DNA from: Kudoa neothunni
Taxonomy: Eukaryota; Animalia; Cnidaria
Assembly (NCBI GenBank): GCA_964304625.1
Contig: OZ199838.1
Location: 2,043,129-2,107,128 of the forward strand
Length of the DNA: 64,000 nucleotides
Direction of reading: 5' to 3'
The notes under the pieces are model-generated. The model did not search any database, was not told the origin of the DNA, and was given only the letters and a program-made list of their open reading frames with translations. Below, piece after piece: positions 1-64,000 of the stretch; the first letter of the stretch is position 1, and every line of letters begins with the position of its first letter. Both the position numbers and the translations under genes were made by a program.

Positions 1-84
1 TCTATATGTGTTCGAACTCAAAACTGTTTCTGATTCAAAATTATTGGGTCTAGCCCCAATTTGTACGAACTCCGAGGTTGCACT
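1..84. mobile_element. Terminal fragment of a pogo/Tigger-like DNA transposon or MITE (cut by the window edge)
   Basis: The reverse complement of the end reads TAGTGCAACCTCGGAGTTCG, next to a TA. A related terminus CGGTGCAGCCTCGGAGTTCTAACACACATAG occurs at ~25315. Confidence 0.4.
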
Positions 85-1459
85 ATAATTAAATTCATAA
101 GAACCAATATAATTCAGTAAGATTAGCAACTAGTGTGGACTGCCAAAATCTCTTACATTAGATAAATCTCTTAAGTAAGTTCACTCCGTATAAGATCAGA
201 TTGAGACGTTAGAAATGGCACTCGGGTTGTCTAAAAAATTATCTTAACCCATGGGTTCTCAACGGTGTTTTCAAATTTACCTCCTTAACTTGAAAGCCAA
301 ATTTATATCTACTTTAAAGCTTTATTAATGGTTTAGCTAAGTTAGAGGGTATTTTCAAGGTAAATTCTAATCCTAAAAGGGTGTGGTGTGCATGCTAGCG
401 TAATGACGATTTTTAAAACCGAGAAGCTTTTACTTACAATCTATCTAAAGAGTGAATTTTTATACTTTGGAAAATTAAATTATTTCTTTCCAACTTATTC
501 GCTTTTATGGACGAGAAAATAATTAAAAATACTCAAAATTAATGACACTTGAATACTATTTACCATGAAAAAAAGGAATTTTAAGTAGTATTATTACTAG
601 GCTACACAATTAAAGGATAAACGAGGCCTGAAAGAAAGAGACTGATAATAGCTTTATACAGTATTTCAAGATCCAAACGCAACTATGTAAGATCAAAGTT
701 TGTCAGTTATTTCATTTAATAAATATTCTGCACACTCGAGACGCAGCGCGTTCCTGTACTTCTAATTCGAAATCAAGTAGGAAGTCTGTAGTAATGGTAG
801 GAATCTACGACTTAACGTGGTCTTGCTTACAGCTGGGAGAGGGGCCTGGCGGAAGGGTAGATCTCGGGTGCTCATAAACGTCGGTGTGCAGCGATGAAAT
901 AAAACCCAGTAGGAAGTTTCCGTAGAACGGATGCCCGCATTCAGACAACTTTCTCGGACTAATTCTGAGTTAGTCCAGGTATGGTTACTCCAAAACGAGG
1001 ATGTTTAATGGGTTTAAATCCCACACAATCGCATAAAGTAAGTCGCCTTAATATGACGCTGCGGTGCCTAAAGCGTAAATGGAGAAGGTCTAACCAGCCC
1101 GAACTCCATAACCTATCAAGTTACGTGAAGGGTTTGACCTTGTAAACAAAAAAAACTCGTAAATTTTCCAATAAAAAAAAAATTCCCCCTTATTTTTTGG
1201 TAGCTATACAGAATATAATAGATTATAATAAATTATAGAAGTGTATCCTAATTTTATTCCAGAATATTGATATAAAATTGCTCCTGGAGTAGAAATCTAC
1301 GCCACTTCACTTGGAAGGTGTAAATTTTTCGATTGCTTGGAAAATTAATGTAATACCTAGCAAAATATTAATGAACCGTGAATTGAAAAAAATAAAGAAA
1401 TAAATCAGATTATGATTTTGCATATAACATAATTTTAAAGTTATTTAATAGGGTTTGGA

Positions 1460-1930
1460 TTAAACAGATTTATTTTTGAATAGCATTGGAAATGCGTGAA
1501 CATATTTTATGGCATCATTGTAGGTTTTCATGTCTACATAAGCAAGAGATAAAAACTGATTCGATGAAAATATCATTACTGAAATCGGACGAAACAAATG
1601 GGACCAATTTTTGAGCGGTAACCACATCCTTGCTTTCTACCCTGACGACGGCATGGAAAAAACATCCGTCACTTAAATCGTTATTCTAAAACAGATTAGA
1701 ATATTATTCCGAACCTGCAATAACCTGTTCGTAAAGTTTAACGGTGATCTCTCCATCATCAGCCATGAGAGCTTTCACCTCCATTCTATTTGGTAACACC
1801 TAAATAAAAATTATTTCCCCAATAACATACAATTGGACTATATATGCACCTGCTTAACTTTTCCTATCATGGACACTACTTTTCCGACGGAAGAGGAAAG
1901 TAGCGGGGAGTTAACATGTGCAAATTCCAT
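1460..1930 (-). CDS. RPA3: Replication protein A 14 kDa subunit (4 exons)
   Basis: Manual splicing of 3 short GT-AG introns gives MEFAHVNSPLLSSSVGKVVSMIGKVKQ/VLPNRMEVKALMADDGEITVKLYEQ/NNDLSDGCFFHAVVRVESKDVVTAQKLVPFVSSDF/NMKTYNDAIKYVHAFPMLFKNKSV*. This fits the RPA14 pattern (human [22 protein letters not shown] ... [20 protein letters not shown]) in both length and motifs. Confidence 0.85.
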
Positions 1931-2564
1931 TTTGTTGGCCGGATAACGCGCACGCAACCAATATGATATTAAGGTATTTGTTGGAGCGTCATCTAAGTAA
2001 ACTTATTTCTAAATTACCAACAGAGAAAATAATAACGGATGAGGCGAGAATAAACCAAGCCACCCTCACTCAAGCGCAGGAGGGTACGCGTCATTATATA
2101 TTCCAGCACAAAAGATGGAGATATTCAGCAGTGTAGGTGGAGAGAGTGTATAGTGGTGTGAGTTAACTGTCAAATTTTAGTATTTTGTGTGGTATTTATG
2201 CGCTATTTCGAATGAATATCGAGCTGAGAAATTATATAAGTAACTTTGTGATGATAAATGGATTTGAAATTAATTTAAAAATTTAGTGGATAACAACATT
2301 GAGGATCCGTTGCTACATGGTGTGAAAAAATTCCGTTGAAAAATTTTTGATTCATAGTTTTTATATATAAAACTTTAAAAATGTGTGTTTTTTCAGCAGC
2401 GTGTGATTTGAAAGAATTTCGCATGATTGAGTGTTGAGTGTCGATTTTTGAGGGGTTGAGGAGAAGACGTAAGTAATCAATTGGTTGATTTTTGTAACAC
2501 CAAAAGCTCACCTCTTCTATATTTGAACAGTTACAATCATACTCAATGTTAGTATACGTAGATT

Positions 2565-3820
2565 TTAGGAATCGTTATCAAAATATACGTTGATCAGAGG
2601 AAGTAGCAGAGGTAGGCTTGTGGAGATCCATCGATTTGGGTATTGAAGAAGAACATTGTAGAATTGACGATTTCTTGTGGGGGCTCTTTCCGATTGAAGA
2701 TAGCATACTGCAATGGTTTTGTTGAATTGTTCATCACGAGCATTGATCGTTAAATTGATTGTGCTGCAGTTGAAGTTGCTTAGTCGATAATTGAACTGAA
2801 AGGTTTCATTGAAGAAGGGGTTTTTAGTGCGAAAGCGTTGGCTGGTTTTTGAAGAATAAATCAGTTTGCCTTCGCAGCTCACATTAACGTAACATCTTAT
2901 TGCTAGATAAGATTAAGTTATAGTTTAATAAAGATGTGTATGTCGAGCACGTCCTCACTGATGACTGATGAAACCTACCGTAGTTTGTGAGTCCACTCAC
3001 GCTTAGATTTTTACATCGTACCACACAAAGAAATAGTTTTTCTAATATTGGGTTGTATTTGGCAGCAAGCACTATATTTCCTTGATCGCTGGAAAGGGTT
3101 CGCAATATAATCCGACTAAAGTTTTTCTGGTCAATCTCCAACGCGGGACACATCATCAACGACACTTTATGAAAATCTGATTGATCCCAATTGAAATCCA
3201 ATGGTGAGAGCTGATTCTCACTAACAATCTGCAATTGAGAAGACTCGCTGTAATTGAGAATTTGCATTAGAATAGATCTTCCCAGAAGATTGTATATGTC
3301 TACGTTGGCAAAGGTGATAGTGATTGCATCGCTGTAGTTTTTGGTGGTCAATAAAACCTAAAATTTATAGCCATAATATCACTTAATACATTGCTCAACA
3401 AATATGAAAACATCAAATCAATTAATCAAATCAAATCAAATACATTGGACTCAAAGGTTGTGAAAGCATCCGGTAGAAGTGTCACCTTAAGATACGGCTT
3501 TAAATTTCGAATAACAATGGGTGCTATTTCAAATATTTCTTTTACGATAATAGATAAACCTTGAGTTTTGGTTACTTCGAATTGTGCAGTAAGATTGGCT
3601 ACATAATAAAACAAATGATCGAACAACTGATAATATGGTTTGGGAAGGCACTTATTTGAAAATTGAATTGAGGTTTGTTTTTAACGTAGGTTTCAGATGG
3701 TTGCAGTGAGGAGAATAAATCGGTAGATTTTTGCTGGATTTTCTCTCCACTACCAACTCTCTCCAACATATTGTCTATCATTTGGATAGATTTTTTAATC
3801 CATTCCTTGTCGAACGACAT
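2565..3820 (-). CDS. Tandem C2-domain (synaptotagmin-like) protein, multi-exon, no N-terminal TM seen
   Basis: C2A-like segment GLSIIVKEIFEI...KPYLKVTLLPD. C2B-like segment GNIVLAAKYNPILEKLFLCVVRCKNL...YVNV...KTSQRFRTKNPFFNETFQF. The start is assumed at MSFDKEW (3820), and exon joins are approximate. Confidence 0.7.
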
Positions 3821-4150
3821 TTTGTTGGTATTCAAATAAACACATTTAGGTGTCAAATTGCCGTATTCTCCTTGACGACCGCCACGACAATCAATAAAGT
3901 GAAACAATAATATCGACTTTGCAAAAAATATATAAATAAATTTTTGATTCAAACTTTCTCAATTATCTTAAAGATAAAATACTTTCAATTGATAGTGATG
4001 ATATGAGATCCAATTCCTGATAATATTTTTAATTATTAAAGATGCATATTACTGGTCTATCAGTGGGATTTTATTTAAACCCCTATCTAATAGATAGCAG
4101 TAATATCGATCTGACAACATATTTTTGAGTGTAGGACTTGGGGGGTCGAA

Positions 4151-7100
4151 ATGATTGTTTTTATCATAACTGGTTCATTAATACTTTTGGAGGGGTGATT
4201 TATTAGGACTTTTAGCGAAATTGCTTGCAAGCGTAGAGACAGATTATCTCTTGGTTAATGTGTTAGAAAACTCTAACAAAGCCTATTCCTATGATAGTTA
4301 CAAACTGAATTTGATAACCAATAACGAAAATACTTATATGGGGAATTATTCATTATCCATACCTATCAATAACCAAACCCAACTTAACCAGAGTGCTTGC
4401 TCTTTCTGTCACCCCTATTTTAACTCCACTGTTTTTGAGTTTTCTGAGGTAAAATTTTAAGAATCAGTTTTCGTTTAATATTCTTTCTTAAGAGCATGAA
4501 GTTGCAAATCGCTCCCATATATTCGGAACCTTCGACTACTACCTCTCTAATTTTTGAAATTCAATACGCCGATCTGAAACCTCAACTGTCATTAATTAGG
4601 AACCATTTCGTCAATTTTCTCTTCCAGAAATGTAGCTCATCACAAATTGAACATTACCTTGATCTGATGAGCAAGTCTACAGACAGGTGCACACTGAACA
4701 ACGATCCCAATGGATGTCAATTGTTGGATATTATTATGGTGCATTTGAAAGTTGAATTCATTATAATTTTTTCTATATTTATTTAGAAAAAGCAACAAAA
4801 ATATAATTTGTTCAATCTAGATGATAAACTGATGAAAAATACGTATTTTTCTGTGGGTATGGATAGAAATGGGTTTCTATTGGAAGAATTTTTTGTAAAC
4901 CATCGAATTAAATTTATGTCCTCAATGGATTCAACTTTTAGAAGCTATGTATTTGATACATTCAACTTACCAGCTATTTATATCTTATGTAGAAAAGAGA
5001 AGTTGAGAGTGTCGATATTAAGCCACTAGATTCTAACCCATCGGTCTCCTCCCACCAATTAATTCTGGGCTTCGACCCATACAAAGACCAAGACTACGAC
5101 TCATCATGGTCTCATTGTGAGGGTGATTTGAAATTATATCTGCCGAAAAATAGGACTTCGCCCACTCATTTAGAAAAAATTCGAGTAATCTTATTACAAT
5201 TACTAAAATTTAAATTCGCGTAGCTACGTTACAAAAACTCTGTTACTACTGTACAAGTGTGGATATTTGTAAAAATTGAACAAGTTAATTTTCGGTTCAT
5301 TTACTATCGTGCCTGTGTCATAAAATTGAATACGAAAAATTGCCTCGATTATTCAATGAAAAGACTTTATCCATACCAGCTGAAGATAAATTCTAACAAC
5401 TTTCAGATCTATAGCACTTTGATTACTGATTCAGTAAGGTTGATTTTTTGAGAGGACATGGGCATGAAGAGGGTCGAATCTATAAAATTTTTTAAAAGTA
5501 AAACCAACCTATACAATTTCTTATAGGTCTTAAATATTTAGTTAAACTATCAAAAATGTTTAATTTATTTATGATTATATTTTAAAAGTATAATTTTGAA
5601 ATACCGCCAATTATAAATAGGCTGCGGCTATTTTTAAGATAAAGGATACCTCCTGGGATAATTGTGATATTAAATAATTGATTTGGGAAATGTGTACATC
5701 AATTTTTTAATGTCCATTAATACAAATTTTGTTGAGTTATTTTTTCATAACAAATTATTAATTGATTTAAGCTTTATTATTAATTATATTATTTAAATTC
5801 GTATAAATATAAACATATTCTTGATAAAAGATCGAAGTGGAGTTTTGTTTGATGGTGAGAATGATTTAGTTGTGCGTATTGTATTAATTGGATTTGAGAA
5901 ATGTTTGTTTCCGTCCGAGCTTATTTAACGGATTAATTGGTTTGACTAGTTGATTTGAAAAATAGAAACTACTACAAAGAAGATAAAAATAATATTAAAA
6001 AAATTTTTATTCCGTACAATTTATCGGAAAATGTGTATTTCATATTTTTCGACGTTATTATCCAAATTATTTTATTCGGGAATACTAATAAACATATTTT
6101 CAAAAATTGACTACAAATTTAAATCTGATTTAAATTCCCCGCTTTAATTCTGGCATTGATAATATGTGTTCTATATTATTTGAAAATACTAGATTTTGAT
6201 TTCAATTTTTTTATAAAACGTTATGCGACCACAATTTAAATTGAACTTTTTTCTTTATGGTAAATAAAAAAATTAAGAAGCGCTGATTCCTTTTAGGTGG
6301 TTCGAGAAATGAGCATTGAACTAAGCTTTTATCATACTAACAAAGATACGTTGCATGAATCGAAAATTCAAATAAAAAAATACATGGAAACATTTGGAAG
6401 CTCGGGATCAAAAATTCACACGATCAAAATAAGGAATATTACTGCTATTTTAGGGGTAGAATTTTGTGATTATCTTCTCGCTCAACCAAACGTTATGTAC
6501 CCTGTGTCTAGATGTGTCGCTAGTGTATTACATTTAATCTTTTTGCTATACTTGACTTTGTGTCTTCAGATTTGCAAAGATTTTGATATTTTTCTGGTGT
6601 TATTTAAACCGAATATTCCATTTACGTCAATTACAGTGTGTTTCGACAGAAAATATGCCAGCACTCCTTGCAATTTTTACCGGAACCAATTCAGCTACAC
6701 TCATTTCAGCAAGGAGCTTATTAGTTTGAGACTGAATTTTTCCAATTTAACGTTCACTTTGGTAAAAATTATTTACACCACAATTAGATTTAATGTATGA
6801 TTAATAGCCATTGATAGTTTCTCTCTATTTGGACGATAGTTACACTATTATAGTTATCAACGAATGTGCAGTTGGAAAATTGCTGACTATTCCAAATGCT
6901 GCTCCGTATCCATTATCTTTTATAACTTCTAAATTCTCTCAAAAGTACAAAATATTCCCACAGCATACATATGCCTTATATTTTTCTCGAAAAGGTATAT
7001 TTCCACATAAATTTTAGGAATTATTCCAACAAGACCTCAAACATGACTTATGGTATCAAACCTGATTCAACACTTTGGTGCAATAAAGTGAGAATAAGAG

Positions 7101-7732
7101 AAATATCCCTTAAAAATATTATTTATGAATTTATAGTTACTAAAAATATTCGTAATGCTGAATGAGAAAACGCTTGGGAAGTCTTTTGTAGAACTAAAAA
7201 TCATGTTTAAATCCACTATGTACAATCTAACTGATGAGGACTGTTTGGAAGAGTTGATATCTCAGAAACGACCGGATAAAAATGATGCCGCAATCAGTTC
7301 AATGTCTCAATTCAGTTTTGGGTTATACTTTCGTTTCAAAGATATGAGTCCTTTTTTGATAAGCAGTGTTAACAACAATATCCCTTCCTCTCGTGAACAA
7401 CCACACACATATGTATACTCCCATTTTTACTTCAAGCGCTACGATATCCATGTATTCTATTTCCACTGTAATATATAATAAATTCTAGTTATTTATTAAT
7501 TAATTAAAAAAAGCAAATAGTAACGCTCCATACAGAGTTACAAAAATGTACATGAGAAAGGAAGTCCTCATATCAGTCGTCATTTCAATGGTGTTAACGA
7601 TTTCAACTATCACAACTATTGGTAATATTTGATAATTACTTTTTTAACTTCTTTAAAGCTGCATTTTGGATTATTGAGAAAAAGAAATCAATCAGAATAT
7701 TTCGACCCTCCAAATTAAAAAACAAAAAATAA
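4151..7732 (+). CDS. Orphan type-I transmembrane glycoprotein (multi-exon; joining of the two halves is inferred)
   Basis: The spliced N-terminus MIVFIITG/LLAKLLASVET looks like a signal peptide. ORF-track fragments 4221-5451 and 6297-7478 are exons. A phase-0 donor (TDS|gtaagg, ~5434) is compatible with the acceptor before VVREM (6297). The C-terminal exons encode EVLISVVISMVLTISTITTIAAFWII (TM) plus EKKKSIRIFRPSKLKNKK*. Many N-x-S/T sequons are present. Confidence 0.55.
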
Positions 7733-8353
7733 CAAATATATTTAATTCAAATTTTTATTTAATTCAATATTTTTGCAATTTCTCATAAAAAATATAAAAT
7801 TCTCGTAAGGTTTGGATTGAGGCGTGGAACGAAATAGGATCTTCACGGATAGTAATAGGATTATTGAATGACTAATCAGGGTGTAGTTGGAATCGCGAAA
7901 TTGGTCGAGGGTTTTAGGTGATCCCAAGAAATCACCGTTGTCTATTTATTACCTCATTTTTGAGTTTACCTTATTATTATAATGATTCGAAATAATTTAT
8001 AGGTTCTTGTTTTTCAAAGTCGATGGGAAAACTTAATACACGGCGTTTTCTTAAATGGAGGTCAAATTCGATGACCAAATATTTTTATTGGACTATTTTG
8101 GAAGAATAAAACAAAATACGTTGAATTTTTATGTTTTGAAAAATATTTGTTTTTAAAACTTTGCCAAATAGGTTTGTTTAGTTTTTATTTATTTAAAAAA
8201 TTGTGAAACTAACAATTCATACACTATGTATGTGGATGTGAAATAAATAATAACTTCGGTTCCGAGATATTTTGAATTACGTTAGACTATTTTGACAAAC
8301 AGGTCAAGCATTATCAGCGTTTAAAGAATAGAATCGTTTGGCAAGTTTATAAA

Positions 8354-9394
8354 ATGGAACTCAGAGCATTCAAGGTTATATTGGTGTTTGGTTGTTGGGT
8401 ACAATCGTTAGTCGCATCCCCTTATGTGCAAATGATAACAGTCAGGTATTCGATTTGAAAAGGGCCAAATTATCATAGCTGTTTAAAAATGAAATAGTGA
8501 ATGGCTACGTGAAGTGGATTCAAATCACGACAATAAATTGAGTCGAGGTGAAGTGTTTGACGCTCTAAAGAAACATCACGACGAACACCTCGATCGAATC
8601 GATATGGTTCATCGTTGGCAAACACCTGATTGGGTGAACAATGAGGTTGATCTCACCGGTTGGAATTTGGCCACATTTTTGAGCTATCGACAAAATCACT
8701 CCACAAGTATTCATACGTTCAACTAGTTAATATCAAGCCACTCAATCTATAGAGCCAACAGACCCTAAACACATACAACATGAAATTGATATCTTTAAAA
8801 AGGCAGACACCAACAATGATGGAATTTTAGAGAAAGAAGAATATGTAAATTTGTTGAAAGGTTACGGTGACGACGAGTTAAAAGAAAAAATTGCCGCTCT
8901 TGAATTTGCCAAGGCCGACAACAACAAAGATGAAAAAATCAGCTATACTGAACTCATAAAGCGTAATATTTTTTCCGCTCTTTATACATGCATAAATAAA
9001 GAAAATTCTAACAACATATGTTAACGATAAATGTTGTTTAGATTTAAAACCCAAATCCGATTTCCATGAAGAAAACCTAGCCCACATTTTTGAAACGGTT
9101 GACACCAATCATGACAAATATTTAAACAAAGTAAATCTATAGCAATTACAAATATTTTAAAGATCTAATACGATACAATATTTATAGAGTGAATTACTCG
9201 AATTGCACAACCAACTCCTAGAAGACCATCTCCACGTTGATGTAGACCACTTCATGGAAAACGTTGACGATAACCATGATACCTACCTATCATTGGAAGA
9301 GCTTAGAAAGCACCTCGATGATATAACCAACTTCTGGACTCGAAGCGACGATGATGAAAAACTATTCCACTTTATCCGTGAAGATGAACTCTAG
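8354..9394 (+). CDS. CREC-family (calumenin/reticulocalbin-like) multi-EF-hand ER-lumen Ca2+-binding protein
   Basis: Signal-like N-terminus MELRAFKVILVFGCWVQSLVAS. EF-hand loops DSNHDNKLSRGE, DTNNDGILEKEE, DNNKDEKISYTE, DTNHDKYLNK.E and DDNHDTYLSLEE. C-terminal ER-retrieval motif EDEL*. Four short introns. Confidence 0.85.
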
Positions 9395-12195
9395 TTGGAC
9401 TATCAGCCTATTCATTAGTCAAAAATATATTCACTTTATTCGATAGCTAGACTGATTACTGACGTCTGTGAACGTGATATGATTGTTAATGATATTCTTT
9501 ACTTTGGTTGTGTGTCGAAAGTGTGTTTGTTTTTGATTGAGAACGCTGGAATAATGATGAGATTTAATTTTGACACAGTATCACAATATATGGATTGATG
9601 AATTTTTTAAATCTAATAGATTTTAAATTGCTTTACACAATGGTGTTTTTTCACGTAATTATTACAGCCTCCCCGTACTAAAGTCGGCGGTCCCTTTAAG
9701 CCCTATTAAAAAAACCACGCTAATTTCACACCTAATGTTGGTTTTGGAAATAAAACGACAAAAATAACCTTACTGAAAAAGCTTTTTTATTATTGTGCCA
9801 TTTTTTAAATTTATCTATGAAATCTTGAATTTTATTCAACTTAGATTTATCGATTTAATTTCTCTTCAACAATTTAAATAAAATAAATATATACATACGC
9901 ACACATTATTCTGCCTATAATGCTATCAAGTGTAATATGTATTTTTTATTGGTCCTATTTTTAAGTAAGATATTTAATAATTTGAACATGTAAATATTTC
10001 TTATTTTATTTTGATATTTAACTAACAGTTACTTACTAAACATATGAGAAAGAATGTCTTAATACCGACGACTAACTAGCTTCATCCACTAAAACAAATA
10101 AAATAAAAAGATTAAGGAATCTATAATCTTCTTCTTCAAAAGTAATCATCAAAATAGTGCTATATAATTTTTTCTATTTCACGACTTTATTCTCTACGTT
10201 TTTCGATATGTAATTCAAAATGCGACACTTAACTAATTAATAGAAGATTCAAAAGTTGCAATTAAATTGCAGTGGAACCAACGAATGAAGTGCGAAACAC
10301 AGTTTAAATTTAGACATATATATATTTATTGAGTTGAGTTGAGTTGATTCTCACACCTTCAATGAGAATGTTCCGCATCCTTCACCGCTTATGAGAACAA
10401 CACTGCATTCCTTCCCAAAAAAGAAATTATTAAACGAATATATTAGTAGATGGAGAAACCTTTTTACTGAGATTACACGAAGAAACAAAATGACGTACTT
10501 TAACTATAAAAATTTTTAATGATAATCCATAAATAAAGCAGATACGTAATATTTTAGCATAAAATAACTAATTTAAAATTCCGCGCAAGCGGGAATATTG
10601 GATATCGCAGAATTTTTGATTTAATTATAAATTTAAACCTTTAATGAATAAATTAAGATATAAACAAATCTTAATTGAAAAGTTTTAGTTTTTAAATTTT
10701 TTTGGTGCAATTTATTTTTAACCTGAAGCAAAAAAAATTAAAATAAATCAACAAAATTAAAAAATTCTATTTGAACGTTAATTAAAATTCAATTTTCAGT
10801 TGATCTTAGATTAAATTAACAAATTTTCGATACAATTTTTAAGGATTTAGTTGATTTTAAAATATTCATTTTTTTTTATTTTTTCTAATTAATATTATTT
10901 ACAGCATGTTATTGAGCAGCAATGACAATAATCTCAGATTTCAGGCAAATGGAGTAAATTCGTCCAATTTTTTTCAAATGTCATCCTATGTATTATTTTT
11001 TCAATCTTGATAATCGAATTATAATAAAATAGCAAAACAATGTTTCAAAAGTAAAAAATATCGCATAATCCACTAAAATGCAAATATAATCGTAGTTGCC
11101 GTCTTTACAAAAAATCTTCGAATAAATGATTTTATAATTGGCGCAACTGTTTATTTAAAATTAAATTATACGCTTTAGAAGCTCATTAATGGCTAGTTTG
11201 AGGTATATTTTCTAATAATTTATACTTCAAACTCAGAGAATCCAATAACTTAAGCCAACGAGAAAATGGCGAAATTATATGGATGTATATACATTTTCGA
11301 ACCGAGACTAGTATTTTGGAATCTTTTCATTATTGGAAGCAACGCATAGTCTTATCATGGCCGCGGATCATTTTTAAATTATTGCAAAACGTGTTGGAAA
11401 CTTGAATGCTTAAATTCAAGGAACAAACGTTGATGTTGATAGTATCCGATGCTAAGCTGTCATTACAAGTAGTTATTAATACGTGTTAATTCTAGTTAAT
11501 ACCTACATAAATTAAAATTAAATAATAAATGATCCACTCGACAAAGTTTTTTTTAACTTTTGAATAGTCGTGCACAAAGATAAAACCTCATCTAGGTAGA
11601 GTTTTTTTGTTTTATTCAAACACCAAACAAAGAGCTGTAACACAATTACTTAAAATTAAAACATGAAGAGTCGGTAAATCTTCAGTTCTAAAAACAGGAT
11701 TGATAAATTACGAATTAGGATCTAGTCGTGATTGTGTGAATGGTAAAGGATATTGGATCCGTTCGAAAGAACACAGATATACAAGTAATAGCTCATTTTG
11801 GATATTAATTGATCTTTATTATCACCTTAGAAATTGTATGAGTATTAATTTTCCAATTTTAATGAAAAGATATGTCCAAATATCATTTCTTTAATTGGGA
11901 CCTAATTCAAGGGACAAATATTCTTATTATGTTGCTGTTGGAGGATTAAATAAAGAAATCGCAATATCTATGCAAGGAAAATTATTTACTTTTAAAATTT
12001 ATTATAATATAATTTGAATGGTTTATATCCACAAACTCTCGAAACCATACAATAAAACAATATGTACGTGGAAATTAAATAAAGAATAATAGCTTTGGTT
12101 CGGTGATATTTTGAACTGCGTTAGATTACGTTAATAAAAACTTTCAGCATGATCATCCTTTGATTGTGCATATAATCTTTTGGAAACTATATAAA

Positions 12196-13219
12196 ATGAA
12201 GTTCAGTGTATTCAAAGTTTTAGTAGTGTTTGATTGTTTGATCCAATCATTATTAACCCAGTCTTTTGGGCGCGAATGATTACAGTCAAATATATGGTTT
12301 TAAAAAACCGAATTAACATAATTAATTAAAAAATAAAAAGATAATGGCTAAAAGAAATGACTAAAAGTTATGGCAATGAACTGAAACGACATGAAGTGCT
12401 TATTATTCTAATTAAAAATCATAAAATACGTCTCAATCAACTCTCTTCAATTCATTTTGGGGAATCAACATCTAGGTTGAATAATATCGATCACCGGTAT
12501 GGATGGGATTTGGCCACATTTTTGAGCCATCGAAAAAACCACTCCACAAGTATTCATACGTTCAACTAGTTAATATCAAGCCACTCAATCCATAGAGCCA
12601 ACAGACCCTAAACACACACAACATGAAATTGATATCTTTAAAAAGGCAGACACCAACAATGATGGAATTTTAGAGAAAGAAGAATATGTAAATTTGTTGA
12701 AAGGTTACGGTGACGACGAGTTAAAAGAAAAAATTGCCGCTCTTGAATTTGCCAAGGCCGACAACAACAAAGACGAAAAAATCAGCTATACTGAACTCAT
12801 AAAGCGTAATATTTTTTCCGCTCTTTAGACATGCATAAATAAAGAAAATTCTAACAACATATGTTAACGATAAATGTTGTTTAGATTTAAAACCAAGATC
12901 TGAATTCCATGAAGCACAGCTGTCTTCATTCTTTGGTATGGTCGACATCAACCATGACAAATATTTAAAAAAAGAAAATTTATTACAATGAAAAATATTT
13001 TAGAGGTTTAATAAAATATAATATTTACAGAAGGAATTTCTGTACATATCAACCGGAAGTTCTGCGATTCGTATTTACTCTGATGTAGAAGACATATTCA
13101 AACATGTTGACGACAACCGTGATAATAAGCTATCGTTGGAAGAGCTTGAAAGACACATCGATTATATCGAAAATTTGTGTAAAATAAGTGACGATTATGC
13201 AATAATGTTCCATTCATAA
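12196..13219 (+). pseudogene. Decayed duplicate of the CREC EF-hand gene
   Basis: Collinear with 8354-9394 including the upstream region. Exon 1 terminates early (MKFSVFKVLVVFDCLIQSLLTQSFGRE*). The first and last GT donors appear lost (aaagtaaat -> aaagaaaat). The 3' end reads IMFHS* with no xDEL motif. Confidence 0.75.
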
Positions 13220-15819
13220 ATAATTATTATTCTCCTTATTCAATGGCTAGACTAATTTCTGGCATCTATGAACTCGATAATTTTTAACAGCATTCTTTAT
13301 TTTCATTGAATGCCCAATGTGTGTTTGATTTTGATTGATGAACACCTAAAAATGCTCAAATAAAATTTTGACAAAATATATCGTAAACACAATTCATTTT
13401 CTGTTTTTAATAAATCAATGAAAATCCTTGTGAGAGAGGCTTATCGTTCTGCATTTCCCTTTAGATTATTTGAGACATTAATTCATTATCTTTTAACTTA
13501 ATCACTGGAATCTGTAAATTTCTTGTCTAAGGAGTTCAATTTTTAGAAATATGTTAAAAATCATTTTTCACGGAAAATCAATTCAATTCATAGATTAACT
13601 TGTTAATTTTTTCCGATAATCAGACCAAAAATTAATCATGAAATTGTTTATAATGCCAAAATTCGAATAATATCAAATTTCTATGCCAAAAATAATATTT
13701 GTTAATTATTATTTTTTATGCTATGCAAATAATTATGTTCTGATTATTTCTTTGATATTTTATTTTGTTTTATTGGATTTCTACATCGAATATTTAAAAA
13801 AATTGTTTATAAAATACTACCCAGTTGATAAGATTATTTTTTTATAATTAAGCCGAATAAATAGAATTTTTAAATAGATCAATATGTTCAATTCTTTAAG
13901 TGACTATTTATTTTCGGTATTATAAATACATTTTACATCAATAATAATTTAAAAATTCCTTTCTTCTCTTCCTTGGTATAACCGTGTAACCAAAAAATAG
14001 GTTCATTTACTGATGATGATTCGCTGAATCATTAAAAAGTTGTTATCTTAGTTCAAACATTTGAAAACTTCATTTTATTTAGGAATATTTTTTCCATCAA
14101 ATTTTAAGATAAGTGATTGAGTACGCTACAGTAGGAAATATTGGCCTATAATGGTTTGTGTATATAAAGTTTATTCGCTAAAGAGTTATAAAAAATACAT
14201 TTTTTGTATCATCTATAAATTAAGTTTATGTGATTTAGGAAATAATAAAAATGTGTGTACCAAAATTAACTCTATATAAACGAGCCGATAAGCTCCGCCA
14301 CTTATTTAAATTATATATCAATACACAAAATTATTCATTTATCCGTTTTGAATTTAGTTTATGTAAATTAATATACATTATTTTCTTTACGTTTCAATTA
14401 AAAAATGTTAAATTATTGAATTGATCCATAATTTGTTTGGATAATCATTCATAACTTGGTTCTACTTCATATTGTTTATCATATAAACACAAATTTTATA
14501 ATATAAAATTTAATTATACAGGATTTTATAGGTTTTAAGCATGAATAGTTAAAAAGCGAGAAGACAACCACGTGATCTCAAAATAATTTTCTTAATTTCT
14601 AATAAAAAATTTAATAAAAAAATTATAAACTAAAGCAAATCTTATTACATTAATATCTACATTTAATAGTTCACAAATATTTTTATTAAAATGAAAAATG
14701 AGATGTTTTTGTGAAATTTGCAAAAAATTTATTTTTAAAGTTAGTCTATATAAAATTGTTATATACCAATGATAAAAAACCTAAATAGTAATAATAAATA
14801 ACTTTTGAATTAATAACTAAGAAGGAAACAAAATAATTCAATGTTTGTTGAAAAAAGACGGAGATTACACGTGTATCCGATCGCGCTCGGGTCAAAAATT
14901 CTCAATATTTTGAAATTATTATTCTGAGCTAAATTTATTCTCTCCTTATTTTTTTATTTTATTATTAAGAATTGCGATAAAATAAATGCGATAAAACGTG
15001 CTCAAGAGGATGTTTTTTAGGTGCCACATACTTCACCATTACCACAATCAGTTATGTTCCCTTATTAAGCAATATCAGTAAATTTTAGAGAAATAAAACT
15101 TTTTTGAATGACTAAAAATTTTGTCGTAATCTCATTAGATTACAACAAACGTCTAAAACAATTGAAATTCAAAATATGGACATGCGTAGAACATGGTATC
15201 GGAATGGGTATCGGTGAAACCCTAGTTCGAAGAAATGTAGCAGTGTTACATTAGACAAATATTTTTTGTGGGCTAAGAAATGGTCAATAAATAATAAAAT
15301 TTTTTCTCTTAGAAATATTGAGTTGCCTACGCTATTTTTCAATAAACGACACAAAAATGGAACTGGTCATTAAGACCTTTTTATTATTGTGCTATTTTAT
15401 TGACGAATTTTTCCATCGCTTGGAACTTAGCATCTTTATTATATGATATGAACTCGTAAAACCTTATAATTTCGAGTATTTTTGTAGTGTACATTGTTTT
15501 TGTTTCGCTAAAATTGATGCTCCATCCGTTATTTTTTGCAAAGTCCAAATTAAGCGCTGTACTCTGTCCATTTTTGCGTTAGATCCGTACAGTAAGTTTT
15601 CAACTTTAATATTTTATTGGAAACCAATTATTTATTGACAAAGGATCTATTTAAATCTGAATTAAAACAAAATAAGTAATAAACAAGTCAATTTTTAAAA
15701 ATTGCGTACGACCCATACATTACTGTATTTAATTTAATCTGGTTGCTATTAAGCCCAACTAATCAATATTTCAAAAAATGAGGAAAGAAAACGCGTGAAG
15801 CCTTTGTTCGCGTGATTAA

Positions 15820-16709
15820 CCCTACCGGTACCGGATGGGATATATTTGGTATCTCAGATCTCAGATAAGATAATTTCTTTCTAATTCCTAACAGACACAA
15901 TTTATTCTATTGAAATTCCTTGAATGCTTTCCTACTAATTTAGAACATTAGTAAAAAAATTTTTTAATTAATATTTAATTTTTGACGAGATGTATGACCT
16001 CAATTTTTTAATTGGTCCGATGGTTTCATTCATAAAAATCATTTTTGCGACCGCTAAATATTTAGTTACATTTTTGCGAATATTACATTCAACTATATAT
16101 CTCAATATTATGATTTTGGGCCAGATATTTTCAAATGTAAACTATAAGGATTAACGAAGATTAATTCATAACAATCGTGGTCTAGTGAATTTGTTTTCGT
16201 CGGAGAATTTCAACCTAATTTTACTTAAACTTAATCATATAGAGGGGTTTGAGGGAAGTTTAATGCAGAACATGGAGTAGAAACGTGATTTTTAGATTAA
16301 GGCGTTGCCATAGCCTGAGGGTGATCTCATGTGCCACTGTTACCCCAATATTTTGATATGTTTATAGGTTTGTGGTTACTCTTCTCCATAAATTTAGATG
16401 TTTTATTCGAAATTAGGCTTTTTTAGTTTAGTACTTGGAACTGTATAATATCAACAACAATGTTTATAAAATGTTTGGAGTAGGTTGATCTTTAAAGTTT
16501 AGAATACCAATCGATTAATCAAGGTTCATGGCCGATTGTAAACAAGAATGTATTAAGTGTTGATGGGTTAAAATAGCTTATAAATATGTTTAACGGTATT
16601 TTGATTTACTTAAAATCGAAAAAAAATAATTTCAAGCTGATTCCTCCTGGGGTTCCTCAGATACCCCAAGGGCGCACACCGAATTTTTTTGAGCTCGGTA
16701 CGAGAAGGG
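15820..16709. mobile_element. Non-autonomous piggyBac-like element
   Basis: TTAA|CCCTACCGGTACCG ... CGGTACGAGAAGGG|TTAA. The TIRs are imperfect (11/14) with a TTAA duplication, and there is a subterminal inverted GGTATCT(C/G)AG. No long ORF. Confidence 0.65.
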
Positions 16710-17695
16710 TTAACATTGTTGGGAAATTTTAAGCTTAGTATACTATATAGAACTAAAATTTAACAAATATATATCGAAAAATATTATATACCATTATAAA
16801 TTCAATTATTGGAATTAAATCGGTTTTTAAAAAGATGCGTAAAATCGGACCTATGTATACTATGTATAATACATAGATCGGTCCGTTGATTGTAGTATTT
16901 ACTTTATTTACCTATTGTTACTAAAAATTTTAATTAAGAAGTTAACCTATTTATTACGTCATTATTATTATTTAAATTAACTTACTAAGGATTATCAATA
17001 AATTAATAGACTCCTTGCTTAGGGCTATAGCTTAAAAATATTATTAGAGTTAAAAATAGCACATTCCGATTGTCAGTCAACTCTTTACACTATTTAACAA
17101 TGACATTGAACTATAATTAACTTTATATTAAATAAAATTAAATACATGTGCAATATTTAAAACAAGAAAAACAGACGGTGTATTTTGTTACATTTATCAT
17201 TTATTTATTTTTGTATTGAACACAACACATTACTAGGCTTTTAAGATGAAATATTTGAGTGGTAAAAATTTCGAGGCACAGCCTTGGACTAATTTTGGAA
17301 TTAAAACATTAAAAAACAAAACCTTCAATATTTCAACAAACTAGTGATCCCATCATTCCATTATTTAAAACATACTATTTGGCTATTATTAGAAATAGAT
17401 ATAGAGACTACTCTGTCATATGAAAGCACACTTAAATCTATATTGGTATTCCAAGTACAAGGAAGAGAATAAAATAAACTATAATATGATTTACAAATAA
17501 TCTGCTGATCTGATTCATTATTATAGGATGTTACCGAAAGGGGGTTATTTTATTTGGATATCACCCGAAGTTAATTAATACTTCGTAACTGGAGTTTATT
17601 TGAAATTAGCAAATAGATCTATATTGTTGTAATCTGTTTATTTGGTGTCTTAAGCCAGCTAAAATAAACTCAAATATTATATCCAGACTGGAACT

Positions 17696-19347
17696 ATGGA
17701 AACTGAAGATAAATGTTTCGTTTGTCTAGAGGTCATATATCATGAAGATGAATTTGTGACAGCTTCTGACAATATGTATCATATGGATTGTTTTGTGTAT
17801 GATTTACTTTTGGTTCCTCTGAACAATTGACACTCCAATCCACTAACATACTTTATATTTCTCTAGGTGTTCGTATTGCTTCAAGTCGTTAGTAGATGAG
17901 GAATATTACGAGGTAGACTAAAATGAATTTCTTTACTAAAATAGAATTAAAGAATCGATTTTATAACCACAAAGGACTAATTTAACGACTATTGTGTTTA
18001 GTTCGATTCACATTTGTTTTGCGAAAATCATTACTTGAAACTTTATGCCCCAACTTGTAAAGTTTGTGGTATGTGTTCTGGCATAATATGAAGCCTAAAA
18101 TGATTTTGATTGTCTAACTAGAAAGCGGTATAACTGGAAATATACGGTTGGTGAAACAATTCAGTTATCATGACATCTGTTTCAATTGTCAAATATGCAA
18201 GAAAAGTCTCGAAGACGGGAGGGTTGTATGCACGGATGAAGGGTAAATATGAATGGAGGAGAAAATAATTATCGTCAAATTTTCCTGATTTAGAATGATT
18301 GTATGTTCAAGTTGTCACAATGATAGAGACAGTAAGCCATTTTCTAATTAATTATCATTACGATAAAAAATCTTTAATTTTTTAGAGTTTGTTGGGAGTT
18401 GTGAATCATGCAAGTAGATCATGATTTTATTACATTAGTGTCTAAAAATTTGTGTTTATGTGTTAGTGACCCACTGGTAAATGATGACTATATACTCTAT
18501 AAGGGAAGTTATGTGCATCCCTACCACCATCGCTGTTTCAGCTGCCAGTAAATAGGCGTTTTATAATTGAGATCGAGTTGGTTGATTGAGGTTATAGCGC
18601 GCTATTGAAGAAAGACGCAATCACTCACAGCGAAACCCTCTATTGTACCAGATGCTACGATTTTAAAATTGCAAAGATTTGTTGTGTTTGCAAGTAAGTT
18701 ATATATGACAACTTTTGCAGTTTTTCGCTCCATCAAACCATTAAAAAATTTTTCTAATCGATTAGAAGATCAATAAGTGGGATTGGTGTGTATGTGGACG
18801 ATAGATATTATCACCCCGAGGTAGATTACATTTGACAAATTCTATTTTTACCAACCTATAATTTCAAGCATTTCAACTGTTCTGTTTGCTGCATTACTCT
18901 CAAGGCCGAGACCTTTTATTCAATAAAAAATTATATGTTTTGTAAAACACACTATAATCAGGTATTCGTTGATACTCACTTAAAACTCATTATCGCTCGC
19001 TTGCTATGATGTTTAAAATTGTATTTAGTATTTCGTCACTCCTTGCTTTCTTTGTGGGGAAGGAGACGCGGAAAAAAACACCAAACTTTACGGGAAATTT
19101 CACTGCCCCAAGCATCGAATCTGTTATCACTGTTTGCGATGTATGGAAGACAAGTAATTTTTTACAAATTAAACTCACACCTTATGCGACTATTCCAAAT
19201 GAATTAAGAACCAATGTGGTCGAGTACGATAACAAGCCTATCTGCGAAACCTGCTTCAAAGAGATGCCAGTTAAAATCAAAAAAGTTATTAGACACGTAT
19301 TTTTGGAATCAAAACCATACTCAACAGCTGCAAAGAATACACAATAA
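17696..19347 (+). CDS. LIMS1: PINCH / LIM and senescent cell antigen-like protein (five LIM domains, at least 11 introns)
   Basis: The spliced product has five tandem LIM domains with PINCH-diagnostic segments YHMDCFVCSYCF...YYEFDSHLFCENHYLKLYAPTCKVC, FCKTHYNQ (human YCETHYNQ) and VEYDNKPICETCFKEMPVKIKK (human [22 protein letters not shown]). An upstream exon is possible (AG at ~17686). Confidence 0.9.
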
Positions 19348-19890
19348 CAAAAGTATCATTTTGTCTATGGCTTGGTGCTAACTTAGCAACTAGCTAACCA
19401 CCAAACTATATCAACACAATATATATATAAATATATATATATATATGAATCGGTGATTATTATGGATTTTTTTGTTAGTTGTTATCTTTATTTAACCATT
19501 TGCTAAAAAAATATGTTATCAACACAACAACTAATACAAATATATTATCAATATGTATTATCAATTACAATGGTACTGGAGTTTTGAGGATATTGAAACC
19601 GTAGGGTAATTGAGGAAATACAGTGTGCAAATAGAAATAACAGTGCCCAACCAATATACCTAGAATAAAAAATGACTGTGTCGTTAATATTTGCGAGAGA
19701 TTATTGGTAGGGTAAATATGACGAGGGCGACTAATTTCTACTAATTTTATCTGATTAAAACAGCTTTGACTATGTTTGATTTATTATCACTTATAATAGT
19801 TTTAAAGCAGATGTAAAATTATTTTATATGATAAATAAATTAAAAAGTTTTTTGAAATCTGTATACGATGTGATGTAATTTAACATAGAA

Positions 19891-20022
19891 CAGCGCTTCC
19901 CAATAAAATTTGACTCGCACCCCTTTTCACACGATAAGATGTAACTGACTTAAAATTTATCAAAAATTATTTTCAATTTTGATCGGATCTCACACCACCT
20001 AAGACCAAAGTTCGCACCCCTG
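19891..20022. mobile_element. hAT (Charlie/Buster-like) MITE
   Basis: CAG...CTG termini with degenerate TIRs, flanked by ACATAGAA / GCATAGAA (7/8 match, 8-bp TSD). Confidence 0.5.
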
Positions 20023-21008
20023 GCATAGAATATTGTTGCGCATGCTCATATGTAATTAGGAATTATATTCGTTTCTACTTAAAAAATTCTAATTAAACCA
20101 AAAATAATCCAGAGGATTATATTTTTTTAAATTAAAAAACAACTCTGCCATTAGTGATTAAAAAAAGAGAATAAAAGCTCTTCACATTATCACTGAACAT
20201 AAATGAAATAATTTTAAAATGTTCAAAAATAATATTAATACTACGTAGATAACGTTGTTTCTTTGAAAAAAAGTCCAATCTTAAATTTGTTTTATTTCGG
20301 GAAATAAAACTTGAATTTACGTTCGAATTGGGATTTTAAATATTTTGCTACCAATAATTACACTACACTAGATAACCGATAGTGCGGCATATAATACTAC
20401 CGGAATAATAATTGAGTGAGTTACTTTGAATTTAAATCTACGTGATTTGGTTGAATTTTAGCGCGTACTATCAGCCAGTCACGTGATACAAATACATTGA
20501 TACTTTCCTACTTTATTTCAAAAATATTTCAAACGGATGAATTATTCACGAAAAGTATGAAATAGCCGAAACGTAACCCAGTTTGTGCTTAAAAGTGCAA
20601 TAATAGCCATCATTAGACATTTTACAATATACGCTGTATCTAAGTTAAATAAAAGTTGTAAATATTTTAAATTATTGATATGGCTCAAAAATGAAATCAC
20701 GGGTACACTGAGAAGAGAAATGACCCATCAGTTAATCATAACTTAGGTTGAGGGATTTGATAAAGTAAAAAATCCAAATTAATTTCAGATGATAAAATAA
20801 TTATAACTAAAGAATTAATTAATGTGATAACGATTGGCTCAACTATTATTTAGGATATTCCTAAAACTAACTGAATTGGTTATTAAAGGAATACTTTTCC
20901 ATTCATAATCTGCTAAAGTTGGTATAAATACGGGTATTAATTTCTTCATCCAAGTTGAAAATTTTTTTAACATTTCTCTTGAGATTTTATATTTAAATAA
21001 GAGATGGG

Positions 21009-22070
21009 GGCTAAATTACAGTGACTGGGACTCGCTTGGGATAAAATGGACAAACTTTGATAAACATTGTAACAATTAAAATATATGATTGTTACTCATT
21101 ATATATTTAAATAACGTTGATAATTCTTTGCCGAAATATTTTCTCCAATACATAAAATCGGCAACATAATGAGGAAGTGTTTCTGGGTTTATATTTGTTG
21201 CGTTCCGATATTTACGCTTAAAAGCCCCCCAGGTGGCTTCAATTCTGTTAATGTATATTCCCTCAGAGAAAATAAACTTCCTTCGGTAAATAACTATCCC
21301 AGGCACAAAACCCAACTCAGTCAAGCTATCATACTCTTTCCAACCGTTCGCCCAAATAATCGAGTCTTCTTCGACGTTGTCAAGGATTTTTTTCAGGCAT
21401 GTCTTTATTTCTTCGCTGAGTTGAGTGCAAAAAACCATTTCCATTTTCGTTGATACCATTAATCATCCAATATTGTTGATTACGAAGAATCCTTCCCACG
21501 TTGTATTTTATTATAAATATAGCGGTCTCATCAATTTGAACGATAACTCCCTCTCCGCCAATTTTGGAAAATTCCTCATCCAATTTATAGGTCATAAAAC
21601 CATATATTACATTTATCCATTCACATATGCACATATGGTGGAATTGGATGATATTCCAATATGTTTTCGAATTTTCTCATAAGTCATGGATGGGTTTTGA
21701 ATTGTCGAAATGATAAATATGAGGATTTTCCACAACGGAAGTCTAGATATTTCAAAAATAGTTCCCTTTCAAATCTGTCTTTTTTCTGCATAAAGTGCAT
21801 TTATACTGATATCCATCATCAGTATCTTCTCTTTTAGAAAAAAAATTTTGACCGACACACAAATATTGAGAATAAGTTGGTATCAATCCGCGATTTTGTA
21901 ATGTCTTTATTGTATAGTCTAAATCATCACGAAGATGGTCATAATCCATATTAGTGATATCATCAATATTCTCGAAAGTATATATTTTCTTGTTAAAATT
22001 CATCGCGCCACAAATACAACGATCAGTTATGAATATTGTCGGAGCGAGGCATAGTCACTGTAATTTAGCC
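21009..22070 (-). mobile_element. Merlin (IS1595/ISXO2-like DDE) transposon, frameshifted
   Basis: TIRs of ~29 bp beginning GGCTAAATTACAGTGACT at both ends. Transposase fragments carry YQYKCTLCRKK, KIGGEGVIVQIDET, IWANGWKEYDSL and INRIEATWGAFKR, split over three ORFs. No TSD recognised. Confidence 0.85.
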
Positions 22071-24084
22071 AAAAGTTTCAAACTATGAATAAATCATTTG
22101 TGTTTAAAAAATGATTTATACTAAATTAAAACGAAAGTTGTAAAGCTTAGAAAATGAGGTAATAATATAATATGGATTTCCATAGAAGAACATAAACATG
22201 AGCTTATGATTAACGGTCAATACAGAAAACTTTCTGAATATAACATATTAAAATTCAACCATGTTCATTTATAGGATTTTGGAATTTTTAGATGAAAAGG
22301 GAATGAAATTTGAGATATTTCACAAAAAATAATAAATTCAGTGTAAACGAATATAGAATAAATAATAAAAAATATTTCGGCGCAAATTACATCAGGAAAT
22401 CGATTTTCCGTAATCTCCTACGGATCAGAGAAATGTTATTGAAAATGCAACACTGATCGAGTTTACGTATTTTTTTGATGCTTGCACAGATAATTAAAAT
22501 ATTTTGTATTGAAGCAATATAAAAATGTTCACAATTATTAATTTTAGGAATGATTTTTCTCTTCTCAACATAACTTGAATTAAATTTGGTGGTTATGCAT
22601 TTAGAACATCATCATTTTAAATAATGTGGTTTTTAATCGAAATACTTTTGTAGTTGGACTTTGAAAAATAAACCGTTCGTTTATTGAGAGATAGTAATAA
22701 ACTTGTTGAATTATTTGAAAAATACATGATGACATTATGTAATTTAGTTTTATTGTTAAAAATTGAGATTCAGAGACACATACAAATGGTGAACGGCATT
22801 TTTGAAATTACTATTTTAACAAATTAGGTCTATTTTAAATATTTCATCATCACTCTTGCTTTCTTATTTTACTCAAATTGACTGGGTTAATTTTTATAAT
22901 CGTTAAAAAAATCGTCAAGTCATGTCATGTGATGACAAATCCACGTAAGATCTGAACAACTACCAGAAATGGACGTACAAAATTAGCTCATAAATCATGT
23001 TAGATCCCTTCTCTAGATGTGAATTTGATTCCAGGCATAAACCAAAGTTTACTTTAGAAACTTTGTACATATTGCAATGATTTGACATTGTTTTATCGAT
23101 TGAATAGTATAGTTTATATAGATTGTACAAAAAAGACGGTAGAAGATCTTGCAGTAATAGCATTTGATTTCTACTACTAGTGATGGTGACGGTTTTAAGT
23201 GCATAAATCGCCAACCAAGAAAATTGACAATTTTTAAATTAAGGCGTGACATATAACCATAAAGTCTCCTAAAAATAATAAATTTTGAACTTCTTTATTA
23301 ATTTTAATCGCCTATTATATATAATACATCGGTTTTCTTGCCTCTAATGCTTTTAATCAATTATAAACTATAGCGTAAAAAGTATTTTTTTATTTTGAAT
23401 GAATCCAAACTTATTTTATACGATGAAATTAATTCGGAGTTTTCCAACCAGATCAAAATCGCGAACCGTATAAGACTTACTACCGGCTTTCGTTCGCAAA
23501 TTAAAAAAAATGGATAAATAATAAACTTTTCTTTACCGATAAATTATTTACAAAGTTATCATGGATTTAATTAATTTAAAAAAAGGATTTTCAAAATTAA
23601 GTTAGGTTAAATCGTTAATCCCAATTTTTTTACAAAAAAACATAAATAAATTACTTTTTACTTGTAATTTTAGGTTTTAATTGCATAAAATAAACTTTCT
23701 TAATTTACAGAAATAAAGATAGACTCTGATAATCATATATAAGAGAAGAGAAAGTAAAAGTACATAAAACCAACTACTTACTGTATCCGTATAGAATTTT
23801 TTCATACAATGCTCAAAAATTCAAAAAATAAAATTTGATAGAACTGACAATTTACAAAATTTTATCTCACTTTTTAAGTGATATTTTTTTATTAAAACAA
23901 CCTTAAGAATGTATTTTTAATTATTCTAATTTAAAAAGAAATTCTACACTCACGCTGAATAATAAAGGAAATACAAATTTCCTATTATTGGTTGCAAGCT
24001 TTGTCAGAAATTTATTTATGTTCACAGTGGAACTACGTTGTAGCGGTTGTCTAATTCGATTACGTAATTCAATCGATAGATACA

Positions 24085-24159
24085 TACCCGTAAAAGTTCT
24101 GGTTTATGTTAACGCGCCTGTGTATTGAAAATTAATTTGCCCCGCCAATAATCAATCAA

Positions 24160-24210
<51 letters not shown>

Positions 24211-24959
24211 CAAATTACCCAGTACGTCATTCTTCCAATGGTTGGGTTCAAACATTAGCGAAATCACGGCAAAAGCATACGGAAGATATATACCCTTGAA
24301 CTCAATCACACCAAGTATACTGTAGACCTCATCGGGGCGGAATCGACTCCACACATACAAATACACCATCAACAAATTTGTTGCCATGAAATGCATTTTA
24401 TAAAACAGTTGAAAAATCTAAACACCAATCAAAAAAGTAAAACACATGAGTAGGAGAGGGAATCCCATACATTAAATATCAACATGATCACAAAAATAAA
24501 GTACAAAAAATCTCCGGTGCGACGATAATAACAACGCACCTCCAACAAACGCATATAGCTTCCCCTAAATTGAAATCGTCATACACACATCGTTATCACT
24601 AATAAAAACTCACATAAAGATCATATAGAATACGGGTGTCGAATCAAACTCCCCAACATACAAAAATGAGGTCAGCAATCGATAGAACTATATTTTTATT
24701 CGATTGTGCCGAGTAATTTTATTTAAAATTCGCTCATTATAAACTACTTGAAATTTTCGAAATATCATAAACGCACTGTAATGCAAATCGTACACATGAA
24801 TAAAATCCAACGACTACATAAAAATACGATTTATCTCTTTAACAACGCATATCTACAACTTACAACCAATATCGATGTGGCCAGCATAGCCACTAAATAC
24901 AACCCGGTCACAGGTGGCATGTCTGTTATCAACAATGGCAAGTCATTTAGGTTGAACAT
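24085..24959 (-). CDS. Derlin (Der1-like ERAD rhomboid pseudoprotease), disrupted 3' region (possible pseudogene or assembly defect)
   Basis: Spliced motifs DMPPVTGLYLVAMLATSILV, FYRLLTSFLYVGEF, YMRLLE...YYRRTGDFLYF, YLYVWSRFRP and FKGIYLPY are typical of Derlins. A (TA)n tract and an in-frame TAA lie near the C-terminus. The true 3' end is uncertain. Confidence 0.8.
24164..24208. repeat. (TA)~22 microsatellite inside the Derlin reading frame
   Basis: Directly visible perfect TA run, translated as (IY)n. Confidence 0.95.
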
Positions 24960-25533
24960 AGCAGCAGTCAATTCTGACTTGAAACTGCGTACGCATGCCG
25001 ACATTTTATTTACCAATTCAGAAACACCGCAACTATCCCTTATTTGGAATATCCAAATGTGTATATAATATTGGAAATTTTGCGAGATGTTTAATAGCTT
25101 TTATCAACGTTTGAATATCATAATTTATTATGATAAGATCGTTATTTTTGAATAAATTGAAATATTATTAATTTTATTTAATTGAAATATTATTTCTTTG
25201 GATTTTAAAATAGTTGAGTGATTTAAATTTATAGACTTATTTTGATTTATTCTATTAATACAAGAAGGATATGATACTGAAAAATATAATGGCACTTTTG
25301 ATTACTACATAATTCGGTGCAGCCTCGGAGTTCTAACACACATAGAAAAGGTATTCAGAACAAAAAACAATGAGGAAAAGAAATTCTAGAAGGAGAATCG
25401 CCCGACCAAATCGTGCAACCGTCATCAAAGCATATACCTTTATGATCTATCATACGACAACCAACAAATATTTGTCCTATATTTCATTTTCATTTATTAT
25501 TTATTATTATCATTATTATTATTATTAATTATA

Positions 25534-26533
25534 CAGTAAATAACCAATTTCACGCATTTTTTAAGAACCTATTTGGCTAGAATATTGATTGGTCATTGTT
25601 TATATAGTATGTCTCTTATAATATTTCAATAAAAATTATTTTAAAAAGCTGCTAAATAACGTAACTAAATGTCACGTGATTGACCAATTTCACGCACTTT
25701 TTCGGTTACTTCTTGTTTATTATTTAGTTAGATCAATATTGAATGCCAAAAAATTCCTAATCTATATCTATTGTTGAAGGGTGTAATATTACCAATTATT
25801 ATGAACGTCTCCAATGTAATGATCCAAAAACTGCCACTGTATCACGTTTTAAATATCTATTATCTCGACTCCTAATGGCATCCTAGAGATGAAAAATAAA
25901 ATGATCAAAACCTTTAAATGTTTGTAGAATCTAAAAGTAGACATTATTTGCATGCTGGACAATTTAATTCTGTTGACGAAGATGTATATGAATGGATTGG
26001 GTGGACAGGAAACAGAAAGATTGTAGTAGGTGTCGTCACGATAATCATCAAAAGAAATCAATTAGCCGAAGAAAAAGGTTTATCTTCATGTGCAATTGTG
26101 CAATTCGTGGAGGGTTTCGTTGTTTTAAAAGAGGTCCAACATTTTAAAAAAATTGTTTATTAATTAATCTGCTGATGCTACACCTGAAACTAATTCAGAA
26201 TGGATCAATCAAATCGGAACATTTTTTAAAAGATACTCTGAAAATTTGACTTACAATGTAAACGAAACTGCCTTATTCTATCGATAGCAACAAGAAGAGT
26301 ATTTCATAGATCGTTGAAAAATATTTTTGGTGCTGTTAACATGTTTCTCGAGTTTTAACTATCGTTTAAAAATTAATATATAGTTAACTAGTCTTTATAA
26401 ACGCAATTTAATCATTATTAAATAATTTTTTTCCTGAAATAATTGCGTTTGTAAGTGCGTGAAATTGGACGTGACCAGTTTGACCCATTTTTTCTTGGTC
26501 CCCAGGGGATTATGTGAAATTGGTTTCTTATTG
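25534..26533 (+). mobile_element. Degenerate pogo/Tigger element
   Basis: TA|CAGTAAATAACCAATTTCACGCA ... TATGTGAAATTGGTTTCTTATTG|TA. An internal remnant YNVNETALFYR matches the pogo N-x-DETGLFY motif. Confidence 0.7.
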
Positions 26534-27649
26534 TACTTAATATTTATTTGTTTTATTTTATTTTATAGACACAAAGTATCATGTTTTTCATAGACAAGAA
26601 TAGAAATATTTATTTATTTATTTATTTGATGCGCAGAGACGAATTAAACTCACTTTCATTACGTTGCGGGGGAAAAATTATGGACTTGGCTATTTGCATG
26701 GATACATTTAATCCAATCCCCTCTCGGGACTGATTATACGCATGGATGGGAATATCTCCTAGAATATGTGAGATATTTAAAATTTGATTTCACATTTACG
26801 ATAGGTTATATTTTTCCTAAAAAATTTTCTAAAATTTTCTTAGTGCTTTTAAATGGAGGATTTGTGCATTTAAACCATTCGTTAACCATCTCTTATGCAT
26901 AAAAATCGTATTTTTCTTGAGTTAATAACAATATCCAAAGGTTATTTACGGTATTCAGTACAATTAAGTCAAATTATTTACCAAATCGTACGTTACCAAC
27001 TCGAATGAGACTCGCGTACGAGACAAACTTTCACACTTAATTCCGATGGCTAAAAATAATAAAAAAAATTAGGTTACCAAAATTCGTCTTATTTTTTTAA
27101 TGAAACGATGTTTTTACCGGTCGGTTGTTATTATCTTTTTAATGTTTTAATTATATGCTCTCAAGCTTGAAAATAATTTTATCGATTTCTTAAAATACTA
27201 GTTTTATTAAATTTATTGAGCGAAAATTTTTTAAATCAATATTAAATCAAAATTTTATTTTCAAAAAATTTAATTCAATTCTTCTTGATAAATGTTTAGG
27301 GAACCCAATAACAGACGTTCCACTCATTTTCCTCCTCCTTATAACTTTTATTTTGGATACTTCCTCCATTATAATATTAGATCAGTAAAGTACCAGGCGA
27401 GTATAAAAATGATGGAAAGTTTCGTTGTTACTTATAGTATCATACGATTGTAAATATTTGGTAATCATTATATGTTTTCTTTCAATTCTAATGGATTTCA
27501 GGTAACAGAACAATATGAAGAATTCTTACAGAGTTGAAAATCTTTTAATAATACCTTCGATATTTCATTTGTCAATTCCAATCTATCATTTGTGCAGTTT
27601 TCAAAATAATTTTCAGCATAACTTAGCCAACGATCCATTCACTTACGAT

Positions 27650-28080
27650 CAGTTTCCTTCTTTTATCAAAATAAATATAGGGATTGTAAAATCCTTGCCC
27701 ATATAATTCATCACATATGGAAACAACTTGATCGTTACTAATACTACAAACTATTTTATCGAAAATCTTCACAATAGATCTCTACTTCTCTGAATTTGTT
27801 ATATATTTTCCTATTTTATCTTCACGTTGGAATATTTGTCAGAGGTGAAACCTACATATCAAAAGGGAGCAGATTCAAAAGTCATCTTAAGACACTTTCT
27901 GAGGCATTGTTATTTATCTGTTATTATTGTTCATATTTATGTCTTCAGCCAAGGAGAAACAACTGATTCATTTAATAATCATTTGATCGAATCTTTAGAT
28001 TCACCATACGATACATGCACTTGTTATAAGTCAAGCTAAACGAATCTTGTATAGTCGTTATAAAGAAAGATGCGCTAGAA
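27650..28080 (-). mobile_element. MULE transposase remnant (catalytic-core part)
   Basis: The minus strand reads IITDK*QCLRKCLKMTFESAP/LICRFHL*QIFQRE, homologous to IVTDEDRTLRKCVKEAFNAASLIICRFHVNQAFQRE of the MULE at 41157-44836. Boundaries are approximate. Confidence 0.6.
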
Positions 28081-29171
28081 ATAAATATAGATACATCTAG
28101 CATATTTTAGTTTAATTGAAACGTGAGTTAAATAGTACAGTTCTCAAAAAGGGTATTCGCGGAGATTCACACTTTAAATTAACCCATAGATGCAAAATAA
28201 CTAAAAATTTTTGACATATTTTCAACGATTTGGATTAACGAAATCTAACTTATGATCATTTCTGTGAAGGTGTAAGTATCAATCCTGGCGTCCACTTAAA
28301 AATTTCATGGCCAAAAGATACCAACGCCAAATAATTCATTGTCGGAGTCGTATTTTTTTTGCATTCCCAAATTATTTAAATCCCGTTAAAATGTTACCCT
28401 AAACGTTATTTTTGGCCGGGCCCCGAAAGTTTGTGCACCACCGTGTACGGGAGTCAAACAAGTAGAACTAGATATAGAGTTAGAAGAAAATAGACGAAAA
28501 TTAATTTTTATTACTCAAATTGACATCTCTTGGCCCGGAAAGAGCTTAACTAACTTTTTCCCATAAACAGCCACAAATCACGTCAACTTCAACATAAACA
28601 ATTTAAATAATCGGATGTAGTAAACGTACAACCATCTGTATTGAATTTAATCACGTAAAGCTAACTTTAGCGGGCGATTTCAATGAAATCTACGGACGCA
28701 GTATTTCCATTATAATGCTCCAATCAATGTAATTTTAACGTTCTCCGCCAATTCGTTATTCATAAAACATATATAGATTTTTTTGTTATATCTAAAACCA
28801 TCAATAGAACCTTCAAAATGTGTTTATCATGTCAAATACGTTAAAACTCCACAAATAAGGAGCGTAGATGCGCAAAATCCCAAATATACAAGCCAGCATT
28901 ATATAAAAAGTCAGATAATTTCGCTTAATTTAAATTTGATAAAGCATATAAAGGGGAAATTAACTTCAACCGACCATCAGCAGGTCATAAGCAGATGTTA
29001 ATCCTATTGTTGAACTCAAGTAATTCGTTAAACAAACTTTGAAGCGACAAAATCACCATTTTCTAAACACTTCTGGGAACATTCGGTCAAGTAAAAATGA
29101 TTTAAATATTTTTTGAAACATTGTGATTTTGAAAAAATGTCATAAATGTCTCTCTACAAGGAAAAAGTTTT

Positions 29172-29209
29172 GACACACACGGACACTTCAGCTTTATATA
29201 TATAGTAGA
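29172..29209 (-). mobile_element. Helitron-like 5' terminus (related copy on + at 53896-53935)
   Basis: TCTACTATATATATAAAGCTGAAGTGTCCGTGTGTG versus TCTATATATATAAAGTTGTAGTGTCCGTGTGTGTG. This resembles the TC...ATAAAG plus microsatellite 5' ends of non-autonomous Helitrons. A matching 3' hairpin-CTAG was not confirmed. Confidence 0.35.
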
Positions 29210-29399
29210 AGTAGGTATATAGATTCGCAATCATGAAAAACCTTGGTGCTTCCGTAAAATAAAAGATCTTCCACTTCCCTATTACACTAGAAAGAAGACT
29301 TTATTGTTTCAAATATCTGATGGTATAAAAGCTGAAACTTCTCAATGTAAGAGAAGAATCATATGATTTGGTAAAAATTTCCCAGCTTATCCCACGCTA

Positions 29400-30264
29400 A
29401 ATTTTTCGAGCATTCGACTCTGTTTTCCCTCAACAAAAACAACCCACGTATTGCGACAATCAGATCAAGGAATTATTAACGGTGTTTAATACATTTACAA
29501 AAATCATCTGACGAATTATTTGATAAATAAAGGTGCTGTTAATTCCATTAGTATTTTTGATAGCAATTTAAATAATGATCCACCAGATTTACTTGAAGAT
29601 ATGTACACGATGCAAAAAATGTGGAGAGTAGTGAGTGGAGAAACAATCAAAAACTGTTTTAAAAAATCATTCTTGTTAATAATTGTGGATTAGGAGGCAT
29701 TATCCTTTCGATTGGATGTAAATCCCTGGAAAAATTAAACTGAAGGTCGGGTTAATATATAAGAAATTACTTCATTTAAAGGTCCAGAAGGTAAATATGT
29801 TAACTCAATAAGTAATGAAGTTGACGCGATGAATGAATCGTTTACTGATGAAAATTATGAAAAAGCTGGGCATCATTCGTTCCATTAATGAAGTCAATGA
29901 GCATTTAAATAAATTAAGAGAAAATATTTCTTCTCGTGACTTATCTGTGTTAGAAAATAAAACAAAATTGAACCTCTCCGTCTGTAAAATAAGACACGGT
30001 TCGTAAAAGAATGATAAAATATCTGACTATTTAAAAAAATCTACATATTTTCGAATAATCATAATGTATTTATTCGATATTTGTTTTTTTTGTTTAATAT
30101 TCAACTTCTTCTGATTATCTACGAGTTATCATTAATATATGAGAGAAAATGTAATTTTTAAATACAAAATACGACCACGCGCGAGAATGGATACCGCGTA
30201 CTGCAGGGATATTACGTACCTAAAAGGTTTGTCCAAAAAAGTGCGTATTATCCCTGTACTACTG
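29400..30264 (+). mobile_element. pogo/Tigger 3' remnant
   Basis: Residual motifs DQGII, TIKNCFKKS and KISDY. The terminus ...TACTACTG|TA is present. Confidence 0.6.
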
Positions 30265-30657
30265 TATCTTAAACTTTCCAAATTTTGATAAAAGTTTTCC
30301 AATAAGGAATAAATTATAACGCGCCTGCTTATTGGGCGCGCAAGAATATACAAAGGATATATGCAGATTAATATTTGTCAATAAGTAAATTTATAATTAT
30401 TCTAATAAAATATTGCGGAAATATTACTCCTAAAAGTTTCAACAGCCCAGTATATATAAATAATGTTTTTCTTATGCTAATATTATCATTAATGTTTCTG
30501 TTGGCATGTATAAATTGATATAACAAGATATTTTGTAGGTAATGTGGTTGATAAAAATTGTTACGCAGAAAATAAATAATAATGCAAAAAGAAAGTTTTA
30601 GTCATTCTTATAGGAGAAGAAATAATAATAGGTTAAGTAGTAAAGGGGAAAATTAGG

Positions 30658-32819
30658 TTAAACAACGTTAACCGAAGCGACTTCATGGAATGTTGGAAAA
30701 TTGAGACCATATATGATCGCCCTTACCTCGAAGAATCCTTTTTTGTTAGGAACGACATCAAATTTGGCTTTCACAGTTTTTCCAATATTGATTTTTCTAC
30801 ATGGAAGCTACAAATAAAAGAGGAAATAGTAAAAAAAACTTTCGCAGCAGCTTATGCTTGGTAGGGGTGAACTCGATTTCAAGTCTTACGATAACTTCTC
30901 TCAGTTTATAGGGCATAATATTATTCATTCTGACAACGATTCTGGATTGTTGACAAACTTTTATTTCTTTTGGAAGAACTATGTCGAATGAAGGAGTTTT
31001 AAGTGACAGTTGATATGATTGTACCGACATTTTTTCTTTTTCGATGACAAAAGCCTCGACCAGTACCGCACATAAATCACTTTTGACTTTACTGAGGATA
31101 TTTTTGCCATCTACCTTAAAATTCGTGCTACTTTTCCCATCAGCATTAACCGTGACCTTCGTATGCGTAATTTCTCTAGAACGAATATTTGGATGTTGTA
31201 AAACGAAACACTTTATCAGTAGGTCAACTGGCGAATCCGACACCAGTAATAAATCCAAATTCAGGTCTAAATCCTCGCCCATCAGAATATGGTCCTTATT
31301 ATTAACCTGTTGAATTTTTAATAATTTCTCTCGATTAGGAACTTCAGTGTAAGCGCTATCAGCGGCCTTTCTAGCCATTATATCCAACAAGGAACCATCT
31401 GTATATTTGTAGTTTTCAGTGACATCACGTCTAACGTCAGATCCAACTGACTTGGTACTTATTTCATGCCCGACTTCGGAGATTTTGATGTCGAAGGTTT
31501 CTTGTTTACCATTCACAATTCGCTTAAAGACAACATCACCGTTCACCTCACTGAATACGAACCGAGAATCAAAACCAACTTTCAGGTCACCAGCTTTAAC
31601 TGCAGCCACTGGTGATGGTCCCAAAGTGTATCTTCCATCAATACTAGCTTCCTGGGGCGTAGAATCACACACCTGCCATCCGTTATATTTCTCGAAGCCA
31701 CTGCACTCCATGTAGCATTCGTTCCAACAATGGAAGTTCCAAATACTGTCTTTCGTGTGATATCTCAAATAATTGTAATCTTTGTCATAATACACTTCCA
31801 TATCAAGTGTGTCATCAGTGTCATGAAGACAGTCGAAGCATGAAATGACTCTACAACCAATCCCAACTAATCGCATAACTAAACGAATGAATTATTAGAT
31901 TGGATTGTATTGTATGCAGAGAATCCAGAACTATACTTGAACATAACACTGCGGCAAAGGTAAAACATTGTCCATATTTGACTGGTTCCTTTTCTTTCAA
32001 GTACTTTTCAAATATGGCTTTAGAGCCAGTCCAATAGTGAGGAGGTTTGCCATCTGAATATTCTCCGTCCCATCTTCCTTCTAAGATACCGTCGAAATCA
32101 ATATCATTAGTTAGTGTGGTGAGTTCTCTCGCTAAACTAGAAGCACTCGACCTTAATGATTGATCAACATGCTTCAATAGATATAGCAACGTTTCGATTG
32201 CAGGCAAGCTAAATTGATCAAGAGACCAGTGATAAGCGAATATGGAATTGGTACTTCCCTGATAGATAATGGTTTTTGTGTTGAGAATGTATTCTTTCCT
32301 ATCTTCTTGTTCGGGCATATAGACTTCATCATCTGCAAGATGTGTTTTTATTGTAAATTCAGTGAAACAATTGTTTAGGAATTTACTTGGATTCCAAGGG
32401 TTGAATAGCATTAAAAATTTTTCCGACCCTAATTTTCTGTCCCCGCTCATCATTGTAATTTCATAATCGCCAGGTTCGCAATCACAGGGGGTCTCCAACA
32501 AAAATTTAGTTTTTTCATCGGGTAATTTAAACGCTTTTAGGTTCCAATTAGATTTTAAAACATTCGTAGCAGCATAGGTCTAAGAACCATTCACATACGA
32601 TGAGCTACTACTCAAAACTACTATTTTGTTGCTGTCCACCTTGCCATCATTTGCTGCTAGACTGATTCTTATTTTATCCGGATCAATGTCGTTGCCAGCG
32701 TATAATTCTTCTCTCAATAAAAAGGTTAACGTGCCACCTCGACGAATGACAGGATGAGTCCATTCGTAAATAGTGGGCACTTCGATCTCATGTACGGATA
32801 CACTTTCGGCTAAACTCAT
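30658..32819 (-). CDS. Transglutaminase (protein-glutamine gamma-glutamyltransferase), copy A, 5 exons, triad intact
   Basis: Motifs PVIRRG, LFNPWNP/NDEVYM, GILEGRWDGEYSDG..P..WTGS, YGQCF (Cys at 31965-31967), WNFHCW, GWQVCDSTPQE, GPSPVAAVKAG, FVFSEVN, ISTKSVG and YKYTDGS, followed by C-terminal barrel regions. The frame is open after manual splicing. Confidence 0.93.
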
Positions 32820-34574
32820 AACTATCTAATGTCAAGCTTTATAAAATGTTTATCGATAAAGCAATATTTTCAAAACATGTACGACCTCTTCGCCACCAAA
32901 TTCAAATTTATTTGAGATTAATCGATATTTGGTATTTAATAGTGTGAGAAATTTTCACCAAATCGAGAATGCTTATCTGAAACTAAAATAAAAATTGTTA
33001 TTGATGTACTGTTACGCATTAAAAATAGATGTATACGTATGTATCTGATATCTGTAACTTTTAGAAAAATTTTAAGTATTCTCTGTCAAATTCGATTCAG
33101 TTAAATCATTAAATTTTATACTTTTAATAATGTATTATAAACTTTGTTTACCACTAAAGATTTGATAGCAATATTTAGAATGTTAAAAAGAAACATTAAT
33201 GGCATTGTGTTAAGAGCATTTTGATTTGACGTGGAAAAATAAATAATATAATCAAATAATATGTGCCACTAATCATATATTCTACATGTAATTTATTTTG
33301 ATATCTGGTCATATAGCAATCCTATAATATAAATCAAGTTTAATTAAAAAACTTATAGGACGTTACATTTAACATGTAATTGAATAAATAATTAATATGT
33401 CAAATTGACAAATCCATCACCAAGCCCAGATAAAACTATGCTCACAAAATGTAATATAAACGCTCTTTTTTTATGTTATTAACAGAAATGTATCGAGTGA
33501 ACAAAAAAAATAGAAAAAATAATAACATAATTAGAAATATCCATTTTTAACTTCATATTATTAGAATTACGGCGTTTATTCACTTTATATTTATTTTACA
33601 ACTGACCGAAATATGTAATATTTTTCAATTTGTTTAATTTCAACAACTATAGAAAACTTGTGAATCCCAAAGATTATTATTTTTTAAAATGAATGTTTTC
33701 TTTTCATTCGAGTTTACATAACAAATTTGATTAAATACCATTCTATCCTATATAAGGAGTATCAAATTAATTGCGGTAGAGAATACTATATGAAACTTAA
33801 TGTAATCTTCATTTTTCTAATTCATTGTGATTGTATTAGGTATTTTTATTTTACAAAAGAAAAACTTTATTTTATAATCTTATCTATAGTGAATATATAA
33901 ATATAATGATTCATGATTGCAACGTAATTTTTGCGGGAGACAAAAAGGGGTACATACATCTTGGTCTGCATTTAGTATTAATTCATTTATCGGCCCACAA
34001 CTAATATTTCAAAATCTTTTTATATCTAATAATGAATAATCGATAATAAAGCTATAATAATAATTACGTAATTTTTACTTAAATAGTGTATAATTTCTTT
34101 TATTAAAAAAAAACTGCCGAATTTTTTAATAATGACAAGCCCAAATTTCTGTTTACTTGATGAAACCAATGGTGTAACTTATTAAGATGTAGAGCTCTGG
34201 TGTGTCAATGCGGATTCCTAAATTCTCTGGGCGATTTGAGTAAAAGCTTTTTTGGTCGGGAGCAAAAATTCGTCCTTGAAAATTCGCAGAAGCCGCCAAA
34301 TATAATTTAAAACAAATTCTTGGGGAATTTAAATATTTTATGAATCCAAAAACATATGAAACCGATTTGAGATTTCCTAATTTTGGTTGTGGGCCGGTGT
34401 TGATTCACCACTGCTGTAGCCACTTAAGAGCGAGTATAATGCATCCCCTTACCTTTTCTCTTGGTGATATTGTAAGTTCAACCAACAAAACAGCGCCATT
34501 CCGATGCTCACATAACAATACAATATACCCCCTTTAACAATAATTTTTTTGGCTTTATGGATCTTCGAAATGAG

Positions 34575-34813
34575 TTTTTATTATTTAGAGCGACCACGGC
34601 GATTCAAACGTATTCAACCGTCTTGTCTGGCGTTCCACATTGGACCGAGCTATAACTGCAAATTTATCACATTAATAGTGAGCCTACACTCTAAAAACTA
34701 TTTTTATTGCAGAATGCATACTCACATTATAGAAGCATTGTCAGGGGTTAGGTTCGAACTCAGGGCTCGCAATCTGGTGGTGTAGTACTCCAGTCCATTG
34801 TTGGCCATCCCAA
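34575..34813 (-). mobile_element. tRNA-derived SINE-like element
   Basis: Minus-strand head with an A-box-like TGGCCAACAATGG and a B-box GAGTTCGAACC about 35 nt downstream. The body is ~170 nt, with a 3' stem-loop (ACGGTTGAATACGTTTGAATCGCCGT) and an AAATAATAAAAA tail. Confidence 0.5.
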
Positions 34814-36169
34814 GTTCTCTCACGTTGCAGGCACTGATGTGATATTATTTTCGCGAATTTTCTTATATCTTTAAGTGGTTTCAATACATAATTAAAATAA
34901 GAAATAAGTTAATATTTTTATCGTCAGTTTAAAATTTTATCTTAGGTTATATAACTATCCAACCTCTTAGTTTATTCTAAATCAAACGAATTATTAATGT
35001 CGGAATTTCATTTTTTTGGTTAAATTATTACTCTTCATAAATTTATTTGGGTAATCTTTAAATGTATTATCTATACTATAGAGTATAAAATGCCTAACCA
35101 ATGTCTTTTTTTCTCAAAATATGATAGCCAATTTTATTTATGCAGTTTTTTGAAATTTCATACCAAAATAAAAATCGCACAGCACAGCACCGTTATCGTT
35201 AATATTGCTAAAATGAATTGTATTGCATTTGACTGCTCAGAGAGTTGTTCAAATTTGGTTTGTGTGAGGCGAAACACTTATAAATGTTGTTAATACATAA
35301 AAAATAGTAAAGCAAAAACATATTAACTAACAAAAATGTAAATCCTATTTTTACTTTAAAGATCAGTAAATAATCCTAACTGAGGGTGTGGATCCACATG
35401 AACATTTTAAATCTTTAAACTTTAATATATTTTTATTTTATTGTATTAAAAAATCTAAAGTTCGTAATAATAGAGTATATTGTAGTAGTATGGGCTCTAT
35501 TCAGAGCAATTATTATCCACGCCAATAGCCAACGCCATAAATAATTTTCCACGAAGATCGTTCTTTGAACATTTACCTAATTTTTTCAAGTCAAAAAATA
35601 ATCTACACGAGAGGAAAAAATTATTCGACTCATTAGTTTTATAATGTTATATAATCTATAATGATATTTCATTTATCAACAAATTATATCGGATGAAATA
35701 GTAGAAGAATGATGCCATATGGCATCCTTGGTTGTTATCATCCTCACATCCGACATATATAATATTTTTTTAAATATTTAATGCTAAATTATATATAAAT
35801 ATTTTTATTGTTCTATCAAAGTCGTAAATTACCTTTTTCTTATATCAATACAATAATATTTAATTCATCGTTATCAGTTGCTGATTTTTTTATTTATCTA
35901 TATATAAAACACACCCAATAATAAAAATTTTTAAATAATAATAAAAAAAGAGTGTTAAATCATATTGACATAAAAACTATTAAATTTGGCCAGATTTAGG
36001 CAATGGTTATTTCACAGGCAATTAATCTCTAAAACTGACAATAGAATTTGTTGTAATTTTGTATATCGAAATAGCTTCAATGAATATCATTATTTACAAA
36101 TTCGTCGATAAATGTCTACACTATATATTTATCGTGATATAAAAGTGGCTAAATCCGAAATAGAAGTAT

Positions 36170-36480
36170 GCAAATCAATAGGCAATCCGTCCTTGGAAAC
36201 CCTCAGTGCAAGTTTAACAGATCAACCATTTTTGAATTTTCTTTTATTTCATTGTTCATTCTTTGTGTGCCTATTAGTACCACCGAAAGTACATCGATAT
36301 GTAATTTCGTAATAACGAAAAATGGATTGGCTGATTTAGTTATTCTGCTTTTAATACTTAAGAGGATTCTTCCTGGCATTATTACAAGCTAAAATATGAT
36401 TTCTTTTCATAAATATTTATAGCTCTTTCTAATACATCAAAAGAATTAAACTTCACGCCAACGTTAAATAAATTCTGATT
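36170..36480 (-). mobile_element. MULE transposase remnant (N-terminal FAR1-like part)
   Basis: FNVGVKFNSFDVLERAINIYEKK, RYYEITYRCTFGG and KNG*SVKLALRVSKDG align with FIVGMKFNSYDELKYKITQYE, VYYEIRYVCYF and KQGCPFHSSLRASLDG of ORF 41898-42308. Confidence 0.65.
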
Positions 36481-38198
36481 CATCACTCTGGCGTACAAAT
36501 TAATGAGTAACACACACATAATCATGAAACATTGTCGTTATATATTTATAAAACTGTTTAGTATATTTGTGAACGAATACTTTGATTGTTAATCTGTTTT
36601 TTAAGTTAAAAAACCTGTTCACATTCAGTGACGAGTGTTATTTTTGGGTCTTCTATACAACTTATGTGTATATGCTTAAAAATTAATAAGTCAAATGCTC
36701 TCTTTTGATTGTATTAATATATAAATTTACAGTAAATTCGGCCGGATAGTTTTAGAGATATTAATAAGTTAATTTTAAAATAAAATGGTTACAACATGAT
36801 TAAAATTGGCTCGATATTTAAAACCTCCAAGTCTATAGTGAATACTTTTTGGCAGAAAATAAACGTTATAATGATTTCACTATTTGATGAATTGACGTTA
36901 ATTTTACGAGGAATAATCATTACGTCTAATAATTGCTCTTAAAACCCCTTAATTTGAAATGTAAATATATTTAATAATAAAATATAGTTCTATCAAATAT
37001 GAATATTTAATATATAAAAATTTACTTTTTTTCAAACTAACAAATTACGTTTAAAACATTCTTATATCAAGGTTGAATAGTATCTAACCTTATCGATGCA
37101 ATTAATTCAAGAAACAGTTGGATTTATATTAATTAACTGATATATTATTAATTCTACTGATTATCAATTTTTTCCAACATTATGAAATATTCCGATACTA
37201 TCAATTTTTTACTGGTAATTTTTCGAGTAATTACGATATATTCTTGTTATATATTTATGATACCCTCATGTATATGATATAAAACGAAATTATATGACAA
37301 TATTGATCACGTTGGACAATTTCAATTAAATCCATAAAGAACGTATAGTACACCAAGTTTATGGTTGAATTGCTAAAAATCTCGTACATATAAGATTAAA
37401 GCATTAAGATAACATTGCGACTGTGTAATAAAACTAGATTTTAGTGTATCAAATTAGTTACCAATAAAAAGTTGCAAAATATAACAATTCAAAATAATCA
37501 TTTTCTGATATATAAAATATAAAATTTTATCGAAAGCATTGTAAAACAACACATAACTTTTTTCGAGATTACAAACTAAAATAAGATAAATTACCTAAAA
37601 TCTATTATTTCATATATAATGACTAATCCATGTTCAGAAATCTCTGTAATACGTCCTTGTTTTTACTTCATTTAATAACATAATAATCCAAATAATAAGT
37701 TTTAATTTTGGTTAATAAAACTCGGATCAGATATTGAGTTAAAAACGAATAAAAAATTTTTGTTAAGTTATATTGTATTAAAAATAAGAAAACCCATGTA
37801 TATACAGAAATTTCAAATTATGTATTATTATATTTAAATCCAAAAAATTATTATAGAAATACATGCGATATGAAGAGGACCCAACTTTAACCTCGCCGAC
37901 TCTCTACTCATAAATTGTGATATATGTATGAACATAATATTTTGTAATGATATAATTTTTGAATTCATTATTTATATTTAGAACATTTGATTATTCAAAG
38001 ATTCTTATTAACTCAATATAATTCACTTTTTAAGTAGTAAAAATTAACAAGTCTAAAATGTATGAGTAAAGAAAAATATGCATCCAATGTGATTCCACAT
38101 ATTATTATATTATTTGGAAAATTCTAATGCTTTGAAAATCAGAAAACTAGAAGAAATAATGATTAAATACAAAAAAATGAAATACATAGCAATTAAGA

Positions 38199-40350
38199 TT
38201 AAAAAACATTAACATATTTGACCTCTTTGAATGTAGGGATGGAATTCCCATATATGATGGCCTTAACTTCATAGAATCCCTTTTTGTTAGGGAGGATACA
38301 AAATTTTTCACGAATTGGTGATCCTTTCGTTATCTTACTAAATCAATAACTGAATTTTAACAATAGAAATTATTTTCAAGACTTTATACACTTCTTGGGT
38401 ATATTCTCACAAAAATCCACTTTAAGCTTCACAAACACATTCTCCAAGTCGGTGGGAAAAGGATTAACTAAATTTATACATATATGGCATCTTTTATGAG
38501 TTGAAACTTTTTTCGGTAAGATTATATCAAATGAAGGGGTTTTTATGGGGATACAAAAGTTCCTTTTATAAGCTTTTTCTCCATCGACTACAAAAACTTC
38601 CAGAAGCACATTGCATAAATCACTTTGGACCTTTTCCAGTATATCCTTGCTGGCTATTTTAAGCCACATTGTATTGGAATTGTTTTTTTGAAATAAAATT
38701 TTTTTGTTTGATATCTCTTCGGACCGAATATTTGGATGTTGTGTCACAAAACATTTCATTACAACTTCCATCTTCGCACTGGACACATATAATACATCTA
38801 AACGGATATCCAAATCTTCCCCCATCAAAATATGATCCATGTTGTTGAACAATCGAAAGTTAACAATTTCTATGTCATGTTTTTGATCAAACAATCCATC
38901 AGCGTTTTTTCTTGCCATTATATCCAACAGTGATCCGTCGATGTATTTATATTCGTGGGTTATATCCATGCGATGTGTAGATCCCACAGCCTTTGTGCTA
39001 ATGCATTTTCCAATTCTTGCAATTTCAATATCAAAAGTTTCAAATTTAGTATTCTTCCATTTTTTATTAATAACGTCTCCATTTACCTCACTGAATATGA
39101 ATCGGCTGTCATATCCAACTGTAAGATCTCCTGCTTTGATAGCAGCGACAGGAGCAGGACCACATGTGTATCTTCCATCTTTGCTTCTTGTTTGAGGTGT
39201 TCCATCTACAGCATGCCATCCGTTGTATTTTTCTACGCCGGGGCATTTAATATAGCATTCATTCCAACAATGGAAGGTCCAAATGTCATCGTTTGATAGG
39301 TGGCGCAACAAATTACATTCTTCGTCATAATACCTTTCCATATCAAGAGTGTCGTCTGAGTCATATAAACAATCGTAACAAGTTACTATTCGACAACCGA
39401 TTCCGGCCAAACGAAAAACTAAATTAAAGCATTAATTTCAATTATGAAAGAAATTTCTAATATTGTATACGTGAGCACAACAACGCTGAAAACGTAAAAC
39501 ACTGCCCATATTTGACAGGACGTTTTGTTTTTATGTATTTTCTAAAAATCTCTTTTGAGCATGACCAATAATCAGGCGATTTTCCACCCAAAAATTTAAT
39601 CCCCCATTTACCTACCAGAACACCATCGTCGTCCAAATTATTTACCAATGCAGTTAACTCTCTTGCTATTTTATAAGCACACGATCTTAGTGATCTGTCT
39701 ATTTTCTTGAGAAGATATAATAGAGTTTCGATGGTTTCCTTGCAAAATTGATTAAGAGACCAATCATTTCCCCAAATTGAAAAGCTGTAACCTCGATACA
39801 CAATTGTTTCTGTATTCAGTATATACTCGATTCTATCTTCCCCTTCAGGAATATATGTTTCATCGTCTATAAATAATTAAGTAACACTATCAAATTTGGC
39901 GTATCTCTGAAAATTCACTAGGATTCCATGCATTAAATAGCATTAGAAACTTTTGCTTCCCCAATACTTTTTTACCAATCATTATGGTTGCCTCGTATTC
40001 ACCAATTTCACAATCGCAGGGTGTTGTTAAATAATAAACAACCTTTTTCCTAGGCTCCACAGATGATTTAAGAATCCAGTGAGATGTCGATTCCTCTTGT
40101 TGAGTATATAACTAAATTCGATTTTATAACAAACAACATACGTTAATTGTACTATTTGATTATCGTCCAAGCATTTTCCGTTCGCGTGCAAACGAATCCA
40201 TATACTTAAATTGCTTTTTTTCACTACTGGGGCGATTTGTTTTTTCATTGAAAAGCTAAATATCCCACCTCGACGAAGGACAGGATGGGGCCATTCAAAG
40301 TTTTTATTCATATCATTCTCAGGTACGCATATACTCTCCGAAGATCCCAT
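38199..40350 (-). CDS. Transglutaminase, copy B, 5 exons, triad intact, N-terminal MGSSES
   Basis: Same four intron positions as copy A. Motifs YGQCFTFSALLCS (Cys at 39499-39501), WTFHCW and GWHAVDGTPQ. The frame is open after manual splicing. Confidence 0.92.
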
Positions 40351-41156
40351 ACCCCCTAATGATGCGCTTAGATTGCGATGATTTTAGAAATTCTGTGAAC
40401 TGCTTACCTCAATTATAATATGCACTACGATATAAATTACAACATTTTTAATTCTTTATCAAAAAAATGACTAATTTACGAATGAGGAAATATTTTAATT
40501 TCATTTTTACATAAATATATTCGATTATTTTCAAAAAGAGTATTGAACCTTTTAATTGTTTTAGATATATAGATAATAGGATAATTTTTAAGTCATATGA
40601 TTCTGAAATTCATTTTGTTAGATATCATTGCAACAGATTAAAAAACCAATTGAGTGTAGTTTTGATTGTATTTAAATATTGCTGACCCCTAACAACGGTG
40701 GCAATGGACAAAAAATAATAAAATTTAGCGGATTCTAAAAAATAAATGTTCTATATCTTTTATAAATTGGAGTTGTGGGGATGAGAAATAATATTCGCGT
40801 CCGCGCGAATAGTAATTATAAAGCACTAGCTATTGACTCGTAAGTTTTTAATCCAATATGGCTACACCGCTTGCGCAATATCCATTTTTAATCCCAGTAA
40901 CTTCTATTTATGGTCGATTTATAAAGTTCATTATTTAGAATCTGCTGTATTTAATTAATTATTTTTGGACTTAGGGCATTAGCGATGGACCACAAATAAT
41001 CAAATACAGTCAAAACTATTCCTACCTGGATATTGTGATCCGTGTCAATAATCACTTCCTTATTAGAATTAGGAGATGCAACTTTCGATTACAATCGATT
41101 TTTTTCGATTTTAACTGTTGAATCAGAAGAAAATGGCCGGTTTTTATTTTTTTGAT

Positions 41157-44100
41157 GGGATTGGCTACTCCAACGGTGCGGAATATTTTTTAGGTTTCTA
41201 ATGATAATTAAAATCTGATTTCAGATATATGTTTGGCTAATTTTTACCTATAAGAATGTTATTGTCACGGATCCTGTATCCATTAATCTCCATTATATAC
41301 TATGAAAGGAATTACGACTGTTAATTACTTATCATATAATACATTCGACGGCTACCATTAAATTGTGTCTCCCTTAGAGCGAACAAATAAAAAGTCTCCA
41401 CGACAGTTATGTTTTTCATGAAAAATTTTGTGATGAATATTTACACGTTACCACCGTTACAATGCTTGAAATGAAAGGTTTACAGGTGTCATATAAAATT
41501 ATTTAATATAAATATTTCTTTTAATAGTCAAAAATATCCTTTTTTTAGAAAAGATATATTTGTAATCATTTAAACTTCGAATCATTAGGCACTGAGTTCG
41601 CACTTGTCTAAGTCCAACAAATTAGAGTTTGTTGGTAAACAATATATAATATATAGTTTATCGATAAAACATTAAAATATAACAAAAAAATTACCCAAAA
41701 AGATATATTCTATATATATAATTAATTAAATTTATAAAAAAGAATTTTGGTCCACAACCGCGTATATTAATGTCAATGTGGTTTTCGCGTGATTGATGCT
41801 TCAGTTAAATAAAAAATGAATAACCTTAAACTATCACTAACTAAGGTTTTAAAAGTCTAAATTATTAACAAAATGAGACAATCACGTTGGTACTAGAATG
41901 GTCCTATACACGGATTATGATCAACTCACGTTTCACGTTGGACGTGAAGGCACGGCAAATGAAGGAAATCCAGAATTCATTGTAGGAATGAAATTCAATT
42001 CTTACGATGAATTGAAATATAAAATTACCCAATACGAAATCAAAAATCGTTGTAATATAAAAGTAAGGGATTCAAGAAAGATTTCCAGTGCTCAAAGAAG
42101 TTATAACAGGACTTTTAAACCTGATATTGTTTATTACGAAATAAGGTATGTGTGTTATTTCAGCCTGAGTTACAGTAGAAAAAATTCTGGCGAAAGGAAT
42201 AAAGCAAAATTTAAACAAGGCTGTCCATTCCATAGCAGTCTTCGTGCCAGCTTGGACGGAAATTTTCTAGAGGTTAAATCTGTAAACTTAGGACATAACC
42301 ATCCCTGAAACCCAACTATTTTTGAAAACTTACCTGATCAACGAAAAATTAATTTTAACGATCCATTCTTAGCTGAACTGCTATTTCTCGGGGAAAACAG
42401 GAAAACAATTAAGCTAAAACTAAGACAAGAAAGAAGTATTAATGTCATTGAAATCACTTCACAACGTTAAAAATTCTTCCTCCTGCGAAATAAAAGATGT
42501 TAGCTAGGTTATAAAGCTTCTTAAATAAAATTATAAGTGCGAAGTTAAATTATTGGCCCCTGAAAATTCCCTAAGCGGGATATTTTTTACCGATGAAAAA
42601 ATAAAAAATGTAATCAACTACTTTCTAGAGGTTATGTTCATGGATGCCGCATATAAACTGCTTAATTCAAGGTAGTTAATAATTTGAACCGACTAGTTTA
42701 TTAGTTTAAAGTTCCGCTTTACGTAACAGCAACACAATACTCGTGTGATCAAATGCACATTACAAGTGCGTGTATACTATATTAGGAAACCGAAAAAAAA
42801 ACAATTAAATGGTTTTTACATGAGCTAATAGATGGTGCTCATTGTTTAAAGTTCAAATTTTCGATAATAGTCACTGATGAGGATCGCACCCTAAGAAAAT
42901 GTGTAAAAGAAGCTTTTAATGCAGCATCCCTGATCATATGTAGATTTCACGTTAATCAGGCCTTCCAAAGAGAAATCCTTCCAAAAAAGTATATAGCTAA
43001 TATTGAAAAGAAAAATTCACTTCTGGCAACTCTTCAAAAATGATGTGTGCAACGTCCAAAACCGAATATGATGAACTGAAAGTCGAGCTTTTCCTACGTG
43101 GTGTTACTGAATTCAATTCATATTTTGAAAAAAATTGGAACCCCATAGCTTAAGTATGGGTTATTGGTTTGAGTTCAGCCAACAATTATTTCAATAACGC
43201 CACTAACAATCGACTAGAGGCAATGAATGGACAGCTCCAAACTGTTGTTACAAAATTCTCGATTCTTGAGGATTTTTTCTGATATTTAGAATCCATTAGA
43301 ATTGAGAGGAAAAATAAAATTGTTTCAGATCTTATTAAACCTCATTCAGTGATAAGTGAAACATACAATGGTTATAATAAATTACTTACTCCGTTTGCGG
43401 CAAATATAACTTTGTCAAAAATGGAAAAGCTCAATAGTTTAAAGGATTATTCATATAATAAAAATATCAACACATGTAACTGTCCCCAATATCTATCATT
43501 CAACTTCTCATATGTACATATTTTCCATCAAAGAGCGTTAAATGTAGTCGAAATGTTCGATGAATCTTTGCGACGTCGTCGATGGACTATGGACGCGACG
43601 ACATGTTTCTGAATTTTTAAGTACATTTACGATGAGAAATAATACGTTAAAGTCAGAAAAGCCAATCTTAACAGTTAAAGCAAAGGATTCGATTCAAAGT
43701 TTCTCTCATAGACTCAGATTATCTTCAACTTACACAAATAATTTAGCAGCTACGTCAGCTGAATTTTGTGGAAACTTCTACGAAATATGTTTAGATGCTT
43801 ATACAGAGTTAGAAAATATTATTATTAAACATAACGATAAAAAAACTGACTACTGTGATAAAACTAAGTAGATGACATTTTATACACAAATAATGAGTAC
43901 TTTAGTGAAACATGATTGCAGCGATGAAGATCCAGTAAATATAGCTAGTTGCGTTAACTCTGTAATTGAGTTGTCGAGTAAATTAATTGATATGGTATTA
44001 ATCATAATTTCTCTTATTTATAGATGAGCCCCAAGTTACGACAGATGAAATAATGGTATCTTTTCCGTAATTTCTTAAATTAACAAAATTAGATGAAATT

Positions 44101-44836
44101 TTTCAATATAATTCGACGCAATCCGAGAAATTAATACCTGAAAAATTCAAGGATAGAATTTTAAGAACTACAAAATATTAGTTTAAATTTGCATCTCCCT
44201 TCTGAAATAAAATCCATAGGAAGGCCGAAACGAAGCAGAGTTGCTGCTATTGGGCATCCAAAGAAGCAAAAAAGCGGACAAAATCAAACAAATTCGAATA
44301 TATGAACAATAGAATTCTCGAAATAAGACATTTCGTTGTTGTTTACTCGATAACTTCGTTTTTTAAACATACCTCGCGCGAAGCCTAACTTATACAACTT
44401 TTCAAATTCATTATTTAAAAATTACATTATCTTATACGTTATAACGGAAAAGATATCATAAATGGTAAAATTTAATTCAACTTGTGTTGAAATATGCTGT
44501 GCCAATACCTGAAGCAGTCAATCACAGCCTATATCGTTAGCGCGCATCTATCAAAAGCGTAGCGTGAATATCATTTCATTGGTATCGAAGCGTACATTTT
44601 CTGACATCAGAAATAAAAATAATAGTTCAATTCTATAATAGGCTATACAAATAATTGGTATAAAATAATATTTAAGTGGAAAAAAAGCGATTGCAAAATG
44701 TAAATATTCATCATAAAATTTTTCGCAAAAACAAAATTCTTATGGGTAAAAATTAGCTAAACACATGTCTGAAATCAGATTTTAATTATCATTAGAAACC
44801 TAGAAAATATTCTGAATCGTGAAAATAGCTAATGCC
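41157..44836 (+). mobile_element. Mutator-like (MULE) transposon with decayed FAR1-MULE-SWIM transposase
   Basis: Long (>100 bp) TIRs, e.g. TAGGTTTCTAATGATAATTAAAATCTGATTTCAGA and its inverse at ~44770-44803. The 9-bp TSD is TTTTTTGAT/TTTTATGAT. Motifs HNHP, FMDAAYK, TDED...CRFH, TNNRLEAMN and SWIM-like CNC...YVH. Many stops and frameshifts. Confidence 0.88.
41263..41405. mobile_element. Solo LTR (143 bp) inserted in the left MULE TIR
   Basis: TGTCACGG...CCACGACA termini, a perfect 5-bp TSD (GTTAT) on both sides, and an internal AATAAA. Removing it restores continuity of the TIR match. Confidence 0.75.
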
Positions 44837-45812
44837 TTTTATGATCGATAAAGATCGGTTTCTGACGAAAAGGAACGTTGGAGAATTAGAAGGATGCGAA
44901 GTGATTTGATTAATTACAAGGGGTGCCGGGTGGTTCGAATTTCTAAGATTTCGCGCGCAATATCGCGGAGGGATAAATACCGTAAATCAACTATAATGAT
45001 AAATTATTTTTAAGGAAATTACTCAGTTATAGTAAAATTTTTAAGTTTTCTGACAATTATATTGTATACTTCTAGTTCTGTATTCGTTTGATGTTTAATC
45101 TATTTCGACTAATGTCTTAAATCAGACAAACGAGAGGTGCCATTTTGAATGGAATAATTTATCGTTCTCTATCGCCAGATATACAAAACTTGTCATCCCA
45201 TGGAAAGTTACCATCACATATAAAATCACTAATATTGGCGTCGTTTTCAATATTGTTTCCGCCCATACTGTCGCTAGTTTTTGAAAAACTTTATTATGTC
45301 ATATTTCTTTTTTAATGTTTTAACTCAATTTTAATTTCTGTCCTCCATTTCGCTACTAGTCGAAAACGAAAATCTCAATGCACCTGAAAAGTTGCGAACA
45401 ACACGTCACTACAAAATAATCCATAAAAAATATAATTAATTAATTTAAAAATATTTTATTTATATTCTTAACAGTCAAATAAATGTTTTTAAATAGCTTG
45501 AGAAATAAATAACTTATTATAATCTTATATGAACGTTAATTTTGTAACATTTTCTCAAATTACACATCACCCACTGTACTTGGTGGAATGGAACGATTTA
45601 AAAGCCATTGAGGATTCACACGCCTGTAAAAATTGCAAAGGACTTAACGACTTTTTGGAAATACAATCTGATAGCCTTAATATGGCTTAACTTATCGTTA
45701 AATTTTTAATTGATGCTCTTACTGTGTTGTATGATTTCTCCAAATTAATAGAAACAAATGAGAATATTACATCACGGATTTTTGAATCGATGAACGATGA
45801 TTCTGTACTTAG

Positions 45813-47361
45813 CCCTCTAAGGATTTTGGGATAAATTTTACCCCAAGGAGATTTTGTATTCATTATATCTTTTTATTTCATGCATTAAATCTCACCAAAT
45901 TTTCAATATTTCTGGGACTTTTAATGATTTACTTTTACCAAACAAATAGAAAAAAACAAATGAAAAGAAAAAGTTTTATTTAAATAGTATCCTCTAACGT
46001 TTTTGGGGGTAAAATTCACCCCACTTTTCTATTACTTTAATGTAATGAGTATCTTGTAAACAATCAAATAATTAATTATTAGTCAAATCCAACGGGTAGA
46101 TTTGAAGAAAACAATGAACAAAATGACTAGTTACTGCAATGCGCCTGCGCGAATAGTGCATCATTCTAAATGAATGACGCGAGTGATTTCACTGACGAAT
46201 ACACCACATCTGGAAACGAGTGTGACGATCAATTTATTGATGAAAGTGATATATAGGACGAAGAAATAGATCATATAGATATTAACTATAATAATTTAAA
46301 AAGTAAAAGTGAACTTATTTGGAGTTTACCAAAGTAACCTACGAGGAACACCTGTGCCGAAAATATAATGAATTCCATCCTTGGTACCACTTCATATGTT
46401 GTATCAAAAATACAATCATTCATTGATTGGTTTTTGTTATCTTTTACCTAAGAAATCGGTAGTATTATCATAAAGTATGCAAAAATGTGCTTGGAAATCA
46501 TTATTTCAACGATGAATGACATGATGCCAATGAAATTGAATTTGAAGGTTATGTAGGCCTTCTAATACTAACAGCTATTCGTTAGGAAAGACGAGTACCA
46601 CTGATAATACTATCGTGGATGCGTCTAAAAATTTAAAACCTCATACGATAATGCATTACAAAACAACCAAGGGTGGGGTTGATAATGTGGATAGAATGTT
46701 GGCATCAATTTCTACCTAGATGTTTGAAAGAAGATGGCCGCTTGTCGTCTTTTCGACATGATTGATATCTCGTTGATTAATTGCATTAGCATTATTTAAT
46801 AACATGTTTAATTCAGAGAAGAAATTAAGGAGAAACTTTCTGAAAGAGATTTCTGAAGAATTAGACAATTCGCCGTGAATAGAAGAACCTCCAGAAAAGT
46901 TATCAACAGAAATTTAAATAAATCTGATATTCGAATAACGAACCAAGTTTAAATAAGAAATCGCCACGCTGAGATTATTGTGAAAGATAAAATGATAAGA
47001 GAAACTCTAAATGGTGTCATCACTGATGCAAATTTTATTTTTTCACTCATACTTCGAAATTCTTTTGAAGTGCCAAAATTAAATGCTGCGCTTATTTTTG
47101 TTATTTTTAATTTTTTAATGAGTCTTTATTTGCTGATAACGTTATTTTTAGTTTGTAAACGCTTCCGAAAAACGTCGATATATCCCGATAATGTCGTAAT
47201 CGAGATTAGTTCGAGATTATTTGGTGTGATAAATAAAATATTCCAATGATTCTACTCGATTATATGTAACAATTTTTGTACACACATCGGCGCAATAAAA
47301 TGTGGGGTAATTTTAACCCCTAAAGTGTTACAGGGGTAACTTTTTTGAGATCGTTAGAGGG
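45813..47361 (+). mobile_element. Internally deleted piggyBac element
   Basis: TTAG|CCCTCTAAGGAT ... ATCGTTAGAGGG|TTAA, with subterminal TTTTACCCCA/TGGGGTAATTTT. Transposase remnants YKTTKGGVDNVDRM and RRWPLVVF. Confidence 0.85.
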
Positions 47362-47365
47362 TTAA

Positions 47366-48041
47366 CAGAGATAATTTGATCAAAAATCATAAAGATATTA
47401 TCAACTCCGTTCCATTTGAATCTTGAAATAATTTGATATTTAAATGTGAAAATTTATGTGATGCCACAAAAGAAGCAATTAATCGATCAATACTCAGAAA
47501 TTTTAAGGAAATTTTCCTTCTCTTTAAAGTTTTCAAACGGTGAAATATATTGACCCAAATACTCCAATTACTATTGATAAATTAATTGTTGATGGTCTTT
47601 ATTACTTTTTAAAAGATAAAAAGAAGATTGAGGTTAATAACGAGTACAACATGTTAAGTAAAATGATAAAAGATTCAACTCGACGCTCAAAAATTGATTC
47701 CCGAACAAAAGTGTGGAACGCTTGCCCCACTCTTTCTTGACTATCAAGATATATTTATGCTACGAGTTTCATCTATTGATGTTGAAAGGAGTTTTTCAAA
47801 ATTACGAAATATATTTGGATAAGAAAGGATCAATCTTTGTGATGGGAGCCAAACAATGCTCCGAATACTTGATTTTAATGGTCCATTATAACTAAAATTA
47901 AAATTCTACAATCCATTTTTATAAATTATAATTTTTTTCTAAAATAAAGGTCGATAAAATTCGAATTATAAATTTCGTTTATTTCGGTCCGTAAAAACCG
48001 TCGATTTGGGGAAAAATAAACGTCAAAACCAGCATGCCCTA
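47366..48041 (+). mobile_element. hAT transposase C-terminal remnant (probable host of the piggyBac insertion)
   Basis: Dimerisation-domain motif SIDVERSFSKLRNIF at ~47770-47820 and a terminus ...CAGCATGCCCTA. A possible upstream part lies at ~45550-45810. Confidence 0.5.
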
Positions 48042-48158
48042 ATTATAATTAAGATTATCTGTTGAAATAGCCGCTGTCGTTCATCTTATGAATTTAATGA
48101 GATAAAGACCCCTTAAATTACTCCTGTGATATTTCTTTAATCGTATGTAGCTTATAAC

Positions 48159-48246
48159 TAGGGATTGTAGTTTTCGACGTTGATTTTTAAAAAATTCCAC
48201 AACTAAATCGACTAAAATCGATTTTAATCGAAAACTACGATCTCTA
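48159..48246. mobile_element. 88-bp hAT MITE
   Basis: TIRs TAGGGATTGTAGTTTTCGA / TCGAAAACTACGATCTCTA with a perfect 8-bp TSD (CTTATAAC). Confidence 0.8.
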
Positions 48247-50081
48247 CTTATAACGTTAAACTCGAAAGTGGTTTAAAAATGGAATTATGATTTGCTATAT
48301 CATACAATTATGAGGTTATTATAACTTCATGGTTTCATAAATATTATTTAAAATTAGATAGATATACAGTGACTTATGTGTCGTTAGTAATCAAACAAAA
48401 ATTTAAAAAACTAGATTATGTTTTGAACAATTAGCATAATTATTTAGTTTATAATGGTATTCAAGGTAGATCTTGCTTTTTATATCATTGATCATTATTT
48501 CAAATTTAGCGATGGATTTACTAGCTACTTTTGGATAATATTTCATAAATTCAGCTATTGGGGTAGAGCTACAAATTTTATACCACCTGTTGACGCACAA
48601 GCCATAATTGCGCACCACATAAAATGCATAAAAACCATTGATAATGTAATTTTTCGGAAGTAAAATTGAATTAATATGTTACTAATATTATCAAGTTTAC
48701 ATTGTGTGAGTTAAAATTTCTAGATATTGATTAATTTATGTTTTATTGTGATATTACGTACGACTCATAAGTTACTGTAATATAGATTACGGCTTTTATC
48801 GTTGTTCGATAATTAAGAATATAATGCCAAATGACTATATGCTAATATTGGAAATGGCTATTGTCACGGCAAATAATACTACGGTGTCACAGGTTTTGAC
48901 TACATATGATAATTTCTGGCCCATAAAAGCAAAGCGATGGGATAGAAATATTTATATATATATATAATATATATATCAGATTCTTAAAAATTGAATCTTT
49001 TAGCAGCTTGTTATTAAGAGCTTTTACAATTAAAATTTCCATTGTGTGTGCGTATGTGCGGTTTAGGATTTAATTTTATCGTGCCAGTAGCCTCTGCCTA
49101 TTATATATTAAAATGTGTCTTTTAATTATTGGAAATAAATTCTAATTTAACACCTATAAGTAAACATTGAATCTAGTGTACTCGGGTCGCGTTTTTTAGT
49201 ATATTCTAAAAAGAAAAAACTATAAAAATCAAACCTAAGTCAACATTTTTATATATTACATTTTTATATTTACACAAAGATCCTTTCATAATATTTTCGG
49301 TAATAAGCTATAGATTATTATCTTCTGTATATAAAATCAATTTTAGTATAAGTATCCAGAAGTACGCTTGTGCGATAATTCTTATTATCATTATCGGATA
49401 TTTATCAAACTTTAATAGTTCAAGATATTTTAAATATTGTTTTGTCGTTACGCCACCAAAGACCACAAAAGTACTTGGAAAGTACCGAGGTCGCAGATTT
49501 TAAATTTGATAAGCGAATTACGAAATTTCAAAAAGGGAAAGACTATTGTCATGGGAAATTTTAATTCTAAACCGCATGTATACATACGCGATGAGAATTT
49601 TAAATCCTAACAACTCTTACTCACAAGCTGTATTCCACTATTTCTGGACCATATGAGCAAAGCAGTGTGTCAGAAATAAATAAATATAGTCAAAACCAGT
49701 GGCGCCTGAATATTATTTACTGTGTCAGCAGCAACTTCCATTATAGTTTACATCCACCAACAAGGGTATTAAATGCTCAGTAAAAAATTTATCTTCTAAC
49801 TAAATAGTTTTTGATATTTTTAAAATAGTCTCAATTTTATTTTCGTTAACGACAATGATCAAAAATATTTTTTTAAACGATTTCAAGAGATTTTTCAACC
49901 AAAAATATTTCTGATCCTAGGCAAAGCGGCGCAGTTTCCTCTAGTGTCAAAAGTTGGTTCATTCATGATTATGTTAGAAATAACACAAAATTGACTCTCG
50001 AAATAATATTCTAAAGAATACGAACTTTATCTAATACTACTATAATTCTTTTATTAATTTATTCACTGTAAGTAATGACGA

Positions 50082-52230
50082 TTAAACTATGTTGATAGAC
50101 TTGATTTCATGAAATATTGGAATATTGTGACCATATATAATGGCTCTAACTTCATGAAAACCTTTTTTATTGGGGGCGACATTGAATGTGGCATCAACAG
50201 GAGCATCTTTAGCGACCCTCCTAAGGAAAACAATTCATTCAATAAATAAAAATTGTAATAACTGTATGTGCGTCTTTTGTTTTTTATCTGAAAAATCAAT
50301 TTTAAGCAAAACTTTAACGTTTAACAAGTCCGTAGGCAAAGGATTCTTCATGTGAACACAAACTTCAAAACTTTCACCTACTGTTACCTTTTCCGGTAGA
50401 ATTATATCAAACGAGGGAGTTATAATAGATAGGCACAATTCTTGTTTGAATAGAGAATCCCCATCAGTGACAAACACCTTCGACTATTACTGAGCATAAA
50501 TCCGTTTTTATCATTCGAAGAATATCGGTTGCGTTAACTTTGAATGAGCATTTATTTTCTATCAGTTGTTTTTAGATTAATCTTCTGGGTGAATATTTCT
50601 TTTAAGAGAATGTTTGGATGCTGAAAAATATGGCATTTTATCACTACGTCCAAAGTGTTTTCTGATGGACGAAATATATCAACGATCGCATTCAAATCTT
50701 CTCCCATAATTATGTGATCTTTTTTATTCGTGGTTTTCTATGCGAATAACATCCAATTTAGGTGTAGAATCACCTACCTTCCCATCAGCATTTAGTCGAG
50801 CCATCACATCCATAAGTGAACCATCTTTGTATTTGTAATTGTCGGAGATATCGTTTCTCATATTAGAACCAATTGCCTTGGTGCTGATCCTGTGACCTAT
50901 CCTTGAGTTATCAACCCTAAATACCTTTTTCTTGCCGTCGACTATTTTCTTATGGATTACATCCCCATTCACTTCGCTAAATATATACCTGGCGTCATGA
51001 CCAATCTTTAAATCCCCTGCTTTAATAGCAGCTACCGGTGCTGGGCCACAAGTGTATCTTCCATCATTACTAGCTTCTTGAGGTGTGGCGTCACATACAT
51101 GCCATCCGTTGTATTTTTCCACTCCAGGGCACTCCATGTAGATTTCAGTCCAGCAATGGAAATTCCAAATACTGTCAACTGTGAGGTCTTTAATTCGATT
51201 GAATTCATTGTCATAATACACTTCCATATCGAGTGTGTCATCACTATCATGTAAGCAATCGAAACAGGTAATTACTCGGCAACCAATTCCAACCAAACGG
51301 AAAACTAAAACATAAATTTATTTTCGCTTGAATTATTTGGAATCTATTCGGTGATAAGTACGTGAGCATAGCACAGCAGCAAACGTAAAACATTGTCCAT
51401 ATTTACTGGTCGTTTATCTTTGTTGTATTTTTCAAAGATAGCTTTTGATCCAGACCAAAATGAAGGTGATTTACCATCGGAATAGTTGGAATCCCATCTG
51501 CCGACAAGAATACCATTATCGTCTATATTGTTGACCAGAGCGGTTAGTTCTCTTGCTAGAAGGAAAGCGCTTGATCTTAATGGTTTGGGGATCTTTCTCA
51601 GTAGAAATATTAGCGTTTCAATAGTGGGTCTGCTAAATTGATCCACCGACCATTCATTTCCACCTATCGATCCTCTGCTACCATAAAATACCATTGTTTT
51701 CGGGTTGAGGATATATTCCTCCCTATCAGTTTCTTGGGGCATATACACTTCATCGTCTAACACAAGTAATTAATTATTGTATCCTCATTGCATAGTGTAT
51801 AAAATAGGATTAAAATTACTGGAATTCCATGGATTGAATAGTATCAGAAAACTTTTTGTTTCCAACATTCTTCCCAAATGCATTGCAGCTAATTTGTATT
51901 GACCAGGCTCACAATCGCTAGGCGTTTCCAAACGATAGCTGTACTCTTCGTTGACTTTTCCGGCAAACTTTAAATTCCACATGAATTTTGAAACTTTTGT
52001 TGAGTTGTATGACTATGTTCGTATTCAGTCCAGCAAAATTTTAATTTAAATACTATTTTATTTTTGCTTATGGGGGAACCGTTCACCATCATGTGGATCT
52101 TTATTTCTTTAGTTTGTTTCTCATTTTTAGGAAACAATTCTTCTTTGATTGTAAATTCGTATATCTCTCCACGACGAACAACTGGATTGTCCCATTCGAA
52201 GTTTCCTTTTGAAGTATTGCCAATTACCAT
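50082..52230 (-). pseudogene. Transglutaminase, copy C, with four single-base frameshifts
   Basis: Same exon structure as the other copies and all triad codons present (YGQCF, WNFHCW, CDATPQE). The frame breaks at ~51403 (-1) and at ~50735, ~50557 and ~50477 (+1 each). Confidence 0.75.
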
Positions 52231-53414
52231 TTGGATCTCCTATAAACACTTTCTAATGATTAATAATTAATCTTAAATACTATATAATACTAAAGCCTTC
52301 GTATTAGTAAACGAAAAAACATATATTATTAATCTTAAACGATGAATCACCCACGTTAATGTATAATATCAAACGTTATATTCAGCCAACCAACGTGATA
52401 TATCTTTTCTCGATAGCATAAACTTGTTTTTATTTTGCAGATCTTTGTTTTGTTGAAGAACCTGCATAATCCACCAGATGCTGTCCGCCCCAATTAGGGA
52501 ATAAGCGGCATATGTTAGAAAATATAATAAACATATTTAGTATTAGTTTAGCACGCGTGTTATAAAAATAATGAGTATAGCGAGTGTCTATTTTTTGACA
52601 TTATGAACTATTACAAAACAACATATTTAAATATCTAAAAAATAATTGTACCTTTATCAACTCAAATAAAACATTTTTATAATCTTCCAGGTCGAAAAAG
52701 CATTGTATATCTTCCTCACTGGCTTATGTATTAGATAAAATCTATGACAATAGAAAATGCGTTCAGAAATTAAGAAAATAAAATTAAAATTTTGTTCCAA
52801 TAAAGGAATCAGTTGATATATCATCCATATAATCCTATAGGCTTTTGGTAGCTTAATATGAGCAAAGGTATGATTCATTGTTACGAAAGATCATACATTT
52901 ATTTTACGATAATTAAATTTTATGGTCATTATATTTACTTAATAAGATCATGCTCAATATATTCATTTTTATCGATCTTGTATCACCATTATCATATGCC
53001 ATTAGTTTCTTGTAATAGCTAATATAAACCCTTTATATCAATGTTCCCAACCTGGGTCGGCATATTGATTAAAGTCGGTCAGTGAGAAAGTCTTTACTCT
53101 AAAAAATTAGTCTTCGTGAATTCTTGGTTATAATAAAACCTAACTTAAAAAACATAACTCTAGAACAATAATAATATATTAATATAAATATACGTGGCTA
53201 ATATAGTCAGGAGTTCCTATTCATTTAGTTTAGCTAGTCGGGATTCCGTAAACCAGAAAGTTTGGAAAACGGTTCCCTGGCGAAATTGATCATCTATCGC
53301 TACCTATTTCGTTGCGGAAAACTCCCTGTTTTCTCATATACTCGAATGATCCTTCTAATAATATTTGAAATATTATTACTAAAATTCTAATAGTTCATCT
53401 TTAACCCTCTAAGG

Positions 53415-53550
53415 CAGGGTTCGGGAACCTTTTTTGATGAGAGTGCCACAAAGACCCATAAATTTTTTAAATTGAAAATTTGTCTGCGAACCAAAAGCAA
53501 CCATCTAAAGAGCCACATCTGGTACGTGAGCCATAGGTTCCCAATCCCTG
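53415..53550. mobile_element. 136-bp hAT (Charlie/Buster-like) MITE inserted in a piggyBac terminus
   Basis: CAGGGTTCGGGAACC ... GGTTCCCAATCCCTG with a perfect 8-bp TSD (CTCTAAGG). The target is TTAACCCTCTAAGG, the same end sequence as the piggyBac at 45813. Confidence 0.85.
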
Positions 53551-54070
53551 CTCTAAGGTATCAATAAATGAACTACCTCCAAAGATTTTGGAGTGAAATT
53601 CACCCCAGAGTTTTTTTAAGCAAATTTAAACAAAAAATTGTAATAAATTTATTCCTAAAACATTATATGGTTTGACACATTATATTCAGAGAAAAAGTGT
53701 CATTACTTACATTACTAATCCACATAAAACCTTATACGGCGTAAGTCTCCAATTCTTCGGCAACACACAAAGGTAAAAATGTAACTGTTATGTATTTTAT
53801 TTTATTTTAATCTATAACTTAATTTTTTTAACATAATGAATTAATATAAAATTCATTTTGAACAAAAAAACACATTTTTTGGATGAATAATCCTTTCTAT
53901 ATATATAAAGTTGTAGTGTCCGTGTGTGTGTACGCACAAATCCTCCTCATACAGAGACTTTTTGAACTATTTGAGATTGTTTTTGTATTATAAAAAATAA
54001 GAAATTAACTACAAAAAGACAACGAGGTTGTCTGATTGCCTACAAAGTGGTGAATTGATAATGTCAACTT

Positions 54071-56633
54071 GGTAATGGGGGAGTATCCAGCTCCAAAAAT
54101 TCAGCATCTTCCCGTGCATGCGCACCTCCCGATTGTTTTATAATTTAATTCACAACATTTTTGAAATACTGAGTGATCACAAATCAGACCAAAATTTTTA
54201 TTCTAAAGAGTTGCAAAAAATCACACTTCGGCAACAATCGGACAGCGCGCAATGTAATGCGCATAACCTTTTCATAACCTTTTTCAGCCTAATTTGTCAT
54301 AAATAATTCATGAAATTTATATTTTTAATTTTTGTAATATTATCAAATATGTTCTTTGAATTATTAGTGAAATTGAACGGAAAGGATATATGCCAGTTAT
54401 TTATTGTGTTTTTTAACCTTAAGTTTTCATTTTTTACGTTAATGACTCTTAATTATTGCTTAAAAATTTATTTTTTAGTTCATATATTTTTTTGGTGTAC
54501 TAATATTAAATATATAACGGTATACCGTACAAACAATATTGATGAAATTGAAAACCTTATGATATTACAAGCAACAAAATGAATGATTCGTTAACTACTT
54601 ATAATTAGATTATAAATAAGTCAACCATAAATTATTTAATGTTGATTTATACAAATATACTGACCACTTTGAGGAACGATCCGTGATAACTATAATTCAT
54701 AGTTAATGTATTGCATAATCATATTGATTTTCATAACTGAGAAACAATTTGTGAGTCCAAAATTAAAAATTTGTTTTTTTTTAAATTTCATAATCTAATT
54801 TCATTTATAAGGAAAAATTATTTTTTCATTAATAAAGCCTTAACGGTAAATCATAAACATATATTTTAATTTATTATCATTAGACGAAAATACGCGAGAA
54901 ATCTCAAATATATTTATTGCAAATATAATTTTAATTTTATAGTTAATACTAATATGGTAAAATCTAAAGTTTTCTTAAGTTTTTTGACAAATAGCAGTAT
55001 ATAAAAGATGAGAGGAATCAAAACACACAATATTTTGTTTCACTAGCTATTATTTAATTGGTAAATAGTAGCGATCGCTGTTAAAATATATTCGAAAAAA
55101 TTCCAATATCCCCTATGAATGGAACGCGATCATGATTCATGTAGGTAGGAATCCAGCTGATTTCGTGGCACACCGCTCATTTTCCGAATGAGTTTTGTTT
55201 TGAGATGATGCCACACAACCTCGACCGTATTAGTATGGTAACCCTCTGGAGTGACATACTCTTTAGAGTGATTAACAGTTATATGGTTATAGCCGTAAAT
55301 TCGGAGAGAGGTGTACCCAACCACTCGTCAGTGTAGATTGTACTCCCGTTTTCAACTTCCTGTAAGACGAGTTGGGTCAACGTTCGTTTTATCCCCTTTT
55401 TGGACAATAAAAAATCTTGATTCTAACAATTTTCGTTTGCCATCTTCATCGACAGAGCATTCGCAAATGCCAACAACCCAAGGGCCATTTATTCTGTAAC
55501 CATACCTTTCATTTCTCGCTGACGTCTCAAAGGAGTCGCTCCACGGAATAACCTACTCCTTAAGAAATAGTTAGGGGTGGCCAACCATCTGTCCATGCTT
55601 AAAAATCTTCCCCGGTTGTTTTTTACGGCGACCTCTTAATAAACATTCGTCAATTTCGACGATTCGATTTTCTCCGCCCATTTTCTCGCGTCGTTGGAAC
55701 ATTTTATAACAAATATTCCTCAACGCTGAATACCAAAATGTAACGGTTTTCTCGGTTATTTGAGTTAATGCCACCACCCTGCATCTTTGTTCTTCAATAC
55801 ACCAAAGGTATATTAACTCAAATAGCTGAGACACTGCTAATTTGGATATATTCGTCCCCATCGCGTTATTGATGCCAAAGAAGGTAGAGGTCCTGGGTGA
55901 AAAATGCGTTCTACAATCACTCCTAAAATTAATATTTTAAAAACTAAACATAAAATAAAAGTACTTTGAACATGTATACGAGTATTTCTCAATATCATCG
56001 TCACAAAGATCGATTGAAGTATTGTTTCTTTTTCTCGTTGTAGCTTGGAGGCGTAGAGTGTTATACCTGCGGCAATTCTTGCACCGATCAGGCATTTTTT
56101 GTAATAGACTCTTATTCGCTAGGTAAGTAAATAGAGCACTCACATTAAACAAAAGTTTATAAAATTTACGCTGAAGTGAAAAATCCGCCATCGAAAAAAC
56201 ATTTGTTAATCGGATTAAATTATAAAAACATAAATTTTTAAATTTAACGTGAGATATAAATATAGCAGTTACTATTACATCTATAATTATCGAAAATTAA
56301 AAACACCACTAAATCAAATATCTCTTATCCTGTGTGATTCTTTAATCGCGAGAACATATTTGATAATATTACAAAAATTAAAAATATAAATTTCATGAAT
56401 TATTTATGACAAATTAGGCTGAAAAAGGTTATGAAAAGGTATGCGCATTACATTGCGCGCTGTCCGATTGTTGCCGAAGTGTGATTTTTTGCAACTCTTT
56501 AGAATAAAAATTTTGGTCTGATTTGTGATCACTCAGTATTTCAAAAATGTTGTGAATTAAGTTATAAAACAATCGAGAGTGCGTGTGCACGGGAAGGTGC
56601 TGAATTTTTGGAGCTGGATACTCCCCCATTACC
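54071..56633 (-). mobile_element. Merlin (IS1595/ISXO2-like) transposon with ~285-bp TIRs
   Basis: 54071-54355 and 56351-56633 are near-perfect inverted repeats beginning GGTAATGGGGGAG, with a perfect 8-bp TSD (GTCAACTT). The transposase (56191 to ~55060) has CKNC...C..C, IVEIDE, GPWVVG, YTDEW and HTNTVEVVW, one intron and frameshifts. Confidence 0.92.
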
Positions 56634-58490
56634 GTCAACTTATTGAAAACAGATTAGCACCAACAATAATATTACCACTGCACGCGATTTGCTAATGGGT
56701 TCAGTGATATGTGTAGATGACTTTAATTTATATTATTTAAATTCAATTGTAACTTTAACTTTGCTCTTTTAACACTTTAAACCAGGGCCTCCCTATTGGG
56801 GATGCGGATAACAAGTTTCGATGTACCTAGATCATTTAAGTGATTATAATTACATAATATTAAAATAGTGAAATGTTTGGTATCAAAAATGGTAAGGAAG
56901 AAATCACCTACAAAATCTGTATGTGAATGAAACATAACACCAAATTTTTCACCAATAATTTTATAAATATAAAAATTTCATAAAATCTAAAATTACTCAA
57001 ATAAAAACAATGTCTCGACATATACATTATGTCAGATCGAAATAAGTCGACTACATCTCGTCTAATCATGTTGTGTTAACCACTTTTTCATTTTCTGATG
57101 AATTTTTATTTACTAATAAAATAAAAATTCGTATTACAAAAATATTAAATTCAGTTTAAATTTTTTTATTTATGTATTGAAATACCACATTTTGAAATAG
57201 TTAATATTGGATTTAAATATTATTCATCAACTGGGTGGATGACACATTCTTAAATTAATTATTCAATGCGATCAAAAAGGTTTTTATATCATGATTTGAA
57301 AGAAATCTTATCAAATAATATTAAGAATACTGTGGTAGAATTAACAAAATTTTGAACTTTTGGTAATTGAGGTATTTGAATAAAAATGTAAATTTTAACA
57401 AGAAATAATTTGGTTGAAATTTTGGATGAATACAGAAATTAACACAAATTCAATAAATGATATAAACTTATTTATCAAAAACAATTAAAAACTGTATTGT
57501 TAACATATACGTTACTCTGATAAATACAATATTTTGCATTTTTTTATTTGGGAATTATTACCTACAAAATCAAATCTAAAAATGTCGGAAAATGTAGTTC
57601 CATTTTTTTCCTAACAAGCATAAAATTATCCTGCATAAAAACAGTTTATAATATAATTTAAAAAAATATTTGTACAAATTTGTTAGGAAAAATACGTATA
57701 ATTTTTGTATGTTTTAACAAAATACCCCAAAAATATTTATAAACTAAAAAAATGGTTATACTTACAAAAAAAGCTGATAAACGATATTTGATTAAATATG
57801 ACTACTAAAAAAAGCATTTCTCTTCATAATATACGAAAATTTCAAAATATGGGTTCTGATAGTGCATTTAAGCATTGAATTAATCAAAAAAATTATACTA
57901 AAACATTCAAAATAATTAAATAGGATTGTAAAAAAAATAAACACATTCCGAAATAAGAACGAACGTAATGGAGATAACACGTGATCTAAGTCTTTTTGTT
58001 ACAATCTATAAATTTAGAAGTGACCTTTGTGGTGGTACTATAGAGTCCATAATTTCTTGTTTTAAAATATGGGAAGAAAAATTTGATTAGTGAAGATGTT
58101 CTTTAGATGCCACAATCTTCATCATTACATTGTCAATTAGAGGATAAAATTCCCCAATCTTGCAAGATTTGCATGCTTTTGTGTAAAATTTAATATTTAA
58201 TGATAAGACAAATTTTTTACTTAAATCTCGTTAGCTGAATATTGTCACCCACAAATAAACAAACAATAAAAAATTCCATAATAAAACCCTAAATAACTAA
58301 TGAAGTTATCAAAGATAATTAAATAGTAGTAGATTGTGAACTAACTTTGGATAATTAGTATACTTCCTTAAATCATAAGTGAGGTAACTGATTCAAGAAG
58401 AATAAAATATTTAGTGTAAACATATTTTCAAATGAAGGATAAATACTAATTATATCCCTTCCTATTTTTAATCCTAAAGCTTTTTCCAAT

Positions 58491-59733
58491 ATGGCAAGCC
58501 ACCAAAAAGTTGGGAAATGGAAGGAAGAATACGCCAAATATGGTTTACTAAAAAACTCGTCGATGGTGTTGAAAAACCACTCTGCGTTCTTTGTAATGTC
58601 GTTTATTCAAATTCCAACTTGAAGCCATCAAAGTTGCTTCAACATTTTGAGAACAAACATGGTGGTAAAACACATATAAGAAACGATATCCAGTCATTAA
58701 AAGTGAAAAGAGCGCGCTATGACCTAAGGGGAACACTTCCTATATTGGGGTTCATTTTCCTGGATAAATCCTTGTTTCTCGCTTCATTCAAAATAGCTTA
58801 TGAAGCGGCAAAAGCAAAAAAACCCTGCAATATTGCAGAGACGTTGATAAAACCATGCATTTTGGAGGCAGCAAAGATTGTTTTGGATGAAGAAGCAGTA
58901 CAAAAACTCAAAGGAATACCACTATCCAACAATGTTATCCGCAATAAAATTGATGAGATAAGTGCTGATATTCTTGATCAAATAGTTCCGGATATCAACG
59001 CATCTCCAATGCAAATTTCACTCCAGCTGGATGAGTCAACGGATGTCAAAAACTTTACCGATTGGTCTGAAATCAACAATGGATTATTGTATCAAAATAA
59101 TAAATTTCATACGCGGAAGAGCTTTAACTCATAGACTTTTTAAAGCATTTTACAATGAAATTAACGAAGAAGCTTGTGTTCTTATCTACTACACAGAAGT
59201 AAGATGGTTGTCTCGAGGATGTGTTTTAAGTCGGTTTTTTGACTTAAAATATGAAATCGAGAAATTTTTATTGGATCAAAAGTCGGATCTTGCTAATATT
59301 CTCAAGTTCCAAAATTTCTCAATAATGTTGGCATATCTCACTGATACCTTTTAACACTTGAACGAATTAAATTATTCGCTTCAAGGAAAAGATATAAATA
59401 TTATAAATGCTTCTGACAAGTTACGAACATTTCGCTAAAAGCAAACCCTATGGATTGTCAGGATAAAAAATAAAAATGTGAATTCCGAAATTTTGTAAAT
59501 TGAAATAAAAGATCATTCGGAAAAATCGAAGGAGTCTTTTGATGACTATTTTGCTACTGGAAACTTAAATGAATCTGATAGCTGGACTGTCAATCCATTC
59601 GCCTTCCACATGGAAAAAATGGAGGACGATGAGGACGAAAAAGAAAATTTGATCGAGTTGAGATCGTGCCAATCAATGAAACTGTTGTTTGAGTCATGTT
59701 TACTTGAGCACTTCTGGTGCCACGCCCTAAATA
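58491..59733 (+). mobile_element. hAT Buster/ZBED8-like transposase remnant, internally deleted
   Basis: BED finger PLCVLCNVVYSNSNLKPSKLLQHFENKH, plus motifs KPCNIAETLIKPC, IPLSNNVI, SLQLDESTDV, TEVRWLSRG and LAYLTDTF. Confidence 0.85.
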
Positions 59734-60980
59734 CAGTCGAGATTGGATATTGCGTGATTTCATCTTCAATATATCCAGGGAGCAGCGTGAAATTTCTGAG
59801 AAAATTAGAATAATACAATATTACAATTCAATAAAATCAATAAAGGACGCAAAGAAAATGACGGTTGAAAAGTTTAAACTTAGTGGTATGATTATTTTTA
59901 ATCGATAACAATTTATTTCTTAAAGGACATTCAACGCTTGACAGAATTCTTTCTCATGAAACCAAGCTGAAAAATTCAGATGTTGCATGAAATAGGAAGA
60001 GGCATTCAAATGGAAGATTTATCAACATAGACGAATAAGTTATAAATGGTTTATCAAAAAACGCACCAATGGTCACATTATTTCTGGTGACGTAATACTT
60101 GAAATGGCCACCATAATTGCCAGAAAGAATGAAGTTAAAAATTTTCAAGCATTTTCATGGTGAAGCTGCGAGCGCTAACGTCGCGTCTATTGATTCGTGG
60201 ATCTATGAAAATAAAAATTTGATAAGCATGTACAGCCCAAAAAATATAATCACTATTGACGAAACTGGTTTGTTTTATGAGCAATTACAGAACAGTAGTT
60301 ATTTATTAAAAGAAGAAAATGACATTAAAGGTAAAAATCTATCGAAAAAAAGAATAACGATTTTGGTATCGTGCTCTTTAAGCGGAGAAAAGTTGCCCTT
60401 AGTCGTAATTGGGAAATACCAAAACCCCAGGTGCTTCAAGGGGGTAAAAAATTTACCTTATGAGTATTATGCCCAAAAAAATTCTTGGATGACCTCTGCT
60501 ATTTTTTTCCAGATAATGAAAAAATTAAATTTTAAAATGGAGTCAGAACAACGAAAAATACTAAAAGTGTTTTAAAGCCATTCAACCTCGGAGTGATTAA
60601 TTTTCTTAAAAGTAGATATAAAAAAATATTGTCAACTGTTTTAAAAAGTCGGGCATATTTAGCGAAAGTAAAAGCTAATGCGAACTTCAAATATTAATTC
60701 ATTATCATAGGAGATACAGAGACGGAAACAAATGATAAAATTTTCGAAGATGAACAGAGTATAAATATTCAATAAAATTTCAATATTTTTATAGTCGAGG
60801 AAGAACCAAAAGTTCCAATAAAAGATATAAAGCATGCCGTAAGTACATTAAGGAAGGTGTTTATTCAGAAAGATCCATCTGGACTCATCGATCTTCATCC
60901 GATAATGGATCGAATTTTAAAAATATCATCTCAAAGATGGCATCAAACTAAAATTACTTCATTTTTTCATAAAAATTAAT
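59734..60980 (+). mobile_element. pogo/Tigger (DDE_1) element inserted into the hAT remnant
   Basis: Begins TA|CAGTCGAG immediately after the hAT coding sequence. ORF 60117-60575 has DETGLFY, KKRITILV, EKLPLVVIGKYQNPRCFK and NSWMT, and the element ends QTKITSFF. The right TIR was not found. Confidence 0.8.
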
Positions 60981-61254
60981 AATTTTGTCTGGTTGAGTTA
61001 AAGTAGGATAAACGCACAAAACAAGTTTAAATCGAATATTTTTACAAGTGCGCATGTGCGTGACTCGATATTGCTTAAAACCTTTTTATTGCGTAATTTT
61101 TTATGAATAAATTAAAAGTTGTAAAAAAAGAAGATAATAAGAGAAAACAGTACCATAGTATTTAATTTGTAATCTAAACGAAATAATGTCACAGACGGAA
61201 AAAACGTAAAGTAATTCAAAAATTTTCATCCGACTGATTAGCAACTTGATCACG

Positions 61255-63408
61255 TTAAGTGATTCTAACAGTCTTAACTTCATGAAGAGTTGGGATGTTG
61301 GGCCCACGTATGATAACTCTGATTCCATACATTCCTGCCAACTTAGGGATGACAGTAAATTTGGCATTCAGGATATCATACTTGCTCACCTTTCTATAAA
61401 AATACTTAAAAAAATACATAAGGATTCAATAACCCGATAAGTTTATTCTCATTCTCATCACAAAAGTCCAGTTCAAGCAACACATTCACATTTTCCATGT
61501 TATAAGGCAGTGTATTATCCATTTTGACCACAATTGGACAACTTCTATCAAGAAAAATTTTATTTGGCACAGTAATAGTTATTGGAGGAGTTTCTATAGG
61601 ATAACGAACTTCTTTCTTGTAAAACTGTCCTTGGTAGGTGAAAAAACCTTCCACCAAAACTATGCATGCATCGCTTTTGATATGACCAAGTATGGTTCTA
61701 GCATCCACTTTAAACAGATCGCTTTTTAATTTTTTGCGGCCAAATTTTAAAGTTTTAGTAACTATTTCGTCTGACAGGATGTTTGGATGATGTATCACAT
61801 AACATTTGAGAGTTAGGTCAATTTTATCCCCTTTACCATATTGCAGATCTACTTTTAGCTCTAAACCTTGCCCCAACAAAATGGATTGTTTATGAGAAAC
61901 ATTTTCAAAGGTTAACGATATCTTTTGATCACTTTCATCATCTTGCGTCGTGTCGGCGTTTATTCTGCTAACTTTATCCAACACTGAACCTTGTTTGTGT
62001 TTGTAATTGTCGGTGATATCGGACACATCATTCGATCCAATAGCTTTAGTGACAATTTTTTTTCCTATTATTGAATCTTGCTCGAGAAACTTCTGGGGTT
62101 TGCCGTCAACCATCACCATTTGTATCACATTGGCATTCACCTCACTGTAAACATACTTGGTTTCAAAGCCTACGTTTAGATCGCCGGTTTTCACAGCAAT
62201 CACGGGAACTGGACCACAGGTAAGATGTGGGTTTTCTGATGTCTTTTTTGGTGTTGCATCGCATACCTGCCATCCATCATACTTATCTAAGCAAGGATAC
62301 CGTATGTTACATTCCACCCATGAGTGGAAGGTGAAGACAGTGTCCTTTGATAGCTCACGTATCAGTTTGTAATTTTCGTCATGATACACCTCTAGGTCAA
62401 TGGTACCATCATTGTCATTAGCTATACTGTATCCGGTGACTATTCTAGAACCAATTCCAGCCAATCGACAAACTACACTCGACGCTGGTAAAAAGTACAA
62501 TCATCTTCCAATTAATTACTTGAACACAGAACGCCTGCGATTGAAATGCCATGACCGTATTTGACTATTTCCTTTTCAGCGAGAAACTTTTCAAATATAC
62601 CCTTTGAACCGGTCCAATCTTCTGGATTTATTCCATCATAGGATTCCCTTTCCTTCGTAAATTCAAGAATTCCATCTTTCTCCAAATTGCTTATCATCAC
62701 AGTGAGTTCTCTTGCGAACTTGTACATACAAGATCTTGAAGATTTATCCATTTTTCTTAGAATAACTAACAGCGTTTCAATAGCAGGTTTGCTGAACTGA
62801 TTCAGACACCAATTCTTCGATTTTATATAATCAGGGTGACCATAGTAAATAACTGTTTCTGGATTCAGAATATATTCATCTCTCTCAACATCATTAGGCA
62901 TATACGTTTCATCATCTTAAATCATAGCAATAATTGTATTAGCATAATAAAATGCGATAAATTTGACAGAATACTTATATTCCATGGATTGCAAAACATC
63001 AAAAATTTTTCCCTCATTAAAACATTATCTCCCATCTTTAGAGTGATCTCATATCCTCCGATGTCGCAATTAACAGGAGATTCCAGCTGACAAACTGGAT
63101 CCTCGCCAGATTTGCGAATCACTTTCACTTTCCATTTGGTTTCCGATGTGTCTTCCAATGAGTACGACTAAATTCATTTCAAATTTTGACAACTTACAAC
63201 AAAATACAATTTTAGCTTCATCCATAATATCACCATTAGCTTCTACGCGTAAAGAGATTTTCTGCGAATATTCATCGATGCCTTGAATAGTATCCTCCTT
63301 GAATGAGAAATTGTAAATCCCCCCTCGACGAATAATTGGGTCGTCCCACATAATCGAACCAACCGATTTAACCTCATCCTTAGCATTCACACTTTGCGAT
63401 CCACCCAT
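61255..63408 (-). CDS. Transglutaminase-like pseudoenzyme, copy D (catalytic Cys->Gly), 5 exons, N-terminal MGGSQS
   Basis: Same four intron positions and an open frame after manual splicing. The active-site motif reads KYGHGISIAGVLCS (GGC at 62548-62550). His (FTFHSW) and Asp (CDATPKK) are retained. Confidence 0.88.
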
Positions 63409-64000
63409 GTTAATTTTTTATCGCGATCCCAACGAGAAACTATCAGTAACGATATTAGTATCACTCACGAAAACTCTTTTATTATAAATATAATACTACA
63501 ATCTACCTTTTAAAAACAATTGATTCCTATGCATAAAAATAAGAATAACTAACTTTCAGTTCTAAAATATTCATTATTCCTATGAGTGAAACTGATTTTT
63601 TTGAATGTTCCGCAGTCAAATTTGATACATTTATTAAAATAGAATATAAAACTTACTTGATATTTTATCTATTTTTAAATAATAAATAAACCATAATTCA
63701 ATCTTAATTTTATACAAAAATTTTTTAGTTGAGGTTACCGTCATCATCAAGTTCAGTCATAGTTTGTAAGAACATCGTTATATAAATTAAAACATCCAAT
63801 AATTAAAAGTTCTAATATATTATATTTTAATATCTGAATAATTTAATATCTTTATTATTTTATCAACTTTAATGCAAGCAATGATTAAATCCAAATAAAA
63901 CAACCTAAATATGACTATTCGGATCGAAATCATTTTATTATTATTCAGTGATTGGACCATGTTTCATGTTACTATATTATAAATGTAATGATTAATTAAG

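Follow-up and report, generated by a model that had tools for sequence, protein, structure and literature searches.

A transglutaminase gene that keeps its reading frame after the loss of its active site raises the question whether it serves a new role, works by altered chemistry, is on its way to disappear or is an artefact of the assembly. Such a gene, here termed copy D, lies in an array of transglutaminase genes of Kudoa neothunni, a cnidarian parasite of fish muscle. The window, i.e. the whole stretch of 64,000 nucleotides that was analysed, corresponds to G000:C1:2043129-2107128 in a genome of 40.26 Mb in four pieces with ∼30% GC and introns of 40–60 nt, the second contig measuring 12,040,071 bp. 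The published assembly (40.2 Mb, three chromosomes, N50 12.0 Mb, GC 30.4%, QV 48.5) derives from ∼7x reads of an infected yellowfin tuna, with haplotypic duplication stated, and few transcript reads from the host mapped to parasite sequence (PMC12239612). No paper on myxozoan transglutaminases was found in the library searched. Copy D is best described as a real pseudo-transglutaminase, probably functional, that evolved independently in this myxozoan, and a scaffold role is suggested for it by analogy.

Copy D is a four-domain transglutaminase gene with five exons on the minus strand (63408-61255), and it codes for 655 aa without any internal stop. Exon 1 (63208..63408, 201 nt) starts with MGGSQS and begins the N-terminal β-sandwich. 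It is followed by exon 2 (62975..63167, 193 nt), exon 3 with the first half of the catalytic core (62520..62915, 396 nt), exon 4 with the second half of the core, β-barrel 1 and most of barrel 2 (61434..62472, 1039 nt; Pfam Transglut_core) and exon 5 with the end of barrel 2 (61255..61393, 139 nt), all on the minus strand. The four introns are GT-AG throughout, measure 40/59/47/40 nt and lie in phases 0/1/1/2. Exons 2 to 5 have identical lengths in copies A and E, exon 4 of copy B is one codon off (1036 nt), and the intron phases are common to copies A, B, D and E. The GC content is 38% in the exons vs 25% in the introns. The uninterrupted five-exon frame with all domains, which a sequence-only reading of this stretch had described, was confirmed by these models. 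An upstream coding exon that would remove the MG start can be rejected, as an in-frame stop lies 9 nt upstream of the ATG, no AG acceptor is present between this stop and the ATG, and the starts of the paralogues match.

The spliced models of copy D were joined from genomic exons, and searches and folds were run with one exon at a time. With domain profiles built from homologues, the sandwich was recognised in exon 1 with an E-value of 1e-10, the core with 2e-31 and 4e-52 and barrel 2 with 8e-9. The profile of barrel 1 was weak in every array copy, D included; this domain was modelled at high confidence and fold-matched. The structure model of exon 4 had a mean pLDDT of 88, and its fold search matched factor XIII, TG2 and TG3. 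The N-terminal β-sandwich, the papain-like core and the two C-terminal β-barrels of an animal transglutaminase are all present in copy D.

Concerning the active site, the roles of C277/H335/D358, W241, H305/E363, N333 and the calcium sites follow PMC11252922, and residues are given in TG2 numbering. Copy D carries the changes N229S, W241K, Q276H, C277G, F278I, H305N, W332F, N333T, Q362K, E363K and D400N, and it keeps H335, D358, T360 and P361. On the minus strand, the codon of the oxyanion-stabilising W241, TGG in copies A, B, C and E, is AAG for Lys (62653..62655). YGHGI stands for YGQCF (62545..62559), with CAA/CAG TGT TTT replaced by CAT GGC ATT, by which the nucleophile is gone and F/W278 has become Ile. 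Asn replaces His305 (62417..62419), one member of the amine-activating pair, and the residues of the neighbouring calcium site S3 are retained. FTFH stands for WNFH (62324..62335) with the catalytic His335 in place, and DATPKK (62243..62260) contains the catalytic Asp358 followed by TPKK for TPQE. Of the calcium ligands, sites S1 and S2 are lost in part and those of S3 are kept.

Among the animal homologues, Cys occupies position 277 in 170 of the 175 sequences with a residue at this site, and Trp occupies position 332 in 178 of 179; of the strongly conserved transglutaminase sites, 49 of 61 are kept in copy D. The sequence-only reading had reported a change from YGQCF to YGHGI by several bases per codon, the loss of the GRW/GKW tryptophan and altered IWNFH and TPQE motifs, and had called the protein catalytically dead. 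Each of these changes was found again, and the catalytic Cys (GQC), Trp241 and the H305/E363 pair of an active transglutaminase are absent, with His335 and Asp358 present. As judged from its residues, copy D is dead by all canonical criteria, and no canonical catalysis would be possible.

Seven animal-type transglutaminase genes were found in the genome, namely the array A–D, copy E ∼50 kb upstream of A, and the dispersed copies F and G. Copy A (30658..32819, minus strand, 654 aa) has the full canonical catalytic set and no Gly2. Copy B (38199..40350, minus strand, 653 aa) starts with MGSSESIC and keeps the triad and both Trp, with the changes H305Y/E363T/N333T. Copy C (50082..52262, minus strand), which was read with X at the breaks, is the opposite of D: its catalytic residues are intact, and its frame is broken by four single-base frameshifts. 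It has no in-frame nonsense substitution, its start is uncertain, and it is either a young pseudogene or a product of low-coverage read errors. Copy E (G000:C1:2021672-2023822) is intact, starts with MGHGESIC and has a changed calcium site S3 (D306N, Gly at 308). Copies F and G (G000:C1:10963573-10966000 and G000:C2:632780-635500), modelled by automatic spliced alignment, are canonical and intron-rich; G appears to start with MGC.

In the tree, copies A–E were monophyletic at 100/100, with the branch of copy D ∼2.5x longer. The amino-acid identity of D to A, B, C and E is 39–41%, compared to 52–55% among these four. Copy D fits the five-exon subfamily, which is marked by shared intron positions in phases 0/1/1/2, loss of three introns that F and G retain and a YGQCF-type core. 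A tree forcing D together with the frog protein 4.2-like sequence was rejected (p-AU 9.9e-10). Given its position inside the array clade and the rejection of the 4.2 clade, copy D is a lineage-specific derivative of the Kudoa array, independent of EPB42, and its likeness to EPB42 is convergent. The independent origin that had been proposed from the letters alone was thereby upheld by the phylogeny. Copies B and D were sisters at 89/89 in one tree and in 28% of the bootstrap trees when the trait columns were dropped; with this fall in support, a loss of H305/E363/N333 shared by B and D through descent is not established.

Close relatives of copy D were sought in several collections. No orthologue was found by a word search with exon 4, and an exon 4 profile search matched vertebrate and hydrozoan transglutaminases only. 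No close relative was present among 1.8 billion representatives, where the best matches were 29–40% identical, and a metagenome scan gave distant transglutaminases only. These blanks do not show absence, and proteins of K. iwatai are absent from NCBI. With an exon 3 profile, a single subfamily member was retrieved; its Cys is intact, and it is not an orthologue of D. It lies on an ENA metagenome contig (L051:504-1599), is of the array type with the same intron positions, and its catalytic set is intact as far as the contig reaches. The sequence L051 probably comes from another myxosporean, a hint of a parasite so far unrecorded from that sample.

Other elements were observed in and beyond the array. 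Transposase fragments lie between the copies at 21076-21459, 41898-42308 and 60117-60575 (ISXO2-like DDE, ZSWIM3/FAR1-like and DDE_1), and an inverted repeat pair of 285 bp was found at 54071-54355 and 56351-56633. The other Transglut_core matches of the genome are not transglutaminases; they are four NGLY1-like peptide:N-glycanase paralogues (L021:3556-3960, L022:4035-4454, L023:3183-3560 and L024:4813-5211). Within this family, the catalytic Cys is replaced by Ser in L023, and Cys and His are both missing from L024; dead duplicates of transglutaminase-fold enzymes thus recur in this reduced genome.

A 200-N gap follows directly after the window, and the next contig opens with a 99.85% identical copy of its last 8.08 kb (window 55918-64000; G000:C1:2107329-2115421), which holds a twin of copy D. 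The repeat probably reflects overlapping contigs or haplotypes that were not merged; since it is bounded exactly by the gap, the twin is less likely to be a true tandem gene. The twin has a 4-nt duplication in exon 5 (about 61299) that replaces the last 14 residues by 7 others, with loss of the last conserved strand. This duplication may be an error or a segregating loss-of-function allele. The window allele itself shows no disablement of frame, splicing or start.

Measured with our own simple codon model against paralogues with near-saturated synonymous sites, ω on the copy D branch was 0.24 (profile interval about 0.15–0.38) vs 0.13 in the background, at similar synonymous length. A value of ω = 1, as expected for a dying gene, was rejected (p = 8e-8). 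In the barrels only, ω of copy D was 0.47 and neutrality was not rejected (p = 0.17). The identity of D to the paralogues was 57–58% and 65–68% at first and second codon positions and 40–42% at third positions. Since an ω of 0.24 alone would also fit a long active past followed by recent decay, neutral decay was simulated. The excess change in copy D needs t of about 0.19 per site, at which 15–18 stops should have arisen, and not one of 2000 simulated frames remained open; an open frame tolerates only about 0.02–0.03 neutral substitutions per site. At t ≤ 0.03, changes in four of six core catalytic codons had a p of 3e-4 or less. The changes at strongly conserved sites fell on 7 of 12 reaction-specific sites vs 6 of 51 other conserved ones (p = 0.0015). 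Copy D has been maintained by purifying selection after the loss of its active site, and recent decay does not account for its changes.

Different explanations can be weighed on these grounds. Errors of a low-coverage assembly are hardly credible as the source of the changes, even with ∼7x reads behind it and several single-base frameshifts in the nearby copy C, because the substitutions in copy D are multi-base, in frame and spread over many separate codons. Moreover, the active site reads identically in the contig beyond the adjacent gap, the published QV stands against errors, and contigs of a public run span 61234-63698 with zero differences to the window (at depth 2, and probably built from the reads of the assembly itself, hence no independent confirmation). 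The earlier statement that no single-read error is involved was right in this respect. It is very improbable that copy D is a recent, simple pseudogene which lost its Cys first by chance. The amino-acid rate of ∼2.5x that of the paralogues would fit, but at least ten function-specific codons have changed, including three with two-base changes, without a stop, frameshift or splice loss. The neutral probability of this is negligible, by which this explanation is largely refuted. An enzyme of changed chemistry, in which His335-Asp358, perhaps with the new His276, would activate water or another nucleophile, is improbable too. H335, D358, T360, P361 and the S3 calcium ligands are retained, and papain-fold enzymes have known active-site migrations (PMC10318531). 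However, the nucleophile position is Gly without an in-register Cys/Ser replacement, and W241 is absent. In addition, the frog protein 4.2-like sequence also keeps His and Asp after the loss of Cys and W241, and in human 4.2 none of the three triad residues is left, so that His and Asp may simply erode later.

Somewhat more weight can be given to a protein that was long maintained without catalysis, is now dispensable and is starting to decay, with the frameshifted twin as early loss allele; this, too, appears unlikely. It would agree with the 4-nt duplication in the twin, with the raised ω overall and in the barrels, and with an array that turns over and whose neighbouring copy C is already frameshifted. 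Against this, the window allele is wholly intact and is the one shown by the public contigs, the twin lies at a contig end of a ∼7x assembly and may be an error, and the open frame caps any fully neutral period at the length given above. A maintained pseudo-transglutaminase that came from array duplication, lost its chemistry, has its fold kept by selection and likely acts as an adaptor beside active paralogues is the explanation we hold to be likely.

The start MGGSQS (63391..63408, minus strand) was present with its MGxxxS N-myristoylation-type motif as previously described, and it aligned with the starts of the paralogues. This type of start is common to the Cys-intact copies B and E and to L051, which have Cys8 in addition (MGSSESIC, MGHGESIC and MGSLESVC), and copy D is without Cys8. 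An N-myristoyltransferase gene is encoded in the genome, and among the 157 homologues that begin with Met, 14 have MG. As the motif occurs in the Cys-intact copies B and E and in the active relative L051, the signal is ancestral to the subfamily and did not arise with inactivation. Myristoylation as the pseudoenzyme's own specialisation, as the sequence-only reading had it, was therefore not borne out. Without Cys8, copy D is predicted to have probably a single lipid anchor rather than two.

Pseudoenzymes from tandem duplicates are common in general. In the case of copy D, a tandem duplication within the Kudoa five-exon, mostly N-acylated subfamily (A–E) gave rise to the gene, which then lost the chemistry of both half-reactions (C277, W241, W332/N333/Q276, H305/E363 and parts of S1 and S2), with selection keeping its frame, splice sites and four-domain fold. 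Through its outer surfaces the protein may serve for binding or as an adaptor, with the inherited myristate as a loose tether to the membrane. With the substrate channel (W241, W332, N333, Q276) eroded, a substrate trap is unlikely and a surface-mediated role more likely. Provided that copy D is functional, we would in our judgement give a protein 4.2-like adaptor or scaffold about an even chance on the basis of analogy, a modulator or partner of the paralogues A/B/E a clearly smaller one, and a non-classically secreted host-facing protein the smallest. Of the earlier interpretation, the dead protein, its maintenance by selection and its independence of EPB42 stood, and the tie of lipidation to inactivation did not. 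About two-thirds of the ancestral genes are gone from Kudoa, and against this background the retention of a dead copy suggests that it is truly needed.

In TG2, transamidation is impaired when H305 or E363 is lost, and deamidation persists (PMC11252922). With its H305Y/E363T changes, copy B is by analogy predicted to be a deamidation-leaning, doubly acylated transglutaminase and may be a deamidase. It is possible, though rather doubtful, that the whole array reflects a division of labour by stepwise dismantling, with A as cross-linker, B as a glutamine deamidase with a lipid anchor, its triad kept and H305/E363 gone, E with an altered calcium site S3 and D as non-catalytic scaffold or regulator conserved across Kudoa. 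If true, the history of protein 4.2 would have been repeated in an invertebrate, including a naturally occurring intermediate that only deamidates, and this in a parasite that otherwise discards most genes. The array also offers a test set for the role of H305/E363 in deciding between transamidation and deamidation, as A is complete, B is predicted to lean to deamidation and D is dead. With an independent second case in a cnidarian, the four-domain transglutaminase fold would prove to be repeatedly reused without its chemistry, and similar residues would be the first to go, namely Cys, W241 and Q276, with His and Asp following.

Compared to animal transglutaminases (TG2, factor XIII-A and cnidarian ones; PF00868/PF01841/PF00927), copy D is homologous in sequence and fold over all domains, with 22–28% identity to those outside the array, and it differs at C277, W241, W332, Q276, N333, H305, Q362, E363, N229 and D400. 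A papain/transglutaminase fold without catalysis, as in copy D, is also found in fission yeast Cyk3, XPC/Rad4 and FBXO21; these, however, have single transglutaminase-like domains in other architectures, whereas copy D is a full four-domain protein of the animal type. According to titles cited in PMC11854935, Drosophila TG-A undergoes two fatty acylations and exosome secretion, and TG1 carries myristate/palmitate. Copy D likewise has an N-terminal acylation signal, but TG-A and keratinocyte TG1 are active, and the signal of copy D consists of Gly2 and Ser6 only, the Cys8 found in B, E and L051 being absent.

Among inactive four-domain transglutaminases, protein 4.2 is the textbook case. EPB42, the tetrapod erythrocyte protein 4.2, resembles copy D in its four-domain fold, the loss of the catalytic Cys and W241 and the Gly2 start. 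It is myristoylated and clamps band 3 and ankyrin by its outer surfaces (doi 10.1101/2022.02.10.480008), and it arose as a tandem duplicate in the TGM cluster that was initially active and lost its activity later in separate lineages (PMC11152450). EPB42 is not orthologous to copy D, which does not descend from the tetrapod TGM2-TGM7 cluster, and its setting of erythrocyte, band 3 and ankyrin is inapplicable to a cnidarian parasite without erythrocytes. Whereas EPB42 is lipidated, lipidation of copy D is only predicted and would be inherited from active paralogues. In place of the catalytic triad, human 4.2 has A/Q/H and copy D has G/H/D. A notable parallel is seen in the frog 4.2-like protein (P0229), in which Cys and W241 are lost, Gln276 is changed to His, and His and Asp are kept, just as in copy D.
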